Shown piece after piece: positions 1 to 64,000 of a DNA stretch of 64,000 bases. The stretch comes from Sphingobium sp. (GTDB lineage: Bacteria; Pseudomonadota; Alphaproteobacteria; Sphingomonadales; Sphingomonadaceae). The notes under the pieces are model-generated. The model searched no databases and was not told the DNA's origin. It saw nothing but the letters and a program-made list of their open reading frames with translations. The stretch spans positions 1,209 to 65,208 of the forward strand of contig JASGDV010000218.1 of the NCBI GenBank assembly GCA_049841255.1. Direction: 5' to 3'. Each line of letters opens with the position of its first letter. Position 1 is the first letter of the stretch. A program made the translations under genes and the position numbers.

Positions 1-999
1 ACGGTTTCGACGACCTTCTTCCACCCCTATCATATCGCGCGGACCCTGGGGTCGCTGGATGTGCTGACGGGCGGGCGGGTCGCCTGGAACATGGTGACAT
101 CCTCCAGCCAGGTCGAGGCGCGCAATTTCGGCATGGACACCATCCCGCCCCGGATGGAACGCTATGACCGGGCGGAAGAGGTGCTGGAAGCCTGCCTCGC
201 GCTGTGGGATAGCTGGGGCGAGGGCGCGGTGGTCATGGACAAGAAGGCAGGCATCTTCGCCGATCCTTCCAAGGTCAGGCCCGCCAATTATGAAGGCCGT
301 TTCGTCCGCACGGCAGGCCCGCTGACCACCCCGCGTTCCGCGCAGGGGCATCCCGTCATCATGCAGGCCGGATCGTCGGAAAAGGGGCGCGATCTGGGCG
401 CGCGTTCGGCGGAGGTGATCTTCTCCGTCAAACATGAATCCGCCATGCAGGACTTTTATTCGGACATCAAACGCCGGATGGAAAGCCATGGCCGTGGTCC
501 CGACGACTGCAAGATATTGACCTGCGTCGACACGATCATCGGCGAGACGGAAAGCATCGCGCGCGAGAAGCAGGCTTATGTGAACAGCCTGGTCGATGCG
601 GAGGGCGCGCTGGCGCTGGCTTCGTCCCATGCCGGGCTGGACCTGTCCCGATACCCGCTGGACCTGCCGCTGACGGAAGTGCAGTTCGAGGAAGGATCGG
701 AAGGCGCCTATAACCAGATCGCGAAATTCGGCGGGGAAGGGCTGACGCTTCGCGAAGCCGCCGTGCAATATGGGACGCATATGATGTGCCCGCAGATCGT
801 CGGGACGCCGGAACAGGTGGCGGACAAGTTGCAGCATCTGTTCGAAAACCGTTCCTGCGACGGTTTCGTCATGACCCCCATCGTGCTGCCGGGCAATTTC
901 GAGGAATTCGTCAACATGGTCGTGCCGATCCTCCAGGAGCGCGGCCTTTTCCGCACCGAATATGCGGGCGAGACGTTGCGCGAGAATCTGCGCGGCTGA
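1..999 (+). CDS. LLM-class flavin-dependent monooxygenase, NtaA/SnaA/DszA-like (5' end lies outside window)
   Basis: The frame is open from nt 1 (TVSTTFFHPYHIARTLGSLDVLTGGRVAWNMVTSS...). The C-terminal ~330 aa is collinear with nitrilotriacetate-monooxygenase-A type luciferase-like enzymes. TGA stop at 997-999. Confidence 0.85.
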   Translation, partial: TVSTTFFHPYHIARTLGSLDVLTGGRVAWNMVTSSSQVEARNFGMDTIPPRMERYDRAEEVLEACLALWDSWGEGAVVMDKKAGIFADPSKVRPANYEGRFVRTAGPLTTPRSAQGHPVIMQAGSSEKGRDLGARSAEVIFSVKHESAMQDFYSDIKRRMESHGRGPDDCKILTCVDTIIGETESIAREKQAYVNSLVDAEGALALASSHAGLDLSRYPLDLPLTEVQFEEGSEGAYNQIAKFGGEGLTLREAAVQYGTHMMCPQIVGTPEQVADKLQHLFENRSCDGFVMTPIVLPGNFEEFVNMVVPILQERGLFRTEYAGETLRENLRG

Positions 1000-1017
1000 C
1001 ACAGGACAGGGAGACGG

Positions 1018-2259
1018 ATCATCGCCCGCATAGCCGACGTCATCTTCGTCCCCGCGCGGGGCGGATATTTCAATATCGATCTGGCCGCGATGCAGACGGG
1101 ACGGGCGCGCAACGGCTTCCTGTATGAAGGGGAGCCGATCACGCCGGGGTTCGACGGCATCGTCCAGCCCGGCGAGTGCCTGTCGGTCCTGATCGTGCTG
1201 GACGACGGGCAGGTCGGCATGGGCGAAGGCGTCAGCGTCATATTGGCGGGCGCGGCGGGGCGGGAAGCCATCTTCCGGCCGGCCGATCATGTCGCGTGGC
1301 TGGAGGAGCATGTCCGGCCGCTGCTGATCGGGCGCTCGCTGGAAAATGGGCGGGAACTGGCGGAGGAGATGGACGCGCTCCGGGTGGATGGAGACTTGCT
1401 CCATGGCGCGGCCCGTTACGCGATCACGCAGGCGATCTTCCACGCCAGCGCCCTTGCGCGGCGGCGCACGGTGGCGCAGGTCATCGCCGAGGATTATGGG
1501 ATCGGGGGCGAGATGCGCGCCATTCCGATCCTCGCGGCCTGCGAGCAGGGGGATATGGCGCTGACCGACCGCATCATCCTGAAACGCGCCGATCTGTTGC
1601 CGCACGGTTCCTTCGCTTCGGTGGAGAATGATCTTGGGACGGACGGCGGCAAGCTGCTGGACTATGCGAGGGGATTGGCCGCGCGGATCGGCGAGGTCGG
1701 GGGAGAAGGATATCGCCCGACCATCCATTTCGATTGCTACGGATCGATTGGCAGCCTTTATCCCGATCCGGCCGAGGCGGCGGCCTATCTCGACAGGGTG
1801 GCCGAGGCGGTCGCGCCCTATCCTCTGCTGATCGAATCCCCGATCATCATGCCGAGCCGGGAAGAACAGTTCGCCAGCTATCGCGCGTTGCGGGTCGCGC
1901 TGCGCGACCGAGGCAGCACCGTCCGCATCATCATCGACGAATGGTGCAATACGCTGGATGATATTCGCGAATGCGCGCGCATGGGCGCGACGGATTTCGT
2001 GCAGATCAAGACGCCTGATCTGGGCGGCATCAACAATTCCATCGAAGCCGTGCTCATCTGCCGCGCCGCTTCGATGGGCGCTTGTCTGGGCGGGTCGGCC
2101 AATGAGACGGATATTTCCGCGCGCATGACGGTGCAGGTCGCGCTCGCCTGCCAGCCTGACTTCCTGATGTCGAAGCCGGGGCTGGGCTTCGACGAGGCCT
2201 ATATGATCATGAGCAACGAGATGTCGCGCACGCTGGCGCTTGCGAAGCGGCGGGCTTGA
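1018..2259 (+). CDS. Methylaspartate ammonia-lyase family protein (enolase-superfamily C-N lyase); start codon uncertain
   Basis: Collinear, from memory, with Clostridium 3-methylaspartase, including the catalytic-Lys motif VQIKTPDLGG and the C-terminus GGSANETDISARMTVQVALA..KPGLGFDEAYMIMSNEMSRTLAL. The conserved N-terminal strand (IARIADVIFVPARGGYFNID) is encoded upstream of the first ATG (1090). I placed the start at ATC 1018/1021, behind GGGAGA at 1009-1014. Confidence 0.8.
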   Translation: MIARIADVIFVPARGGYFNIDLAAMQTGRARNGFLYEGEPITPGFDGIVQPGECLSVLIVLDDGQVGMGEGVSVILAGAAGREAIFRPADHVAWLEEHVRPLLIGRSLENGRELAEEMDALRVDGDLLHGAARYAITQAIFHASALARRRTVAQVIAEDYGIGGEMRAIPILAACEQGDMALTDRIILKRADLLPHGSFASVENDLGTDGGKLLDYARGLAARIGEVGGEGYRPTIHFDCYGSIGSLYPDPAEAAAYLDRVAEAVAPYPLLIESPIIMPSREEQFASYRALRVALRDRGSTVRIIIDEWCNTLDDIRECARMGATDFVQIKTPDLGGINNSIEAVLICRAASMGACLGGSANETDISARMTVQVALACQPDFLMSKPGLGFDEAYMIMSNEMSRTLALAKRRA

Positions 2260-2267
2260 GGAAGAAG

Positions 2268-3602
2268 ATGGAAAGCCTTTCCCGGCAATTTGCGGACTTT
2301 TGGGCGGACGCCGCTTATGAGGATTTGCCCGCGGAGGCGATCCACAGCGTCAAGCGGGTCATATTGGACAGCTTGGCGGTGGCGGCTGCGGGCGCGTGGA
2401 CCGATGAAGGCGAAATCTTCCGGCGTGGGCTGTGCAACGGCCATGACGGCGGGAAGGGGGAGGCGCTTTTGTGGGGCACGCAGAGCCGGGTGCCCGCCTC
2501 CGTCGCCGCCATCGTGAACGGCAGCAACGCGCATATTCTGGAAATGGACGATTATGGCGGTTCGGGGCATACGGGGGCCGTGGTCGTCCCTGCGGCGGTC
2601 GCGCTGGCGGAACGCGAAGGGGCGAGCGGTCGGGACCTGATCCTTGCGGTTGCGGCGGGTTACGACATGTCGACCCGCGCGCTGGCCGCCGTGGGAGGCT
2701 ATGCGGCGCATAATGGCGACGGATGGCATTCGACGGGAACATGCGGCAGCTTCGCGGCCGGGGTGGCTGGCGCGCGCATGTTGCGCCTGCCTGCGCCTGC
2801 CTTTGCCCATGCCATCGGCATCGCGGGCACCTTCACCGGCGGAATCTGGGCCTTTGCCGTCGAAGGGGCGATGGCGAAACGCTATCATGCGGGCCGCGCC
2901 GCCGAGAGCGGGGTGACGGGCGCGCTGTTGGCGCAGGCCGGGATGACGGGGCCGGAGCAGATATTCGAAGCGCCCTTCGGCGGCTTCCTCAGCAGCTTTG
3001 CGAAGGGGCATAATGTTCCCGAAGCCCTGACGGCGGAGCTTGGGCGTGCGATCCGGGTCGAGGATTGCCTGAAGAGCCATGCCTGCTGCCTTGGGCTTTA
3101 CCCGCCCATCGATGCCTTGCTGGACCTGATGCGCGGGAGGTCTCTCGATTGGCGGCGGATCGAACGGATGGAGATTCATGCGCCCGCCGATTATGTCGCG
3201 CTGTTCGACCGGCCCCATGCGTCCAATCTTCTGGAAGCGCAGTTCAGCACGCAATATTGCCTGGCGGTGGCGGCCATGGATGGCGAGGCCGGAATAAGGC
3301 AGTTCCAGCCGCTCAGGATAAAGGATGGCGATGTCGCCCGGCTGATGGAGGCGACGAGCGTTCACCTGCTGGATGAGGGAGAGGCCCGCCTTGTCGTTCA
3401 TATGGCCGATGGAGAGACATGGCGGCAGCCTTTGCCGACCGTCTATCCGCCGGTTTCCGACGAGCGCCTGTTCGCCAAGGTGTCGAGCCTTTTGCTGGAC
3501 CGGCTGGGCGATGCGCGGGTCGGCAGGCTTTGCGACAGGGTGATGGAACTGGAACGGGAAGAGAATATCCGCGATCTGGTCAATCTGCTGGCGATTGCAT
3601 AG
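2268..3602 (+). CDS. MmgE/PrpD family protein (2-methylcitrate dehydratase / iminodisuccinate epimerase / cis-aconitate decarboxylase superfamily)
   Basis: N-terminal pattern FADFWADAAYEDLPAEAIHSVKRVILDSLAVAAAG and GSNAHILEMDDY are typical of the family. ATG 2268 is preceded by GAGGAAG. Alternative start TTG 2256 overlaps the upstream stop. Confidence 0.85.
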   Translation: MESLSRQFADFWADAAYEDLPAEAIHSVKRVILDSLAVAAAGAWTDEGEIFRRGLCNGHDGGKGEALLWGTQSRVPASVAAIVNGSNAHILEMDDYGGSGHTGAVVVPAAVALAEREGASGRDLILAVAAGYDMSTRALAAVGGYAAHNGDGWHSTGTCGSFAAGVAGARMLRLPAPAFAHAIGIAGTFTGGIWAFAVEGAMAKRYHAGRAAESGVTGALLAQAGMTGPEQIFEAPFGGFLSSFAKGHNVPEALTAELGRAIRVEDCLKSHACCLGLYPPIDALLDLMRGRSLDWRRIERMEIHAPADYVALFDRPHASNLLEAQFSTQYCLAVAAMDGEAGIRQFQPLRIKDGDVARLMEATSVHLLDEGEARLVVHMADGETWRQPLPTVYPPVSDERLFAKVSSLLLDRLGDARVGRLCDRVMELEREENIRDLVNLLAIA

Positions 3603-3641
3603 AGCGGGACTGAAAGCCGCCGCTTTCTGGAAGGGTTGGAA

Positions 3642-5261
3642 ATGACGGGCACGATGGGAGAGGCGCTGAAACGGACGGTGGATTGTTTCCCCGACCGTAT
3701 CTTCCTGCGCGATGGTGACCGGCAACTGACTTTCCGCGAAACCTCGGCGCGGGTCGACGCCATCGGCCGCGCGTTGCTGGCCATGGGTTTGAAGCGGCAT
3801 GACCGGCTGGCTCTGTGGATGCCCAATTCGCCGGAATGGGCGTTGTTCGCACTGGCCTGCGGGAGCCTTGGCATCCTGCTCGTGCCCCTCAATACGCGGA
3901 GCAAGGCGGAAGAGACGGCCTATATCCTCCGCAAGTCGAAGGTGAAGGCGCTGGTCATGGTCGACCGGTTCTGGACCATCGATTATTGCGAATTGCTTGC
4001 GGAGGCCATTCCCGGATTCAGCCGCTCGAACAGTGGCGTCCGCAATCGCGATGCCCTGCCGCATCTGGATTCCATCCTGCTGTTCGATGGCGGCGTCGAC
4101 GATTTCGGCGTCGAGAGATGGGCGGCGGGCTCTGGCGTGGATGGCCCTTCGCTGGAAAAGGCCAAGGCGGCCGTCAAGGCGGACGATCCATTTCTGACGG
4201 TCTTCACCTCGGGGACGACGGGCTATCCCAAGGGGGCGGTCCACACCCATGTCATCCTGCGGAATGTCGAGAATATCGCGCGCGGAATGCATATCGAGTC
4301 CGGCGATGTGGTCATGGGACATATGCCGTTTTTCCATGTGGCGGGGCTCTGCACCGCGCTGCTGCCCGCTGTGATCAACGGTTGCACTCTGGTGACCATG
4401 GCCCAATGGGACCCGGTGGAGGCGGCCCGCACGATCGCCGGGCTGCGCGCGAATATCTTCGGCGGCATCCCCACCCATTTCATCGATCTGGCCGAAGCGG
4501 TCGAGCGCGAGGGGCTGGATACCTCCTGCCTGAAAGGCGCATGGATCGGCGGCGCGACCGTATCGCCGGAGATCGCCCGTCATGCGAAGGATGTGCTGAG
4601 GGTTCAGGCTTTGCAGGCGGCCTATGGCATGACGGAAACCAGCGCCTGCACGACCTTGAGCCGCTTTGAGGACCCGCTGGAAATCGCCTGCGAAGGGAAG
4701 GGCGTTCCCATCGGCGATTTTGAAGTTCGCGTGGCCGATCCCGAAACCGGGGCAGAGCGGCAAGCGGGCGAGAATGGCGAAATATGGGTGCGCGGCCATA
4801 TCGTCATGAAGGAATATCTGGAAGACCCGGCGGAAACCGCCAGGGCGATGACGCCGGACGGATGGTTCCGCACCGGCGATCTGGGCCATTTCGACGCTGA
4901 CGGCTATCTGAAGCTGACGGGCCGTTTGAAGGATATGTTCATCGTAGGCGGAAGCAACGTCTATCCCGCCGAGGTGGAGCGTTGCCTGGATGCCATGCCC
5001 GGCGTGCGTCAGGCGGTGGTGGTCGGCGTTCCGGACAAGAGGCTGGGCGAAGTCGGCTTCGCCTTTGTCGAGCTGGACGGAAGCGCGGGGCTTTCCGACG
5101 GGGATGTGCTGGCTTTCGCGAAACGGAGCCTTGCCGATTACAAGGTGCCGCGCCACATCCGCTTCGTCGAGGATTTTCCCATGACCGGCGCGCGCAAGAT
5201 TCAGCGGCATGTTCTGGTGTCGAAAGCGATCGCCTTGCTTGGCGCGTTGCAAAATGGCTGA
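3642..5261 (+). CDS. AMP-dependent acyl-CoA synthetase/ligase (ANL superfamily)
   Basis: AMP-binding motif TSGTTGYPKGAVHTH, later TGDLGHFDADGYLKLTGRLKDMFIVGGSNVYPAEVE. ATG 3642 lies behind GGAAGGG. Confidence 0.9.
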   Translation: MTGTMGEALKRTVDCFPDRIFLRDGDRQLTFRETSARVDAIGRALLAMGLKRHDRLALWMPNSPEWALFALACGSLGILLVPLNTRSKAEETAYILRKSKVKALVMVDRFWTIDYCELLAEAIPGFSRSNSGVRNRDALPHLDSILLFDGGVDDFGVERWAAGSGVDGPSLEKAKAAVKADDPFLTVFTSGTTGYPKGAVHTHVILRNVENIARGMHIESGDVVMGHMPFFHVAGLCTALLPAVINGCTLVTMAQWDPVEAARTIAGLRANIFGGIPTHFIDLAEAVEREGLDTSCLKGAWIGGATVSPEIARHAKDVLRVQALQAAYGMTETSACTTLSRFEDPLEIACEGKGVPIGDFEVRVADPETGAERQAGENGEIWVRGHIVMKEYLEDPAETARAMTPDGWFRTGDLGHFDADGYLKLTGRLKDMFIVGGSNVYPAEVERCLDAMPGVRQAVVVGVPDKRLGEVGFAFVELDGSAGLSDGDVLAFAKRSLADYKVPRHIRFVEDFPMTGARKIQRHVLVSKAIALLGALQNG

Positions 5262-5284
5262 AGCGGCGGAGAATAGAGGCGGAT

Positions 5285-6370
5285 ATGGTCTGGGCACCTG
5301 AAGATTTTTTCGGAAAGCATCTGCCGCTCGCGCTGCTGACCGGCTTTCTCGGCAGCGGCAAGACGAGCCTGTTGAACCAGTTGCTGCGCGATCCGCGCAT
5401 GGCCGACACGGCGATCGCGATCAACGAGTTCGGCGATATAGGACTCGACCAGCATTTCGTCGAAGCGGGCGACGATGATGTCATCCTGCTGGCCAATGGC
5501 TGTATGTGCTGTCTGGCCGGAGACCAGATCGAGCAGTCGCTGGCCCGGATATTCCAGCGCAGCGCGGATGGGGAAATCCCGGCTTTCAAGCGGCTGGTCA
5601 TCGAGACATCGGGCATGGCGGACCCCGAATTCGTCCTGCAATCCATCCTCGACAGTCAGATCATGTCGCGTTTCCTGTGGCTGGACAGCATCGTCACGAC
5701 AGTCGATTCCCTGTTCGGCGTCCAGCAGATCGGGCAGCATCACGAAGCCGCGAAGCAGGTGCGCCTGGCGGACCGGCTGGTGATTACCAAGGCGGACATG
5801 GTGGATGCGGAGCGGTTGGCGCAGGTGCGGGATGCCCTGGCGGACATCAACCCGGCGGCGCGGCAGATCGTGAAGGCCAATGACGATGTCGACATCTCCC
5901 TCCTGTTCTCCCCCGCATTTTTCGATGGCGGGGAGAAGGGGTCGCTGCTGGGGGCGTGGGCGGAAAAGCAGTTGCTCCATCGCGGTGAAGGCTCCCATGC
6001 GCATGCCGAAGGGGAACCTTGCAATCACGGCTGCGACGACGGGAGTCCGCACGTTGCCCATGCCAGCACCTTTACGCTGACCGCCGACAGTCCCGTCGAC
6101 TGGCATCGCTTCACCCTCTGGCTTGGCGAGCAGCAGCGCAAATATGGCGACCGGCTCCTGCGGGTGAAGGGTTTGCTCAACGTCAGGGGAACGGACGATC
6201 CCGTCGTGGTCCATGCCGTCCAGTCGGTGATGCATGTTCCTGTCTCCCTCAAGAAATGGCCGGACGAGGATCGGCGGACGCGGATCGTGTTCATCCTCAA
6301 TGGCGAGGACGAAGGTTTGTCCGGCGACTGGACGGATTTTCTGGCGCGCAGCAGCACTCCTGTCCTTTGA
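5285..6370 (+). CDS. COG0523-family metallochaperone GTPase (CobW/YjiA/ZigA-like)
   Basis: P-loop GFLGSGKTSL, CXCC motif GCMCC, and a His/Cys-rich segment HRGEGSHAHAEGEPCNHGCDDGSPHVAH. The part of the track ORF upstream of ATG 5285 overlaps the ligase gene in another frame. Confidence 0.85.
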   Translation: MVWAPEDFFGKHLPLALLTGFLGSGKTSLLNQLLRDPRMADTAIAINEFGDIGLDQHFVEAGDDDVILLANGCMCCLAGDQIEQSLARIFQRSADGEIPAFKRLVIETSGMADPEFVLQSILDSQIMSRFLWLDSIVTTVDSLFGVQQIGQHHEAAKQVRLADRLVITKADMVDAERLAQVRDALADINPAARQIVKANDDVDISLLFSPAFFDGGEKGSLLGAWAEKQLLHRGEGSHAHAEGEPCNHGCDDGSPHVAHASTFTLTADSPVDWHRFTLWLGEQQRKYGDRLLRVKGLLNVRGTDDPVVVHAVQSVMHVPVSLKKWPDEDRRTRIVFILNGEDEGLSGDWTDFLARSSTPVL

Positions 6371-6374
6371 GCTT

Positions 6375-7457
6375 TTAGAAAAGCCGCATCTGCGGCCCTT
6401 CCGGGGGACGGAAGAGATCGGTCCTGACCGTCAGGCGCTCGCCCGTGAAACCCGCGCGCTTGCGGGCCTTGACGAAGCGGGCGCGGATCAGGTCGGCCCA
6501 TACGCCCTGCCCCCTCATGCGCGTGCGGAAATTCGGATCATTGTCCCGCCCGCCGCGCATGTCGCGGATGATCGACATGACCTTGGCGGCCCTGTCCGGA
6601 TAATGCGCGTCCAGCCATGCGCGGAACAGCGGGGAGACTTCATGGGGAAGGCGGATCGGGATATAGCCTGCCTCGCGCGCTCCCGCCTCCGATACGCGCT
6701 CGACGATCGCCTCTATTTCATGATCGGTGATGGCCGGGATGATGGGCGAGATGCTGGCAAAGACGGGAATGCCCGCCTCCGCAAGCTGGCGGATCGCTTC
6801 GATGCGGCGCAGGGGGTGGGGCGCCCTTGGCTCCAGCGTGCGCGCCACCGCCGGGTCGAGCGACGTGACGGAAATCGCTACTGAAACCAGTTGGTCGCGC
6901 GCCATGTCCGACAGCAGGTCGATGTCCCTCAGGATGCGGTTCGATTTGGTGGTGATGAATACGGGATGGCGGCACTCGGCCAGGATCTCAAGGCATTGGC
7001 GCGTGATCCGCCAATCCTTTTCGATCGGCTGATAGGGGTCGGTGTTGGTCCCCATGGCGATGGGCGCGACCGCATAGCCGCTTCGCGATAGCTCCTCGCG
7101 CAGCAGCTTCGCCGCATCGGGCTTCGCGAACAGACGCGTTTCGAAATCGATGCCCGGTGACAGGTCGTGATAGGCATGGGTCGGTCGCGCGAAGCAGTAG
7201 ATGCATCCATGTTCGCAGCCGCGATAGGCGTTGATGGACTGGCTGAAGGCTATGTCCGGCGAGTTGTTTCGGGTGATGATGCGCCGGGCCTGCTCGACCG
7301 TCACGCTTGTGCGGCGGCGCGGGGCGGGACCGTCTATCGTGGGCAGCGCATCGAGCCAGTCTCCGTCCGCTTCCCGCAGAGGAAGATGGAAGCGGCTGCT
7401 GGTTTCGTTCCGCGTCGCGCCTCTGCCTTTTTCATGGGCCATGAAGGATTGGAACAT
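6375..7457 (-). CDS. PA0069-family radical SAM protein (SplB-like)
   Basis: Radical-SAM cluster motif CEHGCIYCFARP, with KGRGA near the N-terminus. The start could be ATG 7457 or ATG 7442. Confidence 0.8.
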   Translation of the reverse strand: MFQSFMAHEKGRGATRNETSSRFHLPLREADGDWLDALPTIDGPAPRRRTSVTVEQARRIITRNNSPDIAFSQSINAYRGCEHGCIYCFARPTHAYHDLSPGIDFETRLFAKPDAAKLLREELSRSGYAVAPIAMGTNTDPYQPIEKDWRITRQCLEILAECRHPVFITTKSNRILRDIDLLSDMARDQLVSVAISVTSLDPAVARTLEPRAPHPLRRIEAIRQLAEAGIPVFASISPIIPAITDHEIEAIVERVSEAGAREAGYIPIRLPHEVSPLFRAWLDAHYPDRAAKVMSIIRDMRGGRDNDPNFRTRMRGQGVWADLIRARFVKARKRAGFTGERLTVRTDLFRPPEGPQMRLF

Positions 7458-7524
7458 ATCATGAACAATTTGACAAGCGGATAGCAATCGGGTCACAGGG
7501 CCGAAAACCAATCAAGGACTTTCC

Positions 7525-8034
7525 ATGCGCACTTTCATGACCAGCCTTGCCCTTGCGGCTGCCGCCTTTTCCATGCCCGCCTTCGCGTCGGACGAGGAGC
7601 CTTGCGGCAAGAATATGGTGTGCGCCAGCAATCCGCAGTCGGTTGCCGATGCCGTGCAGGCCGCCGGTTACAAGGCCGTGCTGTCCAAAAGCAGCACGAC
7701 CGGCAATCCGATGATCGAAAGCGCGGCCAACGGATATAATTATTCGATCTTCTTCTATGAATGCGAGGACGGGAAGAAGTGCGGGTCGATCCAGTTCCAG
7801 ATCAGCTTCGAGGATGACGGGGCGAATACGTTCGAACTCGCCAACAAGTGGAACAGCAACAAGCGGTTCAGCCAGATGGCTGTGTCCGACGACAAGTCGC
7901 TGGTCGTCAGCTATGACTTGGCCACCATCGGCGGCCTCAACCAGAAGAATTTCGCCGATGTGGTGGACTGGTGGGCGCTGATGCTGGGTGACCTCAGCAA
8001 GTTCTTCAAGGAAAATCGCGCGCCCAAGGCGTGA
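7525..8034 (+). CDS. YbjN-domain protein with N-terminal signal peptide
   Basis: Signal peptide MRTFMTSLALAAAAFSMPAFA followed by a YbjN-like core (GYNYSIFFYECEDGKKCGSIQFQISF). AAGGA lies 6 nt upstream of the ATG. Confidence 0.6.
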   Translation: MRTFMTSLALAAAAFSMPAFASDEEPCGKNMVCASNPQSVADAVQAAGYKAVLSKSSTTGNPMIESAANGYNYSIFFYECEDGKKCGSIQFQISFEDDGANTFELANKWNSNKRFSQMAVSDDKSLVVSYDLATIGGLNQKNFADVVDWWALMLGDLSKFFKENRAPKA

Positions 8035-8053
8035 CGCGGGACGGGCGCCGCGC

Positions 8054-8581
8054 TTAGCTTTCGTTGAGGCGCGGCATCAGTTCGACGAAATTGCAGGGGC
8101 GGAAGCGGCTGTCCAACTGACTGACGAGGATGCCGTCCCATGCGTCGCGCACCGCGCCGGTGGAACCGGGCAGCGCGAAGATATAGGTGCCCCGCGCGAC
8201 GCAGGCGGTGGCGCGGGACTGGATGGTCGACGTGCCGATGCTCTGATAGCTGAGCCAGCGGAACAGTTCCCCGAAACCGGGAATTTCCTTGTCCTGCACT
8301 TGCGCCAGCGCCTCGGGCGTCACGTCCCGGCCGGTCACGCCGGTGCCGCCGGTGGTGATGATGCAATCGACCTGCGGATCGTCGATCCATGCATGAAGGC
8401 GCGCGACGATGGCGGAACGCTCGTCCCGCTCGATATGGCGGTCGGCGAGGATGTGGCCCGCCGCCCCGATCCGTTCGACCAGCGTGTCGCCGGAGCGGTC
8501 CTCCGCCAATGACCGGCTGTCGGAAACGGTGAGCACGGCGATGCGGACCGGCAGGAAAGGCCGGCTTTCATCGATGGGCAT
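8054..8581 (-). CDS. moaB: Molybdenum cofactor biosynthesis protein B
   Basis: MoaB/MogA-fold motifs [17 protein letters not shown] and [17 protein letters not shown]. The start lies 1 nt after the upstream stop. Confidence 0.85.
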
Positions 8582-8582
8582 G

Positions 8583-10376
8583 TCAGTCGCTGCCGCCCGC
8601 CATCGCGTTTTTCCCGTCGGCGCGCGACAGGCGGACCAGACGGCTGCCCTTCGCGCCGGGGAAGGTCGGCCAAAGCCCCTGCGCCATGCCAGTGAGGCCG
8701 TCCGCCTTGCCCTGCGCCTGAATCTGATACATCCAATAGTTGCGCATGACGATGTTCACATAGGCGCGGGTTTCATAATAGGGCAGCGATTCCATGAAGA
8801 GCAGCGGATCGCCATTGTCCTTCACCTGCGTGTTCCACCGCTGCACGGGGAGCGGCCCGGCATTATAGGCGGCCATCACCTTGGGCAGCAGGCCGCCGGT
8901 CGCGCTCATGTCGCGCAGGGTTTCCAGATAACGCTGGCCATATTCCATATTGGTGGACGGCACGAACAGTTGCGCGGCGGAGGCCAGCCCCATGTCGCTG
9001 CCGGTGCCGGGGCGCACCTGCATCAGGCCGCGCGCGCCCGCCGAACTGACGGCATCGGTGCGGAAACCCGATTCCTGAAGCGTATGGGCGAACAGCAGCG
9101 ACGGGTCGACGCGCCAGCCGCCATCGGGCCTCCAGTCGGGCGCGGGGAAGCGTGCGAAACTTTCCGGCTGCTTTCCGGCGGGACCGTTATGCGCCAGCCA
9201 CAATTGCGTCGCAGGCAGGTTGAGGGCGCTGGCGAGGCGGAGCAACGCGTCATATTGCGCGGTGCCGCCCAGCTTGGCCTGATAGCGCAGGGCTTCGTCT
9301 GCCTTCGCCGATTGGCCGATGGCGGCGAAGACGATCGCCGCGCGGACATTGGGATTGGCCTTGAGCTGTTGCCATTCCGTTTCGCCGAAACGCGCGCCCA
9401 TCGCCGCGCCGCCGAGCGGCAATCCCAGGGATTCGCGGGCGAGAAGACCGTAGAAGGTTTCATCGGATCGGGCCGCGATCCGCAGCAGATTTTCGACTTT
9501 TTCGGGCTGGCCGCAGACCATATAGGCCCGCGCGGCCCAATAGGCGCCCGCCGCCCGCATATCGTCATTGCCTGCCAGCGCCGCCACATTGGCGAAAGCC
9601 GGGGCAGCGGTCAGGCAGTCATTCTGCCGCCAAGCGGCAAGGCCGGTCGTCCAGTGCGCCTGCACCGTCCAGTCGCCGCCCACCCGGGCCTCCAGCGCCC
9701 TGGCGGCCATGCGGCGCGCGTTGTTATCGTCGCTTTCGATATAATAAGCCCAGGCGACCCGCTGGCGCACTTCGGTCAACCCCTCCGGCGTCAGGCCCGC
9801 TTCGCCGGTGGCGAGCAGTCCTTCGGCCCCCGCCGGATCGTCATTCTTGACGAAGGCCTGGATGCGGCTGGCGAGGTTCTGCGCCAGCATATCCGTCCTG
9901 GTCGCGCGCACATATTCGCGGCGCGGCGCGGACCCCAGCCAGACGAGCTTCTGCACCTGAGGAAGATCGGGAAGAATGGTCGCGCCCCGTTTCTGGGCAA
10001 GGCGGGAAAGCTGATCCGCGCGCGGCAGCCATGACGCCTTGTTCAGCAGATCGAGCAGATCGAACAGTTCGACGCGCGGCGAATCCTTGGCCGTGTAAAG
10101 TTCGGCCAGCGCCACCGAACGCATGGGGTCATGTTGATCGAGGGACAGGATCATGGCTTTGGCGTCGGCCCATTTCTGGTCCTGAAGCGACGCGAAGATG
10201 GCGGCGTAGCGCGCCCTGTCCCCGTCGCTGAGGCGCAGGGGGCTGGAATCCGGGGTGCTCGCTTTCACAGGCAGGGCAGCCATCGCCGCCGTCGTTTCGG
10301 CCTTTGCTGGAATGACCGCCGCCGCTCCGATCATCAGGCAGGCGAGGCGGGAGAGGCGGGTTGCGGCGCGAATCAC
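8583..10376 (-). CDS. Soluble lytic murein transglycosylase (SLT domain)
   Basis: C-terminal SLT catalytic motif [20 protein letters not shown] and signal peptide [23 protein letters not shown] 10376 forms a GTGA overlap with the upstream stop. ATG 10418 is the alternative start. Confidence 0.85.
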
Positions 10377-11128
10377 GAACGGCTTTCCTCGATCAGGCTT
10401 TGCAGGGCATGCCAGCATTCCGCCTTGGCCGCCGACTGGCTAAGCAGGAGGCGCGGATGAAATGTGGCAATGGCGGGCAGCGTGCCGCCATCATGGTTAA
10501 AGAAACGTAAACGATTTGCGCCATCCGGGGCATCCGGCGGCAAAAGGGCACGGGTCGTCCGATCACCCAGCAACAGCAGCCGTCGCGGCGCCGCGAGCGC
10601 GACATGGGCGCGCATCCGCCGGACGGCGAAATCGATGTCGGCCGCCTCCACCATGCCGCCGGGCGGGCGGGACGTGAAAAGGGAGGCGATGTAGACATCC
10701 GCGCGGCTCATGCCGATGGCGCGCAGCATGGCGTCCAGCAAGGCCCCCGCGCGGTCGGCGAAAAGGCTGTGCGCGCTGACGTCCGCCGGATCGGGCATGT
10801 CGGTGACGATCATGACCGGCGCGGCCTGCGGTCCCGCGGGCATGATAGGAGAGGCGGGCCAGCGGCGTTCGGGCTGCGTCGCATCGCTGGCCAGCCAGTC
10901 GTGAAAGGCCGCGAGCGTCATAGGCATGACCGGGGCCGGGATGGCGTCGGCGGGCTTTGCGGCAGGGACGGGCGACGGGCGCAGCCAGTTCACGGGAGCC
11001 TCGCTCACCGCGTCATCGACCCCGGCTTGCGCCCACCATGAAAGATAGGCGTCGGCCGCCGCCGGCAAGTTAATCTGCAATGCACCCCGCATAGTTCTTC
11101 TAGGGCCAGAGGTTGACGCCGTGGTCAA
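10373..11128 (-). CDS. Uracil-DNA glycosylase superfamily (family 4-like) protein
   Basis: C-terminal UDG-type domain (IVTDMPD, DRAGALLDAMLRAIGMSRADVYIASLF, RPPGG, FHPRLLL). The start could be TTG 11128 or ATG 11092. Confidence 0.7.
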   Translation of the reverse strand: MTTASTSGPRRTMRGALQINLPAAADAYLSWWAQAGVDDAVSEAPVNWLRPSPVPAAKPADAIPAPVMPMTLAAFHDWLASDATQPERRWPASPIMPAGPQAAPVMIVTDMPDPADVSAHSLFADRAGALLDAMLRAIGMSRADVYIASLFTSRPPGGMVEAADIDFAVRRMRAHVALAAPRRLLLLGDRTTRALLPPDAPDGANRLRFFNHDGGTLPAIATFHPRLLLSQSAAKAECWHALQSLIEESRS

Positions 11129-11221
11129 GAATCTTCATCGCGCTACATGTCAGATTGTTGGAGTAATGCGGCGACCGGATGAGAGACGGAAAGCCTGCCG
11201 GACGTGCGAGATGGAGGGAAT

Positions 11222-12874
11222 ATGAGCGAACGGGAATCGATGCCCTATGACATCGTCATCGTCGGCGGCGGGCCTGCGGGCCTGTCGGCGGCTATCCGGC
11301 TGAAACAGCTGGCGAACGATGCGGGACAGGAACTGGCGGTATGCGTGCTGGAAAAGGGGTCCGAAATCGGCGCCCATATCCTGTCCGGCGCGGTGATCGA
11401 TCCCAAGGCGCTCGACGAGCTTTTGCCTGAATGGCGGGATCAGGGCTGTTCGCTGGCCGAAGTGCCGGTGACGGACAACCAGCACTGGTTCCTGACCAGG
11501 GGCGGCAAGATGGCCATGCCGCACATCATGACGCCGGGCTGGATGCACAACAAGGGCACCTATACCGGATCGCTGGGCAATCTTTGCCGCTGGCTGGCGG
11601 AGCAGGCCGAAGGGCTGGGCGTCGAAATCTTCCCTGGCTTCGCGGCGGCGGAAATCCTCTATAATGAGGATGGCAGCGTGAAGGGCGTCGCCACCGGCGA
11701 CATGGGCATCGACCGCGAGGGCAACAGGAAAGCGGATTATCAGCCGGGGCTGGAACTGCATGCGAAATATACCTTCTTCGCGGAAGGCGCGCGCGGGCAC
11801 CTGACCAAGATATTGAAGCGCCAGTTCGATCTGGACGCCGACAGCCAGCCGCAGGTCTATGGCATCGGCATGAAGGAATTGTGGGACATCGATCCCGCCA
11901 AGCACAAGCCGGGCCTGGTCATCCATACGCAGGGCTGGCCGCTGACGGACGCCTATGGCGGCGGCTTCCTCTATCATCAGGCCAATGGGCAGGTGGCGTT
12001 GGGCTTCGTGGTGGGCCTGGGTTACCGCAATCCCTATCTTTATCCGTTCGAGGAGTTCCAGCGCTGGAAGCAGCATCCGGAAATCCGCAAGTTCCTGGAG
12101 GGCGGACGCCGCGTGTCCTATGGCGCGCGCGCGATCAACGAAGGCGGCTGGCAGTCGATCCCGAAGCTGGTCTTCCCCGGCGGCGCGCTGATCGGCTGTT
12201 CGGCGGGCTTCGTGAACGTGCCGCGCATCAAGGGCACGCATACCGCGATGAAGTCCGGCATGCTGGCCGCTGAAGCCGCGTTCGAGGCGATCCAGAATGA
12301 GCGCGCCCGCGATGTGCTGCATGATTATGAGGATCGCCTGCGTTCGAGCTGGGTCGCGAAGGAACTGCAACTCGTCAAGAATGCCGAGCCGTTGCTGTCG
12401 AAGTTCGGCAACACCATCGGCACGCTGCTGGCCGGGATCGACATGTGGATGCGCACACTCAAGATCGGCCTGCCCTTCACGATGAAGCACAAGCCCGATT
12501 GCGAGAAGATCTGGCCCAAGGACGCATGCCAGAAGATCGCCTATCCCAAGCCCGATGGCGTCATCAGCTTCGATCGCCTCTCCTCCGTGTTCCTGTCGAA
12601 CACCAATCATGAGGAGGATCAGCCGGTCCATCTGCAACTGAAGGACCCGTCGATCCCGATCAGCTACAACCTGCCCATCTATGACGAACCGGCGCAGCGT
12701 TATTGCCCGGCGGGCGTCTATGAAGTGGTGGGCCTGGACGAAGGCAATCCGCGGTTCCAGATCAACGCGCAGAATTGCGTCCATTGCAAGACCTGCGACA
12801 TCAAGGACCCGACCCAGAATATCAATTGGGTGGTACCGGAAGGCGGCGGAGGACCGAACTATCCCAATATGTAA
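11222..12874 (+). CDS. Electron-transfer flavoprotein:ubiquinone oxidoreductase
   Basis: FAD motif [16 protein letters not shown] and a C-terminal ferredoxin-like cluster [19 protein letters not shown]. Full-length collinearity with ETF-QO. Confidence 0.9.
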
Positions 12875-14519
12875 GCGCATCGCTGTTTTGGGACTGCTGG
12901 CGCTGCCCTTTGCCGCTGAGGCATCGGTGGCGCCGGACAGCGCGCTTCATGCCTATGCGCGCGCGCGGCTGGCCGATGGAGATGGGGCATCCCCGCTGGC
13001 GGTCGCGAATTACAGGCTGGCGCTGGACGACGATCCGGCCAGTCCTGCCATCGCGCGGCGGTCCTATCTTCGCGCGCTGGAAAGCGGCGATTTTCCTTTG
13101 GCGCTGCGATCCGCGCGACTGCTGGACGCGGCGGGCCTGTTGCCGCGCGACGGGACGCTGCTGTATATCGGCGAGGCCCTCGCTCGCAAGGATTGGGCGG
13201 GGGCGCGGGCATGGACGGACCGCATGGCGGAGGAGGGCAATTTCGCCTTTCTCGCGCCGCTTGTGCGAAGCTGGATTTCGCTGGGCGAAGGGAATTATGC
13301 CGCGCCCATCCTTGTCGCGAAGAATCGTCCTGATGCGCTGGCGCGGCGCTATCTGGATGAGCAGGTCGCCTTGCAGGCCCTGGCGCGGGGAGATGTCGGG
13401 GCGGCGCTGCCCGCCATTCAGGGCGCCCTTGCCATGCGCGCCAACGATCAGGATGCCTTGCGTCTGACCTTTGCCGCGCAACTGGCCAATCTGCGCGCGA
13501 CGGAGCAGGCGCTTGCCCTTCTGCCGGACGATGAAGCGAATTTCGCTCTGGCGCGCGCCGACATTCAGAAAGGACGAAGCAAGAGGGTGCGCCGGGAAGG
13601 CGCGCCACTGACGCCTGCTCAGGGCTTCGGACACCTGCTGGCGCGGCTGGCCGTGGATGCGGATGCGATGGAAGGAGGCGGGAATCTGGCGGTCCGGCTG
13701 GCGCGCATCGCGACCTTTGCCGATCCGGGTGCGGAAAGCGGCATCGTGGTTGCGCGTCTGCTGACCGAAAACGGCAATCCGGCCATGGGCATGGCCGAAG
13801 CGCGCAAGGTGCCTGTTACCGCCTATCATGGCGCATTGGCGCAGGCGGAACTGGTCGCCGCCATGGCTGAGGCGGGGCAGGATGACGCCGCCATCGCGCT
13901 GGCGCGGTCCATGGCGCAAGCGCCTCACGCCGAAGCCGAGCGTTTCGTGCGCCTTGGCAGCCTGCTGGCGGGCCGGAAGGATTTTGACGGCGCGGTGGAA
14001 GCATTCCGTGCCGCGCAGACGCATTTCCCTTCCGATTCCGTCCCCTGGACGCTGCTGCTGTTCGAAGGCAGCGCGCTGGAGCAGGGTAAACGGTGGGAGG
14101 AAGCCCGCGCCGTGCTGGAACGCGCGGCGAAGATCGCGCCGAATGAGCCGATGATATTGAATTATCTTGGCTATGCGCAGATCGAACGGCGGCAGAATGT
14201 GGATGAAGCGTTGGCATTGTTGAAGAAGGCCAGCAGTCTGAAGCCGGACGATCCGTCGATCACGGACTCGCTGGGCTGGGCGCAGTTCGTCGCGGGACAT
14301 GTGGAAGCGGCCGTCCCGGTGCTGGAAAAGGCGGCGGCAGGCGCGCCGGGCGATGCGACGATCAACGAGCATTTGGGGGATGCCTTGTGGGCGGCGGGGC
14401 GTCGTTATGAAGCGCGTTATGCATGGAAGGCGGCGGCTGCCTTCGCGGAGGGCGCGGTGGCCGAACGGCTGGCGGCGAAAGCGAGGGAAGGCATGAAGCC
14501 CGAATATGCCGCTCCTTGA
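12867..14519 (+). CDS. Secreted tetratricopeptide-repeat protein (start codon uncertain)
   Basis: TPR-like repeats run throughout, and a signal-peptide-like N-terminus ([18 protein letters not shown]) sits directly after the ETF-QO stop. There is no ATG/GTG in frame there. Candidate starts are ATA 12867, ATC 12861 and TTG 12888. Confidence 0.65.
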
Positions 14520-15390
14520 TTCCGATATGAAATATGACAGGCAAGCTGTTGAAACAGCTTATGCCAAGGTCAATCTGGCCCTGCATGTTCGCCACCGTCG
14601 ACCGGATGGTTATCATGCGTTGGAAAGCCTGTTTGCCTTCGCGCAGGATGGGGACATGATCGAAGGGCGTGTCACCGACGATGGAGCGATCACGCTTCTG
14701 GTTGATGGGCCGTTCGGGGCGCAACTGGATGCAGGCGCGGACAATCTGGCGGTGAAGGCGGCCATGGTGCTGCGCGACTGGTTGGGCGAGCCGCGCGGCG
14801 CCGTGCTGCGCCTGACCAAGAATCTGCCCGTGGCATCCGGTATCGGCGGAGGCTCCGCGGATGCGGCGGCGACGCTGCGATTGTTGAACGGACTGTGGGA
14901 TGCGAGGATCGAACGGCCCGCGCTGGAGCAATTGGCGCTGGAAATCGGATCGGACGTGCCCGCCTGCATCGCCAGCACCACGCGCCGGGTCCGTGGGCGT
15001 GGGGAAGTATTGGAAGATCATGACTTGCCGGGGTTGGCCGGAAAGCCGCTGCTGCTGGTCAATCCCGGCGTGGGGCTTTCGACGGGGTCCGTCTTTGCCG
15101 GATGGGATGGGGTGGATCGCGGTGCGCTGGCTGCGGACAGTCTGGCGCAGCTCCGTATGAAGGGACGCAATGACCTTGAAAGTTCAGCGATAAAGCAAGC
15201 CCCGGTGATCGGGGATGTCCTTGCGCGGCTGGAGCGATGCGAGGGAAGGCTGCTGTCCCGCATGTCGGGATCGGGGGCGACCTGCTTCGCCTTGTTCGAA
15301 GCGGGCGCTGGCATGCAGGCAGCGGCGCGGGCGTTGTCCGCAGAATATCCTGAATGGTGGATCATGGAAACGCGGGTCAGAACGGCATGA
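14506..15390 (+). CDS. ispE: 4-diphosphocytidyl-2-C-methyl-D-erythritol kinase
   Basis: AKVNLALHV and the GHMP-kinase motif PVASGIGGGSADAAA. Alternative start ATG 14527. Confidence 0.85.
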   Translation: MPLLDSDMKYDRQAVETAYAKVNLALHVRHRRPDGYHALESLFAFAQDGDMIEGRVTDDGAITLLVDGPFGAQLDAGADNLAVKAAMVLRDWLGEPRGAVLRLTKNLPVASGIGGGSADAAATLRLLNGLWDARIERPALEQLALEIGSDVPACIASTTRRVRGRGEVLEDHDLPGLAGKPLLLVNPGVGLSTGSVFAGWDGVDRGALAADSLAQLRMKGRNDLESSAIKQAPVIGDVLARLERCEGRLLSRMSGSGATCFALFEAGAGMQAAARALSAEYPEWWIMETRVRTA

Positions 15391-16103
15391 ATGAAGCCTG
15401 GACGCAGATCGAGGGCGGCGGTCTCGATATTCTCATCATCGCCGATCACGCATCGGCTCATGTGCCGGACGACATCGATCTCGGCATCGATCCAGCGCTG
15501 CTCAGGGAACATATCGCGGTCGACATCGGCGTGGCGGAGGTGAGCGCGGCGATCGCGCGGCAACTGGGCTGCACGGCGATTTTGGGCGGGGTGTCGCGTC
15601 TGGTGATTGACCTTAATCGGGAGGAGGATGCGCCGGGCCTGCTGCCGGTGATGAGCGATGGCCACGCGATTCCCGGCAATCGCGACGCGGACCTTGCCGA
15701 ACGGATGATCCGCTTTCACCATCCCTATCATCATCGGATCGGGCGATTGCTGGACGGCATGACGTCGCCCTTCATCCTGTCGGTGCACAGTTTCACGCCT
15801 CGCCTCGCCAGCGATCCTGACCAGCAGCGGCCATGGGATATCGGCGTCCTTTATAATGAGGATGACCGGGCGGCGCGCATCGCCATCCCCTTGCTGGAAG
15901 CGGCGGGCCTGAATGTGGGCGATCAGCAGCCCTATTCCGGCCGACTGCTTAACGCGACGATGAATCGTCATGCCGAAGCCGATGGAATCCCCTATCTGGG
16001 GATCGAGATGCGGCAGGATCTGGTCGGGGATGAGGCCGGGCAGCGGCGCTTTGCGGAAATATTGGGTCCAATTGCGCTGGAATGCCGCAATAGACTTGCG
16101 TGA
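15387..16103 (+). CDS. N-formylglutamate amidohydrolase family protein
   Basis: FGase-family pattern (ILIIADHASAHVP, SVHSFTP). ATGA overlap with the ispE stop. Confidence 0.75.
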   Translation: MNEAWTQIEGGGLDILIIADHASAHVPDDIDLGIDPALLREHIAVDIGVAEVSAAIARQLGCTAILGGVSRLVIDLNREEDAPGLLPVMSDGHAIPGNRDADLAERMIRFHHPYHHRIGRLLDGMTSPFILSVHSFTPRLASDPDQQRPWDIGVLYNEDDRAARIAIPLLEAAGLNVGDQQPYSGRLLNATMNRHAEADGIPYLGIEMRQDLVGDEAGQRRFAEILGPIALECRNRLA

Positions 16104-16148
16104 CTCGCTCTTTTTTGGAAAGAGGCGCGCGCAACAAGGGTAGGTTTT

Positions 16149-17870
16149 ATGTCTCATACGTTCGACAAGTCGAAGCTGCCGAGCCGCTATGTCTCGGTCG
16201 GTCCGGAACGCGCGCCGCAGCGCAGCTATTATTATGCGATGGGCCTGACGGAAGAAGAGATCGCCCGGCCCTTCGTAGGCATCGCTTCGGCGGGCAACGA
16301 CTCCGCCCCCTGCAACACCACGCTGGACATGCAGGCGGACTGGTGCCGCCAGGGCGTGAACGAAGCGGGCGGGATGCCGCGCCGGTTCAACACCATCACC
16401 GTGACCGACGGCATCGCCATGGGTCATCAGGGCATGAAAAGCTCGCTGGTCAGCCGTGAGGTGATCGCGGATTCGGTCGAGCTTTCCGTGCGCGGCCATT
16501 GCTATGACGCGCTCGTCACCTTCGCCGGTTGCGACAAGTCGCTGCCGGGCATGATGATGGCGATGCTCCGGCTCAACGTGCCGTCGATCTTCGTCTATGG
16601 CGGATCGATCCTGCCGGGCCGCTATCAGGAGCGTGACCTGACCGTCATCGACGTGTTCGAAGTGGTGGGACGCTATGCCGCCGGGAATTGCCCGCTGTCG
16701 GAAGTCACGGCCATCGAGAAGGCCGCTTGTCCGGGCCATGGCGCTTGCGGCGGGCAATATACCGCCAATACCATGGCTTGCGTCGGGGAGGCGATCGGTT
16801 TGTCCTTGCCAAACAGCAACATGGCGCCTGCTCCTTATAAATCGCGCGAGGAGATCGCGGTCGCGGCGGGGCGGCAGATCATGGAGTTGCTGGCGAAGAA
16901 TATCCGTCCGCGCGACATCTGCACGCGGGAGGCTTTCGAGAACGCCGCGCGCATCGTGGCGGCCACGGGCGGTTCGACCAATGGCGCGCTGCACCTGCCC
17001 GCCATGGCGAGCGAATGCGGTATCGACTTCGACCTGTTCGACGTGGCGGAAATCTTCAAGACGACACCTTATATCGCGGATCTGAAGCCCGGCGGCCGCT
17101 ATGTCGCCAGGGATATGCATGACGCGGGCGGCATCTATATGCTGATGAAGACGCTGCATCACGAGGGTTTCCTGCATGGCGATTGCATGACCGTCACCGG
17201 CAAGACGCTGGCCGAGAATATCGACGAGGTGACATGGAACCCCGATCAGAAGGTCATCTATGACGCCAGGACGCCGATCACCCCAACGGGCGGCGTGGTC
17301 GGTTTGAAAGGGTCTCTGGCTCCCAATGGCGCGATCGTGAAGGTCGCGGGGATGCATCGCCTGCAATTCAGCGGGCCCGCCATCGTGTTCGAGCGGGAGG
17401 AAGATGCCTTCGCCGCGGTCGAGGCCAACCAGATCAAGGAAGGCTCCGTCATCGTCATCCGCTATGAAGGGCCCAAGGGCGGCCCCGGCATGCGGGAGAT
17501 GCTGGCGACGACCGCCGCGCTTTATGGGCAGGGATTGGGCGAGAAAGTGGCGCTCATCACCGACGGGCGCTTCTCCGGCGGCACGCGCGGTTTCTGCATC
17601 GGGCATGTGGGGCCCGAAGCGGCGGAGGGCGGTCCCATCGCGCTGGTCGAAAATGGCGACATCATCGCCATCGATGCGGAAGCGGGCACCATCGACCTGC
17701 AGGTGGACGAAGCCGTTCTGGCCGAACGCCGCAAGAATTGGCAGCCGCGCCAGAATGATTATCAATCCGGCGCATTGTGGCGCTATGCGCAGAATGTGGG
17801 TCCCGCCTATAAGGGAGCGGTGACGCATCCCGGAGCGAAGGCCGAAACCCATGTCTATGCGGATATCTGA
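16149..17870 (+). CDS. ilvD: Dihydroxy-acid dehydratase
   Basis: Full-length IlvD/Edd collinearity ([32 protein letters not shown]). Confidence 0.95.
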
Positions 17871-17874
17871 TGGA

Positions 17875-18219
17875 ATGATCGGGGCGGGGCTGCTGTGCCT
17901 CGCCCTGTCGGCCTGCGGCAAGCAAGCGTCCGATGGCGGCCAGGCCGCCAGTGACGATGGCAAGATTGAATGCGCCATGGGCGCGAAAGCCGGTTGGGCG
18001 CGTGACTGCGTGGCGGAACGGCAGGGCGATGTGCTGCTGTTGCGTCATGCCGATGGCGGTTTCCGGCGTTTCGCCATCGTGAAGGATGGGCGCGGCCTCG
18101 TTCCCGCCGATGGGGCCGAGCAGGCGCAGGTCGATATTTCCGGCGATCGGCAGATCGAATTGACGGTGGGGGACGATCGCTACCGCCTTCCCGCCACCAT
18201 CGCGGGAGCGGCCCGCTGA
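17875..18219 (+). CDS. Small putative lipoprotein
   Basis: Lipobox LLCLALSAC at the N-terminus. The ORF fills the ilvD-nnr gap. I recognised no family. Confidence 0.5.
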   Translation: MIGAGLLCLALSACGKQASDGGQAASDDGKIECAMGAKAGWARDCVAERQGDVLLLRHADGGFRRFAIVKDGRGLVPADGAEQAQVDISGDRQIELTVGDDRYRLPATIAGAAR

Positions 18220-19610
18220 GCATCGGCGATCCCGTCCTGACGGCGGCCCGGATGCGAGCGGCCGAGCAGGCGGTCATCGCATCGGGCGTGCCTGAATATG
18301 ATTTGATGGAGCGCGCGGGCGCGGCTGCCGCCGAGATCATCTGGCGGGCAGGAGGATTGCGAGACGCGCTGGTTCTGTGCGGTCCGGGCAATAATGGCGG
18401 AGACGGCTTCGTCATCGCGCGGATTTTGCGGGCGAAGGGCGTGCCGGTGCGGGTCGCCGCGCCGGGAGAGAGCCGGACGGCCTCCAGCCTTCGCGCGCGC
18501 GCCGCATGGGCGGGGCCAGTGGAACCGCTGACCGACGCGAAGCCCGCCGCGCAATTCATAGACGCCCTGTTCGGCACCGGACTGACGCGCGGGTTGGACG
18601 AGCGGATCGCCGGTGAGTTGAACAGACTCGCGGGTCTTGCAAGCCATAGTTATGCCATAGACCTGCCGAGCGGGGTGGAAACCGATAGCGGATCGCTGCT
18701 TTCGCCTGTGCCGCATTTTGGCATGGGCATCGCGTTGGGCGCGTTGAAGCCCGCGCACCTGCTTTATCCGGCGGCGGGCAGGATGGCGCATGTGATCTGC
18801 GCGGACATCGGCATCGCGGCGACATCCGATATTGGCCGCCTTGCGCCGCCGCCCATAGATCCTCCCGCCACCGACGCGCATAAATATAGCCGTGGCCTTA
18901 TGGCGGTCGTGGGCGGAGCGATGGCGGGGGCAAGCCTGCTCGCCAGCCATGCCGCGGCCCGATCCGGTGCGGGCATGGTGCGCAGGATCGCCGCCGATGC
19001 AGGGACGGGCGGACCCTGTTCCATCGTCACCAGCCATGCGGAAACGGCGGCAGAGGTGGAATCGGCTCTGAATGACGGGCGGCTGGCGGCGGTTCTGGTC
19101 GGGCCGGGACTTGGCCGGGACGACGAGGCCCGCGAGCGCCTGCACATTGCCTTGAAAAGCGGCCGTCCTCTGGTTCTGGATGCCGATGCGCTCAATATAT
19201 TGGCGGAAGCGGGCGGCGACCCTCTGCCTGCCGATGCGATCCTGACGCCCCATGAAGCGGAGTTCACCCGCCTGTTCGGCGATTTGCCGGGCAGCAAGAT
19301 CGACCGCGCTCTGGAAGCGGCGCGCCGGTCGCGCTGCGTCGTGGTCTATAAAGGGCCGGATACCGTCATCGCCGCGCCGGACGGGCGCGCGGCGGTCGCA
19401 AGCCGTGGTTCCTCCTGGCTTTCCACGGCGGGGACGGGGGATGTGCTGGCGGGGCTGGTCGCGGGGAGGCTGGCCGTGACGCGGGACGGATACCGGGCTG
19501 CTTGCGAAGCGGTCTGGCTGCATGGCGAAACCGCGCGGCGAGCAGGCGCGGCCTTTATCGCGGATGATTTGATCGAACGGCTTCCCGGCGCTATTGCCCG
19601 CCGCCTGTGA
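18216..19610 (+). CDS. nnr: Bifunctional NAD(P)H-hydrate epimerase / ADP-dependent dehydratase (first canonical ATG at 18252)
   Basis: YjeF N-domain (LVLCGPGNNGGDGFV) plus a C-terminal carbohydrate-kinase domain (GTGDVLAG). The N-terminal PVLTAAR sequence lies upstream of the first ATG. Confidence 0.85.
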   Translation: MSIGDPVLTAARMRAAEQAVIASGVPEYDLMERAGAAAAEIIWRAGGLRDALVLCGPGNNGGDGFVIARILRAKGVPVRVAAPGESRTASSLRARAAWAGPVEPLTDAKPAAQFIDALFGTGLTRGLDERIAGELNRLAGLASHSYAIDLPSGVETDSGSLLSPVPHFGMGIALGALKPAHLLYPAAGRMAHVICADIGIAATSDIGRLAPPPIDPPATDAHKYSRGLMAVVGGAMAGASLLASHAAARSGAGMVRRIAADAGTGGPCSIVTSHAETAAEVESALNDGRLAAVLVGPGLGRDDEARERLHIALKSGRPLVLDADALNILAEAGGDPLPADAILTPHEAEFTRLFGDLPGSKIDRALEAARRSRCVVVYKGPDTVIAAPDGRAAVASRGSSWLSTAGTGDVLAGLVAGRLAVTRDGYRAACEAVWLHGETARRAGAAFIADDLIERLPGAIARRL

Positions 19611-20812
19611 CACAGGACAATAATCTTATCGTCCGCATCGCCGCGAAGGGCGATGGCGTGACCGCCGATGGACGCCATATGCCGCTCGCCGCGCCGGGCG
19701 ACCGGATCGAGGCGGATGGCGGCATCCATTTCGGCCCGCATCATGTCGATCCGCTTTGCCTGCATTTCCCGGTTTGTGGAGGATGCGAGCTCCAGCATAT
19801 CGACGACGCCAGCTATGCGGATTTCGTCACGGAGCGGGTCACAGGCGCGTTGGCGGGGCAGGGTATTGCCGCGCTCCATGTCCTGACGCCCCATATTTCG
19901 CCGCCCCGGACTCGTCGCAGGGCCTCCCTGCGCGCCGTGCGTCAGGGGCGGAAGATCGCGGTCGGTTTCGCCGAAGGAGGAAGCCACCGGCTGATCGATC
20001 TGGCCATGTGCGAAGTTCTGGACCCGCGCCTGTTCGGGCTGCTGGAGCCTTTGCGGGGTCTGCTGGCATTGCTCCTTCCCGACAGGCAGGGCGCGCATGC
20101 GCGCATGTCGATCACGGATCAGGGCATCGACCTGCTGCTGGAGGGCGTCACGGTCAAGGGGCTGGCCGCCGACGAGGCCTTGCGGGATTTCGCCGCCGCG
20201 CAGGGACTTGCCCGATTGACCATCGATGAGGGCGATGGCCCGGAAACACGCTGGGAGCCGGAGCCGGTAACGGTCAGCTTCGGAGGCGTCGCGGTGGGGT
20301 TTCCGCCCTTCGCCTTTCTTCAGGCCACGCCGGATGGGGAGGCCGCTCTGGTGGATGCGGTGCGTTCCGTTCTGCCCGCGCAAGGGGCCGTGGCCGATCT
20401 TTTCTGCGGCCTCGGCACTTTCGCATTGGGTGTGGGGGAAGGCCGTCCGGTTTATGCGGCGGAGGCCGCCCGCGATCTGATCCTGTCGCTCAAGGCGGCG
20501 GCGGGTCGAAGCCAGAGGAAGCTGGCGGCCGACCATCGCGATCTGTTTCGTCGCCCCCTGACGCCGCCCGAGTTGGACCGTTTCGCCGCCATCGTCATCG
20601 ACCCGCCTCGCGCGGGCGCGCGGGAGCAGGTGTTGCAAATCGCCGCTTCCAGGGTTGCGACGGTGGCTTATGTCTCGTGCAATCCCGCCAGCTTCGCGCG
20701 CGATGCCGCGCATTTGGTCGCGGCGGGCTATGCGCTGGAAAGCGTGAAGCCGGTGGGGCAGTTCCGCTGGTCGACACATGTCGAACTGGCGGGCGTTTTC
20801 CGCCGATATTGA
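19607..20812 (+). CDS. Class I SAM-dependent RNA (uracil-5) methyltransferase, RumA/TrmA-like
   Basis: Cys cluster CLHFPVCGGCELQH, then DPPRAGA and YVSCNPASFARD. The GTG start forms a GTGA overlap with the nnr stop. Confidence 0.8.
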   Translation: MTQDNNLIVRIAAKGDGVTADGRHMPLAAPGDRIEADGGIHFGPHHVDPLCLHFPVCGGCELQHIDDASYADFVTERVTGALAGQGIAALHVLTPHISPPRTRRRASLRAVRQGRKIAVGFAEGGSHRLIDLAMCEVLDPRLFGLLEPLRGLLALLLPDRQGAHARMSITDQGIDLLLEGVTVKGLAADEALRDFAAAQGLARLTIDEGDGPETRWEPEPVTVSFGGVAVGFPPFAFLQATPDGEAALVDAVRSVLPAQGAVADLFCGLGTFALGVGEGRPVYAAEAARDLILSLKAAAGRSQRKLAADHRDLFRRPLTPPELDRFAAIVIDPPRAGAREQVLQIAASRVATVAYVSCNPASFARDAAHLVAAGYALESVKPVGQFRWSTHVELAGVFRRY

Positions 20813-20845
20813 AAAACCCCCCGCCACCGGAGCGGCGAGGGGTTT
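20813..20845 (-). terminator. Hairpin between convergent genes, with a U-tract on the minus-strand reading (after the decarboxylase gene)
   Basis: aaaccccccgcc / ggcgaggggttt pairs at 11 of 12 positions. Read on the minus strand, the stem is followed by TTTTTC. Confidence 0.45.
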
Positions 20846-20867
20846 CGAACGGGGGAGCTGCTTCCCT

Positions 20868-22061
20868 TTAACCGATCTTGATGACAGTTGCGCGACGGCG
20901 CGCGGGAATGGGATCGGCGTAGAGGGTCGCCATGGGTTCATCCTCGACCTCCACGACCGTTTCGGACGTGAAGCCGTTGAAGCCGGTCCGCATCGCCGCG
21001 CCATAGGCGCCGAGCATCCCGATCTCGATATAATCGCCCGCCTGCACATCGTCGGGAAGAAGGAAGGGGCCGACCATATGATCCATGTCGTCGCAGGTCG
21101 GGCCGTAGAAGGAGAAGCCAGTCATCTGGGCGTCGCTTTCATCGTCCCGCAGCAGTTCGACGGGGAAACGCCAGCCGATATGCGCCGCGTCGAACAGCGC
21201 GCCATAAGCGCCGTCGTTGATGTAGAGTTCGGTGCCCCGGCGGCGTTCCACGCGCACGATGACGGAGCTGTATTCGGCCGACAAAGCGCGGCCCGGCTCG
21301 CACCACAGTTCAGCCGAATAGCTGATCGGCAGGCTTTCGAAACCGCGATGGATCGCGTCGAAATAGGCTTCCAGCGCGGGCGGTTCCATGCCCGGATAGA
21401 CCGAGGGGAAGCCGCCGCCGACATCGATGATGTCGACCGTGACGGCTGCGTCGACGATGGCCGCGCGGACGCGCTCTATGGCGTCGCTATAGGCCTGCGG
21501 GCTCATCGCCTGGCTGCCGACATGGAAGCAGATGCCGAGCGCGTCCGCCGCCTGACGGGTGGCCATCAGCAATTCGCGCGTTTCCGAAAGCTCCGCCCCG
21601 AATTTGGATGCGAGGCTGAGTTCGGAATGTTCCGACGACACGCGCAGGCGCACGCACAGTTCCAGATCGGCGGCATTGCCGGTGGCACGCATGATCTTTT
21701 CCAGCTCGTCCATCGAATCGAGCGAAAAGGTGCGCACGCCATGGACGCGATAGGCTTCCGCGATCGCTTCCTCGGCCTTGACCGGGTGCATGAAGCAGAG
21801 CTTCGCCTGATCGCCCAGCGTCTCCGCGACAAGGCGCACTTCCGCGATGGAGGCCACGTCGAAATGCGTGACCCCGCTGTCGAACAGGGTGCGGATCAGA
21901 TCGGGAGACGGATTCGCCTTGACCGCATAGAGGGAGCGCCCCGGAAACTTCTCCGTAAAGAAGCGGGCGGCCCGGGCTGCTGCCTGGGGACGAATGAGCG
22001 TTACCGGTGCTGCCGGTTTGAGGGCGGTCGCTACCCCCAGCGCGCTATGGTGCTTGTGCAA
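20868..22061 (-). CDS. Type III PLP-dependent ornithine/lysine decarboxylase
   Basis: PLP-Lys motif YAVKANP, then GGGFP, GPTCD and EIGMLGAY. I chose TTG 22061 behind GGAGG. ATG 22175 is the alternative start. Confidence 0.8.
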   Translation of the reverse strand: MHKHHSALGVATALKPAAPVTLIRPQAAARAARFFTEKFPGRSLYAVKANPSPDLIRTLFDSGVTHFDVASIAEVRLVAETLGDQAKLCFMHPVKAEEAIAEAYRVHGVRTFSLDSMDELEKIMRATGNAADLELCVRLRVSSEHSELSLASKFGAELSETRELLMATRQAADALGICFHVGSQAMSPQAYSDAIERVRAAIVDAAVTVDIIDVGGGFPSVYPGMEPPALEAYFDAIHRGFESLPISYSAELWCEPGRALSAEYSSVIVRVERRRGTELYINDGAYGALFDAAHIGWRFPVELLRDDESDAQMTGFSFYGPTCDDMDHMVGPFLLPDDVQAGDYIEIGMLGAYGAAMRTGFNGFTSETVVEVEDEPMATLYADPIPARRRATVIKIG

Positions 22062-22209
22062 CTCAAGGGACCTCCAGTGTAGTTCGTGGCATTCAAGCTG
22101 CCTTGCGGTGGAAGTCCCATGGGGCAGCGGAAGGGCGATATATGCTGAGGGGTCCCCCCTGTAAAGCGCCTGCATGAATTTTGTTGCGCAAGGGGCCGTG
22201 AAATGTGCC

Positions 22210-23397
22210 TTATGAGAGACGGCTCTTGAAATCCGCATAAGAAAAGTGGCGGATTTCCCTGAGTTCGTCGGTTTCCGAGTTCCAGAGCCAGATGGCGGGC
22301 AGGGGCACGCCGTTGAATGTGTTGGTCTTCACCATCGAATAATGCGCCTGGTCGAGGAAGGCGATGCGCCGTCCCGGAGTCGCGCCGCCGGGGACCCGAT
22401 AGTCGCCGATGATGTCGCCCGCGAGGCAGGAGGGGCCGCCGAGCCGGGTGGGCTGACCTTCGGCTTCCTCATGCAACATGGCGGGGCGGTAGGGGGCTTC
22501 GATCACGTCGGGCATGTGGCAGGTCGCGGAGATGTCCGTGATCGCGACGGGCATGCCATTGTCGATGACGTCGAGGATTTCGCCGACCAATATGCCCGCG
22601 TCGAGGGCCATGGCTTCGCCCGGTTCGAGATAGAGGTCGAGGCCGGTCCGGTTTTTGATTCCATGGAGGAAATCAACAAGCGATTGGCGTTGATAATCGG
22701 CGCGGGTGATGTGGTGACCGCCTCCAAAATTCAACCATTTCAAGGATTTGATATGTGGGGTTAAGTAGGATTCTATGGCAGACCATGTGCGTTGGAGCGG
22801 AAGGAAATCCTGTTCGCACAGACTATGGAAATGGAGGCCGGAGACGCCCTCCAGATGTTCCGCGCGCAACTGGTCGACGGGGAAGCCGAGGCGGCTGTGC
22901 GGCTGGCAGGGGTCGTATTTGGGCACTTCCCCTTCGGCATGGAGGGGGTTGATGCGCAGGCCGATGTCGAAGCTCTGGCCCTCCGCGCGGGCGGCCTCGA
23001 TCAAGGGACGGAAACGCGCGATCTGACCGGGGCTGTTGAAGATCACATGGTCCGACAGGCGCAGGATTTCGGGCAGGTCCTCCGCCTTGTAGGCGGCGCA
23101 ATAGGTCGCGACTTCCCTGTCGTGATCGGGACCGGCATATTCTTCGCGGCCGAGGCGCGCTTCGTAGAGGCCGGACGCGCAGACGCCATCGAGATATTCG
23201 GCGACGATGCCGCCGAGCGACCACATGGAGAAAGCCTTGAGCGCGCCAAGGACCTTGATCCCGGCGCGTTCGCCCACATCGGCGAGAATCGACAAATTGC
23301 GGCGAATCGCGGCTTCATCGACCACAAAGGCGGGCGAAGGAACGCGATTGAGGTCGAAATGCGCGAAAGCGGCGGGGTCGCCTGCTCTGGTTTCCAT
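22210..23397 (-). CDS. nspC: Carboxynorspermidine/carboxyspermidine decarboxylase
   Basis: Collinear with NspC-type decarboxylases (LKAFSMW, NFGGGHH, GGPSCLAGDIIGDY). Start at ATG 23397 (METRAG...). Confidence 0.85.
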   Translation of the reverse strand: METRAGDPAAFAHFDLNRVPSPAFVVDEAAIRRNLSILADVGERAGIKVLGALKAFSMWSLGGIVAEYLDGVCASGLYEARLGREEYAGPDHDREVATYCAAYKAEDLPEILRLSDHVIFNSPGQIARFRPLIEAARAEGQSFDIGLRINPLHAEGEVPKYDPCQPHSRLGFPVDQLRAEHLEGVSGLHFHSLCEQDFLPLQRTWSAIESYLTPHIKSLKWLNFGGGHHITRADYQRQSLVDFLHGIKNRTGLDLYLEPGEAMALDAGILVGEILDVIDNGMPVAITDISATCHMPDVIEAPYRPAMLHEEAEGQPTRLGGPSCLAGDIIGDYRVPGGATPGRRIAFLDQAHYSMVKTNTFNGVPLPAIWLWNSETDELREIRHFSYADFKSRLS

Positions 23398-23496
23398 ATT
23401 TTCCAATCCCAAGTGCTCCCGCGCAGGCAGGAGCCCAGAGTTCAGGGGGCAACGCGTACCGCCCCTGCGCTCCCGCCTCCGCGGGAGCATGGCGGC

Positions 23497-24702
23497 TTAA
23501 AAGTCGAGCGGGGCGTCCAGTTCCTTCACCTGCCAGGGCAGGCCGTGCCTGTTCAGCATGTCCATGAAAGGATCGGGATCGAACTGTTCGATGTTGAACA
23601 CGCCCTCACCGCGCCATGCGCCCGTCAGCATCATCGCCGCGCCGATCATCGCAGGGACGCCGGTCGTGTAGCTGACCGCCTGATTGCCGGTTTCGGCATA
23701 GGCGTCCTCATGATCGCAGACATTGTAGACATAGACGGTTTTTTGCTGCCCGTCCTTCTGGCCGGTGGCGATGTCGCCGATGTTCGTCTTGCCCTTTGTC
23801 GTGGAGCCGAGGCTGGAGGGTTCGGGGAGGACGGCCTTCAGAAACTGGAGCGGGATGATCTCCTGCCCGTTGTAGATCACCGGGTCGATGCGGGTCATGC
23901 CGACATTCTGGAGGACTTCCAGATGTTTCAGATAGGCGTCGCCGAAAGTCATCCAGAAGCGGATGCGCTTGATTTCCGGGTAGAATTTGGCAAGCGATTC
24001 CAGTTCCTCATGATACATGAGGTACATGTTCTTCTCGCCCACCTGATCGAAATCGAACACCTGCTTATGCTTGAGCGCGGGGCCTTCGACCCATTTGCCG
24101 CCTTCCCAGTGGCGCGAGGGCGCGGTGACTTCGCGGATGTTGATTTCCGGGTTGAAGTTGGTGGCGAAATGCTGGCCGTGGTCGCCGCCGTTGCAGTCGA
24201 GAATGTCGAGCGTATCGATCCGGTCGAGCAGATGCTTCTTGATATAGGAGGCGAAGACGCTGGTGACGCCGGGGTCGAACCCCGAACCCAGTAGCGCCAT
24301 GATGCCCGCTTCCCGGAACCGGTCCTGATAGGCCCATTGCCAGCCATATTCGAACTTCGCGGTGTCGCGCGGCTCGTAATTGGCGGTGTCCAGATAATCC
24401 ACCCTGGTTGCGAGGCAGGCGTCCATGATCGCCAGATCCTGATAGGGCAGAGCGAGGTTGACGACCAGTTTCGGCTGGACCTTTTCGATGAGGGCGATGG
24501 TTTCGTCGACATTATCGGCATCGACCTGCGCCACGTCGATGGTGACGCCGGTGCGGGCCTTCACCGATTCGGCGACCTTCTCGCAAGAGACGAGGCGGCG
24601 GCTGGCGAGGGTGATGTGGCTGAAAATGTCACTGTTCATCGCCATCTTGTGAACCGCGACAGACCCGACGCCGCCCGCGCCGATGACCAGAACCTTGCTC
24701 AA
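23497..24702 (-). CDS. Carboxynorspermidine/carboxyspermidine dehydrogenase (saccharopine dehydrogenase family)
   Basis: Rossmann motif KVLVIGAGGVGSV with full-length saccharopine-dehydrogenase-like collinearity. TTG 24702 sits 8 nt after GGAG. GTG 24708 is the alternative start. Confidence 0.85.
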   Translation of the reverse strand: MSKVLVIGAGGVGSVAVHKMAMNSDIFSHITLASRRLVSCEKVAESVKARTGVTIDVAQVDADNVDETIALIEKVQPKLVVNLALPYQDLAIMDACLATRVDYLDTANYEPRDTAKFEYGWQWAYQDRFREAGIMALLGSGFDPGVTSVFASYIKKHLLDRIDTLDILDCNGGDHGQHFATNFNPEINIREVTAPSRHWEGGKWVEGPALKHKQVFDFDQVGEKNMYLMYHEELESLAKFYPEIKRIRFWMTFGDAYLKHLEVLQNVGMTRIDPVIYNGQEIIPLQFLKAVLPEPSSLGSTTKGKTNIGDIATGQKDGQQKTVYVYNVCDHEDAYAETGNQAVSYTTGVPAMIGAAMMLTGAWRGEGVFNIEQFDPDPFMDMLNRHGLPWQVKELDAPLDF

Positions 24703-24814
24703 TTCCACTGCTCCATATCTCAAGCCGCGCCGGTGCGCGAAAGCGCCCATATAGGGGCTGCGCGTTACAGCGCAAAGTCAGACATGCGGGACAACATCTT
24801 CACCCGTTATTCTC

Positions 24815-24932
24815 ACCCGTTCGTTTCGAGCCCTTCGACTGCCTGCCAAGGCAGGCGCTCAGGACAGGCTAAAGTCGAGAAACGGGTAGCGAAGGTCTGC
24901 CGTTTCTCGACTACGCTCGAAACGAACGGCGG
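24815..24932. repeat. Family-A inverted doublet (REPIN-like), nested hairpins
   Basis: ccgttcgtttcgagc (24818-24832) pairs perfectly with gctcgaaacgaacgg (24915-24929). The inner pair is tcgagaaacgg / ccgtttctcga. There is also a gcctgccaaggcaggc hairpin. Confidence 0.8.
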
Positions 24933-24945
24933 CGGGGAGTGTGGA

Positions 24946-25296
24946 TCAGAAACTGGCGCCGTCGACTTTCTGGATAGTAAGCGTGCCCAAATCAATGTCC
25001 GGCACGCAGCGCAGGTTGACCGCGCGCATGGCCGAACCGTCCGGCCCTTTTCCCTCCGCGAAGGGCTGCGCGCCGCATGTGCCGCAAAAGCGATGGGTGA
25101 TCTGATGCTTGTAGAATTGATAATCGGTGAGACGGTCCGCGCCGCTGTCGAGCGTGAATTGGCCTTCGGGCACGAAGGTCAGCAGGAACCCCTTGCGGCG
25201 GCAATGGGAGCAGTTGCAGCTCATCGCTTCGGCAGGGGCGTCGGCGGCGACATGGAACGTCACCGCGCCGCAATGGCAGCTTCCTTCATAGGCCAT
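24946..25296 (-). CDS. GFA (glutathione-dependent formaldehyde-activating enzyme / CENP-V) family protein
   Basis: Zinc-binding Cys motifs GSCHCGAV, CNCSHC and FCGTCG. Confidence 0.8.
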   Translation of the reverse strand: MAYEGSCHCGAVTFHVAADAPAEAMSCNCSHCRRKGFLLTFVPEGQFTLDSGADRLTDYQFYKHQITHRFCGTCGAQPFAEGKGPDGSAMRAVNLRCVPDIDLGTLTIQKVDGASF

Positions 25297-25326
25297 GATA
25301 TGTTCTCCTAATGTTCCTGTTTTGCC

Positions 25327-26910
25327 TTATTGGATGAGGCGTTTCAACCCTTCTATCGTATCCGCTTCGTTGGCGGGCTTGTCGCGGCGGATGCGGGCTA
25401 TGCGGGGGAAGCGCATGGCGAGGCCGGACTTGTGGCGCCTGCTGTCGTGGATGCTGTCGAAAGCGACCTCCAGAACCAGCGACTTTTCCACTTCCCGCAC
25501 CGGGCCGAAGCGGTTCACGGTGTTGGTCCGCACGAAGCGGTCGAGCCATTTCAGTTCCTCGTCGGTGAAGCCGCTATAGGCTTTGCCCACCGGCAGCAGT
25601 TCGCCTTCCTCCGTCCAGCAGCCGAAGGTGTAGTCCGAATAATAGGAGGAGCGTTTGCCGTGGCCGCGCTGGGCATACATCATCACGCAGTCGGCGGTCA
25701 GGGGATCGCGTTTCCATTTATACCAGAGCGCGGCCTTGCGTCCGGCGACATAGGGACTGTCGCGGCGCTTGAGCATCACGCCTTCGATGGCGGCGTCGCG
25801 GGCGCCTGCGCGGATGTCGGAGAGGGTCGGGAAATCAGGGGCTTCGATGAGGGCGGAGAGATCGAAGCGTTCGGGATCGAGGCTGGCGACCCAGCTTTCC
25901 AGCCTTTCGCGACGAGCGGTCCATGGGAGGGGGCGCAAATCCGCATCGCCCTCCAGCAATATGTCGTAGAGGCGGACGAAGGCGGGGAAGTCGTTCATCA
26001 TCTTCGCCGATACCGCCTTGCGGCCGAGGCGCTGTTGCAGGGCGTTGAAGCTGGCGGCCTGCCCTCCTTGAAACTCGCCCTTCACCAGCAATTCGCCGTC
26101 CAGCACCGCATGGCCGGTGAAGGCGTGGGCGATGTCGGGGAAGCTGGCGCTGATGTCGTCGCCCGCGCGGCTGTAGAGGCGCGTTTCCTCGCCGGTGCCG
26201 ACGATCTGGATGCGGATGCCGTCCCATTTCCATTCCGCCGCATAGTCGTCGAGGTCGACGCTTTCGGCTTCGAGCGGATGGGCCAGCATGAAGGGACGGA
26301 AGAAGGGCGTCCTGCCGGGATCGGGGCGATCGGCATGACCCTCCGCCCAGGCGAAGAGCGGCGCATAGGGCGGGTGCAGGGCGTGCCAGAGCTGCTCCAC
26401 ATCGTCGACGTCGAGGTCGAAGGCCATGGCGAAGCCCGTTTTCGCCAGCCGGGCGGAGATGCCGACGCGCAGGCCGCCGGTCGCGAGCTTCAGCAGGGCG
26501 AAGCGGCCCGATGCGTCGAGGTGATCCATCATGGCGGCGAGGGCGGCGGGGGCTTCCATGCGGCCGATGCCGTGGAGCCGGCCGACGACCATGGAGAGGG
26601 TGAGGGAGCCGTCGTCGGTCTCGGCGGGCTGATCCTCCGCCTTGGGCCAAAGGAGCGCCGCGGTTTCGGCGAGGTCTCCGACATAGTCGCGGCTCATCTC
26701 GAACAGGACGGGATCGACGCGGGCGCGGATCATGTCGCCGATGGCAGAGGCCTTGACGGTCTTGAGGTCGAGATTGCCGGTGAGCGCGGCCAGCGCCCAG
26801 CCCCGGTCGGGATCGGGCGCGCGGCGCATATAGTCGGCGATCAGGGCCAGCTTGCCGTTGCGGGAACGGGTGTAGACGAGGCCGTCGAGGAGTTGGGAGA
26901 ATGGCCTCAT
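25327..26910 (-). CDS. ATP-dependent DNA ligase (ligase-associated DNA damage response type)
   Basis: Adenylation motif AEWKWDGIR, then EGVMLKRRDSPY and WYKWKRD. ATG 26910 forms an ATGA overlap with the upstream exonuclease stop. Confidence 0.85.
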   Translation of the reverse strand: MRPFSQLLDGLVYTRSRNGKLALIADYMRRAPDPDRGWALAALTGNLDLKTVKASAIGDMIRARVDPVLFEMSRDYVGDLAETAALLWPKAEDQPAETDDGSLTLSMVVGRLHGIGRMEAPAALAAMMDHLDASGRFALLKLATGGLRVGISARLAKTGFAMAFDLDVDDVEQLWHALHPPYAPLFAWAEGHADRPDPGRTPFFRPFMLAHPLEAESVDLDDYAAEWKWDGIRIQIVGTGEETRLYSRAGDDISASFPDIAHAFTGHAVLDGELLVKGEFQGGQAASFNALQQRLGRKAVSAKMMNDFPAFVRLYDILLEGDADLRPLPWTARRERLESWVASLDPERFDLSALIEAPDFPTLSDIRAGARDAAIEGVMLKRRDSPYVAGRKAALWYKWKRDPLTADCVMMYAQRGHGKRSSYYSDYTFGCWTEEGELLPVGKAYSGFTDEELKWLDRFVRTNTVNRFGPVREVEKSLVLEVAFDSIHDSRRHKSGLAMRFPRIARIRRDKPANEADTIEGLKRLIQ

Positions 26911-27899
26911 CCTTCGTCCTCGTCCTCGCGGCCGACCAGATCGAGGGCGCGGGCGCGCATCTGGTGGGTTATGCACCAATGGGCCAGCGCTTCCTCGCGG
27001 CCATGGGTGATCCAGGTCTCGGTCGGGGCGACCTCGCGGATGGTGTCGGTCAGTTCGTCCCAGTCGGCATGGTCGGATATGACAAGGGGCAGTTCGACAT
27101 TGCGCTGGCGGGCGCGCTGGCGCACGCGCATCCAGCCTGACGCCATGGCGGTGATCGGATCGGGTAGGCGGCGGCTCCAGCGGTCGTTGAGCGCGGAAGG
27201 CGGGGCGACGACGATGGTGCCCTGCATCGCCTTGACGGGAAGGCCGGTGGCGGGGCGCAGTTCCCCCATCTCCACGCCGAAGGAGCGGTAGAGGTCGCAC
27301 ATGCGTTCGAGCGCGCCGTGGATATAGACGGGATCGTGATGGCCCTGTGCCCTGAGTTCGCAGATCAGCCGTTGCGCCTTGCCCAGCGCATAGGCGCCGA
27401 CCAGCACGCATCTGTCGGGATTGGCGTGGAGCGTGGCGAGCAGGCGGTCGATCTCGCTTTCCGTGTCGGGGTGACGGAAGACGGGGAGGCCGAATGTCGC
27501 TTCCGTCACGAAGATGTCGCAGGGGATCGGCTGGAATGGGAGGCAGGTGGGGTCGGAGCGGCGCTTGTAATCGCCGGTCACGACTACGCGCTCGCCCGCA
27601 TGTTCAAGGACGATCTGCGCCGATCCCAGCACATGCCCGGCGGGGACATAGCGGATGGAGACGCCGCCCATGCGGAACTCCTCGCCATAGCCAACCGGCG
27701 TGCCCGATGCCGTGCCATAACGCAGCGCCATGATGGCGAGCGTTTCGCGGGTGGCCCAGACATGGCCGTGCCCGCCGCGCGCATGATCGGCATGGCCGTG
27801 GGTGACGAGGGCGCGCTCACGCGGGACGGACGGATCGATCCATGCATTGGCGGGGCGCACATGGATGCCGGTCGGGTGAGGCTCGATCCAATGGGACAT
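26907..27899 (-). CDS. Ligase-associated DNA damage response exonuclease (MBL / beta-CASP fold)
   Basis: Metallo-beta-lactamase motif VTHGHADHARG. Translationally coupled to the ligase gene. Confidence 0.8.
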   Translation of the reverse strand: MSHWIEPHPTGIHVRPANAWIDPSVPRERALVTHGHADHARGGHGHVWATRETLAIMALRYGTASGTPVGYGEEFRMGGVSIRYVPAGHVLGSAQIVLEHAGERVVVTGDYKRRSDPTCLPFQPIPCDIFVTEATFGLPVFRHPDTESEIDRLLATLHANPDRCVLVGAYALGKAQRLICELRAQGHHDPVYIHGALERMCDLYRSFGVEMGELRPATGLPVKAMQGTIVVAPPSALNDRWSRRLPDPITAMASGWMRVRQRARQRNVELPLVISDHADWDELTDTIREVAPTETWITHGREEALAHWCITHQMRARALDLVGREDEDEG

Positions 27900-28031
27900 G
27901 CAGGGGAGAAGATGGGAATGGCCCTATCGGTTCCGCAAGGGGTTTCACGGAACCGCAATCCATCCGTCATGGCGGCGACATGCATGCGTCTTACGGCGCG
28001 AGCAGACATGCTTGGAAGGGAAGGCGCTTTC

Positions 28032-29255
28032 ATGACCACATCGGCGCATCAACGAGTGACGAAGGCCGTGCACAGGCACCGCCATCTGTCGAAGCAGGGA
28101 TTGCTGGAGCGCGCCTTCACCTTCGCCTTTCGCGGGCTGGTCTACGCGCAGATCTGGGAAGATCCGGAGGTCGACATGGAGGCGCTGGAGATCGGGCCGG
28201 ACAGCCATGTCGTCACCATCGCCTCGGGCGGCTGCAACGTGCTCAGTTACCTGACGGCCAATCCGGCGAAGATCACGGCGGTGGACCTCAACACCGCGCA
28301 TATCGCGCTCAACAGGCTGAAGCTGATAGCGGCGAAGGCCCTGCCGGATCATGCGCGCTTCCACCGCTTCTTCGCGCGGGCGGACAGCAAGGACAATGTC
28401 GCCGCCTATCGCCAGTTCGTCGCGCCGCATCTGGACGAGGCGACGCGGCGCTATTGGGAAGGGCGCGACCTGATCGGGCGGCGGCGGATCGGCGGTTTTT
28501 CGCGCGGCATCTACAGGCATGGGCTGTTGGGGCGGTTCATCGGCGCGGCGCATCTGCTGGCGCGGTTGCATGGCGTCGATCCCCGTCGGATGCTTGAGGC
28601 GAAGACGCGGGACGAGCAGCGGGCCATTTTCGAGCGGGAACTCTCGCCCATTTTCGACAGCGCCTTCACCCGATGGCTGACGAGCCAGCCTGCCTCGCTC
28701 TTCGGCCTTGGCATCCCGCCCGCCCAGTTCGAGGCGCTGGCGGGCGAGGAACGGATGAACGAGGTGCTGAAGGCGCGGCTGGAAAAGCTGGCCTGCGATT
28801 TCGACCTCAAGGACAATTATTTCGCGGTGCAGGCGTTCGGGCGCGGCTATGCGGGCGGGGAGGGGCCGTTGCCGCCCTATCTTCAGGCCGCGAACCATGA
28901 GGCGGTGGTCGAGCGTGTCGGGCGGGTCGATGTGCGGCACGTCAATTTCACCGACTTTCTTGCCAGCCAGCCGGCGGCTTCGGCGGATCGTTATGTGCTG
29001 CTGGACGCGCAGGACTGGATGAGCGACGCGCAGTTGAACGCGCTCTGGGCGCAGATCACGCGGACGGCGCGGCCGGATGCGCGCGTCCTGTTCCGCACGG
29101 CGGGCGAGGCGACGATTCTGCCGGGGCGGGTCAGCGAAGCCCTGCTTTCCCGCTGGTCTTATTGCGCCGAAGCCTCGCGGGATTATACCGCCCGCGACCG
29201 TTCGGCCATCTATGGCGGGGTGCACCTCTATCGGTTGAAGGGAGGGGAAGCGTGA
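28032..29255 (+). CDS. btaA: DUF3419 / BtaA-like SAM:diacylglycerol 3-amino-3-carboxypropyl transferase
   Basis: N-terminal pattern LLERAFTFAFRGLVYAQIWEDPEVDMEAL..IASGGCNVLSYL is typical of DUF3419/BtaA. 408 aa. Confidence 0.75.
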   Translation: MTTSAHQRVTKAVHRHRHLSKQGLLERAFTFAFRGLVYAQIWEDPEVDMEALEIGPDSHVVTIASGGCNVLSYLTANPAKITAVDLNTAHIALNRLKLIAAKALPDHARFHRFFARADSKDNVAAYRQFVAPHLDEATRRYWEGRDLIGRRRIGGFSRGIYRHGLLGRFIGAAHLLARLHGVDPRRMLEAKTRDEQRAIFERELSPIFDSAFTRWLTSQPASLFGLGIPPAQFEALAGEERMNEVLKARLEKLACDFDLKDNYFAVQAFGRGYAGGEGPLPPYLQAANHEAVVERVGRVDVRHVNFTDFLASQPAASADRYVLLDAQDWMSDAQLNALWAQITRTARPDARVLFRTAGEATILPGRVSEALLSRWSYCAEASRDYTARDRSAIYGGVHLYRLKGGEA

Positions 29256-29899
29256 GCGGTTCGCATGACCGGTTGATGGACAGCGTCTATCGGCGGCAGC
29301 GGCATATCTACGACCTCAGCCGCAAATATTATCTGCTGGGGCGTGATGGCCTGATCGCGGACCTTGCTCCGCCCAAAGGCGGCGCGGTGCTGGAAATCGG
29401 TTGCGGCACGGGGCGGAACCTGATCGCCGTGGGAAAGGCGTGGCCCGACACGCGGCTTTATGGCGTCGATATTTCCGAGGCCATGCTGCAAACGGCGCGC
29501 GCGTCGATGGGCAGGGCGGGCATGGCCGGGCGCGCCGTGCTGGCGCAGGGGGACGCCTGCGCCTTCGATGCGGAGGCGCTGTTCGGCCGGGCCACGTTCG
29601 AGCGCGTGTTCATCAGCTATGCGCTGTCGATGATCCCCGACTGGCGGGCGGCGCTCACCCATGCCGCGCGCCATGTCGCGCCGGGCGGGCGGCTGGAGAT
29701 CGTCGATTTCGGGCAGCAGGAAGGATTGCCGGGATTCTGGCGGCGCGGGCTTTTCGAATGGTTGGCGCGCTTCCATGTGTCGCCGCGCGCGGACCTGCCG
29801 GGCGCGATCAGGGCGCTGGCGGGGGAGATGGGCGGCTTTCCGCATAGCCGCGCGTTGTATCGCGGTTACGCGGTGCGGGGAGGGTTGGTCCGGGTTTGA
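29252..29899 (+). CDS. btaB: Class I SAM-dependent methyltransferase, BtaB-like
   Basis: SAM motif I VLEIGCGTGRNL. GTG 29252 lies behind GGGAGGGG and forms a GTGA overlap with the btaA-like stop. 215 aa. Confidence 0.7.
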   Translation: MSGSHDRLMDSVYRRQRHIYDLSRKYYLLGRDGLIADLAPPKGGAVLEIGCGTGRNLIAVGKAWPDTRLYGVDISEAMLQTARASMGRAGMAGRAVLAQGDACAFDAEALFGRATFERVFISYALSMIPDWRAALTHAARHVAPGGRLEIVDFGQQEGLPGFWRRGLFEWLARFHVSPRADLPGAIRALAGEMGGFPHSRALYRGYAVRGGLVRV

Positions 29900-29926
29900 G
29901 GGGTTTTACGTCCTTTCGACGTTGCA

Positions 29927-30001
29927 TCCCCCTCACCCAGCTACGACTAGGGCAGCAAGCTGCCTAAGTCTCCACAACCCTCTCCCCTATGGGGCGAGAG
30001 G
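29927..30001. repeat. Family-B dispersed repeat, copy 1 (two GC-rich hairpins)
   Basis: tccccctcacccagctacgactagggcagcaagctgcctaagtctccacaaccctctcccctatggggcgagagg. It matches copy 2 at 68/72 (hand count). Confidence 0.8.
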
Positions 30002-30026
30002 TTTCCGTTCCCTGTTCAAAACAGCG

Positions 30027-31247
30027 TCAGGCGGCTTTGCGGAATTCCAGTTCCAGGCGGTCCCAGATTTCGACCAGCGCGTTCACCAGATCGCGCATCA
30101 TGGCTTCGTCATGCGTCGGGCCGGGGGTGAAGCGCAGGCGCTCGGTTCCGCGCGGCACGGTGGGATAGTTGATGGGCTGCACATAGGCGCCATATTCGGC
30201 GAGCAATATGTCGCTGATCCGCTTGGCCTTCACAGGATCGCCGACCATCAGCGGCACGATGTGCGTGACCGACGGCATCACCGGCAGGCCCGCGTCGCGC
30301 ATCAACTGCTTGAGCTTCGCCGCCGCTGCCTGCTGCCCTTCGCGTTCCTCGCTCGACTGCTTGAGATGGCGGACGCTCGCCAGAACGCCCGCGACCAGCA
30401 CCGGCGACAGCGAGGTGGTGAAGATGAAGCCGGGCGCATAGCTGCGGATGACGTCGATGATCATCTGATCGGCGGCGATGTAGCCGCCCATGACGCCGAA
30501 CGCCTTGCCCAGCGTCCCTTCGATGATGGTGAGGCGATGGGCGACATCGTCCCGTTCGGAAATGCCGCCGCCGCGCGCGCCATACATGCCGACCGCGTGA
30601 ACCTCGTCCAGATAGGTGAGCGCGTTGAACTCATCGGCTAGATCGCAGATTTCCGCGATGGGGGCGATGTCGCCGTCCATCGAATAGACGCTTTCGAACG
30701 CGATCAGCTTGGGCACTTCGGGATTTTCCGCCGCCAGCAATTCGCGCAGATGCTCCAGGTCATTATGACGGAACACGCGCTTTTCGCAGCCGGAATTGCG
30801 GATGCCCGCGATCATCGACGCGTGGTTCAGTTCATCGGAGAAGATGATGCAGCCGGGCAGCAGCTTGGCCAGCGTGGAGAGGGTCGCTTCGTTCGACACA
30901 TAGCCGGACGTGAAGATCAGCGCGCCTTCCTTGCCATGCAGATCGGCCAGTTCGCCTTCCAGATCGACATGATAATGGGTGTTGCCGCCGATATTGCGGG
31001 TGCCGCCCGATCCCGCGCCGACATCGTGCAGCGCCTCTTCCATCGCGGCGACGACCTTGGGATGCTGTCCCATGGACAGATAGTCGTTGGAGCACCAGAC
31101 GGTGATCGGCTTCGGCCCGTTATGGCCGTGGAAGCAGCGCGCATTGGGGAAGGCGCCCTTGTTGCGCAGGATGTCGATGAAAACCCGGTAGCGGCCCTCT
31201 TCATGGAGCCGGTCGATCGCCTGTGCGAAGATGTGCTTGTAGTTCAC
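30027..31247 (-). CDS. hemA: 5-aminolevulinate synthase
   Basis: Alpha-oxoamine synthase collinearity ([19 protein letters not shown]-Lys region EGTLGKAFG). The start could be GTG 31247 or ATG 31274. Confidence 0.9.
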
Positions 31248-31375
31248 GAAAAGCCCTATCCCTTTGGCCCGCATCCTCTTGTGCGGGCATTTACCTGCTC
31301 CGGCCCGCCATTACCAGCGATAACCGTTCGCAAATATAGGGGGTTCTACTGACAGCCAAAATCGGACTTTTTGTC

Positions 31376-32179
31376 CTAGAGGGCATCGATTCGTTCAAGG
31401 CCATAGCCGGCGAGCGCATCGCGCAGGGCGTGGACATCCTCGTCCACCCGCGTGAACACCGCCGCGCCGGGCGACGGTGAGGCGGGCCAGGGCTGTCCCT
31501 GCGTCAGATAAGCGATTCGCCGGGCGATGCCTTCGCCGCCATGCACGAAGCGTAGCGAGTGTGGCGCGGCGGCGCTCAGTTCCGCTTCGACCAGGGGGAA
31601 ATGCGTGCAGGCCAGCACCACCACGTCCATCCGGTCGCCGCCGGGCTGGTCGAGCAATCCGGCCAGCGCATCGCGGGCGATGGCGGGATCGAGCGGCTCG
31701 CCCCGCAACTTCGCTTCGGCAAGCTGCACCAGCGCGGCGCTGCCATGGCGCAGCACGAGGCAATCGCTCCCGAATTCGGCGGCCAGCCGGTCGACATAGG
31801 GTTGCCGGACGGTCGCGTTCGTGCCGAGCACGCCGAACACCCGGCTTTTCGACAGCAGGGCGGCGGGCTTGATCGCGGGGACGGTGCCGACGACGGGAAT
31901 GTCCAGCGCGGCGCGCACGGCGGGCAGGGCGATGGTGGAGGCCGTGTTGCAGGCGATCACCGCCAGACGGGGGCGGTAGCGTTCCACCAGCCGCCCCAGC
32001 AGGGCGGGGACGCGGGCGGCGATCTCCGTCTCGCTCTTGGTGCCATAGGGGAAGCCTGCGCTATCGGCGGCATAGATGACCGGCGCGGTCGGAAGAAGAT
32101 TTCGGGCCGGGCCAAGGATGGACAGCCCGCCGACGCCGGAATCGAAGAAAAGCAGGGGGGCGGTGGATGCGACCTTCAT
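31376..32179 (-). CDS. murI: Glutamate racemase
   Basis: FDSGVGGLS, IACNTAS and LACTHFP motifs. Confidence 0.9.
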   Translation of the reverse strand: MKVASTAPLLFFDSGVGGLSILGPARNLLPTAPVIYAADSAGFPYGTKSETEIAARVPALLGRLVERYRPRLAVIACNTASTIALPAVRAALDIPVVGTVPAIKPAALLSKSRVFGVLGTNATVRQPYVDRLAAEFGSDCLVLRHGSAALVQLAEAKLRGEPLDPAIARDALAGLLDQPGGDRMDVVVLACTHFPLVEAELSAAAPHSLRFVHGGEGIARRIAYLTQGQPWPASPSPGAAVFTRVDEDVHALRDALAGYGLERIDAL

Positions 32180-32308
32180 GGATGCTCACATCTCGCCCTG
32201 CGGGTCGCGGCTGTCAACCGGGGAGGAAGTGGCGGGACGGCGTGCTTCGTCATTGCCGGATGCGGCGGGAACGCTATGGTCGCGCTGCAACTCCTGTTCG
32301 GTGAGATC

Positions 32309-32908
32309 ATGACAATTCCCTGGCTTCTTCCCGCTGCCGTCCTGTTGATCGGTTATGTTCTGGGGTCGATCCCCTTCGGCCTGCTGCTGACGAAGGCGAT
32401 GGGCGCGGGCGACCTGCGGCAGATCGGATCGGGGAATATCGGCGCGACCAATGTGCTGCGGACCGGGCGCAAGGGGCTGGCGGCGGCGACGCTCCTGCTC
32501 GACCTCGCCAAGGGCGCGGCGGCGGTGCTGATCGGCGAATCGCTGGTGAGCGGAGGCGGGGCCATGGCGGGGGCGATGGCCTTTATCGGGCATTGCTACC
32601 CGGTCTGGCTGCGCTTTGCCGGGGGCAAGGGCGTGGCGACGATGATGGGCGTGGTGACGGCGCTTTATTGGCCCGCGGGCATCGTGTTCGCGCTGGTGTG
32701 GCTGGCGGCGCTGTTCGGGACGCGGTGGTCGTCGGTGGGCGGCATGAGCGCGGCGGTGAGCGCGCCGGTCGCGATGGTTGCGATGGGACGCTTCGACCTG
32801 TTGCCGGTGACGCTGGCGCTGGCGCTGATCGTGCTGTGGCGGCATCGCGCCAATATCGCGCGGCTCGCGAACGGGACGGAACCGAAGATCGGAGCGTCCA
32901 AGGGGTGA
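32309..32908 (+). CDS. plsY: Glycerol-3-phosphate acyltransferase
   Basis: GSIPFG and GSGNIGATNVLR motifs in a polytopic membrane protein. Start at ATG 32309. Confidence 0.9.
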   Translation: MTIPWLLPAAVLLIGYVLGSIPFGLLLTKAMGAGDLRQIGSGNIGATNVLRTGRKGLAAATLLLDLAKGAAAVLIGESLVSGGGAMAGAMAFIGHCYPVWLRFAGGKGVATMMGVVTALYWPAGIVFALVWLAALFGTRWSSVGGMSAAVSAPVAMVAMGRFDLLPVTLALALIVLWRHRANIARLANGTEPKIGASKG

Positions 32909-33987
32909 GCGAACAGGAACGGTTCGACCGGCTGCGCCTGATCCGCTCGCCCCGGATCGGGCCGGTCAGCTTTCGGCAGCTCATGGCGCGGTTCGGGACG
33001 GCGGGGGAAGCCCTGCGCGCGGTTCCCGACCTGGCGGCGCGGGGAGGCGGCAAGGGGCAGGTCGCCGATGCGCGGGCCGTGGAGGCGGAAATCGCGCGGA
33101 GCCATTCTCTGGGCGCGCGTTATCTTTTGATCGGCGATGCGGATTATCCCTTTCTGCTGGATCAGATGGAAGGCGCGCCGCCCGCGCTGATCGTGAAGGG
33201 GGACGCGGCGCTTGCCGCCCGGTCCTGCGTCGCCATCGTCGGGGCGCGCAACGCTTCGGCGGCGGCATGCCGCTTTGCCCGGACATTGGCGCAGGAACTG
33301 GGGCAGGCGGGCGCGGTGGTCGTTTCCGGGCTGGCGCGGGGCATCGACACTGCCGCGCATCAGGGATCGGTCGCGAGCGGGACCATCGGCGTGATTGCCA
33401 GTGGCATCGACGTCGCCTTTCCTCCCGAGAATGCCGCGCTTCAGGATCAGGTGGCGCGTGACGGTCTGCTTGTCACCGAGCATCCGCCCGGCACGCAGCC
33501 GCTTGCGCGCCACTTTCCGGCGCGCAACCGCATCATCGCGGGGCTGGCGGCGGGCACCGTGGTGGTGGAGGCCGCGCCGAAATCCGGTTCGCTCATCACC
33601 GCGCGGCTGGCGGGGGAAGCGGGGCGGGAGGTGATGGCCGTGCCCGGATCGCCGCTCGATCCGCGCGCGCAGGGGTGCAACCAGTTGATCCGCGAGGGCG
33701 CGATCCTGATCCAGAATGGCGGCGACGTGATGGAAGCCATCGGCTCGCTGGACACGCGGATGGTGCGACAGGGGCGCATGGATTTCCTTGCCGAACCCGC
33801 CGGCACCGATGTCACGGAGCGGGAGCGGGCGACGATCGTCGCCCTGTTGGGACCGGCGCCCGCTCCGGTGGATGAAATCGTGCGGCTTTGCGGGCTGGCT
33901 CCGTCTCTGGTGCAGACTGTGTTGCTGGAACTGGAGTTGGCGGACCGGCTGGACCGTCATGCGGGCAGTCGCGTCAGCCTGCGTTGA
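32905..33987 (+). CDS. dprA: DNA-processing protein DprA/Smf
   Basis: VAIVGARNAS, VVSGLARGIDTAAH and GSLITAR motifs. GTGA overlap with the plsY stop. Confidence 0.85.
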   Translation: MSEQERFDRLRLIRSPRIGPVSFRQLMARFGTAGEALRAVPDLAARGGGKGQVADARAVEAEIARSHSLGARYLLIGDADYPFLLDQMEGAPPALIVKGDAALAARSCVAIVGARNASAAACRFARTLAQELGQAGAVVVSGLARGIDTAAHQGSVASGTIGVIASGIDVAFPPENAALQDQVARDGLLVTEHPPGTQPLARHFPARNRIIAGLAAGTVVVEAAPKSGSLITARLAGEAGREVMAVPGSPLDPRAQGCNQLIREGAILIQNGGDVMEAIGSLDTRMVRQGRMDFLAEPAGTDVTERERATIVALLGPAPAPVDEIVRLCGLAPSLVQTVLLELELADRLDRHAGSRVSLR

Positions 33988-34113
33988 GGGGGCAAGAAAG
34001 ACTTGCTGGCCTTTGAAGGACTTCCCACTTAATCACTCCGCCGCTTGACGCCTGCCATGGGCGCCTTCCAGACTCGCGCGTACGTGTGAGGACATTTCAG
34101 AACCGGGGCTTGA

Positions 34114-36669
34114 ATGCAGCTAGTTATCGTCGAATCGCCCGCCAAGGCGAAGACCATCGAGAAATATCTGGGCGGCGATTTCCATGTGCTCGCCAGCTAT
34201 GGCCATATCCGCGACCTGCCGCCCAAGGACGGATCGGTGGACCCCGATGCGGGCTTTGCGATGCAGTGGGAGAATTATGGCGACAAGGGCAGGCAGCTCA
34301 AGGCCATCACGGACGAGGCGAAGAAGGCCGACCGCCTGATCCTGGCCACCGACCCCGACCGCGAGGGCGAGGCGATAAGCTGGCATGTGCAGGAAGTGCT
34401 GCGCGCGAAGAAGGCGCTGCCGCAGAAGGTGGATCGCGTGACCTTCAACGCCATCACCAAGCAGGCGGTGACGGACGCGATGGCGCATCCGCGCTCGCTG
34501 GACGAGGATCTGATCGACGCCTATCGGGCGCGGCGGGCGCTGGATTATCTGGTGGGCTTCACGCTGTCGCCGGTGTTGTGGCGCAAGCTGCCCGGCGCGA
34601 AATCGGCGGGGCGCGTGCAGTCGGTGGCGCTGCGTCTGGTCGTGGACCGCGAGCGCGAGATCGAGAGTTTCGTCCCGCAGGAATATTGGTCTGTCGCGGC
34701 CGAGATGGAGCAGGGCGGGCAGGGCTTCATCGCGCGGCTGGTGCGCTGGCGCGGCGAGAAGATCGACCGTCTGACCATCGGCAAGGAAGGCGACGCCATG
34801 GCCGCGAAGGCGGACGTGGAGGCGGCGCGCTTCACGGTCGAGAAGGTCGAGACGAAGCCGCTCACCCGCAATCCTCCGCCGCCTTTCACGACATCGACCT
34901 TACAGCAGGAGGCCGCGCGCAAGCTGGGTTTCTCCGCCAGCCATACCATGCGGATCGCGCAGCAGCTTTATGAGGATGGCGCGATCACTTACATGCGGAC
35001 GGACGGCGTGCAGATGGACGGCAGCGCCATCTCCGCCGCGCGCAAGGCCATCGCGGAGCGTTATGACGGCGGCTACCTGCCGGAGAAGCCGCGCCAGTAT
35101 CAGACCAAGGCGAAGAACGCGCAGGAAGCGCATGAAGCCATCCGCCCGACCGAGTTCGGCCGTGACAAGGTGGGTTCGGGCGATCATGCGCGGCTCTATG
35201 ACCTGATCTTCAAGCGCGCGTTGGCGAGTCAGATGGCATCGGCGCGGCTGGAGCGGACGACCGTCGATCTGCTCGACGGCACCGGCCAGCATGGGCTGCG
35301 CGCGACGGGGCAGGTGGTGATCTTCCCGGGCTTTCTCGCCCTCTATGAGGAAGGGCGCGACGATGCGGAGGATGACGACAGCAAGCTGTTGCCCCGGATG
35401 GCGGCGGGCGACGCTCCGGCCAAGAAGAAGGTGACGGCGGAGCAGCATTTCACCCAGCCGCCGCCGCGCTATTCCGAAGCCTCGCTGGTCAAGCGGCTGG
35501 AGGAGCTGGGGATCGGGCGGCCTTCCACCTATGCCTCGACGCTTCAGGTCTTGAAGGACCGCGACTATGTGCGGGTAGAGAAGAACCGTTTCTTTGCCGA
35601 GGAAAGCGGGCGGCTGGTGACGGCGTTCCTGGAACGCTTCTTCGAACGCTATGTGTCCTATGACTTCACGGCGGGGCTGGAGGAGGAGCTGGACGATATT
35701 TCCGGCGGCCGCGCCCAATGGCAGGCGGTGCTGGAAGCCTTCTGGCGCGACTTCAAGCCCAAGACCGCCGAGGTGATGGAACAGAAGCCTTCCGACATCA
35801 CGGCGGAACTGGACAAGTTCCTCGAACCCATGCTGTTCCCGCCCAAGGCGGACGGCAGTAATCCGCGCGCCTGTCCGATGTGCGGCGACGGACAATTGTC
35901 GCTGCGCGGGGGACGGTTCGGGGCGTTCATCGCCTGCTCCAACTATCCGGAATGCAAATATACGCGGAAATTCGGCCAGCCCGGCGGGGACAAGGGCGAG
36001 GATACGGGGCCGGAAATATTGGGCCAGCATCCCGAAACCGGGCAGGACATCGTGCGGAAATCCGGGCGATTCGGCCCCTATATCGAAATGGGCGAGGGCA
36101 AGGAGGCGAAGCGCGGCTCCATCCCCAAGGATTTGCCGGATGGGGAACTGACGCTGGATTGGGCGGTGAAGCTGCTCAGCCTGCCGCGCGAAGTCGGCCT
36201 GCACCCGGAGACGGGCAAGCCCATCGTGGCGAATATCGGACGCTTTGGGCCTTATCTGCTGCATGACGGCAAATATGGCCGCCTGTCCTCCACCGCGGAG
36301 ATTTTCGAGGTGGGGATGAACAGCGCCGTCGCGAAGCTGGCCGATGCCGCCAATCGCGGCGGCCGTTCGGCGGGCGGACGCGAGCCGTTGAAGGTGCTGG
36401 GCCAGCATCCGCGCACGGAGGCGGAGATCAAGCTGATGGCGGGGCGCTATGGGCCTTATGTCACGGACGGCACGACCAACGCCACGCTGCCCAAGACCAT
36501 CGAGCAGGACGCATTGACGCTGGAGGAGGCGGCGCAACTGATCGATGCGCGCGCGGCGGCGGCTCCGGCGAAGAAGGGGAAGAAGAAGGCGGCGCCCAAA
36601 AAGGCGGCGGCAAAGAAAGCCCCGGCCAAGAAGGCGCCCGCGAAGAAGAAAGCGGAAGCGGCGGAGTAG
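34114..36669 (+). CDS. topA: DNA topoisomerase I
   Basis: Toprim MQLVIVESPAKAKTIEKYLG, DPDREGE, active-site region ITYMRTDG, Zn-ribbon CPMCG, and a Lys/Ala-rich C-terminal tail. Confidence 0.95.
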   Translation: MQLVIVESPAKAKTIEKYLGGDFHVLASYGHIRDLPPKDGSVDPDAGFAMQWENYGDKGRQLKAITDEAKKADRLILATDPDREGEAISWHVQEVLRAKKALPQKVDRVTFNAITKQAVTDAMAHPRSLDEDLIDAYRARRALDYLVGFTLSPVLWRKLPGAKSAGRVQSVALRLVVDREREIESFVPQEYWSVAAEMEQGGQGFIARLVRWRGEKIDRLTIGKEGDAMAAKADVEAARFTVEKVETKPLTRNPPPPFTTSTLQQEAARKLGFSASHTMRIAQQLYEDGAITYMRTDGVQMDGSAISAARKAIAERYDGGYLPEKPRQYQTKAKNAQEAHEAIRPTEFGRDKVGSGDHARLYDLIFKRALASQMASARLERTTVDLLDGTGQHGLRATGQVVIFPGFLALYEEGRDDAEDDDSKLLPRMAAGDAPAKKKVTAEQHFTQPPPRYSEASLVKRLEELGIGRPSTYASTLQVLKDRDYVRVEKNRFFAEESGRLVTAFLERFFERYVSYDFTAGLEEELDDISGGRAQWQAVLEAFWRDFKPKTAEVMEQKPSDITAELDKFLEPMLFPPKADGSNPRACPMCGDGQLSLRGGRFGAFIACSNYPECKYTRKFGQPGGDKGEDTGPEILGQHPETGQDIVRKSGRFGPYIEMGEGKEAKRGSIPKDLPDGELTLDWAVKLLSLPREVGLHPETGKPIVANIGRFGPYLLHDGKYGRLSSTAEIFEVGMNSAVAKLADAANRGGRSAGGREPLKVLGQHPRTEAEIKLMAGRYGPYVTDGTTNATLPKTIEQDALTLEEAAQLIDARAAAAPAKKGKKKAAPKKAAAKKAPAKKAPAKKKAEAAE

Positions 36670-36711
36670 AGACACGTCAGGCTGACGAAAGGCGGTTGCT
36701 ATTGATAAATC

Positions 36712-36821
36712 CGTCATGCTGAACTTGTTTGGTTGCGCTGGCCTCGGCTCAGCATCCATTTCTCCCCATGGGCAACCGTGCCTGGAGGCGCGATGGATGC
36801 TGAAACAAGTTCAGCATGACG
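36712..36821. repeat. Family-C long imperfect hairpin element (GTCATGCTGAACTTGTTT / AAACAAGTTCAGCATGAC)
   Basis: 36712-36730 pairs with 36803-36821, and 36750-36759 pairs with 36793-36802. The left arm carries a 19-nt insertion. It lies between convergent topA and the ABC1 kinase gene. Confidence 0.8.
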
Positions 36822-36842
36822 ATTGTGGGGTGGGGCGCCACG

Positions 36843-38348
36843 TCATCGCAGGCCGAGTATCAGTGCGACCAGCATCCCGGCCAACACCACCGCGCCCGCG
36901 ATCCACTTTGCGCCCGTGATGATCGCCGCATCCGATGGCCCGGACGGCCGCTCCTCCGGCTCCGCTTCCAGCTTGCGGGTGAGCGCCCGTAGCAGGCGCG
37001 GCGCGTCGTCGGCGATGCGCGATGCCTCCAGCAGCAGCGCGACGATCTTGTCCTGTGAGCGGCTGGCGGCGAGGCGGTTCATCACCAGCCGTCCCCGCGC
37101 GCGCTGGATCGCTTCGGACAGGTCGAAGCCGGGCTGAATCGCGTTCAGCACGCCGTCCATGGTGATGAGCGCCTTGAAGATCAGCGCCAGATCGGGCGGC
37201 AGCACCAGCCCTTCCTTCCGCAGCAACGGAAAGAAATCCGCGACCAGCGCGCCCAGCACCAGCGGCCCGTTGCTGTGCCGCGCGGTCAGATGCTCCGCAG
37301 CGGTCAGGATGCGTTCGCGCGCCACGCCGCTTCCCGCCGACCAGAGCGCGAGCGTATCCGCCAGCGTCTGCGCATCGCCGGAGCGCAGCGCGAGGATGAA
37401 GGTCAGGAATTCCTGCTGCCGCCGCGCGTTCACATGGCCGATGAGGCCGAGGTCGAGCAGCGCCAGCCGCTCGCCCGGCAGGCAGAGCAGGTTGCCCGGA
37501 TGCGGATCGCCGTGGAAACGGCCGTTGACGAGCACCATGTCCAGCACCAGCGCCGCGCCCAGATCGGCGATGGCGGCGGGGTCGATGCCCGACGCGCGCA
37601 GGCTTTCGCCGTCGCGGGGCGCTATCCCGGCGATGTAATCCATCACCAGCACCGTCTCGCTGCTGAACCGCCAGTGGATTTCGGGAATGACGACGCCCGG
37701 ATTGTCCGACAGGTCATCGCGCAGCCGGTCGGCATTGCGTCCTTCCTGCGTGAAATCCAGTTCCTCCATCACGGTGTCGAGCAATTGCTGCACCAGCGCG
37801 CGTGGCTGGAAATGACGCGCTTCCTTGCTGCTGCTTTCAACGATTCCGGCGAGGTGGGTGATGAGCCGCAGGTCCGCCTGCATCTTGCGCCGGATGCCGG
37901 GGCGGCGGATCTTCACCACCACCTCGCGCCCGTCATGCAGTGCGGCGCGATGTACCTGCGCCATGGAGGCGGCGGCCAGCGGCTGCGTGTCAAAACGGGC
38001 GAAGGCGGTTTCGGGGGCTTCGCCCAGCGCATCCTCCAGTCGCGGTCTCAGGGCGTCGAAGGGCAGCGTGGGCGCTTCGCTATGCAGCTTTTCGAATTCG
38101 GCGATCCATGGATCGGGCAAGAGGTCGCGGCGCGTGGCGAGAATCTGGCCCAGTTTGACGAAGGTCGGCCCCAGCGTTTCCAGCGCCTGCCGGGTGCGGC
38201 GGGGCAGATCGGGCGGCTCGCCCTCCGCGCCGCCTTGACCGAGGCCGATGCGCGCAAGCAGCACGTCCAGCCCATAGCGGGCCGTGACGGCGCTGATTTC
38301 GGTGAGGCGTTCCCGGTCGCGCGCGGCGACCACCAATGTTTTGAGCAT
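36843..38348 (-). CDS. ABC1/UbiB-family atypical kinase
   Basis: KLGQILATRRDLLP, AAASMAQVHRA and HGDPHPGNL motifs, plus a C-terminal TM helix. Confidence 0.8.
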   Translation of the reverse strand: MLKTLVVAARDRERLTEISAVTARYGLDVLLARIGLGQGGAEGEPPDLPRRTRQALETLGPTFVKLGQILATRRDLLPDPWIAEFEKLHSEAPTLPFDALRPRLEDALGEAPETAFARFDTQPLAAASMAQVHRAALHDGREVVVKIRRPGIRRKMQADLRLITHLAGIVESSSKEARHFQPRALVQQLLDTVMEELDFTQEGRNADRLRDDLSDNPGVVIPEIHWRFSSETVLVMDYIAGIAPRDGESLRASGIDPAAIADLGAALVLDMVLVNGRFHGDPHPGNLLCLPGERLALLDLGLIGHVNARRQQEFLTFILALRSGDAQTLADTLALWSAGSGVARERILTAAEHLTARHSNGPLVLGALVADFFPLLRKEGLVLPPDLALIFKALITMDGVLNAIQPGFDLSEAIQRARGRLVMNRLAASRSQDKIVALLLEASRIADDAPRLLRALTRKLEAEPEERPSGPSDAAIITGAKWIAGAVVLAGMLVALILGLR

Positions 38349-38398
38349 GGCTGCTCAACGATCCGGGTGGGGAATCGTTGCGCTTGCGCTCCGAACCG

Positions 38399-39304
38399 TC
38401 AGTCCACCCAGTCGAGGCCGATGTCGCGATAGATGCCGCGATCCTCCTCCCAATCCTCCTTCACCTTGACGTGGAGGTAGAGGTGGACCTTGCAGCCCAG
38501 CAGGATCGCCAGTTCGGCGCGCGCCTTCGAGCCGATTTCCTTGAGACGCTGGCCGCGCTTGCCCAGCACGATGGCGCGCTGGGTGGGGCGGGCGACGAGG
38601 ATCTGCTGGTGGATTTCGACCGATCCGTCCTCCCGCTCGGAATATTTCTCCGTGTCGACGGCAGCGGCATAGGGTAGTTCGGCGTGAAGCTGGTGATAGA
38701 GCTGTTCGCGCGTGATCTCGGCCGCCAGCATCCGGTCGGTGGCGTCGGACACCTGATCCTCCGGGAAGTGCCACGGTCCTTCCGGCATGGCGGCGGCGAA
38801 GGCGGACTTGAGTTCAGGCAGGCCGTCGCCGGTCGCGGCGCTCACGAAGAAGATTTCCTCAAAGCCCAGCGCGTCGTTCAGCTTCTGCGTGTGGACGAGC
38901 AGCTTGTCCTTGGCGGCGATGTCGACCTTGTTCAGGACCAGCCATTTGCGTTCGGAGCGGGCCGACAGCGCCTCGATGATCGGTTCCACCTTGGGGCCGA
39001 GCCCTGCCTTGCCATCGACGATCAGCGCGATCAGGTCCGCGCCCTGCGCCCCGCCCCACGCCGCCTGCACCATGGCGCGGTCGAGCCGCCGCCGGGGTGC
39101 GAAGATGCCGGGGGTGTCGACCAGCACGATCTGCGCGTCACCCTCGATCGCGACGCCCATGACGCGGGTTCGGGTGGTTTGCGCCTTGGGGCTGGTGATC
39201 GCCACCTTCTGCCCCACCAGCGCGTTGACGAGCGTGGACTTGCCGGCATTGGGAGCGCCCACGATGGCGACCACGCCGCAGCGCTGGGTGTCTAAAGCTT
39301 CCAA
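38399..39304 (-). CDS. era: GTPase Era
   Basis: G1 GAPNAGKST, G3 DTPG, G4 NKVD and a C-terminal KH domain. TTG start at 39304, 6 nt after GGAG. Confidence 0.95.
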   Translation of the reverse strand: MEALDTQRCGVVAIVGAPNAGKSTLVNALVGQKVAITSPKAQTTRTRVMGVAIEGDAQIVLVDTPGIFAPRRRLDRAMVQAAWGGAQGADLIALIVDGKAGLGPKVEPIIEALSARSERKWLVLNKVDIAAKDKLLVHTQKLNDALGFEEIFFVSAATGDGLPELKSAFAAAMPEGPWHFPEDQVSDATDRMLAAEITREQLYHQLHAELPYAAAVDTEKYSEREDGSVEIHQQILVARPTQRAIVLGKRGQRLKEIGSKARAELAILLGCKVHLYLHVKVKEDWEEDRGIYRDIGLDWVD

Positions 39305-39310
39305 ATTATA

Positions 39311-39680
39311 CTCCGTTCGCGCTGAGCCTGTCGAAGCGCCTTACTTTTCCTTGCGGGATTGTGCCAAGGCGGAAATCAATTGCCAATCTTCGCGGATGAG
39401 CTCGAGTTTCTTGGCGCGGCTCCAGCCCTTGATCCGGTGTTCGGCTTCCAGCGCCTCCATACGGGTTCCGAACTGCTGCGACCAGACCAGTTTTGCGGGG
39501 CGGCGATTTTGCGTGTGACCGGCGAGCGTTCCAGCTTCATGTTGGGCGATGCGGGTTTGCAAGTCATCCGTATGGCCTACATAAAAACTTCGGTCGATGC
39601 AGTGAAGCATATAGGTCCAGAAGGGCATGGGTTCGCTCGAAAAGAAGAAAAGCCCTTCGACAGGTTCAGGGCGAACGGGG
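39311..39680 (-). mobile_element. GIY-YIG ORF bracketed by imperfect inverted repeats of the CCGTTCG..TCGAAG family (candidate autonomous unit)
   Basis: 39313-39350 matches the reverse complement of 39641-39678 at 24/28 in the core and 30/38 extended (hand count). The unit is inserted exactly between the rnc stop and the era start. Confidence 0.5.
39341..39628 (-). CDS. GIY-YIG nuclease family protein (COG2827/UPF0213-like), 95 aa
   Basis: MPFWTYMLHCIDRSFYVGHTDDLQTRIAQHE...EAEHRIKGWSRAKK carries the GIY..YxG..R..E signature. The longer track ORF extension is a translation of repeat DNA and the rnc 3' end. Confidence 0.75.
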   Translation of the reverse strand: MPFWTYMLHCIDRSFYVGHTDDLQTRIAQHEAGTLAGHTQNRRPAKLVWSQQFGTRMEALEAEHRIKGWSRAKKLELIREDWQLISALAQSRKEK

Positions 39681-39693
39681 AAGGGTGGTCTTT

Positions 39694-40365
39694 TCAGCCC
39701 GCCAGCTTCTCCAGCAGCGCCTTGGCCGCCGCCGTTTCGGCTTCCTGCTTGGAGCCGCCGGTCGCGCTGGCCTCGCCCGCGCCCTTGATCGAGACGGTGA
39801 CGGTGAAACGTAGCGCGTGGTGCGGGCCGGAGCGGTCCGTCATCGCATATTCGGGCGGCTTGCGCTTGTTCGCCGCCGCCCATTCCTGAAGCGCGGACTT
39901 GGGATGGCGGGGCGCGCTGGTCTGGGTGTCCACGCGGTCGCCCCAGAGACGGCGGACGAGGGCGCGCGCTTCCTCCAGCCCGCCTTCCAGATAGAGCGCG
40001 CCGATCAACGCCTCCATCACGTCGCCCAGCACATTGTCGCTGTCGGTCGCGCCGTCGTCGCGGGCCTGCTTGCCCAGCACCAGATGGGCGGGGACACCTG
40101 CCCCGCGCGCGATCTCCGCGCAGGTCTCTCCGGACACCAGCGCATTGAAACGGCGGGAGAGCTTGCCTTCCGGCTCGCCCGCGAAACGCTCATAGACCCA
40201 TTCGGCGACCAGCAGGCCCAGCACGCGGTCGCCCAGAAATTCCAGTCGCTCATAATTGGCGGCGTTGGCGCTGCCATGGGTCAGCGCCTGCTGGAACCGG
40301 GCCGCGTCATGCGGCTTGCGCCCGATCAGCGCGCGGAGCCAGTTCGCCGTGTCGGGTTTGCTCAA
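39694..40365 (-). CDS. rnc: Ribonuclease III
   Basis: RNase III signature ERLEFLGDRVLG plus a C-terminal dsRBD. The TTG start forms a TTGA overlap with the lepB stop. Confidence 0.95.
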   Translation of the reverse strand: MSKPDTANWLRALIGRKPHDAARFQQALTHGSANAANYERLEFLGDRVLGLLVAEWVYERFAGEPEGKLSRRFNALVSGETCAEIARGAGVPAHLVLGKQARDDGATDSDNVLGDVMEALIGALYLEGGLEEARALVRRLWGDRVDTQTSAPRHPKSALQEWAAANKRKPPEYAMTDRSGPHHALRFTVTVSIKGAGEASATGGSKQEAETAAAKALLEKLAG

Positions 40366-41186
40366 AAGCCTTCCCCGATGCGGCTCCAGCGGGCGGCGGT
40401 GAACCAGGTCCAGGGCAGGAGCCAGTTGGCGCTGCCGTCGGTCGAGAAGACGGAAACCATCGCCTTGCCCACCAGATTTTCTTCGGGAACGAGGCCGATG
40501 CCGCCGCCTTCCACCGCCGGGAAGCGGCTGTCGGCGGAGCGGTCGCGATTGTCGCCCATCATGAAGAGATGGCCTTCGGGCACCACCACCGTGTCGCGGT
40601 CGTCCGCCGCGCCGTCCGGCACGAGGTCGAGGACGTTATAGCTTTTGCCGTTGGGCAGCGTCTCGCGATATTGGGGGTAGCGGCACTGGCGTCCGCCGCC
40701 CTGCGCGGCTTCCTCGAACTTGGGGCGGTAGCAGGGGGAGGGGCTGCCTTCCTTCTGCGCGGCGTCCACCATGTTGGGCGTCACCGGGATCACGAAGTCG
40801 GCCACGCGCTTCTTCGGGATGGCTTGCCCGTTGAGATAGACGGTGCCGCTGCGGACCGAGATCATGTCGCCGGGCAGGCCGATCACGCGCTTGATATAGT
40901 CGTTCTTCTGGTTGGGCGGGGCCTTGAACACCACCACGTCGCCGCGCGCAGGCGTGGAGGCGAAGATGCGGCCGGGGATCAGCGGCACGCCGAAGGGCAG
41001 CGAGTAGCGCGAATAGCCATAGGGCCATTTGGCGACCAGCAGATAATCGCCGATCAGAAGACGCGGCTGCATCGATTCCGAAGGGATGTTGAACGGCGAA
41101 ACGATGAAGCTCCGCAGGACAAAGACGAACACCGCCAGCTTTGCGAGAAACCAGAGGAAATCCCGCGTTTCCGATTTTGCGCTCAT
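40362..41186 (-). CDS. lepB: Signal peptidase I
   Basis: S26 motifs IPSESMQPRL and GDNRDRSADSR, with an N-terminal TM helix. Start at ATG 41186. Confidence 0.9.
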   Translation of the reverse strand: MSAKSETRDFLWFLAKLAVFVFVLRSFIVSPFNIPSESMQPRLLIGDYLLVAKWPYGYSRYSLPFGVPLIPGRIFASTPARGDVVVFKAPPNQKNDYIKRVIGLPGDMISVRSGTVYLNGQAIPKKRVADFVIPVTPNMVDAAQKEGSPSPCYRPKFEEAAQGGGRQCRYPQYRETLPNGKSYNVLDLVPDGAADDRDTVVVPEGHLFMMGDNRDRSADSRFPAVEGGGIGLVPEENLVGKAMVSVFSTDGSANWLLPWTWFTAARWSRIGEGF

Positions 41187-41363
41187 GCTCGTTCGTTGTG
41201 TCCCTTCGTGACGCCGCCCAAGCGGCCTGTCGCGGCTTTTGCGGGCTTGGATGAGCTGCGTCAAGCGCGGGCACCGATGCAAATCGTCCGATCTTTGGCT
41301 AAAGAGGGAAAGAATCGACCGGTGCAGCGTCGGTGTCGACCAACATCATAAGAGGATTTCCCC

Positions 41364-42869
41364 ATGCCGTCCCCTGCACAGGCCGCCATCGCGCGCCTTC
41401 CGCAAGCCGACCTCAAGACCATTTTCACCGCCGATCCAGACCGGCTTTCCCGTTTCGTGCTGACGCAGGGGCCGATCCGTTTCGACTGGTCGAAGACGCA
41501 TCTGACCGACGATCTGATGGACGCCTATCTGGAACTGGCGCAGGAGCGGGATTTCACCGGCTGGCGCGAAGCGTTGTTCGCCGGAAAGCCCGTCAACAAC
41601 AGCGAGGGCCGCGCCGCCGAGCATCCCGCCGAGCGGGGCGAGGGCAATGCCGACAGCGTGGCGCGGGCGCGGATGTTCCACAGCCGGATGCGCGCCCTGA
41701 TCGACGCCATAGAGGCGGATGCGCTGGGGCCGGTCCGCCATATCCTGCATATCGGCATTGGCGGGTCGGCGCTGGGTCCGGACCTGATCGTCGATGCGCT
41801 GGGCGGGGACGGGCTGCGGTACGATGTCGCCATCGTCTCCAATGTGGACGGCACGGCGCTGGAGCGGGCGATGGACCGCTTCGATCCGCATGCGACCTTG
41901 ATTGCGGTGGCCTCCAAGACTTTCACCACCACTGAAACCATGCTGAACGCGGCGAGCGCGATCAACTGGATGGTGGAGGCGGGCGTCGACGATCCTTATC
42001 GCCGCGTCGTGGCGCTGACCGCTTCGCCGGACCGGGCCATCGAATGGGGCGTGGATGAGACGCGCATCCTGCCTTTTTCCGAAAGCGTGGGCGGGCGTTA
42101 TTCGCTCTGGTCGTCCATCGGTTTTCCGGCGGCGCTGGCTTTAGGCTGGGATGCGTTCGAGAGCCTGCTGGAGGGCGCGGCGGCGATGGACCGGCATTTC
42201 CGCCTTTCCGCGCCGCGCGAGAATGCGCCGCTGATCGCCGCTTTCGCCGACCAATATTATGCGCGGGTGATGGGTTGCCAGACCCGCGCGCTCTTCGCCT
42301 ATGACGAGCGGTTGCGGTTGCTGCCTTCCTATCTCCAGCAACTGGAGATGGAGAGCAACGGCAAGAGCGTCACCCGCGACGGCGATCCCGTGGACGGGCC
42401 CACCGCGCCGATCACCTGGGGCGGCGTGGGGACGGACGCGCAACATGCGGTGTTCCAGCTTCTGCATCAGGGTACGGTGATCGCGCCGGTCGAGTTCGTC
42501 GCATCCATCGAGCCGGGCCATGCGCCCGACCCGGCGCATCACCGGGCGCTGCTGGTCAACTGCTTCGCGCAGGGCGCGGCGCTGATGCGCGGGCGGGACA
42601 ATGCGGACGATCCGGCGCGGGCCTATCCGGGGAACCGTCCCTCAACCACGATCCTGCTGGACGATGTGACGCCGGAGGCTTTGGGGGCGCTGATCGCCTT
42701 CTACGAGCATCGCACCTTCGCCAATGCGGTGCTGATGGGCATCAATCCCTTCGACCAGTTCGGGGTCGAGCTGGGCAAGGAAATCGCCAAGTCCATCGAG
42801 ACGGATGGACCGAAGGGCTTCGATCCGTCCACCATGGCGTTGATCGACATTGCGCTGGGCGGGGTTTGA
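41364..42869 (+). CDS. pgi: Glucose-6-phosphate isomerase
   Basis: Full-length PGI collinearity (IGIGGSALGP, QLEMESNGK, GVELGK). Confidence 0.95.
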   Translation: MPSPAQAAIARLPQADLKTIFTADPDRLSRFVLTQGPIRFDWSKTHLTDDLMDAYLELAQERDFTGWREALFAGKPVNNSEGRAAEHPAERGEGNADSVARARMFHSRMRALIDAIEADALGPVRHILHIGIGGSALGPDLIVDALGGDGLRYDVAIVSNVDGTALERAMDRFDPHATLIAVASKTFTTTETMLNAASAINWMVEAGVDDPYRRVVALTASPDRAIEWGVDETRILPFSESVGGRYSLWSSIGFPAALALGWDAFESLLEGAAAMDRHFRLSAPRENAPLIAAFADQYYARVMGCQTRALFAYDERLRLLPSYLQQLEMESNGKSVTRDGDPVDGPTAPITWGGVGTDAQHAVFQLLHQGTVIAPVEFVASIEPGHAPDPAHHRALLVNCFAQGAALMRGRDNADDPARAYPGNRPSTTILLDDVTPEALGALIAFYEHRTFANAVLMGINPFDQFGVELGKEIAKSIETDGPKGFDPSTMALIDIALGGV

Positions 42870-42954
42870 GACGGGGTTGGTAGTTGGTTTCGGGCATTTG
42901 CGGAGTTGGATGAGGAGGCAGGAGGCCAGGTTCCGCGCTATCGCGAAGGTGGTT

Positions 42955-43029
42955 TCCCCCTCACCCAGCTACGACTAAGGCAGCAAGCTGCCCAAGTCTC
43001 CGCAACCCTCTCCCCCATGGGGCGAGGGA
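42955..43029. repeat. Family-B dispersed repeat, copy 2
   Basis: Same orientation as copy 1. It contains the ggcagc-aa-gctgcc and cctctcccc..ggggcgagg hairpins. Confidence 0.8.
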
Positions 43030-43127
43030 TAGAATGTCCGCTCACCACCCAACCGCCCCATTCAAAATCCCGTTTGTAACTCCGCCGGGGTGCGGCCATA
43101 TGCGCGGCATACCCAGCGGAGGCAGGC

Positions 43128-44474
43128 ATGAGCGACTATGATTTCGACCTTTTCGTCATCGGCGCGGGATCGGGGGGCGTGCGTGCGTCCCGCGTGGCGT
43201 CCGCCCATGGCGCGAAGGTCGCGGTGGCGGAGGAATATCGGGTCGGAGGCACCTGCGTCATTCGCGGCTGCGTGCCCAAGAAGCTGCTCGTCTATGGCGC
43301 GCATTTCGCCGAGGATCTGAAGGACGCGCGGCGTTTCGGCTGGAACGTGCCCGATTGCGCCTTCGAATGGCCGGTGCTGCGCGACAATGTGCTGGCCGAT
43401 GTCGATCGGCTGGAAGGGCTCTACAAGAACACGCTCGACAGCCATCATGTCGAACTGATCCCTGAGCGGGCGACCATCACAGGTCCGCATTCCGTGAAGC
43501 TCGCCAGCGGGCGGGAGATCAGCGCGAAATATATCCTGATCGCCACCGGTGCCTGGCCGGTGGTGCCGGAGGTCGAAGGCGCGGAGCATGGCCTCACCTC
43601 CAACGAGATGTTCCATCTGGAAGAAGCGCCCAAGCGGCTCGTCATCATCGGCGGCGGCTATATCGCCAATGAGTTTGCGGGGATTTTCCACCAGTTCGGA
43701 AGCCAGGTGACGCTGGTCAATCGCTCCTCCACGCTGCTGCGCGGCTATGATGAGAGCATCCGCGACCGGCTGATGCAGATTTCGGTGGGGAAGGGCATCC
43801 AGTTCCGCTTCAACGCCCAGCTCGACCGGGTGGAGAAGAAGGAGGACGGCACGCTCGGCGTCCACTTCAAGGACGGCGATCCGATTGACTGCGACGTCCT
43901 GCTGTTCGCGGCTGGGCGGCGGCCGCATACGGATGGCCTTGGCCTTGAAAATGCGGGCGTCGAGGTGGACGAGAAGGGTGCGATCAAGGTCGACGAGCAT
44001 AGCCGCACCAGTTGCGAGAGCATCTATGCGGTGGGTGACGTGACCGACCGGCTGCAACTGACGCCGGTGGCGATCCGGGAGGGCCATGCCTTTGCCGATA
44101 CCGTCTTCGGCGATAATCCGCGCACGGTCGATTACGACTGCGTTCCCTCCGCCGTGTTCAGCGATCCGCCCATGGCGGGCGTGGGCCTGACCGAAGCGCA
44201 GGCGAAGAACATGCTGGGCACGGTCAAGGTCTATACGTCCGATTTTAGGCCGATGAAGAATGTGCTGGCGGGGCGCGAGGAGCGGGCGCTTTACAAGATG
44301 GTGGTGGACGCGACGACCAACCGCGTGGTGGGCCTGCACATGATCGGTCCGAATGCGCCGGAAATCCTGCAAGCCGCCGCCATCGCGGTGAAGGCGGGCC
44401 TCACCAAGCAGCAGTTCGACGACACCGTGGCCCTGCATCCCAGCATGGCCGAGGAACTGGTGCTGCTGAAATAG
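43128..44474 (+). CDS. gor: Glutathione-disulfide reductase
   Basis: FAD motif VIGAGSGG and redox-active GGTCVIRGCVPKK, with a C-terminal dimerisation domain ending in HPSMAEE. Confidence 0.9.
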   Translation: MSDYDFDLFVIGAGSGGVRASRVASAHGAKVAVAEEYRVGGTCVIRGCVPKKLLVYGAHFAEDLKDARRFGWNVPDCAFEWPVLRDNVLADVDRLEGLYKNTLDSHHVELIPERATITGPHSVKLASGREISAKYILIATGAWPVVPEVEGAEHGLTSNEMFHLEEAPKRLVIIGGGYIANEFAGIFHQFGSQVTLVNRSSTLLRGYDESIRDRLMQISVGKGIQFRFNAQLDRVEKKEDGTLGVHFKDGDPIDCDVLLFAAGRRPHTDGLGLENAGVEVDEKGAIKVDEHSRTSCESIYAVGDVTDRLQLTPVAIREGHAFADTVFGDNPRTVDYDCVPSAVFSDPPMAGVGLTEAQAKNMLGTVKVYTSDFRPMKNVLAGREERALYKMVVDATTNRVVGLHMIGPNAPEILQAAAIAVKAGLTKQQFDDTVALHPSMAEELVLLK

Positions 44475-44476
44475 GG

Positions 44477-45217
44477 CTATTCCGCCGCGAAGGTCACGAC
44501 CAGAGCGTCCCGCCATGCCGGGCGCTCCGGGTCGACGGCGTGGATTTCGGTGACGCCGTGCAGGATGCGATGGTCGTCGATCAGCACCGCGTCACCCGGA
44601 TCGTTCAGCGTGAACTCGCCCAGAGCGGTGCCGTCGGGCGTGCCGATGCGGGTCACGCCTTCGCGCACATTGCGCCGTTCGGCCAGCATGACGAAGACCC
44701 AGTCCACCCCGTCGCGGTGCAAGCCCTCGGGGGTCGGCTTTCCCGTCTCGTCCGCGCCGGTTTCGATGCGGAACTGGTGCATCTCTACATGCCAGCTTGC
44801 CGCGCTGCCGAAGGTTCCGGCGCACAGGGCGAAGACCGCCTGCGTGACCGGATTGCCCACCGTCGCATCCGCCACCGGATCGAACCAGCGCTGGACGTCG
44901 CCGTTCAGCGGGTTATAGTCGCGGCTCTGGAAATGCGGCTGGTGGGGCTTGCGGGTGAAAACGCCATCCTCGCAGTGGAAAACCGCATGGCGGCGGCGGC
45001 GGTAGCGGCCTCCATCCGCCATATAGAGATCGGGACCGAGATCGTCCCAACTCCGCGCGAAATCCTCCCATGCCTGCGCTTTCACGTCGAGCAGCGCCCA
45101 TGTCTGCCTGCTCGCCAGCCGCGCATAGCCCTGCTCCGCAAGGTCGCCGCGCAAGGAAGCGGGGGCGGAGGAAAGGGCGGCGTTCAATGTCATCACATCG
45201 GCTTTAGGAGAGGCCAT
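44477..45217 (-). CDS. 2OG-Fe(II) dioxygenase family protein (PF10014-like)
   Basis: HxD...H facial-triad candidates (GLHRDGVDWVFV, RILHGVTEI). The N-terminal start is uncertain (ATG 45217 or ATG 45193). Confidence 0.6.
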   Translation of the reverse strand: MASPKADVMTLNAALSSAPASLRGDLAEQGYARLASRQTWALLDVKAQAWEDFARSWDDLGPDLYMADGGRYRRRRHAVFHCEDGVFTRKPHQPHFQSRDYNPLNGDVQRWFDPVADATVGNPVTQAVFALCAGTFGSAASWHVEMHQFRIETGADETGKPTPEGLHRDGVDWVFVMLAERRNVREGVTRIGTPDGTALGEFTLNDPGDAVLIDDHRILHGVTEIHAVDPERPAWRDALVVTFAAE

Positions 45218-45251
45218 TCCCTTTCGACAGGGCCAATTGAATCAAACTGGC

Positions 45252-46667
45252 TCAACCGATCCAGTAGGGCACGATCTGCCGGTTGTCGGGGTCGACATGG
45301 ATCGGCCGGTCGGCGGGCGGGAAGGCGCGCTGGTCGCAGCTCTGGCGGGGGCAGAGGCGGCAGGTGATGCCGATGGGCGTCGCCGCGCCCTCATCCTCCA
45401 GCCGCAAGCCGTCGGCGTAGACGAAATTCGCCGCGTGGGCGATTTCGCAGCCCAGCACCACGGCATAACGGCGTGGCGTGCGGGCGTAGCTGCCCGAAGG
45501 CTTCACCAGCCCCTTCGCCATGGAGACATAGCGCACGCCGTCCGGCGTCTCGCCAAGCTGCACGTTGATCCGGTCGGGAATGGCGACCGCCTCATGCACG
45601 TTCCAGAGCGGGCAGGCGCCGCCGAAGCGGGCGAATTGCAGGCGGGTGGCGCTGTGGCGCTTGGTGATGTTGCCCGCCATGTCGACCCGGCAGAAGAAGA
45701 AGGGAATGCCGCGCAGCCCCGGCCTTTGCAGCGTGGAGAGGCGATGGCAGGCCTGCTCGAAACTGACGCCGAAGCGCCGCGCCAGCCGGTCGATGTCGTG
45801 GCGGCTTTCCCGCGCAGCCTCCCGGAACGGCGCATAGGGCATCAGCAGCGCGCCCGCCGCATAATTGCCGAGCCCGATGGCAAGCAGCCGGTCCGCGCCC
45901 GTCACGGACAGCGCGGCTTTCGCCACGATGTCGGCGATCAGCGTCTGCCCCTCCAGCATCATCAGTTGATGCCCCAGCATGAACTTGCGGCTTTCGGTGG
46001 GGAGGGCGGCGTTGATGAACAGCCGTTTGTCGCTGGCGCTGTATGTGCGGAGCGCGGAGTCCGGCCGGTCGGCGATCAGCGTCTCTATGCCGTGCCGCCG
46101 GGCCAGCGCCTCCACCAGCATCCCTTCGTCCAGAACCTGTCCGGCGGTAAAGCTGGCCGCCATGTCCTCCGCCAGACAATCGAGCGGATGGACGTAATTA
46201 CCGGCTTCGTGAAACCAGTCGCGCGCCGCTTCCCAGGGGAGGCGGGCCTGCACGGCATGATCGTTGGCGATCGCCTCCTCGATCATGTTGATGCGTTCGT
46301 TGGCGCGCATATGGGCGTTGTAGAGATCGACATAGCGTGCCGCGAATTCCGGGAATTGCAGGTGCAGCTTTTCGATCCGCTCCGGCTCCAGCGCCGCGCC
46401 GGGCAGTTCGGGATGGGCGAGGGCGAAGGTGAACGCGCCCAGAAGTTGCTCCTCCTCCCGGCTGTCGAAACTGGCCCAATCGGTCGGGAAGGCGCTGGCG
46501 AGCGCGGCCTTCACCTTGGCGGTGAGGGGGCGGTCGTCATTCTCCAACTGGCTGAGATAAGAGACGGAAATCCCCAGCGCCTGCGCCATCGCCGCCTGAT
46601 CCATGCGATGATCGATGCGAAGCTGGCGGAGCCGGGGGCCAGCGAAGATGCGGTTGCCGCGTGCCAT
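45252..46667 (-). CDS. pccR: Short-chain fatty acyl-CoA regulator (ScfR/PccR-type XRE-family regulator)
   Basis: N-terminal XRE HTH (LRIDHRMDQAAMAQALGISVSYLSQLENDDRPLT) followed by a long C-terminal domain. Divergent from pccB. Start at ATG 46667 behind GGAAGG, with ATG 46679 as the alternative. Confidence 0.75.
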   Translation of the reverse strand: MARGNRIFAGPRLRQLRIDHRMDQAAMAQALGISVSYLSQLENDDRPLTAKVKAALASAFPTDWASFDSREEEQLLGAFTFALAHPELPGAALEPERIEKLHLQFPEFAARYVDLYNAHMRANERINMIEEAIANDHAVQARLPWEAARDWFHEAGNYVHPLDCLAEDMAASFTAGQVLDEGMLVEALARRHGIETLIADRPDSALRTYSASDKRLFINAALPTESRKFMLGHQLMMLEGQTLIADIVAKAALSVTGADRLLAIGLGNYAAGALLMPYAPFREAARESRHDIDRLARRFGVSFEQACHRLSTLQRPGLRGIPFFFCRVDMAGNITKRHSATRLQFARFGGACPLWNVHEAVAIPDRINVQLGETPDGVRYVSMAKGLVKPSGSYARTPRRYAVVLGCEIAHAANFVYADGLRLEDEGAATPIGITCRLCPRQSCDQRAFPPADRPIHVDPDNRQIVPYWIG

Positions 46668-46681
46668 GCCCTTCCGCATAA

Positions 46682-46728
46682 TTTGCAAAGTCGTGATTTG
46701 CAAATTGGCAAATTTGCATTTGCGAAAA
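46682..46728. promoter_or_regulatory. Cluster of TTTGCAAA-type palindromes in the pccR/pccB divergent region (candidate PccR operator)
   Basis: TTTGCAAA at 46682 and 46697, TTTGCATT at 46713, and TTTGCGAA at 46719. The region is AT-rich within a GC-rich genome. Confidence 0.5.
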
Positions 46729-46789
46729 GTGCCAAAGGCTGGAAAGGGGCATCCATACCCGTCCGTTCCGACTGGAGAGAATGCTTATC

Positions 46790-48322
46790 ATGTCCAAGCT
46801 CGCCATCATCGAACAGCTTGAAGCGAAGCGCGATGCCGCCCGACTGGGCGGCGGTCAGCGTCGCATCGACGCGCAGCACGCCAAGGGCAAGCTGACCGCG
46901 CGCGAGCGGCTGGAGGTGTTGCTGGACGAAGACAGCTTCGAGGAACTCGACATGTATGTCGAGCATAACTGCATCGACTTCGGCATGGACGAGCAGCATA
47001 TTCCGGGCGACGGCGTGGTCACCGGATCGGGCACGATCAACGGCCGTCTGGTCTATGTCTTCTCGCAGGATTTCACCGTTTACGGCGGTGCGGTGTCCGA
47101 ACGGCATGCGATGAAGATCTGCAAGATCATGGACATGGCGATGAAGGTGGGAGCGCCTGTCATCGGCCTCAACGATTCCGGCGGCGCGCGTATCCAGGAA
47201 GGCGTGGCGAGCCTTGCAGGCTATGCCGAGGTGTTCCAGCGCAACGTGCTGGCATCGGGCGTCATCCCGCAGATCAGCGTCATCATGGGCCCGTGCGCGG
47301 GCGGCGCGGTCTATTCGCCCGCGATGACGGACTTCATCTTCATGGTGAAGGATTCGAGCTTCATGTTCGTGACCGGCCCCGACGTGGTGAAGACCGTCAC
47401 CAACGAAGTCGTGACGCAGGAGGGACTGGGCGGCGCGGTCACCCACACCACCAAGTCGGGCGTGGCGGACGTGGCGTTTGAGAATGACATCGAGGCGCTG
47501 CTGGCGGTGCGCGATTTCGTGGACTTCCTGCCCGCCTCCAACCGCGAGCCTGTGCCGGAGCGCCCCAGCGCCGATCCGTGGGACCGGGTGGACGAAAGCC
47601 TCGACACGCTGGTCCCGGCCAACGCCAACCAGCCCTATGACATGCACGAATTGATCCGCAAGGTCGTGGACGAGGGCGACTTCTTCGAGGTCCAGCCTGC
47701 CCATGCGGGCAATATCCTCTGCGGCTTCGGGCGGATCGAGGGCAAGACGGTGGGCATCATCGCCAATCAGCCGATGGTGCTGGCCGGTGTGCTCGACATC
47801 AATTCGTCGAAGAAGGCGGGGCGTTTCGTGCGCTTCTGCGACGCGTTCGAGATTCCGATCGTGACCTTCGTCGACGTGCCGGGCTTCCTGCCGGGCACCG
47901 CGCAGGAGCATAACGGCATCATCAAGCATGGCGCGAAGCTGCTCTTCGCCTATGCCGAGGCGACCGTGCCGAAGATCACCGTCATCACGCGCAAGGCCTA
48001 TGGCGGCGCTTATGACGTCATGTCCTCCAAGCATCTGCGCGGCGACCTCAACTATGCATGGCCGACCGCCGAGATCGCGGTGATGGGCGCGAAGGGCGCG
48101 GTGGAGATCATCTTCCGCGGCAAGACGCCCGAAGAGATCGCCGAGCGCACCAAGGAATATGAGGACCGCTTCGCCAACCCCTTCGTGGCGGCCAGCAAGG
48201 GCTTCATCGACGAGGTGATCCAGCCCCATTCCACCCGCAAGCGCATCGCGCTGGGCCTGCGCAAGCTGCGCAACAAGGCGCTGGAGAATCCGTGGAAGAA
48301 GCACGATAATATCCCGCTGTGA
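46790..48322 (+). CDS. pccB: Propionyl-CoA carboxylase beta (carboxyltransferase) subunit
   Basis: Full-length acyl-CoA carboxyltransferase collinearity ([32 protein letters not shown]). Confidence 0.9.
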
Positions 48323-48335
48323 GCGGAGGACGGGC

Positions 48336-48773
48336 ATGAAACTGGGACGATTGAACCATATCGGCATCGCGACGCCTTCGCTGGAGGCCAGCATCGCTTA
48401 TTATCGCGACGTGATGGGCGCGACGAAGATCCACGAGCCTTTCGACATGCCTTCGCAGGGCGTGAAGGTCTGTTTCGTGGACACGCCGGGCGAGGACGGC
48501 ACCAGCGGCACGCAGATCGAACTGATCGAACCGCTGGGCGAGAACAGCCCGATCCATGGCTTCATCGCGAAGAATCCGGCGGGCGGCCAGCATCATATGT
48601 GCTACGAAGTGCCCGACATCCATGAAGCGAAGGCGTGGTTCGAAGGACTGGGCAAGAAGGTGCTGGGCGAACCCCGCATCGGCGCGCATGGGACGTTGAT
48701 CTTCTTCGTCCACCCCAAGGATATGAACGGGGTGCTGACGGAGATCATGGAGACGCCTAAAGAGGCGCATTGA
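48336..48773 (+). CDS. mce: Methylmalonyl-CoA epimerase
   Basis: VOC-fold epimerase pattern (LNHIGIATPS, HHMCYEV, FVHPKD). Confidence 0.85.
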   Translation: MKLGRLNHIGIATPSLEASIAYYRDVMGATKIHEPFDMPSQGVKVCFVDTPGEDGTSGTQIELIEPLGENSPIHGFIAKNPAGGQHHMCYEVPDIHEAKAWFEGLGKKVLGEPRIGAHGTLIFFVHPKDMNGVLTEIMETPKEAH

Positions 48774-48784
48774 CTGTCGAGGCT

Positions 48785-48898
48785 CTCACTCCGTTCGCCC
48801 TGAGCTTTTCGAAGGGCTTCATCGAACGCAGTGAGGGGCCTCCGCTACGCTCAGGCAAGGGCTTCGACTTCGCTCAGCCCGAACGGATTGGAAGTGAG
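48785..48898. repeat. Family-A inverted doublet (REPIN-like) between mce and mcm
   Basis: ctcactccgttcgccctgagcttttcgaagggc ... gcttcgacttcgctcagcccgaacggattggaagtgag. The ends are inverted copies of the unit that flanks the GIY-YIG gene. Confidence 0.8.
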
Positions 48899-48900
48899 TT

Positions 48901-51054
48901 ATGACCGACAAGCCGACGCTGGATCAATGGGCCGCCGCCGCCTCCAAGGAAGTGAAGGGCAAGGACCTTAGCTGGCACACGCCGGAGGGGATCGACGTCA
49001 AGCCGCTCTATACGGCGGAAGATGTGAAGGTCGATCCGGGTCTCCCCGGCTTCGCGCCCTTCACGCGCGGGGTGAAGGCCAGCATGTATGCGGGCCGTCC
49101 CTGGACCATCCGGCAATATGCGGGCTTCTCCACGGCCGAGGAATCCAACGCCTTCTACCGCCGCAACCTGGCCGCAGGGCAGAAGGGGCTTTCGGTCGCC
49201 TTCGACCTCGCCACCCATCGCGGCTATGACAGCGACCATCCGCGCGTCGTCGGCGACGTGGGCAAGGCGGGCGTCGCCATCGACAGCATCGAGGACATGA
49301 AAATCCTGTTCGACGGCATTCCGCTCGACCAGATGTCGGTTTCCATGACCATGAACGGCGCGGTGATCCCGATCCTTTCCTTCTTCATCGTCGCGGGCGA
49401 GGAGCAGGGCGTCGATCGCAGGCTGCTGGACGGAACCATTCAGAACGACATTCTGAAGGAGTTCATGGTCCGCAACACCTATATTTACCCGCCCGAACCG
49501 TCGATGCGGATCATCTCCGATATTTTCGGCTACACGTCGCGTGAGATGCCTAAGTTCAACAGCATCTCCATTTCCGGCTATCATATGCAGGAAGCAGGCG
49601 CGACGCAGGTGCAGGAACTGGCCTTCACCATCGCGGACGGCATGGAATATGTGAAATATGGCGTGGCGTCCGGCCTCGACATCGACAAGTTCGCGGGGCG
49701 TTTGAGCTTCTTCTTCGCCATCGGCATGAATTTCTTCATGGAAGTGGCGAAGCTGCGCGCCGCGCGCGTGTTGTGGCACCGCGCCATGACCAAGCTGGGC
49801 GCGCAGGACGAACGCTCCAAGATGCTGCGCACCCACTGCCAGACCAGCGGCGTGTCGCTGACCGAGCAGGACCCCTATAACAACGTGATGCGGACCACCA
49901 TCGAAGCGATGGCCGCGATGCTGGGCGGCACCCAGTCGCTTCACACCAACGCGCTGGACGAAGCCATCGCGCTGCCGACCGACTTTTCCGCGCGCATCGC
50001 CCGCAACACGCAGATCATCATCCAGGAAGAGACGGGCATGTGCAATGTCGTCGATCCCCTGGGCGGCAGCTATTATGTCGAGGCGCTGACGCAGGAACTG
50101 GTCGACCGGGCGCAGGAGATCATCGACCGCGTCCAGAATGAAGGCGGCATGGCGAAGGCGGTCGCGGCCGGCTGGCCCAAGGCGATGATCGAGGAAGCCG
50201 CCGCCGCCCGTCAGGCCCGCGTGGACCGGGGCGAGGATGTGATCGTCGGCGTCAACAAATATCGCCTCGCGAACGAGGACCTGCTGGAAACGCTGGAGGT
50301 GGACAACACCAAGGTCCGCGAAGCGCAGATCGCCCGCATCAACAAGATGAAGGCGGAGCGCGACGAGGCGAAGTGCCAGGCGGCGCTCGACGCGCTGCGC
50401 AAGGGGGCGGCCAGCCCGGCGAGCATCGAGAACAACCTGCTTGCCCTCGCGGTGGAATGCGCCCGCGCTCGCGCGACGCTGGGCGAGATCAGCTCCGCCA
50501 TGGAGGAGAGCTTCGACCGCTACGGCACCGTGCCGACGCCGGTGAAGGGCGTCTATGCGGCTCCTTACAAGGACGACAGCCGCTGGAAACAGGTTCTTGA
50601 CGGTGTGCAGGCCGTCGAGCGGCGCCTTGGTCGCAAGCCGAAGATCCTCATCGCCAAGATGGGGCAGGACGGCCATGACCGGGGCGCCAACATCATCGCG
50701 TCGGCCTTTGGCGACATGGGTTTCGACGTCGTGTCAGGGCCGTTGTTCCAGACACCGGAGGAGACGGTCGTTCTGGCGCTCGACAATGGCGTGGACGTGG
50801 TGGGCGCGTCGTCGCTCGCGGCGGGGCACAAGACGCTCATCCCCGAACTCATCCGGCAGCTTCGGGAAGCGGGCCGCAACGACATCAAGGTGATCGCGGG
50901 CGGCGTCATCCCGCCGCAGGATTACGACTATCTTCGTGACGCGGGCGTGCAGGGGATTTATGGCCCCGGCTCCAACGTCGTGGAATGCGCGGCCGACGTG
51001 CTGCGCCTCCTCGGCCACAACATGCCCCCCGCCGGGCTGGAGGAAGCGGCTTGA
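48901..51054 (+). CDS. mcm: Methylmalonyl-CoA mutase (single large subunit with B12 domain)
   Basis: Full-length collinearity ([18 protein letters not shown]) and the B12-binding DxHxxG motif ([10 protein letters not shown]). Confidence 0.95.
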
Positions 51055-51059
51055 GCCAC

Positions 51060-52052
51060 ATGACACCCCGCACCGACTGGACGCGCGAGGAAATCGCCGC
51101 GCTGTTCGACCTGCCCTTCAACGACCTGCTGTTCGAGGCGCAGTCGATCCACCGCGCGAACTTCCCGCGCAATGAGATGCAGCTTTCCACGCTGCTGTCG
51201 ATCAAGACCGGCGGTTGCCCGGAGGATTGCGGCTATTGCAGCCAGTCGACCGAGGCGGAAAGCGGCCTCAAGGCCACCAAGCTGATGGATGTGCAGGCCG
51301 TGCTGCAAGCGGCGGCGCAGGCGAAGGACCATGGCTCCGGCCGTTTCTGCATGGGCGCGGCGTGGCGCAATCCTAAGGATCGCGACATGCCCAAGCTCAT
51401 CGAGATGGTGAAGGGCGTTCGTCAGATGGGCATGGAAACCTGCATGACCTTGGGCATGTTGAACGAGGGGCAGGCGAAACAGCTCGCCGATGCGGGGCTC
51501 GATTACTACAACCATAATATCGACACATCGCCGGAAAATTACGCCAACGTCATCACCACCCGGACCTTCGAGGACCGCATCGAGACGCTGGAGAATGTCC
51601 GCAATGCGGGCATCAACGTGTGCTGCGGCGGGATTGTCGGACTGGGCGAGACGCGGGGCGACCGCATCGGCTTCCTCCATGCGCTCGCCACCATGCCGCA
51701 TCCGGAAAGCGTGCCGATCAACGCGCTGGTGCCGGTCAAGGGCACGGTGCTGGGCGACATGCTGGCCGACACGCCGCTCGCCAAGATCGACGAGATCGAG
51801 TTCGTGCGGACGGTTGCGGTCGCGCGGATCGTCATGCCGCAATCGATGGTGCGCCTTTCGGCGGGCCGCGAGAGCATGAGCGAAGCCTGTCAGGCACTCT
51901 GCTTCATGGCGGGCGCGAACAGCATCTTCACCGGCGACAAGCTGCTGACGGCGGCCAATGCAGGCGACGACAAGGACAGCGCGTTGCTTGGCAAGCTGGG
52001 CCTCACGCCGATGATGGCGCAGCCGCATGGGCATCTGGAGGCGGCTGAATAA
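51060..52052 (+). CDS. bioB: Biotin synthase
   Basis: Radical-SAM motif [11 protein letters not shown] and full-length BioB collinearity. Confidence 0.95.
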
Positions 52053-52056
52053 CACA

Positions 52057-52170
52057 ACTCCCGTTTGCCCTGTTCGAACGAGCCGCTTGTCTCGCTCGAA
52101 TATCGAAGGGCTGCACTTCTTCTTCCAGGAGGAAGGACGGGGCTTAAGCTCAGCCCGAACGGGTTGAGGG
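52057..52170. repeat. Family-A inverted doublet (REPIN-like) between bioB and pccA
   Basis: ctcccgtttgccctg...tcgaagggc ... gctcagcccgaacgggttgaggg. cccgtttg pairs with cgaacggg with one mismatch. Confidence 0.7.
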
Positions 52171-52200
52171 TAATGGAATAGGACTAGGGCAAGGATAGAC

Positions 52201-54213
52201 ATGGCAATCACCAAGATCCTGATCGCGAACCGTGGCGAAATCGCGTGCCGCGTGATCCGCACCGCGCGGAAGATGGGCATCAAGACCGTGGCGGTCTATT
52301 CCGACGCAGATGCGCGTTCGCCCCACGTCCTGATGGCGGACGAAGCCGTCCATCTCGGCCCGCCGCCCGCCGCCCAATCCTACCTGCTGGCCGACAAGAT
52401 CATCGAGGCGTGCAAGGCGACCGGAGCGGATGCGGTCCATCCAGGCTATGGCTTCCTTTCGGAGCGCGAGAGCTTCCGCAAAGCGCTGGACGAAGCAGGC
52501 ATCGTCTTCGTCGGTCCGCCCGCCAACGCCATCGCCGCCATGGGCGACAAGATCGAGTCCAAGAAGCTCGCCATGGAAGCGGGCGTCAATGTCGTCCCCG
52601 GCTATGTCGGCGTGATCGAGGACACCGAACATGCGGTGAAAATCTCCAACGAGATCGGTTATCCGGTGATGATGAAGGCGTCCGCGGGCGGCGGCGGCAA
52701 GGGGATGCGCCTTGCCTATAGCGAGCAGGACGTCCGCGAAGGCTTCGAGGCGACCAAGCGCGAGGGCTTGAACAGCTTCGGCGACGACCGCGTCTTCATC
52801 GAGAAGTTCATCGAAAGCCCGCGCCATATCGAAATCCAGATATTGGGCGATCAGCACGGCAATATCGTCTATCTGAACGAGCGCGAATGTTCGATCCAGC
52901 GCCGCCATCAGAAGGTGGTGGAGGAAGCGCCGTCGCCCTTCGTCAGCCCCGAAATGCGCAAGAAGATGGGCGAGCAGTGCGTCGCCCTGGCGCGCGCGGT
53001 CGGCTATTTCAGCGCGGGCACGGTGGAACTGATCGTGTCGGGCACCGACAAGACCGGCGACGGTTTCTACTTCCTTGAAATGAACACCCGTTTGCAGGTC
53101 GAGCATCCGGTGACGGAAGAGATCACCGGCCTCGATCTGGTCGAGCAGATGATCCGCGTCGCCAATGGCGAGAAGCTGGCCTTCACGCAGGCCGACGTGA
53201 AGATCAACGGCTGGTCCATCGAGAACCGCGTCTATGCCGAAGACCCCTATCGCGGCTTCCTGCCCTCGACGGGCCGCTTGATCCGCTATACGCCGCCCGA
53301 AACCGGCACTGACGAAACCGGGGCGCTGGTGCGCGTCGATGACGGCGTGCAGGAAGGCGGCGAGGTCAGCATGTTCTACGACCCGATGATCGCCAAGCTC
53401 ATCACCTGGGCGCCCACGCGTGAGGAAGCGATCGACAAGCAGATCGAGGCGCTCGACAAGTTCGAGATCGAAGGGCCGGGGCATAATATCGACTTCCTGT
53501 CCGCCCTGATGCAGCATGAGCGTTTCCGTTCGGGCGACATCACCACGGGCTTCATCGCGCAGGAATATCCCGAAGGGTTCGAAGGCGCGCCCGCGTCGGA
53601 AGAACTGCTCCGCAAGCTCGCTGCCATCGGTGCGTTCGCCGCCATGGCGCAGGCCGACCGCGCCCGCCGCATCGACGGGCAACTCGGCAGGAAGCTGAAG
53701 GCCCCGACCGGCTGGCAGGTGAAGATCGGAGCCGGAGAAGAGGGGGCGATCCACGATGTCGTCATCAAGGGCGACGACGTGACCGTGGATGGCGAGGCGC
53801 TTGACCTCAGCCTAGAATATACGCCCGGCGACCGCCTGATCGAAGCGGAGTTCGGAGACGAACAACTCGCGGTCAAGATCGCGCCGGTTCGCTCCGGCTT
53901 CGTGCTGACCGCGCATGGAGCCAGCCACAAGCTGCGTGTCCTGCCTGCTCACGCCGCGCCCTACGCCAAGCATATGATCGAAAAGATTCCGCCGGATCTT
54001 TCGCGCTTCCTCATCTGCCCGATGCCCGGCCTGCTGGTCGCGCTGAACGTGCAGGCAGGCGACAAGGTCGAGATCGGCCAGCCGCTCGCGGTGATCGAGG
54101 CGATGAAGATGGAGAATATCCTGCGCGCGCAGAAGGCGGGCGTCGTCAAGAGCGTATCCGCGGCGCAGGGCGAAAGCCTGCCCGTCGACGCGATCATCCT
54201 GGAACTGGAATAA
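52201..54213 (+). CDS. pccA: Propionyl-CoA (acyl-CoA) carboxylase alpha subunit (biotin carboxylase + BCCP)
   Basis: N-terminal biotin carboxylase KILIANRGEIACRVIRT, an ATP-grasp domain, and the C-terminal biotinyl-Lys motif EAMKMEN. Confidence 0.9.
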   Translation: MAITKILIANRGEIACRVIRTARKMGIKTVAVYSDADARSPHVLMADEAVHLGPPPAAQSYLLADKIIEACKATGADAVHPGYGFLSERESFRKALDEAGIVFVGPPANAIAAMGDKIESKKLAMEAGVNVVPGYVGVIEDTEHAVKISNEIGYPVMMKASAGGGGKGMRLAYSEQDVREGFEATKREGLNSFGDDRVFIEKFIESPRHIEIQILGDQHGNIVYLNERECSIQRRHQKVVEEAPSPFVSPEMRKKMGEQCVALARAVGYFSAGTVELIVSGTDKTGDGFYFLEMNTRLQVEHPVTEEITGLDLVEQMIRVANGEKLAFTQADVKINGWSIENRVYAEDPYRGFLPSTGRLIRYTPPETGTDETGALVRVDDGVQEGGEVSMFYDPMIAKLITWAPTREEAIDKQIEALDKFEIEGPGHNIDFLSALMQHERFRSGDITTGFIAQEYPEGFEGAPASEELLRKLAAIGAFAAMAQADRARRIDGQLGRKLKAPTGWQVKIGAGEEGAIHDVVIKGDDVTVDGEALDLSLEYTPGDRLIEAEFGDEQLAVKIAPVRSGFVLTAHGASHKLRVLPAHAAPYAKHMIEKIPPDLSRFLICPMPGLLVALNVQAGDKVEIGQPLAVIEAMKMENILRAQKAGVVKSVSAAQGESLPVDAIILELE

Positions 54214-54220
54214 TAGCTTT

Positions 54221-54253
54221 GCCGGGCGCGAGAGCGTTCCTTTCCCGCCCGGC
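54221..54253 (+). terminator. Possible terminator hairpin after pccA
   Basis: An 8-bp GC stem gccgggcg / cgcccggc with a 17-nt loop. Only a weak T-run follows. Confidence 0.3.
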
Positions 54254-54310
54254 GGCATGTTTCGATTGAGCGGGATTCCGTGTGGGAGGCCGTTTTGATC
54301 TTGCCTTCGG

Positions 54311-54700
54311 ATGATCTATGATTGGGTCATGCATCTTTCCCATGATCCCGCCGCTCAACCCGCTGATAGAATCACATTCGACGATTTCCTGAAAGTGGAT
54401 ATCCGGATCGGCACCATATTGTCGGCCGAACCCTTTCCCGAAGCGCGCAAGCCTGCATATAAGCTGCTCATCGATTTCGGTCCTGCCATCGGATGCAGGA
54501 AATCCAGCGCCCAGATCACGGACAATTACGCCCTGGCGGATTTACAGGGGCGTCAGGTTGCCGCGGTGGTCAATTTCCCTCCGCGCCAGATTGGCCGGTT
54601 CATGTCGGAGGTCCTGACATTGGGATTTGCGGATTCGAATGGAGCGGTAACCCTCTTCGCGCCGGACAAGAAGGTCCCCGATGGTTCGCGGCTTTTCTGA
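54311..54700 (+). CDS. tRNA-binding domain protein (CsaA-like)
   Basis: CsaA/EMAP-type OB-fold pattern (FLKVDIRIGTILSAEPFPEARKPAYKLLIDFG, AAVVNFPPRQIG). Alternative start ATG 54329. Confidence 0.75.
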   Translation: MIYDWVMHLSHDPAAQPADRITFDDFLKVDIRIGTILSAEPFPEARKPAYKLLIDFGPAIGCRKSSAQITDNYALADLQGRQVAAVVNFPPRQIGRFMSEVLTLGFADSNGAVTLFAPDKKVPDGSRLF

Positions 54701-54745
54701 ACTGAGCATTTTCTGTCTCATGTTATCACAAAATTGCAGTTTATG

Positions 54746-54787
54746 CTTGTTTATAACAAGTTGAAATTCAATAATAATAATTGAAAT
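54746..54787. promoter_or_regulatory. Palindrome CTTGTT-TAT-AACAAG plus direct TTGAAAT repeats in the AT-rich leader of the MFS gene (candidate operator/promoter)
   Basis: Palindrome at 54746-54760. TTGAAAT at 54761-54767 and 54781-54787, 20 bp apart. The surrounding 90 nt are about 28% GC by hand count. Confidence 0.3.
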
Positions 54788-54885
54788 CCGGATTTGCTTG
54801 CGGCTCCTTTTCGACGATTCTTCTTGCTGTTCGGTGCTGGACGGTTATCCAATAGCGGAAAGGACAGGAAAATCGGGGGAGGTGT

Positions 54886-56472
54886 ATGGGTGCAGTCGGC
54901 AGCGACTATGTCGTGGATGCGAAACGCGACCGGACGCTCATTACCGCATCCGCGCTCGGCACCATTTTCGAATGGTATGATTTTTATATTTACGGCGTTC
55001 TGGCCCCCATTATCGGCCGGACATTTTTCCCGACGGACAATCCGACCATAGAGTTGCTTTATTCCTTGGCCGGTTTTGCCGTCGGCTTCTGTTTCCGTCC
55101 ATTGGGAGCCATCGTCTTCGGTTATCTGGGGGATCGGCTTGGAAGAAAATATACCTTCCTTGCCACGATCGTCTTGATGGGCGTCGCAACGGCGGGCGTC
55201 GGATTGACGCCGTCCGCCGCCACCATCGGGATCGCCGCTCCGATCATCCTCATCCTGCTCCGCATCGCGCAGGGATTGGCGCTGGGCGGGGAATATGGCG
55301 GCGCGGCCATTTATGTGGCCGAACATGCCCCCGTCGGGAAGCGGGGCTTTTACACCAGCTTCATTCAGGCCGGGGTGATCGGCGGCTTCATTCTTTCGCT
55401 GGTCGTCGTCGTCGGCACGCGATGGATCGTCGGAGAGGCGGTGTGGGATGATTGGGGATGGCGCCTACCCTTCCTCTTTTCACTGGCGTTGCTCGGCATT
55501 TCCATATGGATGCGGCTCAAATTGCGGGAAAGTCCCGTATTCGTGGCCATGAAGGCGGCGGGCGAGCAATCGTCCAATCCGCTGAAAGAGGCATTCACCT
55601 ATCCCGGAAACCGCCGCAGGATGTTCGTGGCGATGCTGGGCATAGCGGCGGGCTTCACCGTCATCGCCTATACGGTGATGTTTCAGGTGCTCTATTTCCT
55701 GCAAAATGGCCTGCATGTCGCGCCCGGCATCGCCCAGCTACTGGTGGGCGCAAGCGCCTTTGCCGGAATGGGTGCATTCATCTTCTTCGGCTGGCTGTCC
55801 GACCGGATCGGACGGAAGAAGCCCATCATCATCGGTTATGTCCTGACCCTCCTGCTGCTCTTCCCGATCTACCAGTTCATGGGGCAACATGCGAACCCCG
55901 CTCTGGCGGAAGCTGCGGAACGGGCGCCCGTGGTGGTGACGGGGACGGATTGCCGTTTCGACCCCTTCGCGAAAGTGCAGTCCACCGATTGCGCCCGTCT
56001 GCTCGATCACCTGACGAAGCGCGGCGTTCCCTACAGCAGTCAGGAAGGTGCGAAACTGAGCGTGACGGTCGGCGATGAGCGGGCGACCGACCTGAGCCCC
56101 GCCGGATTGGATGCCGTCCTTCAAAAGCAGGGCTATGATTTCGGCACCGTGACGCCGAGCTGGGACAAGGCGATTCTGATCTTCCTGCCGATCCTGTTGC
56201 TATGGACGTTGAATGGGATGGCTTATGGGCCGGTGGCTGCCCTGCTGTCGGAATATTTCCCGGCGCGCATCCGCTACAGTTCCTTTTCGATTCCCTATCA
56301 TATCGGCACGGGATATTTCGGCGGATTCCTGCCGTTGATAAGCCAATATATCATCGCGCGCACGGGCGACCCCCATGCCGGCCTGTGGTATCCCATCGCG
56401 GTGCTCGCGGTCGCCTTGTTGATATGCCTGTTCTGGTTGCCCGAGACGCGGGGAGCGAAACTCGACGCCTGA
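54886..56472 (+). CDS. MFS transporter, metabolite:H+ symporter (MHS) family, with an inserted hydrophilic segment
   Basis: N-terminal MHS pattern GTIFEWYDFYIYG and GDRLGRK loops, with about 12 hydrophobic segments. A strong SD (GGGGGAGG) precedes the ATG. Confidence 0.8.
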   Translation: MGAVGSDYVVDAKRDRTLITASALGTIFEWYDFYIYGVLAPIIGRTFFPTDNPTIELLYSLAGFAVGFCFRPLGAIVFGYLGDRLGRKYTFLATIVLMGVATAGVGLTPSAATIGIAAPIILILLRIAQGLALGGEYGGAAIYVAEHAPVGKRGFYTSFIQAGVIGGFILSLVVVVGTRWIVGEAVWDDWGWRLPFLFSLALLGISIWMRLKLRESPVFVAMKAAGEQSSNPLKEAFTYPGNRRRMFVAMLGIAAGFTVIAYTVMFQVLYFLQNGLHVAPGIAQLLVGASAFAGMGAFIFFGWLSDRIGRKKPIIIGYVLTLLLLFPIYQFMGQHANPALAEAAERAPVVVTGTDCRFDPFAKVQSTDCARLLDHLTKRGVPYSSQEGAKLSVTVGDERATDLSPAGLDAVLQKQGYDFGTVTPSWDKAILIFLPILLLWTLNGMAYGPVAALLSEYFPARIRYSSFSIPYHIGTGYFGGFLPLISQYIIARTGDPHAGLWYPIAVLAVALLICLFWLPETRGAKLDA

Positions 56473-56512
56473 ACGCTCGACCTGAGAACGGGATGGGTTT
56501 ATCGGCGGAGCG

Positions 56513-57559
56513 ATGCGTTCCTTCCCTGCTCCGCTCCGTCTACGCCTTGATGGCGATGCGTTGGTTTCGAACTGGCGATGGCTTGGAAGAATGGGCGGCG
56601 CGGCGGATTGCGGTGCTGCGATCAAGGCGGACGGCTATGGGCTGGGCGCGGATGAGGTGATGCGCCGGTTGATGGCTGCGGGGTGCCGGGACTTCTTCGT
56701 ATCGAACTGGCATGAAGCGGAACGGCTGGAGCCTTTGCTGGAACAGGGCATCGGCCTGTCCGTGCTTCATGGCGTGCGCGACGAGGATATGCGTTATGCC
56801 CTGACTTCGCGAGCAAGGCCCGTCTTATGCTCGCCTGCCCAGATCGAACGGTGGAAAGCCGCGCGCGGGGGCGAATGTCATCTCATGATCGATACGGGCA
56901 TGAACCGTCTGGGCATCGATTGGCGGAGCGATATTGCGCCCCTGGTGGAAGGCTTGTCGGTCGACACGCTTTTCAGCCATCTGGCTTCGGCGGATGAGGA
57001 TTCGCCGCTCAACGCGATCCAGTTGGAACGCTTCATCGCGATCAAGGGCAAAGTCGCGCCCCGGCGATATAGTCTGGCCAATAGCGCGGGCATTTGCCTT
57101 GGCCGCGACTATGCCTTCGATCTGACGCGTCCGGGGATTGCCCTTTACGGCGGCATAGCGCGGGAAAATGCGGCCCCTCATATCCGGCAGGTAGTGTTTC
57201 CCGAAGCGCAGGTGCTTCAGCGCCGCCAAGTCGTAGCGGGCGAGGGCATCGGTTATAATGCGACCTTCCGCGCGCCTGCCGATATGGAGATCGCGATCCT
57301 GAATCTCGGATATGCGGACGGATATCTGCGCAGCTTTTCCGGCTGTGGATCGGTGTCCGCCGATGGGGAAAGGCTGCCGCTGGTGGGCCGGGTGTCGATG
57401 GATTTGCTGGCGGTGGATGTGACCGGCAGGTCGGATGTCGACGAGGGGCGATGGCTGGGCGTCGACTATGCTTTGCCGGAAGCCGCGGCATTGTCAGGCC
57501 TGTCGCAATATGAACTTCTGACCGGCCTTGGAAGCCGTTTCGATCGAATCTGGATATGA
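56513..57559 (+). CDS. alr: Alanine racemase
   Basis: PLP-Lys motif AAIKADGYGLG and full-length collinearity. Confidence 0.85.
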   Translation: MRSFPAPLRLRLDGDALVSNWRWLGRMGGAADCGAAIKADGYGLGADEVMRRLMAAGCRDFFVSNWHEAERLEPLLEQGIGLSVLHGVRDEDMRYALTSRARPVLCSPAQIERWKAARGGECHLMIDTGMNRLGIDWRSDIAPLVEGLSVDTLFSHLASADEDSPLNAIQLERFIAIKGKVAPRRYSLANSAGICLGRDYAFDLTRPGIALYGGIARENAAPHIRQVVFPEAQVLQRRQVVAGEGIGYNATFRAPADMEIAILNLGYADGYLRSFSGCGSVSADGERLPLVGRVSMDLLAVDVTGRSDVDEGRWLGVDYALPEAAALSGLSQYELLTGLGSRFDRIWI

Positions 57560-57563
57560 AGGC

Positions 57564-57599
57564 GAGCCGCCGATTCATCGACCGGCGGCTCCCTTTTTT
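57564..57599 (+). terminator. Intrinsic terminator after alr
   Basis: A 9-bp stem gagccgccg / cggcggctc with a 10-nt loop, followed by cc and TTTTTT at 57594-57599. Confidence 0.65.
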
Positions 57600-57603
57600 C
57601 AGA

Positions 57604-58776
57604 TCAACGCTCGATGCACATGGCGACGCCCATGCCACCGCCGACGCACAGTGTCGCGAGGCCCTTTTTGGCATCGCGCTTCTGCATTTCGTAAAGCAGG
57701 GTGGTAAGCACGCGCGCACCGGAAGCGCCGACCGGGTGGCCGATGGCGATGGCGCCGCCATTGACGTTCACCTTTTCCGGGTCCCAACCCAGTTCCTGTC
57801 CCACGGCCAGAGCCTGAGCGGCGAAAGCCTCATTGGCTTCGATCAGGTCGATGTCGCCAAGCGACCAACCGGCCTTTTCCAGCGCGAGGCGCGTGGCGGG
57901 AGCCGGGCCGATACCCATGATCGCCGGGTCGACGCCGCACGTCGCGAAGGCCGCGATCCGTCCCAATACCGGCGCGCTGCGCTTGGCGGCTTCCGCGCCG
58001 CTCATGACCACGAGCGCGGCGGCGCCGTCATTGATGCCGCTGGCGTTGCCAGCGGTGACGGTGCCCTCTTTCTTGAAGGCCGGTTTCAGGGCCTGCATGG
58101 TTTCCAGCGTGGCGCCGGTGCGGATATATTCGTCGCTGTCCACGATCGTGTCGCCCTTGCGGCCCTTGATCGTGACGGGCGTGATTTCGTCCTTGAAGCG
58201 ACCGGCGGCGCGGGCGGCTTCCGCCTTGTTCTGGCTGGCGACAGCGAACTGGTCCTGCGCGTCGCGGGAAATCTGGTATTTTTCCGCCAGATTTTCCGCC
58301 GTCACGCCCATATGATAATTGTGGAACGCATCGGTCAGGCCATCCAGGATCATGGTGTCGACCAAGGACAGCGCGCCCATCTTCACGCCGCCGCGCAGAT
58401 TTTGCGCGTGGGGCGCCATGGACATATTCTCCTGACCGCCCGCGACCATGATCCGGGCGTCGCCTGCCCTGATCGCCTGCGCGGCCAGCGCCACGGAACG
58501 CAGCCCGGAACCGCAAAGCTGGTTGAGGCCGATGGCTGTACGCTCGACGGGAATGCCCGCGTTGACGGCAGCCTGCCGCGCGGGGTTCTGTCCCTGTCCG
58601 GCGGACAGGATCTGGCCCAGAATGACTTCGTCCACTTCCTCCGGCGCGAGTCCCGCCTGCGCCAACGCGGCTACGATCGCGGTTCTGCCCAGCTCATGCG
58701 CCGGGGTATTGACATAAGCGCCCAGAAAGCTGCCGACGGCGGTTCGCTTGGCGGCGGTGATGACGATGTCTGACAC
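57604..58776 (-). CDS. phaA: Acetyl-CoA C-acetyltransferase (thiolase II)
   Basis: Active-site Cys region [10 protein letters not shown] and the C-terminal [13 protein letters not shown]. Confidence 0.9.
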
Positions 58777-58824
58777 TATTCACATCCTTGATGCTGGAGA
58801 ATTCGTTCGCACCTGCACATAACA

Positions 58825-59913
58825 TCATCCGCCATGCTCGCAAAGCCATTGGGACAGAGGATTCCACAAGAGGTCGGGCGCCTGTCGCCCCACGATCATG
58901 CCGACATGGCCCATTTGCAGGGTTCGGCTTTGGGCAAGCCGGGGGGCTGCGCTGGCCGGGACGATCCGGTCGGTCGCGGATCGAATGGACAGGCTGGGGC
59001 ATGAGAGGGATTCAAGATTCACGGCCCGCCCTCCGATCATCCATTGCCCCAATCCGCTGACATTCGCGTGATAGAATGTTTCGAAAAGATCGCGTCCTGC
59101 GGCAAAGGTCAGGGGCGCGCCTCCATTCGCCCAGTCTTCCACGGCGAGAAATGCCCGCTCGTCGTCCGTTCCGGGCGCCATGTCGGAAAAGGCCGCGAAC
59201 TTCCGTATGGTGCGGGCGGGGTCCAGCGCCCAGAATCCAGATTGAAGGACCTCCATCGGGACATAGCCAAGGCGTTCGCAGGTGGCTTTGACTCCTCTCC
59301 ACAGGCCGATGATCTGGTCGAGATCGGCTTGCGGGAAGCCGTCGAAATGCCATGGGGCGGCTATGGTGGCGATGGCGCGGACAGGGTGCAGCATGGCCGC
59401 GCCCAGAACCAGACTGCCGCCAAGGCAATAGCCGACGAGCATGGGCGGCTCCGGCAGGGTTTCCAGCATCGGAACCAATCGTTGCGTGACATGGCCTTCA
59501 AGGCCCAGCATCGAATCTTTCGCGGCAGGCGCTCCCCAATCGACCAGATAGGCGTCATGTCCCTGTGCAGCCATGTGGCGCAACATGGACCGGCTTTCCG
59601 ACAGATCGAGCACGGTGGGCGGATTGATGAGCGAAGGCACGAACACGACCGGAGGGCCGCTGTTTCCCATGCCGTAGCGCAGCAATCGGGCATTTCCCGC
59701 CGTCGCCGCTATGGCGGGAAGGGGAGGGGGAAGAGGCCTTTCGGCCGTCTGATATTTCCGCAAGCCCAGAAAGGCACGGCGGCGCAGGTCCGGGTCGTCC
59801 TCCGTCTCGCGCCACAGGATATCGAGGAAAAGCGGCAATGGCCGGGGCCCATGTTGCGGCGCGGCATTGCCCTGTGCTAATGCGGAAGGAACAGGTGTGG
59901 GAGAGATTTCCAT
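58825..59913 (-). CDS. Alpha/beta-hydrolase-fold protein, short PHA-synthase (PhaC)-like with a Cys nucleophile box
   Basis: A GYCLGG box (G-x-C-x-G-G, as in PHA synthases) and a C-terminal GHVGMIVG His region. The start could be ATG 59913, ATG 59955 or TTG 59958. Confidence 0.6.
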   Translation of the reverse strand: MEISPTPVPSALAQGNAAPQHGPRPLPLFLDILWRETEDDPDLRRRAFLGLRKYQTAERPLPPPLPAIAATAGNARLLRYGMGNSGPPVVFVPSLINPPTVLDLSESRSMLRHMAAQGHDAYLVDWGAPAAKDSMLGLEGHVTQRLVPMLETLPEPPMLVGYCLGGSLVLGAAMLHPVRAIATIAAPWHFDGFPQADLDQIIGLWRGVKATCERLGYVPMEVLQSGFWALDPARTIRKFAAFSDMAPGTDDERAFLAVEDWANGGAPLTFAAGRDLFETFYHANVSGLGQWMIGGRAVNLESLSCPSLSIRSATDRIVPASAAPRLAQSRTLQMGHVGMIVGRQAPDLLWNPLSQWLCEHGG

Positions 59914-60475
59914 GGTGAAGTCCAAGACGACGAATGAAGCCGAACCGGTGATCATCAAGAAATATGCGAACCGGCGGCTCTATAATACGGAAACCTCAAG
60001 CTACATCACATTGGATCTGTTGTCGCAGATGACTCGCGATGGGCGCGAGTTCGTCGTCGTGGATGCCAAGACCGGCGAGGACATCACGCATAATGTTCTA
60101 ACCCAGATCATCATGGAGGAGGAGCAGCGGGGCAAGAATATGCTGCCCGTCAACTTCCTGCGCCAGTTGATCTCCATGTATGGCGATTCCATGCAATCGA
60201 TGGTGCCGCAATATCTGGAAGCGTCGATGGAGGCGTTCCGCAAGAACCAGCAGCAGTTTCAGGAAGCGATGAAGGGCGCTTTCGGCGGCGGCCCCTTCGC
60301 GGAGATCGCCAAGCGCAACATGGAGATGTTCGAGGCGGCCACCCATGCCTTTGGCGCGGGCGTCACGCCGCCCGCGGCGAAGCAGGCCCGTTCCGACGAG
60401 AGCAAGGATGACGAGATTGCAGACCTCAAGGCTCAGCTTGCGGCGTTGAATGCCAAGATCGACAAGCTGAGCTAA
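59912..60475 (+). CDS. phaR: Polyhydroxyalkanoate synthesis repressor
   Basis: N-terminal IKKYANRRLYNTETSSYITL. ATG 59912 sits 6 nt after GGGAGAG. Confidence 0.85.
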   Translation: MVKSKTTNEAEPVIIKKYANRRLYNTETSSYITLDLLSQMTRDGREFVVVDAKTGEDITHNVLTQIIMEEEQRGKNMLPVNFLRQLISMYGDSMQSMVPQYLEASMEAFRKNQQQFQEAMKGAFGGGPFAEIAKRNMEMFEAATHAFGAGVTPPAAKQARSDESKDDEIADLKAQLAALNAKIDKLS

Positions 60476-60568
60476 AGTCACGTCCGCAATGCTTCGGGGG
60501 TCGACAGAAACGGCGCGCTTGCCCTATGGCGCGCCATCATTCGCACTCAGGCAGCCAAGGTCGATCCC

Positions 60569-62095
60569 GTGAAACACGCCCTTTCCGTAACCCGTGAACA
60601 GGATTTCGCCGCCTGGTATCAGGCGGTCATCTCCGAAGCCGACATGGCGGAGGAAAGCGGCGTTCGCGGCTGCATGGTCATCCGTCCCTGGGGCTATGGC
60701 ATCTGGGAACGCATCCAGCGATTGCTGGACGAGCGGATCAAGGCGACGGGTCACGAAAACTGCTATTTCCCCGTCTTCATCCCACTGTCCTATTTTGAGA
60801 AGGAAGCGGAGCATGTGGACGGCTTCGCCAAGGAAATGGCGGTCGTCACCCACCACCGCCTGATCCAGAAGGACGGCAGGATGGTGCCGGACCCCGAGGC
60901 GAAGCTGGAGGAGCCCCTGGTCGTCCGTCCGACTTCGGAAACGGTGATCGGCGCGGCCTTTTCCCGCTGGGTGCAGAGCTGGCGCGACCTGCCGGTGCTC
61001 ATCAATCAATGGGCCAATGTGGTGCGCTGGGAAATGCGGACCCGCATGTTCCTGCGCACCAGCGAGTTTCTTTGGCAGGAGGGGCATACCGCTCACGCTT
61101 CTGTCGACGAAGCGATGGACGAGACGATGAAGATGCTCGAAGTCTATCGCAGTTTTGCCGAGGAATGCGTCGCGCTGCCGGTCATCGCGGGCGAGAAGCC
61201 GGAGAATGAGCGTTTTCCAGGCGCGGTCGCGACCTATTCCATCGAAGCGATGATGCAGGACGGAAAGGCGCTTCAGGCGGGCACCTCGCATTTTCTGGGC
61301 ACGACCTTCAGCCAGGCGCAGAACATCCGGTTTCAGAATGCCGAGGGGCAGCAGGAACTGGCCCAGACGACAAGCTGGGGCATGTCCACACGCATGATCG
61401 GCGGGCTGATCATGGTGCATGGCGACGATGACGGGCTACGGGTGCCGCCGCGTGTCGCGCCTTATCAGATCGTCGTCGTGCCGATGTTGCGCGATACGGA
61501 GGAGGATGCCGCCATCCTCGATTATTGCGCGGCTCTGGTCGGCGAACTCAACGGGAAGGACGTGTTCCGCGAGCCTGTCCGCGCCCTGCTGGACAAGCGT
61601 CCTGCCAAGGCCGCCAACAAGCGTTGGGGGTGGGTCAAGAAAGGCGCGCCAGTCGTGATCGAGGTGGGCGGCCGCGATGTCGCTGGCGGCAATGTGTCGG
61701 TGCTGCGCCGCGACCGGCTCTATCGGGCGGATGGAAAGCTCGACAGCCAGATACTGTCCAGAGATGATTTCATCGCCGGGGCTGCGGCCATGCTGGAAGA
61801 AATCCAGCAGGCGCTGTTCGCCGATGCGCATGCCCGGCTGCGCAGCAATGTGGATAAATCGATTGCATCGCTGGATGAGCTGAAAGCCTATTTCGCGGCC
61901 AGCGCGAAGCCGGGTTGGGCGCTGGTCCAGTGGAGCAAGCCGACGGGTGCGGCACTCGATAAGGTCGTCCAATGGCTGAAGGGCGAGAAACTGACCCTGC
62001 GTAACGTGCCTTTGGATGCGGAAGTTGCTGACGGGGCCTGCATCTTCACCGGGCAGGCGGCGGTCGAGCGCGTTCTGGTCGGGCGTTCCTACTAG
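60569..62095 (+). CDS. proS: Proline--tRNA ligase (compact archaeal/eukaryote-like type)
   Basis: Class II aaRS collinearity (FAAWYQAVISEADMAE, VRPTSETV, RTSEFLWQEGHT). GTG start. Confidence 0.9.
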   Translation: MKHALSVTREQDFAAWYQAVISEADMAEESGVRGCMVIRPWGYGIWERIQRLLDERIKATGHENCYFPVFIPLSYFEKEAEHVDGFAKEMAVVTHHRLIQKDGRMVPDPEAKLEEPLVVRPTSETVIGAAFSRWVQSWRDLPVLINQWANVVRWEMRTRMFLRTSEFLWQEGHTAHASVDEAMDETMKMLEVYRSFAEECVALPVIAGEKPENERFPGAVATYSIEAMMQDGKALQAGTSHFLGTTFSQAQNIRFQNAEGQQELAQTTSWGMSTRMIGGLIMVHGDDDGLRVPPRVAPYQIVVVPMLRDTEEDAAILDYCAALVGELNGKDVFREPVRALLDKRPAKAANKRWGWVKKGAPVVIEVGGRDVAGGNVSVLRRDRLYRADGKLDSQILSRDDFIAGAAAMLEEIQQALFADAHARLRSNVDKSIASLDELKAYFAASAKPGWALVQWSKPTGAALDKVVQWLKGEKLTLRNVPLDAEVADGACIFTGQAAVERVLVGRSY

Positions 62096-62201
62096 GCGGC
62101 ACATTCTGCCGCCAAAGTAGAGAAAATGACCTATTGGTAGATGACGGCGCGCTCCCTTGTGCCTATGAGTCCGTTTGAGCCGATCTCAACCGGAGAATAT
62201 C

Positions 62202-62630
62202 ATGACTGCCATCTCACTTGCCGCCGCGAGGACGATCATCGACGCGGCCCTTGCCAAAGGGGACGAACTCAAGCTCAAGCCTCTGGCGGTGGTCGTTCTG
62301 GATGCAGGCGGGCACATGATTGCCAGCGTCCGGCAGGATGGGGCATCCTTCATGCGCGTGCAGGTGGCGACGGGTAAGGCTTCGGGTGCGCTCGCTCTGG
62401 GCATTTCCAGCCGCAAGATTGGCGAAATGGCGGCGGAACGTCCGACATTCATTTCATGTCTCGGCCCGATCGCACCGGCAGGGATCATTCCCGCGGCGGG
62501 CGGGGTCATTCTGGTCGACGGCGCGGGAGCGCCGGTGGGCGCGGTGGGCATCAGCGGCGACCTGTCGGACAATGACGAAATCTGCGCGATAGCCGGAGCG
62601 CAAGCCGCCGGATTGGCCGTGCAGGCTTGA
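62202..62630 (+). CDS. GlcG/HbpS-like heme-binding protein (DUF336)
   Basis: DUF336 pattern (LAVVVLDAGGHMIA, GGVILV, VGAVGISG). Confidence 0.7.
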   Translation: MTAISLAAARTIIDAALAKGDELKLKPLAVVVLDAGGHMIASVRQDGASFMRVQVATGKASGALALGISSRKIGEMAAERPTFISCLGPIAPAGIIPAAGGVILVDGAGAPVGAVGISGDLSDNDEICAIAGAQAAGLAVQA

Positions 62631-62667
62631 TGAGAGGGCGGGCTGCCCCGCTGGAAAGTGGGAAAGA

Positions 62668-63669
62668 ATGAGTCTTCCTCGGATCGCCTTCATCAGCACC
62701 GGCGGAACGATCGGCGGCGTCACGCCCGATCCGCTCAATATCCTCGATTATGGCGTGGACGGGTCGGTGCTCGACGGCAGCGGGATCGTCCAGCGCATCG
62801 CCGAGGCAAAGGCGGTCGCGGATATCGATGTCTATGACGCGGGCAGATTGATCAGCACCGCCATCGGCTTTCCGGTTGTGCGGCAGTTGGCGGCGCTGTG
62901 CGACCGGATATGCCGTGAAAAGCCGGACATAACGGGTATCGTCATCGGGCACGGCACATCCACGCTGGAAGAGACGGCCTATCTTCTTCACCTCTGCCTG
63001 AAGGTGTCGGTTCCCGTCGTGATCGTCGGGAGCCAGCGGCCTTTGAGCGCGCTGTCGAGCGACGCGGGAATGAACTTCATCGGCGCCCTGCGCGTGGCGG
63101 CGTCTCCCGAAGCGCGCGGGAAGGGCGTGCTGGTGGTGTTGAACGACGAGATTCATTCCGCTCGCGACGTGACCAAGACGTCGACCGTGCGCCTCCATGC
63201 TTTCCGGTCGCCGGAATTCGGTCCCTTGGGATGCGTCGACGGTCCTCATGTCCTTTTCTACCGCGATATTGTCCGCCGCGCTTATCCCCGCACGGAATTC
63301 GATGTCAGCCGGATGGAAAGCCTGCCGCGCGTGGACATCGCTTATTCCCATATGGAGGCGGACGGCGTGGCGGTGCGCGCTTTTGTGGACGCGGGGGCGC
63401 AGGGCATCGTCATCGCCGGATTTGGTCCCGGCGCTCCCGCCGATTCGGAGCATCCGGCCTATCGCTACGCCGCTGAGCGAGGAGTGGTTCTGTTGCAGGC
63501 TTCGCGTTGCGGAACGGGGCGCGCTTATGTTCCGAGCTTCGATTATGGCGGTTATTCCTGCATCACCGCCGATAATCTCAGCCCGCACAAGGCGCGCATC
63601 CTGCTTTCCCTTGGGCTGGCCTTCACCAGCGACAAAGCGCGGCTACAGGAAATGTTCGATATTTATTGA
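62668..63669 (+). CDS. L-asparaginase family protein
   Basis: N-terminal catalytic motif ISTGGTIGG and HGTSTLEETA. Confidence 0.8.
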   Translation: MSLPRIAFISTGGTIGGVTPDPLNILDYGVDGSVLDGSGIVQRIAEAKAVADIDVYDAGRLISTAIGFPVVRQLAALCDRICREKPDITGIVIGHGTSTLEETAYLLHLCLKVSVPVVIVGSQRPLSALSSDAGMNFIGALRVAASPEARGKGVLVVLNDEIHSARDVTKTSTVRLHAFRSPEFGPLGCVDGPHVLFYRDIVRRAYPRTEFDVSRMESLPRVDIAYSHMEADGVAVRAFVDAGAQGIVIAGFGPGAPADSEHPAYRYAAERGVVLLQASRCGTGRAYVPSFDYGGYSCITADNLSPHKARILLSLGLAFTSDKARLQEMFDIY

Positions 63670-64000
63670 ATGAGGAGCGGGATGATCGCCGCGCCGATCC
63701 AGAGTATCGCGCAGGCGCGCAGGTAAATCCGCAACGCCCGGTCGATGTCTTGCGTGGAAATCCGGTCATCGCCGTCGCCGATCCACGGCTTGTCATGCGC
63801 GATGCCGTCATAGCTCAGCGGACCGGCTAGGCGCAGGCCCAGCGTCCCCGCCATCGCCGCTTCCGTCCATCCGGCGTTGGGAGAGGCATGTTTGCCGGCA
63901 TCGCGCAGCATGATGCGCCAGCCTCCACCGCCAGCAAGGCAGATCGCCGCCCCCGCCAGCCGCGCGGGCAGGAAGTTCATCACATCGTCGGTCCGCGCGG
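63663..64000 (-). CDS. cobD: Adenosylcobinamide-phosphate synthase CobD/CbiB (5' end lies outside window)
   Basis: The C-terminal CobD pattern (SPNAGWTEAAMAGTLGLRLAGP) continues to the window edge. The stop overlaps the asparaginase stop by 7 nt (convergent genes). Confidence 0.75.
   Translation of the reverse strand, partial: ARTDDVMNFLPARLAGAAICLAGGGGWRIMLRDAGKHASPNAGWTEAAMAGTLGLRLAGPLSYDGIAHDKPWIGDGDDRISTQDIDRALRIYLRACAILWIGAAIIPLLIQ

Follow-up and report, generated by a model that had tools for sequence, protein, structure and literature searches.

The window, i.e. the whole 64,000-nt stretch of Sphingobium sp. DNA that was analysed, opens with five co-directional CDSs on the + strand, which encode an LLM monooxygenase, a homologue of methylaspartate ammonia-lyase (MAL), an MmgE/PrpD protein, an acyl-CoA ligase, and a COG0523 GTPase:

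1..999, + strand: LLM monooxygenase, 3' 332 codons (PF00296, TIGR03860; full gene, 434 aa)
1018/1021..2259, + strand: MAL-family lyase homologue of the non-Gln73 clade (MAAL_N, MAAL_C, TIGR01502)
2268..3602, + strand: MmgE/PrpD-family protein (PF03972, PF19305)
3642..5261, + strand: class I adenylate-forming acyl-CoA ligase (PF00501, PF13193)
5285..6370, + strand: COG0523 GTPase metallochaperone (PF02492, PF07683)

The intergenic spacers measured in the DNA are 18 or 21, 8, 39, and 23 nt, and ribosome-binding sites occupy the spacers of 8–39 nt. No ATG, GTG, or TTG lies ahead of the conserved N-terminus of the MAL homologue, whose start is likely a non-canonical ATC at position 1018 or 1021, behind GGGAGA. 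An earlier sequence-only reading had assigned the same five domains, with spacers of ~18, 8, 39, and 23 nt, and both were seen again in the profiles and the DNA. That reading also had the genes running off the left edge of the window, and the sequence beyond nt 1 indeed places the beginning of the full LLM gene, and of the operon, at C218:903, 305 nt to the left. At the 5' boundary, a hairpin with a U-run (terminator) is located 3' of an upstream EthD-like gene and is followed by a 190-nt AT-rich gap; a putative palindromic operator precedes the operon start. The 3' neighbour is a convergent radical-SAM gene (6375–7511), at which synteny with relatives starts. This arrangement confirms the five genes as a genuine operon with predicted co-transcription.

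A same-strand cluster of at least 14 genes and at least 19 kb ends with this operon (contigs C162 and C218 join through 173 shared nt that differ at one position). A search of 200 genomes from the same family recovered no MAL homologue, and none of the four relatives compared matches positions 1–6370 over a long stretch of DNA; the five genes are therefore not a conserved unit. Instead, the operon combines, as a mosaic, three modules that are each also seen in other places, namely LLM plus MAL-like, MAL-like plus PrpD-like, and ligase plus COG0523, and it is part of a horizontally acquired breakdown island.

The exact motif ATACC-N4-GGTAT occurs at four sites in the genome, compared with ~1.2 expected from base composition, and three of the four are in promoter regions: that of this operon, an LLM/BVMO divergent region, and a FadB/TetR divergent region. 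The motif is also present in promoter regions of islands in Paraburkholderia sp. D1E and Sphingomonas sp. CDS-1, where 2–3 matches per 21 kb were observed against 0.09–0.21 expected, a number reached in none of 100 shuffles; the TetR regulator is 73% identical between the two genomes. The regulon genes encode LLMs, a type-I BVMO/FMO-like protein, GMC, AldDH, a FadD3-like ligase, ACAD, FadB, and thiolase, together with RidA, hydantoinase, and BetI/BetA/BetB-like proteins that hint at nitrogen. The conserved putative operator and TetR appear to tie the operon to other LLM, BVMO, and beta-oxidation genes.

The LLM monooxygenase scores 405 bits with TIGR03860 (cut-off, 280) and belongs to the two-component, FMNH2-dependent NtaA/DmoA/DszA subfamily. 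Its description as NtaA-like holds at the level of the NtaA/DszA type, but the closest solved relative is DszA (5tlc; E 3e-123, 415 bits), with LadA, YtnJ, NtaA (223 bits), and EmoA (202 bits) behind. LLM homologues with 46–55% identity adjoin MAL-like genes at four loci (L009, L010, L012, and L035).

The MAL homologue scores 418 bits with TIGR01502 (equivalog cut-off, 286), and all of its named database homologues carry the name MAL. It aligns end to end with the enzyme of Clostridium tetanomorphum (CtMAL, 1KCZ; E 6e-103, ~43% identity) and shares with it Lys331, His194, Gln329, and the Mg ligands Asp238, Glu273, and Asp307; these catalytic residues are invariant in 120 of the 120 closest homologues. 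The residues that define the substrate in CtMAL are replaced (Q73I, F170L, Q172A, Y356C, T360S, C361A, and L384M), with loss of the ammonia pocket (Gln73 and Gln172, here Ile and Ala) and of the methyl-pocket/C1-site residues (Phe170, Tyr356, Cys361, and Leu384, here Leu, Cys, Ala, and Met). The 120 closest homologues carry I at position 73, L at 170, S/A at 172, and C at 356. The alignment columns are valid because the Q73 class reproduces the CtMAL series Q, F, Q, H, D, E, D, Q, K, Y, T, C, L. Thus, the MAL identity in the sequence-only reading survives for the catalytic residues but not for the substrate-defining ones.

The proteins lacking Gln73 form a monophyletic clade (39 genes, support 1.0), whose neighbourhoods were compared with those of 54 Q73 (true MAL) genes. 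GlmE is encoded within 8 kb of 51 of the 54 Q73 genes and of none of the 39 non-Q73 genes, whereas PrpD is nearby in 19 of the latter and in none of the former; SBP_bac_5 (16/39) and LLM (4/39) are further neighbours of non-Q73 genes. In the wider clade, an operon comprising MAL-like, SBP5, PrpD, and DppBCDF genes recurs, adjoining hut genes in some places and aminotransferase/AldDH genes elsewhere, and on a rhizobial plasmid it is located beside an octopine/nopaline-dehydrogenase-family gene. In the window's own MAL subclade (L009, L010, and L012), the neighbours are LLMs, an MFS transporter, and a porin, and PrpD is absent; the PrpD of this operon is unique within the subclade. True proteobacterial MALs retain Q73 and lie beside glmSLE or CoA-transferase/CoA-ester-lyase/fumarase genes. 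We found neither the glutamate mutase E chain in this 94%-complete genome nor such a CoA-transferase/CoA-ester-lyase/fumarase set, in agreement with the previous remark that no textbook methylaspartate route is present. The MAL homologue thus belongs to a large, mis-annotated clade with a rebuilt substrate pocket, for which no assayed enzyme was found in the literature.

The best solved relatives of the PrpD-like protein are iminodisuccinate (IDS) epimerase (2hp0/2hp3, E 7e-28) and, next, B. subtilis 'IRG1', and the His/Glu/His/His/Lys motifs of MmgE/PrpD align. Its closest homologues are just 43–49% identical, and all three contexts checked adjoin MAL-like genes. Characterised MmgE/PrpD enzymes all work at C2 of a C4-dicarboxylate (PMC12290011), and the protein is predicted to be a C2 epimerase/isomerase on such a skeleton.

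The best NCBIfam models for the ligase, all under their cut-offs, are FadD3-family and fatty-acid CoA ligases. This is closer to FadD3/alicyclic-acid ligases than to the mesaconate- or itaconate-like diacid ligase proposed earlier. Its homologues in D1E and CDS-1 are 64–68% identical, and the D1E copy is followed by cobW. The COG0523 GTPase contains Walker A, GCMCC, and a His/Cys-rich linker, falls under the cut-offs for YjiA, CobW, and ZigA, and is 69% identical to the D1E cobW 3' of the ligase and 56% to the CDS-1 copy. In other genomes it co-occurs with the ligase and an LLM-RidA-Amidohydro_2 set, and a search for a Zur-like box at the operon, a weak test, found none; the suggested role of COG0523 in relation to a chelating substrate is therefore unsupported.

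Our tentatively preferred explanation is that an epimerase and a lyase together process a 2-substituted succinate, in the likeliest case an N-substituted aspartate, within a TetR-regulon catabolic cluster. The analysis shows the gene content, the residue changes, the neighbourhoods specific to each clade, the conservation of the operator, and the island status; the substrate and all of the chemical steps are what we infer. The five genes would form one transcription unit at the 3' end of the accessory catabolic cluster, under TetR control with flavin monooxygenases, alcohol/aldehyde oxidation, CoA ligases, and beta-oxidation. The MAL homologue probably cleaves a substituted succinate or aspartate rather than methylaspartate. 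Lys331 and His194 would act as bases and the Mg2+ ligands would stabilise the enolate beside the carboxylate (for the MAL mechanism, see PMC3310078), and, with the ammonia- and C3-methyl-binding residues replaced, a bulkier or non-ammonia substituent would be able to leave succinate C2. Cleavage would yield fumarate or an alkylfumarate and, in the most likely case, an amine, which would make the substrate an N-substituted aspartate. In CtMAL, the engineered Q73A enzyme takes alkylamines to give N-substituted aspartates, and L384A widens the accepted C3 substituent (PMC7586795). On the same skeleton, the PrpD-like protein would add or remove a proton at C2; as an epimerase, it would make the 'wrong' stereoisomer available to the stereospecific lyase, the part played by IDS epimerase beside IDS C-N lyase. 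The DszA-like LLM, supplied with FMNH2 by a reductase whose gene is on contig C4, may hydroxylate a carbon adjoining a heteroatom, either in that compound or in a precursor of it; the ligase may activate the released acid for the beta-oxidation enzymes of the regulon; and COG0523 may deliver metal to an enzyme of the regulon, for which Amidohydro_2 is a candidate. The earlier idea of an amino(poly)carboxylate substrate fits both the rebuilt amine pocket and the IDS-epimerase-like partner.

Several points count against this explanation. The leaving group is deduced only from the lost residues and from neighbours that differ by subclade. The regulon (BVMO, FadB, thiolase, and FadD3-like ligase) looks like aliphatic/alicyclic acid catabolism, for which a C-N lyase is not obviously needed. 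The operon itself contains no transporter and no amine-handling gene, and its closest subclade (L009, L010, and L012) is without PrpD.

Among the alternatives, we consider it unlikely that the MAL-like protein cleaves C-S or C-O bonds, its substrates being S-(2-succino)thiols, sulfosuccinate, or O-substituted malates (e.g. carboxymethyloxysuccinate), with the PrpD-like protein epimerising succinyl C2 and the LLM serving as an alternative oxidative C-X cleavage enzyme. The C-S-cleaving DszA is the LLM's best solved relative, the MAL-like pocket has become hydrophobic and thiol-lined (I73 and C356), and the AldDH, GMC, EthD, and ligase scaffold resembles the peg logic of ether-degrading sphingomonads. 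The B. subtilis yxe pathway breaks down S-(2-succino)cysteine with an LLM of the same family (YxeK), a fumarate-releasing lyase being the alternative, and includes YxeQ, of unassigned function, but the known S-(2-succino) lyase is of the aspartase/fumarase class rather than the MAL family (PMC9706529). Moreover, the wider-clade neighbours (Dpp/AgaA-like binding proteins, hut, class-III aminotransferase, and an opine-dehydrogenase-family gene) point to amines and amino acids, and the clusters examined showed no genes for handling sulfite or thiols. A hydratase/dehydratase-isomerase pair, with OH leaving an alkyl-substituted malate, citramalate, or alkylsuccinate derived from aliphatic, alicyclic, or terpenoid acid breakdown, by analogy with PrpD and aconitase in the methylcitrate cycle, is an equally improbable reading. 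It would suit the oxidative and beta-oxidation genes of the regulon, the enlarged C3-alkyl pocket (F170L, Y356C, and L384M; engineered L384A takes large C3 substituents, PMC7586795), and the position of some clade members beside TctC receptors and a family-III CoA-transferase; dehydration is the activity of the prototype PrpD, and the substrate of methylsuccinate isomerase is a pure carboxylate (PMC12290011). However, most PrpD-linked clade members are in Dpp-type ABC operons, typical of zwitterionic solutes, the loss of both amine-site Gln residues and the hut/aminotransferase links are more simply explained by a changed amine, and RidA, hydantoinase, and the BetI/BetA/BetB-like genes of the regulon hint at nitrogen.

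Somewhat more doubtful is a recent mosaic without joint function, in which a GMC-ligase scaffold simply took up the lyase and PrpD genes. The order LLM360, GMC, ligase, with nothing between, in CDS-1, the separate occurrence of the modules elsewhere, and the uniqueness of PrpD in the window's subclade agree with it; the short spacers with ribosome-binding sites, the single operator-bearing promoter region, with a terminator just upstream, and the presence of the same operator at the D1E MAL-like operon, 21 kb from ligase-cobW in that island, do not. Synthesis of a chelating aminopolycarboxylate (an EDDS- or opine-like metallophore), with the lyase in the addition direction and COG0523 for metal homeostasis, is very unlikely. 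MAL-type enzymes are reversible (PMC3310078, PMC7586795), the last gene is COG0523, and one V73 relative on a rhizobial plasmid lies beside an opine-synthase-family gene, a methyltransferase, and aminotransferases, but an exporter and a TonB receptor are absent at the operon, where the weak test for a Zur-like box found none, the surroundings and regulon are catabolic, the usual partner in the wider clade is an ABC importer, and cobW co-varies with ligase and Amidohydro_2 rather than the lyase. We give least credence, and very little, to the automatic annotation, by which the protein would be a true methylaspartate ammonia-lyase serving a mesaconate or methylaspartate route: the model score, full-length alignment, catalytic residues, and database names favour it, but the five replacements at Gln73, Gln172, Phe170, Tyr356, and Cys361, the lack of a detectable glutamate mutase in the genome, the GlmE counts, and the Q73 and gene partners retained by true proteobacterial MALs all oppose it.

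Several known systems share parts of this arrangement. Like the DszA system, the operon encodes a two-component FMNH2 enzyme, but dszB and dszC are absent here and the context is unrelated to desulfurisation. The sphingomonad PEG operon (PegC aldehyde DH, PegA GMC, and PegE acyl-CoA synthetase) has, judged by gene types in the accessory cluster, the same order of aldehyde DH, GMC flavoprotein, and acyl-CoA ligase; in the present cluster, this series is interrupted by two LLMs, EthD, the lyase, PrpD, and COG0523, and a TetR takes the place of an AraC- or GalR-type regulator. The yxe system likewise directs an NtaA/DszA-family LLM, a fumarate-releasing lyase, or both at a 2-substituted succinate, alongside an unassigned partner, YxeQ, which we take to be an MmgE/PrpD protein; 2SL, the lyase used in other bacteria, is a class I (aspartase/fumarase) enzyme, and the acetyltransferase and deacetylase genes of the yxe pathway are absent from the window operon. 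In Agrobacterium tumefaciens BY6, IDS epimerase (2HP0) and a stereoselective C-N lyase also pair a PrpD epimerase with a fumarate-releasing lyase on a 2-substituted succinate, although the identity to 2HP0 is far under orthologue level (101 bits over ~410 residues) and the window's lyase is of the MAL family. With the MALs of C. tetanomorphum and Citrobacter amalonaticus (1KCZ, 1KKR; EC 4.3.1.2), the MAL homologue shares the two-domain enolase-superfamily fold, but it falls in a separate clade never found beside glutamate mutase. Compared with engineered CtMAL-Q73A/L384A (3ZVH, 3ZVI), the natural proteins, whose activity is predicted, have Ile/Val rather than Ala at 73 and are also changed at 170, 172, 356, and 361, yet the natural clade is altered at the same positions, 73 and 384.

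The left edge of the window falls inside a gene on the + strand, and the six-frame ORF listing and translation gave five consecutive + strand ORFs, to which domains were assigned with Pfam and NCBIfam profiles:

to 999 (start left of the window, at C218:903; stop TGA at 997-999), +, LLM monooxygenase (Bac_luciferase / TIGR03860)
1018-2259 (ATC at 1018 and 1021; stop 2257-2259), +, homologue of methylaspartate ammonia-lyase, MAL (MAAL_N + MAAL_C / TIGR01502)
2268-3602 (ATG 2268; stop 3600-3602), +, PrpD-like protein (MmgE_PrpD_N + C)
3642-5261 (ATG 3642; stop 5259-5261), +, acyl-CoA ligase (AMP-binding + AMP-binding_C)
5285-6370 (ATG 5285; stop 6368-6370), +, COG0523 protein (cobW + CobW_C)

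The assigned domains match the five gene identities proposed in the sequence-only reading, and the junctions read directly from the DNA reproduce its spacers. The window spans C218:1209-65208. In the 1.2 kb of sequence examined upstream of it on the same contig, an EthD-family gene (C218:413-712) precedes the LLM gene, with the 3' end of a GMC oxidoreductase gene further upstream. The EthD gene is followed by a terminator-like 13-bp hairpin and UUUUU (C218 758-795) and then by an AT-rich gap of 190 nt before the LLM gene. Directly downstream of the COG0523 gene lies a convergent radical-SAM gene (6375-7511, -), which opens a housekeeping block. Because the five genes thus have their own 5' limit (hairpin and gap) and 3' limit (convergent gene), they look like one operon. 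A promoter/terminator consensus scan of window positions 1-7600 gave nothing above shuffled sequences, and the real 5' signals of the operon lie to the left of the window. The core block that starts right after the operon includes, besides the radical-SAM gene, a UDG-superfamily gene (10373-11128, -) and YbjN, MoCF_biosynth, SLT, and ETF-QO genes, and is collinear in relatives.

The MAL homologue has no ATG, GTG, or TTG ahead of its conserved N-terminus (997-1092) and continues the reading frame of the LLM gene, interrupted by a single TGA (997-999). The sequence GGGAGA (1009-1014) precedes the ATC codons at 1018 and 1021, and the window reads I-A-R-I-A-D at the point where homologues start with MPKI(A/T)D; the database gene call begins at an ATA codon (1030). 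Since conventional start codons are lacking and the N-termini of homologues align to I-A-R-I-A-D, an ATC start, or reinitiation past the in-frame TGA, is likely.

At the level of fold and catalysis, the encoded protein is a member of the MAL family. It scores 159 and 317 bits with MAAL_N and MAAL_C (Pfam) and 418 bits with TIGR01502 (cut-off, 286), and its residues 4-412 align to residues 2-412 of the Clostridium tetanomorphum enzyme (CtMAL; 1KCZ; E 6e-103), so that the enolase-superfamily fold is present at full length. The catalytic set, Lys331, His194, and Gln329 (CtMAL numbering), and the Mg2+ ligands Asp238, Glu273, and Asp307 are all retained, and these residues are invariant in the best 120 database matches (51-67% identity), nearly all of which are named 'methylaspartate ammonia-lyase'. 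In MAL, Lys331 and His194 act as the S- and R-specific bases with a Mg2+-stabilised enolate (PMC3310078; PMC7586795). Neither the amino-group pocket (Gln73 and Gln172) nor the methyl/C1-carboxylate pocket (Phe170, Tyr356, Thr360, Cys361, and Leu384), however, is conserved.

Substrate-pocket residues of CtMAL and their counterparts in the window protein
Gln73: Ile
Phe170: Leu
Gln172: Ala
Tyr356: Cys
Thr360: Ser
Cys361: Ala
Leu384: Met

Isoleucine occupies position 73 in 119 of the best 120 matches, to which L170 and S/A172 are also common, and C356 is present in most. Engineered CtMAL Q73A accepts linear and cyclic alkylamines, yielding N-substituted aspartates, and the L384A variant accepts large C3 substituents (PMC7586795). 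Structures of engineered CtMAL variants (3ZVH and 3ZVI) were among the solved relatives found, and the natural proteins are altered at the same positions as Q73A and L384A.

To place these substitutions in context, 93 MAL-family genes were gathered from genome loci and divided by the presence of Gln73. The query for the glutamate mutase E chain (GlmE) was verified as PF06368 in the Clostridium tetani locus, and genes within 8 kb were counted as neighbours for GlmE.

Neighbouring genes of the two classes of MAL-family genes
Q73 class (CtMAL residues Q, F, Q, ..., Y, T, C, L), n = 54: GlmE 51, PrpD 0, SBP_bac_5 0, LLM 0
Non-Q73 class, n = 39: GlmE 0, PrpD 19, SBP_bac_5 16, LLM 4

When the window and three loci retrieved through their PrpD genes were removed, 35 non-Q73 genes at 30 loci remained, with PrpD at 16, SBP_bac_5 at 14, and LLM at 4. 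The non-Q73 genes form a single clade (support 1.0), in which position 73 is I or V and position 172 is S, A, or another residue. True proteobacterial MALs exist: copies on rhizobial plasmids retain Q73, Q172, and C361 and adjoin glmSLE, or genes for a CaiB-type CoA-transferase, a CoA-ester lyase, and fumarase. PF06368 gave no match in the genome of the window (94% complete), and no link of the MAL homologue to glutamate mutase or a mesaconate CoA route was seen; the earlier remark that the operon fits no textbook route is thus borne out, the gene set that accompanies true MALs being missing here.

The fold and catalytic residues of MAL are therefore present in the window protein, but its substrate pocket and genomic context are not those of a methylaspartase; as judged from its sequence, it is probably not a methylaspartase and should not carry EC 4.3.1.2, despite passing TIGR01502. 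This curated equivalog model and all source annotations name the proteins of the clade methylaspartate ammonia-lyase, which looks like a systematic annotation error, as residues, phylogeny, and gene neighbourhood all point to a different function. In our literature search, no paper was found that links MAL to MmgE/PrpD, describes a natural Q73 variant, or characterises the clade or the gene pair.

The standard gene order in the clade is MAL-like, SBP_bac_5, PrpD-like, DppB, DppC, DppD, and DppF, and was found in Bordetella, other Burkholderiales, Mesorhizobium, and several alphaproteobacterial MAGs. Among solved proteins, the SBP_bac_5 binding protein is closest to AgaA, the receptor for agropinic acid, by a narrow margin over dipeptide and haem binders. 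The hut genes hutU, hutH, hutI, hutF, and hutC adjoin the unit at five or more loci, in varied arrangements; their recurrence in several lineages hints at histidine or a hut intermediate as the compound released by some clade members. In one locus (L104 1843-12848) the MAL-like/SBP_bac_5/PrpD/DppBCDF unit lies directly downstream of hutU-hutH, and elsewhere it lies by hutI, hutF, or hutC (also in loci L030, L031, L032, and L046). Other neighbours include genes for a class-III aminotransferase, an aldehyde dehydrogenase, AsnC, and a TMADH-like flavoprotein and, in some loci, pca and hgm genes or TctC receptors with a family-III CoA-transferase. A conjugative plasmid of Rhizobium sp. 007 (L109 1327-19230) carries two non-Gln73 MAL-like genes, one of them with V73 and neighboured by an octopine/nopaline-dehydrogenase-family gene, a SAM methyltransferase, an MFS transporter, and an ABC importer; with two aminotransferases and a PhnF-type regulator also present, this may be a locus for opine-like synthesis or catabolism. 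A plasmid search for MAL returned mostly true Q73 MALs.

Some genomes contain three or four MAL-like paralogues (e.g. genome G565 of the same class, on its contigs C3, C4, C10, and C16; also loci L037 and L047), and Chelativorans sp. J32 and a Mesorhizobium MAG each have three MAL-like genes within 21 kb, which suggests diversified specificity. The window protein itself belongs to a long-branched subclade (support 1.0) together with Paraburkholderia sp. D1E, on which no literature was found, and two metagenomic contigs. In this subclade the MAL-like gene has as neighbours two or three LLMs of the DszA/NtaA type (46-55% identity to the window LLM), along with genes for an MFS transporter, a porin, and a GMC oxidoreductase, and only the window has a PrpD gene.

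The PrpD-like protein contains the N- and C-terminal PrpD domains (Pfam) and the His/Glu/His/His/Lys/Lys motifs of the MmgE/PrpD family; its AHxLExDD, GH, GWH, K..H.G, and K-S motifs align with those of iminodisuccinate (IDS) epimerase. The conserved motif residues of the family serve in dicarboxylate binding, and the characterised members, namely 2-methylcitrate dehydratase, cis-aconitate decarboxylase, IDS epimerase, and methylsuccinate isomerase, all act on a C4 1,4-dicarboxylate through (de)protonation at C2 (PMC12290011). The best solved relatives are IDS epimerase (2HP0; 101 bits, E 7e-28) and B. subtilis 'IRG1'. At 101 bits, the likeness to 2HP0 falls short of the close identity expected of an IDS epimerase orthologue. 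Nor does the protein pass the equivalog model of the 2-methylcitrate dehydratase PrpD (NF042438, 38 bits; cut-off, 950), and the cluster contains no methylcitrate synthase or lyase. PrpD proteins of the SBP_bac_5/Dpp operons are 43-49% identical to that of the window, no closer relative was present in 5.8 billion clusters, and a MAL-like gene lies directly upstream in all three contexts of its best matches.

The LLM protein belongs to the TIGR03860 subfamily (405 bits; cut-off, 280), as its earlier description as NtaA-like implied, but a specific closeness to the NTA/EDTA monooxygenases did not hold up, since DszA (415 bits) and LadA (298) score above NtaA (223) and EmoA (202) among solved relatives. 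The COG0523 protein has the cobW and CobW_C domains, the Walker A motif (GSGKTS), and CxCC (GCMCC), and scores 82 bits with the ZigA model (cut-off, 600); a weak test with a generic Zur palindrome (up to three mismatches) gave no match in C218:1-3708. The ligase, with its AMP-binding and AMP-binding_C domains, is an ANL acyl-CoA ligase that stays below every equivalog cut-off (FadD3, 410 against 657). Its best homologues (64-68% identity) occur in Paraburkholderia sp. D1E and Sphingomonas sp. CDS-1, and a plasmid search with it found no close homologue (45% identity at most). In D1E the ligase gene is followed by a cobW gene, whose product is 69% identical to that of the window, and the two lie 21 kb from the MAL-like gene within one island, which also holds at least seven LLMs, an FMO/BVMO-like gene, thiolase, ECH, ACADs, RidA-Amidohydro_2-RidA, two TetR genes, a flavin reductase, and DUF1329/DUF1302. 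The order in CDS-1 is LLM360, GMC, ligase, LLM, ACAD, thiolase, SDR, and ECH, with cobW, RidA, Amidohydro_2, RidA, and LLM on the opposite strand. Homologues of these D1E and CDS-1 genes (55-91% identity) are scattered in the window's genome over contigs C4, C63, C92, C148, C200, C213, and C259.

A palindrome, ATACC-CTGT-GGTAT, is located 60 nt before the LLM start (C218 830-843). This 5+5 palindrome was first seen by eye and then tested genome-wide; an inverted-repeat search of the gap before the LLM gene reported none. Exact ATACC-N4-GGTAT occurs four times in the 3.36-Mb genome, against about 1.2 expected from base composition:

before the five-gene operon
on C148, in the divergent region between an LLM gene and an FMO/BVMO-like gene
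on C259, where a FadB-like gene and a TetR_C_24 regulator gene diverge
between ftsK and lolA, taken as chance

With one mismatch allowed there is no genome-wide enrichment (31 sites, about 45 expected), so the evidence lies in the exact sites and where they stand. In the D1E island the palindrome lies before the GMC gene, before the operon with the MAL-like gene, and before the FMO gene, with one-mismatch copies between TetR and thiolase and between cobW and LLM; at the CDS-1 locus it is likewise in promoter regions. The D1E and CDS-1 loci have 2-3 matches per 21 kb, compared with 0.09-0.21 expected, a number reached in 0 of 100 shuffles. The C259 TetR is 73% identical to the D1E TetR encoded just upstream of ligase-cobW; a hydantoinase/oxoprolinase-family gene lies downstream of the C259 regulator (locus L113 5900-8002). 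ATACC-N4-GGTAT is a putative TetR operator, and its sharing among promoter regions, together with a TetR 73% identical across genomes, speaks for co-regulation of the five-gene operon with LLM, BVMO, and beta-oxidation genes and for movement of this regulon between distant proteobacteria.

The operon has island status in its lineage. A search of 200 other genomes of the family (112 genera, two genomes of the same genus) found no copy of the MAL homologue, and among 400 other genomes sampled from the class only one had it. Compared with two same-genus and two same-family genomes, window positions 1-6370 have no DNA match longer than about 180 nt, and collinear matches with the four relatives start at about 6450. 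In a relative, ppk2 adjoins the radical-SAM gene; in the window's genome this core neighbour sits on a separate contig (C235), which runs on into unrelated glycosyltransferase genes. Another contig, C162, breaks off within the GMC gene whose 3' end lies on C218; it encodes the N-terminal 426 residues, and its final 173 nt match the opening 173 nt of C218 at all but one base. The joined order, all on the same strand and including nine further genes from C162 (L108 1-12844), is ACAD, BetI-like TetR regulator, SDR, ADP-forming acyl-CoA synthetase, ThDP enzyme (PRK07586 type), RutA-like LLM, aldehyde dehydrogenase, GMC oxidoreductase, EthD, and the five-gene operon. If C162 and C218 join in this way, the operon closes a cluster that is at least 19 kb long. 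On C162, a 376-codon ORF at 65-1195 and frames around 1244-3397 had no Pfam match. The contig cannot be joined further to the left because at its start stands a copy of a dispersed repeat, about 100 nt long (92-100% identity; copies at L108 1-145 and window 42961-43029), which occurs on at least 12 contigs, often at their ends, and is probably a REP/MITE-like element that fragments the assembly.

Operon anatomy, the residues kept and changed in the lyase, the gene neighbourhoods particular to each clade, the conservation of the putative operator, and island status are direct observations; the chemistry proposed here goes a step further. After de-repression, the LLM enzyme, with FMNH2 from the reductase homologue encoded on contig C4, would oxidise a heteroatom-adjacent carbon. 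The MAL-like enzyme would form the Mg-stabilised enolate of a 2-substituted succinate and then expel the substituent to give fumarate or an alkylfumarate, while the PrpD-like enzyme would epimerise C2, making both diastereomers usable. The ligase may channel the remaining acid into the beta-oxidation enzymes of the regulon, and the COG0523 protein may metallate a regulon enzyme, for which Amidohydro_2, a recurrent neighbour elsewhere, can be considered.

An amine is the favoured leaving group, and an N-substituted aspartate the favoured substrate, because both amine-binding glutamines are lost and engineered Q73A shows the expected behaviour. The same is favoured by the wider clade, which adjoins Dpp/AgaA-type importers and hut, aminotransferase, and opine-dehydrogenase-family genes, and by the regulon, which holds RidA, hydantoinase, and BetI/BetA/BetB-like genes. 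Two rival readings, a thioether, sulfonate, or ether leaving group and plain hydration chemistry on alkyl-substituted diacids, are each less likely. We tentatively propose, as a possibility still short of even odds, that the non-Gln73 clade and its PrpD-like partner could constitute a natural lyase-epimerase system for N-substituted aspartates (opine-like compounds or aminopolycarboxylates) mis-annotated as MAL. If true, the enolase superfamily would gain its first natural amine lyase other than methylaspartase, and the mis-annotation would span hundreds of proteobacterial genomes and metagenomes. The clade may also supply ready-made C-N lyases for biocatalysis, as the natural changes hit the positions that engineers mutate for N- and C3-substituted aspartates. 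The recurrent MAL-like and PrpD-like pair suggests a candidate epimerase function for part of the very large MmgE/PrpD family, most of which has no assigned function, and points to a class of environmental 2-substituted succinates imported by Dpp-type transporters, and the conserved putative operator, by tying scattered contigs into one regulon, offers a handle on the substrate.

Among known systems, iminodisuccinate degradation reportedly pairs a C2 epimerase with a stereospecific lyase; the operon resembles the logic of this IDS epimerase/lyase pair but is no member of it. It also partly resembles the yxe (succinocysteine) system and the peg system (alcohol, aldehyde, acid, and CoA ester), but belongs to neither.

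Follow-up and report, generated by a model that had tools for sequence, protein, structure and literature searches.

A GIY-YIG nuclease gene between inverted REP-like repeats in the Sphingobium rnc-era operon: a possible REPIN/RAYT-like partnership with a different enzyme

Background

Why should a small nuclease gene stand between rnc and era, enclosed by a pair of inverted palindromic repeats? Bacterial intergenic DNA is filled by REP-like repeats and, beyond the families linked to RAYT genes, we know of no candidate spreader for most of them. An earlier note on a stretch of Sphingobium sp. DNA (GCA_049841255.1, JASGDV010000218.1:1209-65208) had read such an insert as a REPIN/RAYT-like architecture with a different enzyme, and had suggested that the nuclease mobilises or maintains the repeat family. 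Here, we follow up this reading by computational analysis of the locus, of its protein and repeat, and of related loci in other genomes. The window denotes the whole stretch of 64,000 nucleotides, and all positions are counted from its first letter.

Results

The insert in the rnc-era operon

On the minus strand, the gene order is lepB, rnc, an insert of 389 nt, and era. The upstream operon gene rnc (RNase III; 39694-40365, minus strand, stop TGA at 39694-39696) and the downstream operon gene era (GTPase Era; 38399-39304, minus strand, TTG start at 39304) correspond to NCBIfam models TIGR02191 RNaseIII (E=2.9e-64) and NF000908 (E=4e-106), respectively. The insert holds an ORF of 95 codons on the same strand (39341-39628; ATG at 39628, TAA at 39341-39343) which matches the GIY-YIG family of Pfam (PF01541, E=8.7e-17). 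The separation of the two genes by a GIY-YIG ORF, as originally described, is confirmed.

The ORF is bracketed by two inverted copies of a short unit, as had also been claimed. Read on the operon strand, the upstream arm (39645-39680, minus strand; 49.1 bits with the covariance model described below, E=8e-9) consists of a head CCGTTCG (39678-39672), a stem GCCCT/AGGGC with loop GAACCTGTCGA, and, after these, a pyrimidine-rich tail that reaches to about 39641. It ends 12-16 nt before the ATG of the nuclease gene, depending on whether the tail end (39641) or the model end (39645) is taken, and its position is matched in 58 other loci. The downstream arm (39311-39346, plus strand; 52.7 bits, E=1.3e-9) is an inverted copy having its head CCGTTCG at 39313-39319 and the stem GCGCT/AGCGC, a compensated variant of the upstream stem; its tail overlaps the stop codon of the ORF. 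The two inverted arms (39313-39346 and 39645-39678) are 34 nt each and 85% complementary. The whole element, namely two inverted units around a 95-codon gene on the operon strand, is 366 bp long (39313-39678). The core pattern of the unit has 3 matches in the window compared to 0 expected from 100 shuffles, and no Rfam family matches the window or the insert. By direct reading, the outer end of the downstream arm and two flanking bases form GGAG (39311-39314, minus strand), which is separated from the TTG of era by 6 nt (39305-39310, TATAAT). This GGAG is likely the Shine-Dalgarno site for era, a function that we infer.

The repeat unit and its copies

In order to characterise the repeat, we built a covariance model from 146 units. 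The unit is REP-like: it has the head CCGTTCG, a covarying stem of 5 bp and a conserved loop of 11 nt. Its consensus is (Y)CCGTTCG-NNC-TGAGCYTGTCGAA-GNN-C, followed by a pyrimidine-rich tail in sphingomonads. The GTAG or CGTC tetranucleotide of the RAYT type is missing and the head (Y)CCGTTCG is found instead. Over the 146 distinct units, the 5-bp stem is paired in 97.8% of cells compared to 79.5% in shuffles, and both sides have changed in 136 cells compared to 40.7; neither value is reached in any of 500 shuffles, and the slid controls are at 28-61%. Mutual information is highest at two variable position pairs of the unit. The stem of the downstream arm in the window is itself a compensated change from CCC/GGG, the state of most orthologues, to CGC/GCG, a variant common to one further locus (L004) and S. 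faniae. In Methylococcales, Chloroflexi and Moraxella, the head pairs with the tail to give a stem of about 10 bp including G-T pairs, as read by eye.

On its own, the unit hairpin has little thermodynamic stability (about -4 kcal/mol, z about -0.6), unlike the doublets, which fold as long hairpins. A stable hairpin of the isolated unit has no support from folding energy, and covariation is the only support that it has.

Translation of the unit can also be recognised in databases. Over-long proteins of the nuclease family run into the peptides PFVLSLSK, VRPELVEG, FDKLRTNG, LRQAQDER or PSTSSGRTG, all of which are six-frame translations of one unit, CCGTTCGTCCTGAGCYTGTCGAAGGAC. FDKLRANG and PFVLSLSKHE are further such translations.

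Five clear units are found in the window by the covariance model. Apart from the two arms, these are located at 48789-48824 (plus strand), 48852-48888 (minus strand) and 52133-52164 (minus strand, 35.6 bits). The first two (38.8 and 30.0 bits) make up an ORF-less doublet with heads outward (48789-48888) in the spacer between a glyoxalase-family gene and methylmalonyl-CoA mutase, and the predicted fold of this doublet is a long hairpin (z about -2 to -2.5). The third is the intact right unit of another ORF-less doublet (52061-52164), whose left unit is real but interrupted: a hairpin of about 30 nt inserted in its loop disrupts the model match. The unit had been said to recur as inverted doublets at three places, always in spacers between co-directional genes. 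Recurrence and placement both hold at 48789 and 52061. At 24815-24932, only the CCGTTCG heads and the palindromic layout are common; the core is different and the score of 9.4 bits with the unit model is at noise level. That doublet forms a strong hairpin (-39.4 kcal/mol, z = -7.5) and, judged by its sequence, is a divergent or separate family.

Solo copies and arrays of the unit also occur; tandem arrays are frequent, as are heads-inward neighbours no more than 40 nt apart. Heads-outward pairs fall into two size classes with nothing between them: 19 pairs of 70-144 nt without an ORF, counted in 896 kb of sampled loci, and 61 pairs of 340-452 nt with an ORF, the latter having modes at 358 and 366-367 nt. 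In the recurrent package of about 358-392 bp, a unit is followed after 24-28 nt by the ORF and then by an inverted unit. Particular gene lineages go with a 'composite' unit, in whose loop a second hairpin is nested. Composite-type units are mostly found beside the gene and seldom dispersed, in a sample that is biased towards gene loci.

The nuclease

The window protein scores 61.6 bits against the Pfam GIY-YIG model (cut-off 22.6) and is of the Slx1/YhbQ (UPF0213) type; NCBIfam has no model for it. It is 31% identical to E. coli YhbQ and 40% identical to B. subtilis YazA. Among solved structures, the nearest are the UPF0213 proteins BH0048 (1zg2, E=3.2e-12) and EF2693 (1ywl, E=1.6e-10), with Slx1 weaker. 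The AlphaFold model (pLDDT 83.7) meets the criterion for a GIY-YIG fold, a three-stranded sheet flanked by helices, and Foldseek matches it to UPF0213 structures, to Slx1-Slx4 branched-DNA nuclease structures and to the N-terminal GIY-YIG domain of UvrC. No extra domain is present in the model. The C-terminal PHD/RING-type zinc finger of Slx1 is absent, and the protein stops at residue 95 after two short helices.

Across 24 sequences with 43-82% identity to the window protein, no change is seen at Y6, Y16, G18, R26, H30 and E63, nor at K67, W69, R71, K73 and K74 near the C-terminus; the corresponding clade-specific motif is KGWSRAKK..LI. Among Sphingobium orthologues, dN/dS is 0.07-0.18 at dS of about 0.5-2, values by which the gene is under purifying selection. 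Because the catalytic residues are invariant and dN/dS is about 0.1, the gene appears to encode a functional nuclease; this argument is made from sequences, and catalysis on the repeat is inferred. At E<=1e-3, a scan of 1.84 billion cluster representatives gave 8,596 relatives, of which 1,211 reached E<=1e-10. A search of 2.9 million viral contigs gave no relative, and on plasmids the clade is rare, with 28 of 72,556 records, most of them chromids. Branched DNA is a substrate of Slx1, according to the title of PDB entry 6seh; by analogy, this suggests a possible route to recognition of a hairpin repeat.

Association of gene and repeat across genomes

A scan at one genome per species gave 80 loci. 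Loci of the nuclease clade span Sphingomonadales, Beta- and Gammaproteobacteria, Chloroflexi, Gemmatimonas and Armatimonadetes. By the unit profile, both arms are present at 64 of 84 loci and at least one arm at 79, where both arms means a forward unit no more than 120 nt upstream and a reverse unit no more than 120 nt downstream. Hence the expectation that copies of the gene should be flanked by inverted units is met at 64 of 84 loci, including unrelated contexts and other phyla. In S. fuliginis, the rnc-GIY-era order is found with the same arms. In Sphingomonas cavernae, the gene is 71% identical, has lpdA-like and amidohydrolase genes as its neighbours and is likewise bracketed, and in Methylococcales copies the ORF is 78-85% identical and the flanks are unrelated. 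Flanking units are missing from relatives without the KGWSRAKK motif, which are YhbQ-like and come from a Cupriavidus megaplasmid and a Xanthomonas plasmid. A Methylobacterium copy, 42% identical, has a divergent flanking unit in the opposite arrangement.

One could argue that REP-like units gather in any short spacer and that the GIY-YIG gene merely happens to be in such a place. Units do cluster, as the frequent head-to-head neighbours and tandem arrays attest. However, 58 forward units lie 0-50 nt upstream of the gene, compared to about 0.1 per kb in the remainder of the loci; the density adjoining the gene is about 120 times the background there, with fixed spacing and orientation across phyla and contexts. 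Moreover, the arms co-vary, and related nucleases outside the clade are without units. We find coincidence of this kind scarcely credible and regard chance juxtaposition as excluded; the homing and domestication alternatives considered below are not.

The co-variation was measured in two ways. Arm identity is 83% within one element compared to 70% between elements (0 of 5000 permutations), and the stem dinucleotide is common to both arms in 37 of 58 cases, with 22% expected. Two paralogues in Sphingobium sp. YR768 each keep their own subtype: the rnc-era copy has canonical arms and the other copy has composite arms. Among Sphingobium orthologues, the arm cores are 93% identical and synonymous sites are saturated. 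The association of this GIY-YIG clade with the repeat family may be taken as established as far as comparative data allow.

Distribution and turnover at the rnc-era junction

The rnc-GIY-era arrangement is found at 14 of 84 loci. An Era-based scan of metagenomic contigs gave 67 resolved rnc-era junctions. The genes abut or overlap without an insert at 49 of these, typically with the era ATG overlapping the rnc TGA, and so rnc and era are indeed normally adjacent in related contigs. Another 5 junctions have the gene, 7 have units only, including an ORF-less doublet of 96 nt (L138) and solo downstream arms, and 6 have other spacers.

On the Era tree, all of the Sphingobium clade is occupied except L101, whose Era is near-identical to that of S. 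xenophagum and in which the ORF and the upstream arm are replaced by another repeat. In S. faniae the gene is truncated, and the last 18 or so codons and the downstream arm remain. Units therefore outlast the gene where it is deleted, as in these two cases. Occupation is patchy in the Sphingomonas clade, where the sisters of occupied junctions are insert-free ones with overlapping genes; this argues for repeated insertion rather than repeated precise loss. Copies of the gene at rnc-era belong to at least four clades in a neighbour-joining tree, the resolution of which is weak with 95 residues.

The proposed comparison of rnc-era junctions in relatives thus gave insert-free, doublet-only, solo-arm and truncated-gene states. 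A target-site footprint, the other half of that check, was not found: neither a target-site duplication nor a direct repeat was seen outside the arms at the window locus and other rnc-era insertions, and no common target sequence was seen at insert-free rnc-era junctions. Across Sphingobium, the insert is an old one and in synteny, albeit with polymorphism. In general, the gene is low-copy and mostly inherited vertically at a few operon sites. No pair of copies with at least 90% identity was found in different contexts (90 copies, one genome per species), and recent bursts are undocumented.

The dispersed units also differ between close relatives. The window organism is near S. baderi and S. 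wenxiniae (mutase 98-99%, LepB 96%, PGI 95%), which are separate species by the latter two values and by an RNase III that is visibly more diverged over the compared part. The doublet at 48789-48888 is absent from the orthologous spacers of S. baderi, S. wenxiniae, Sphingobium sp. CFD-1 and S. faniae, all four of which have only a degenerate solo arm. The doublet at 52061 is found again in S. faniae alone; in S. baderi and S. wenxiniae, that site is taken by another small repeat family. Second replicons of Sphingobium (about 1 Mb) have 4-18 stringent unit matches, none under a listed annotated feature. Sphingobium records are missing among the plasmid matches to the nuclease, and these replicons accordingly have units without the GIY gene; in one strain set with such replicons, the gene is on a 2.7-Mb contig (P0026).

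These data bear on a second explanation, in which the repeats are older and were moved by other means, and the GIY-YIG ORF is a selfish, free-standing homing endonuclease gene that resides inside a doublet. ORF-less doublets would be cut and then repaired from an ORF-bearing copy with the units as homology arms, and the ORF would spread. GIY-YIG is a classical homing-endonuclease fold. The ORF is always enclosed by two heads-outward units, in exactly the place that the short spacer takes in an ORF-less doublet, and L138 has an ORF-less doublet at the same rnc-era position. The patchy rnc-era distribution on the Era tree and the four or more clades of gene copies there fit as well. However, efficient homing into doublets should yield many similar copies, and what we see is many doublets per genome with one to a few divergent GIY copies (two in Sphingobium sp. 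YR768) and no GIY copy on second replicons with 4-18 units. The 95-residue protein lacks a separate DNA-binding domain, unlike I-TevI or the Seg enzymes, homology arms of 30-40 bp are short, and long vertical descent within Sphingobium with dN/dS of about 0.1 also speaks against it. We consider homing unlikely, without being able to dismiss it.

Gene neighbours and the methyltransferase fusion

Since the longest-ORF survey was noisy in this GC-rich DNA, we counted gene neighbours only if they were confirmed by tblastn or Pfam. At 16 loci, the gene is directly upstream of a SpoU/TrmJ-type methyltransferase gene. In 15 of these 16 loci, the GIY frame stays open across the repeat, a stretch of 60-150 nt, and runs on into the methyltransferase, and Pfam finds SpoU_methylase and GIY-YIG in one ORF. 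With a one-in-three chance per locus and shared ancestry ignored, the probability of such in-frame spacers is about 8e-7. Other recurrent neighbours are an RluD-type pseudouridine synthase gene and tyrS.

Such neighbours raise a third explanation, that of a domesticated host nuclease: after an ancient insertion, the gene would have become a host gene in the DNA damage response or in RNA metabolism, and the units would spread and decay independently. The arms would be mere relics or expression signals, for example a long-range stem of the operon transcript that RNase III might process, together with the Shine-Dalgarno site of era. As RNA, the arms do pair into an imperfect duplex of about 35 bp around the ORF, and the arm end does give GGAG before era. 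Conserved positions near rnc/era, the methyltransferase, the pseudouridine synthase and tyrS, the in-frame fusion and the strong purifying selection on the nuclease can all be read in the same way. So can the annotation of E. coli YhbQ as a DNA damage response exodeoxyribonuclease, and the three small COG2827 genes noted in Caulobacter, one of them with an SOS box (PMC1839093). This explanation nevertheless leaves three observations unaccounted for: that the full unit sequence and the stem covariation are kept in every lineage, that the arms co-vary with the gene lineage, and that they move with the gene to new contexts. Furthermore, the gene is dispensable, being lost in L101 and truncated in S. 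faniae, and the RNA fold of the whole insert is unexceptional (z = -1.4). Domestication alone is, in our judgement, rather improbable, even if the RNA-related neighbours and the in-frame fusion hint at a host-integrated role.

Discussion

The explanation that we prefer is a partnership between a small structure-specific nuclease and REP-like hairpin repeats, that is, the REPIN/RAYT architecture on an enzyme of the Slx1/YhbQ type. We regard it as about evenly balanced between being right and being wrong. The more specific proposal, that a bare 95-residue GIY-YIG nuclease is the dedicated enzyme which propagates and maintains these phylum-spanning hairpin repeats by structure-specific nicking and host repair, is held more tentatively and falls somewhat short of an even chance. 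The earlier reading of the architecture is supported, most of its proposed checks having turned out in favour; that the nuclease mobilises or maintains the repeat is inferred, as is its catalysis there.

The partnership might work as follows. The gene would be expressed through read-through of its operon, and the protein would recognise the unit, with its conserved head and 11-nt loop on a 5-bp stem, in single-stranded or extruded DNA. The recognised unit would be nicked by the protein, and repair or recombination started at the nick would copy or relocate units and doublets in trans. Occasionally, the gene-carrying doublet itself would be moved. At rnc-era, the outer end of the downstream arm would supply GGAG for era, which would explain why insertion into so tightly coupled a junction is tolerated. 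That the nuclease acts on the units is an inference from the co-variation of arms and gene lineage, from arm cores that remain 93% identical despite saturation, and from structural relatives that cut branched DNA. To our knowledge, GIY-YIG enzymes are hydrolytic nucleases with no strand-transfer chemistry, so that any copying step must come from host repair.

Several points count against the partnership. No biochemical evidence exists for it, neither target-site duplications nor near-identical copies in different contexts were seen, the units persist after gene loss and the isolated hairpin is weak. The scarcity of dispersed composite-type units, in a sample biased towards gene loci, and the hint of a host-integrated role also weigh on this side.

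A search of the full-text literature, with subscription journals outside its scope, found no published description of an association between the GIY-YIG/YhbQ clade and a repeat.

If the dedicated-enzyme proposal is true, it would amount to a second, convergent way to the REPIN/RAYT lifestyle and a previously unrecognised prokaryotic repeat system, and a gene inside a 366-bp doublet would be the smallest autonomous-type element known. Here a widespread repeat is paired with a definite enzyme that can be tested and whose catalytic class is different. Should the nuclease act on the unit, nick-and-repair would be shown to sustain a REPIN-like population, the poorly understood bacterial Slx1/YhbQ branch would gain a function, and a compact hairpin-specific nuclease would become available. 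The units also matter for annotation and for operon structure, causing over-extended and fused gene calls and remodelling tightly coupled junctions such as rnc-era.

Comparison with known systems

In the nuclease itself, the best sequence and fold matches are Slx1, YhbQ and YazA (UPF0213). Unlike Slx1, the protein has no zinc-finger domain and no Slx4 partner, and YhbQ-like relatives outside the clade differ in being without flanking units. The GIY-YIG homing endonucleases I-TevI and T4 Seg likewise have the catalytic domain on a small, sporadic insert. However, those enzymes have a long linker, DNA-binding domains and one conserved gene site, whereas here a bare catalytic domain with a basic helix is tied to a dispersed repeat.

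Rickettsia palindromic elements (RPEs) insert in frame into genes. The palindromic repeat translated within the GIY-methyltransferase fused ORFs resembles them, with the difference that here the repeat is a linker, its length always a multiple of three, which joins two otherwise separate genes.

Insertion sequences and their MITEs similarly have terminal inverted repeats around one small gene and a discrete ORF-less class with the same ends (here 70-144 nt compared to 340-452 nt). The smallest known insertion sequences are about 600-700 bp, and the element of about 366 bp is well below that. In contrast to these elements, none of the known transposase folds (DDE, serine, tyrosine or HUH) is present here, and no target-site duplication was seen; at one genome per species, multi-copy identical autonomous elements were not seen either. 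IS200/IS605 elements are closer in being very small, in having hairpin-forming ends and in making no target duplication, but their ends are not mutual inverted repeats, and their HUH transposase works through covalent 5'-phosphotyrosine intermediates. We know of no comparable chemistry for GIY-YIG enzymes.

The closest parallel remains REP/REPIN-RAYT. A search of 896 kb of loci with an E. coli RayT query, which is a weak test, gave no RAYT-like sequence. The enzyme here is a 95-residue GIY-YIG hydrolytic nuclease, whereas RAYT is an HUH Y1 (IS200-like) transposase. The head is CCGTTCG rather than GTAG or CGTC, the sphingomonad stem has 5 bp (about 10 bp in Methylococcales and Moraxella) with a conserved 11-nt loop, and the copy density seems lower, at about 5-6 units per 64 kb. 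Both systems have a short extragenic palindromic unit with a conserved head, and inverted doublets dispersed in intergenic spacers, known from REPINs, are seen here within the sampled loci. Both have a low-copy, largely vertical enzyme gene flanked by two inverted units, here at 64 of 84 loci, and in both the enzyme lineage and the repeat subtype co-vary with no target-site duplication evident. The proposal of a REPIN/RAYT-like architecture with a different enzyme thus finds support, the correspondence being point for point except in the enzyme class and the unit sequence.

Coding continuity and neighbours of the nuclease gene

In 15 of the 16 comparison loci in which the nuclease gene has a SpoU/TrmJ-type RNA methyltransferase gene as its neighbour (L018, L020, L028, L030-L032, L035, L036, L039, L053, L061, L068, L073, L075 and L076), a stop-free frame runs from the GIY-YIG ORF through the right-hand repeat unit or units into the methyltransferase gene. 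The GIY-YIG part lies at about 3001-3285 of each locus, and the continuous ORFs have a length of 350-383 residues, including a linker encoded by the repeat (for example, VLRDEASTGSASPQDER). The linkers span 60-150 nt, and their length is divisible by three in every case. Besides rnc/era and the methyltransferase, further repeated neighbours of the nuclease gene are an RluD-type pseudouridine synthase gene (L017, L023, L027, L043, L047, L050 and L057) and tyrS (L015, L048, L056 and L070). All conserved neighbours are RNA or translation genes; this may be coincidental, or it may reflect an expression niche or some functional link.

Arms at the rnc-era junction

At its outer end the downstream arm has the sequence ..CGAACGGAG, which places GGAG (window 39311-39314, minus strand) 6 nt 5' of the TTG start of era; at rnc-era junctions free of the insert, an ATGA overlap of the two genes is found in place of this GGAG. 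The CGAACGGAG ending, followed by the next gene, is shared by many other right arms. In the operon transcript (window 39300-39700, minus strand, folded as RNA), the arms are predicted to form a roughly 35-bp imperfect duplex that encloses the nuclease ORF immediately downstream of the RNase III gene. If formed, this duplex could be a substrate of RNase III. The overall RNA fold of the same region is unexceptional (z = -1.4).

Variation of the unit and other repeat families

Extra hairpins are nested in the unit loop at 52061-52123 of the window and in the composite units of L028, L061, L068 and L075, among others. Their position in the loop is constant, 3' of TG/TGAG and 5' of TCGAA, and their inner stems likewise covary (GAGGC/GCCTC, GCCAT/ATGGC, GGGGC/GCCCC). 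The unit loop may be a favoured point of cleavage or insertion. Head-to-tail tandem arrays of the unit adjoin the nuclease gene in L019 (3304-3586) and L082 (2726-2923 and 3334-3479); they repeat every 42 nt (7 copies) and every 48-49 nt.

The 118-nt palindromic element at window 24815-24932 has a strong fold (-39.4 kcal/mol, z = -7.5), CCGTTCG heads, a core unlike that of the unit and inverted repeats nested within it, and may represent a sister family. An unrelated intergenic repeat (TCCCCCTCACCCAGCTACGACTAGGGCAGCAAGCTGCC...CCCTCTCCCC.ATGGGGCGAG) is present in two copies, at window 29927-29998 and 42955-43026, with 94% identity across 72 nt. A further small palindromic family (CGTCATGCTGAACTTGTTTCAGCATCC... 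and its inverse) was found at intergenic sites that hold GIY-type units in other strains, namely the rnc-era spacer of the relative L103, about 13160-13330 of L168/L169 (S. baderi and S. wenxiniae) and, in the version GTCATCCCAGCGAATGCTGGGATC, the spacer of the relative L101. Different repeat families appear to replace each other at such intergenic hot spots.

Units in distant taxa

The unit core is nearly unaltered in an AT-rich spacer of the gammaproteobacterial Moraxella osloensis plasmid p2 (L167, 600-665), where it forms a compact doublet whose stem has about 10 bp, and is present likewise in 15 other Moraxella plasmids. On a 2.8-Mb replicon of Methylobacterium bullatum (L164), a nuclease with 42% identity has the clade-specific KGWSRAKK motif, and divergent units (CCTCATCCTGAGG...CCTCGAAGGAGG) lie on both sides of its gene, their heads facing inward. 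This suggests that both the repeat superfamily and its association with the nuclease reach the Hyphomicrobiales, in a different layout.
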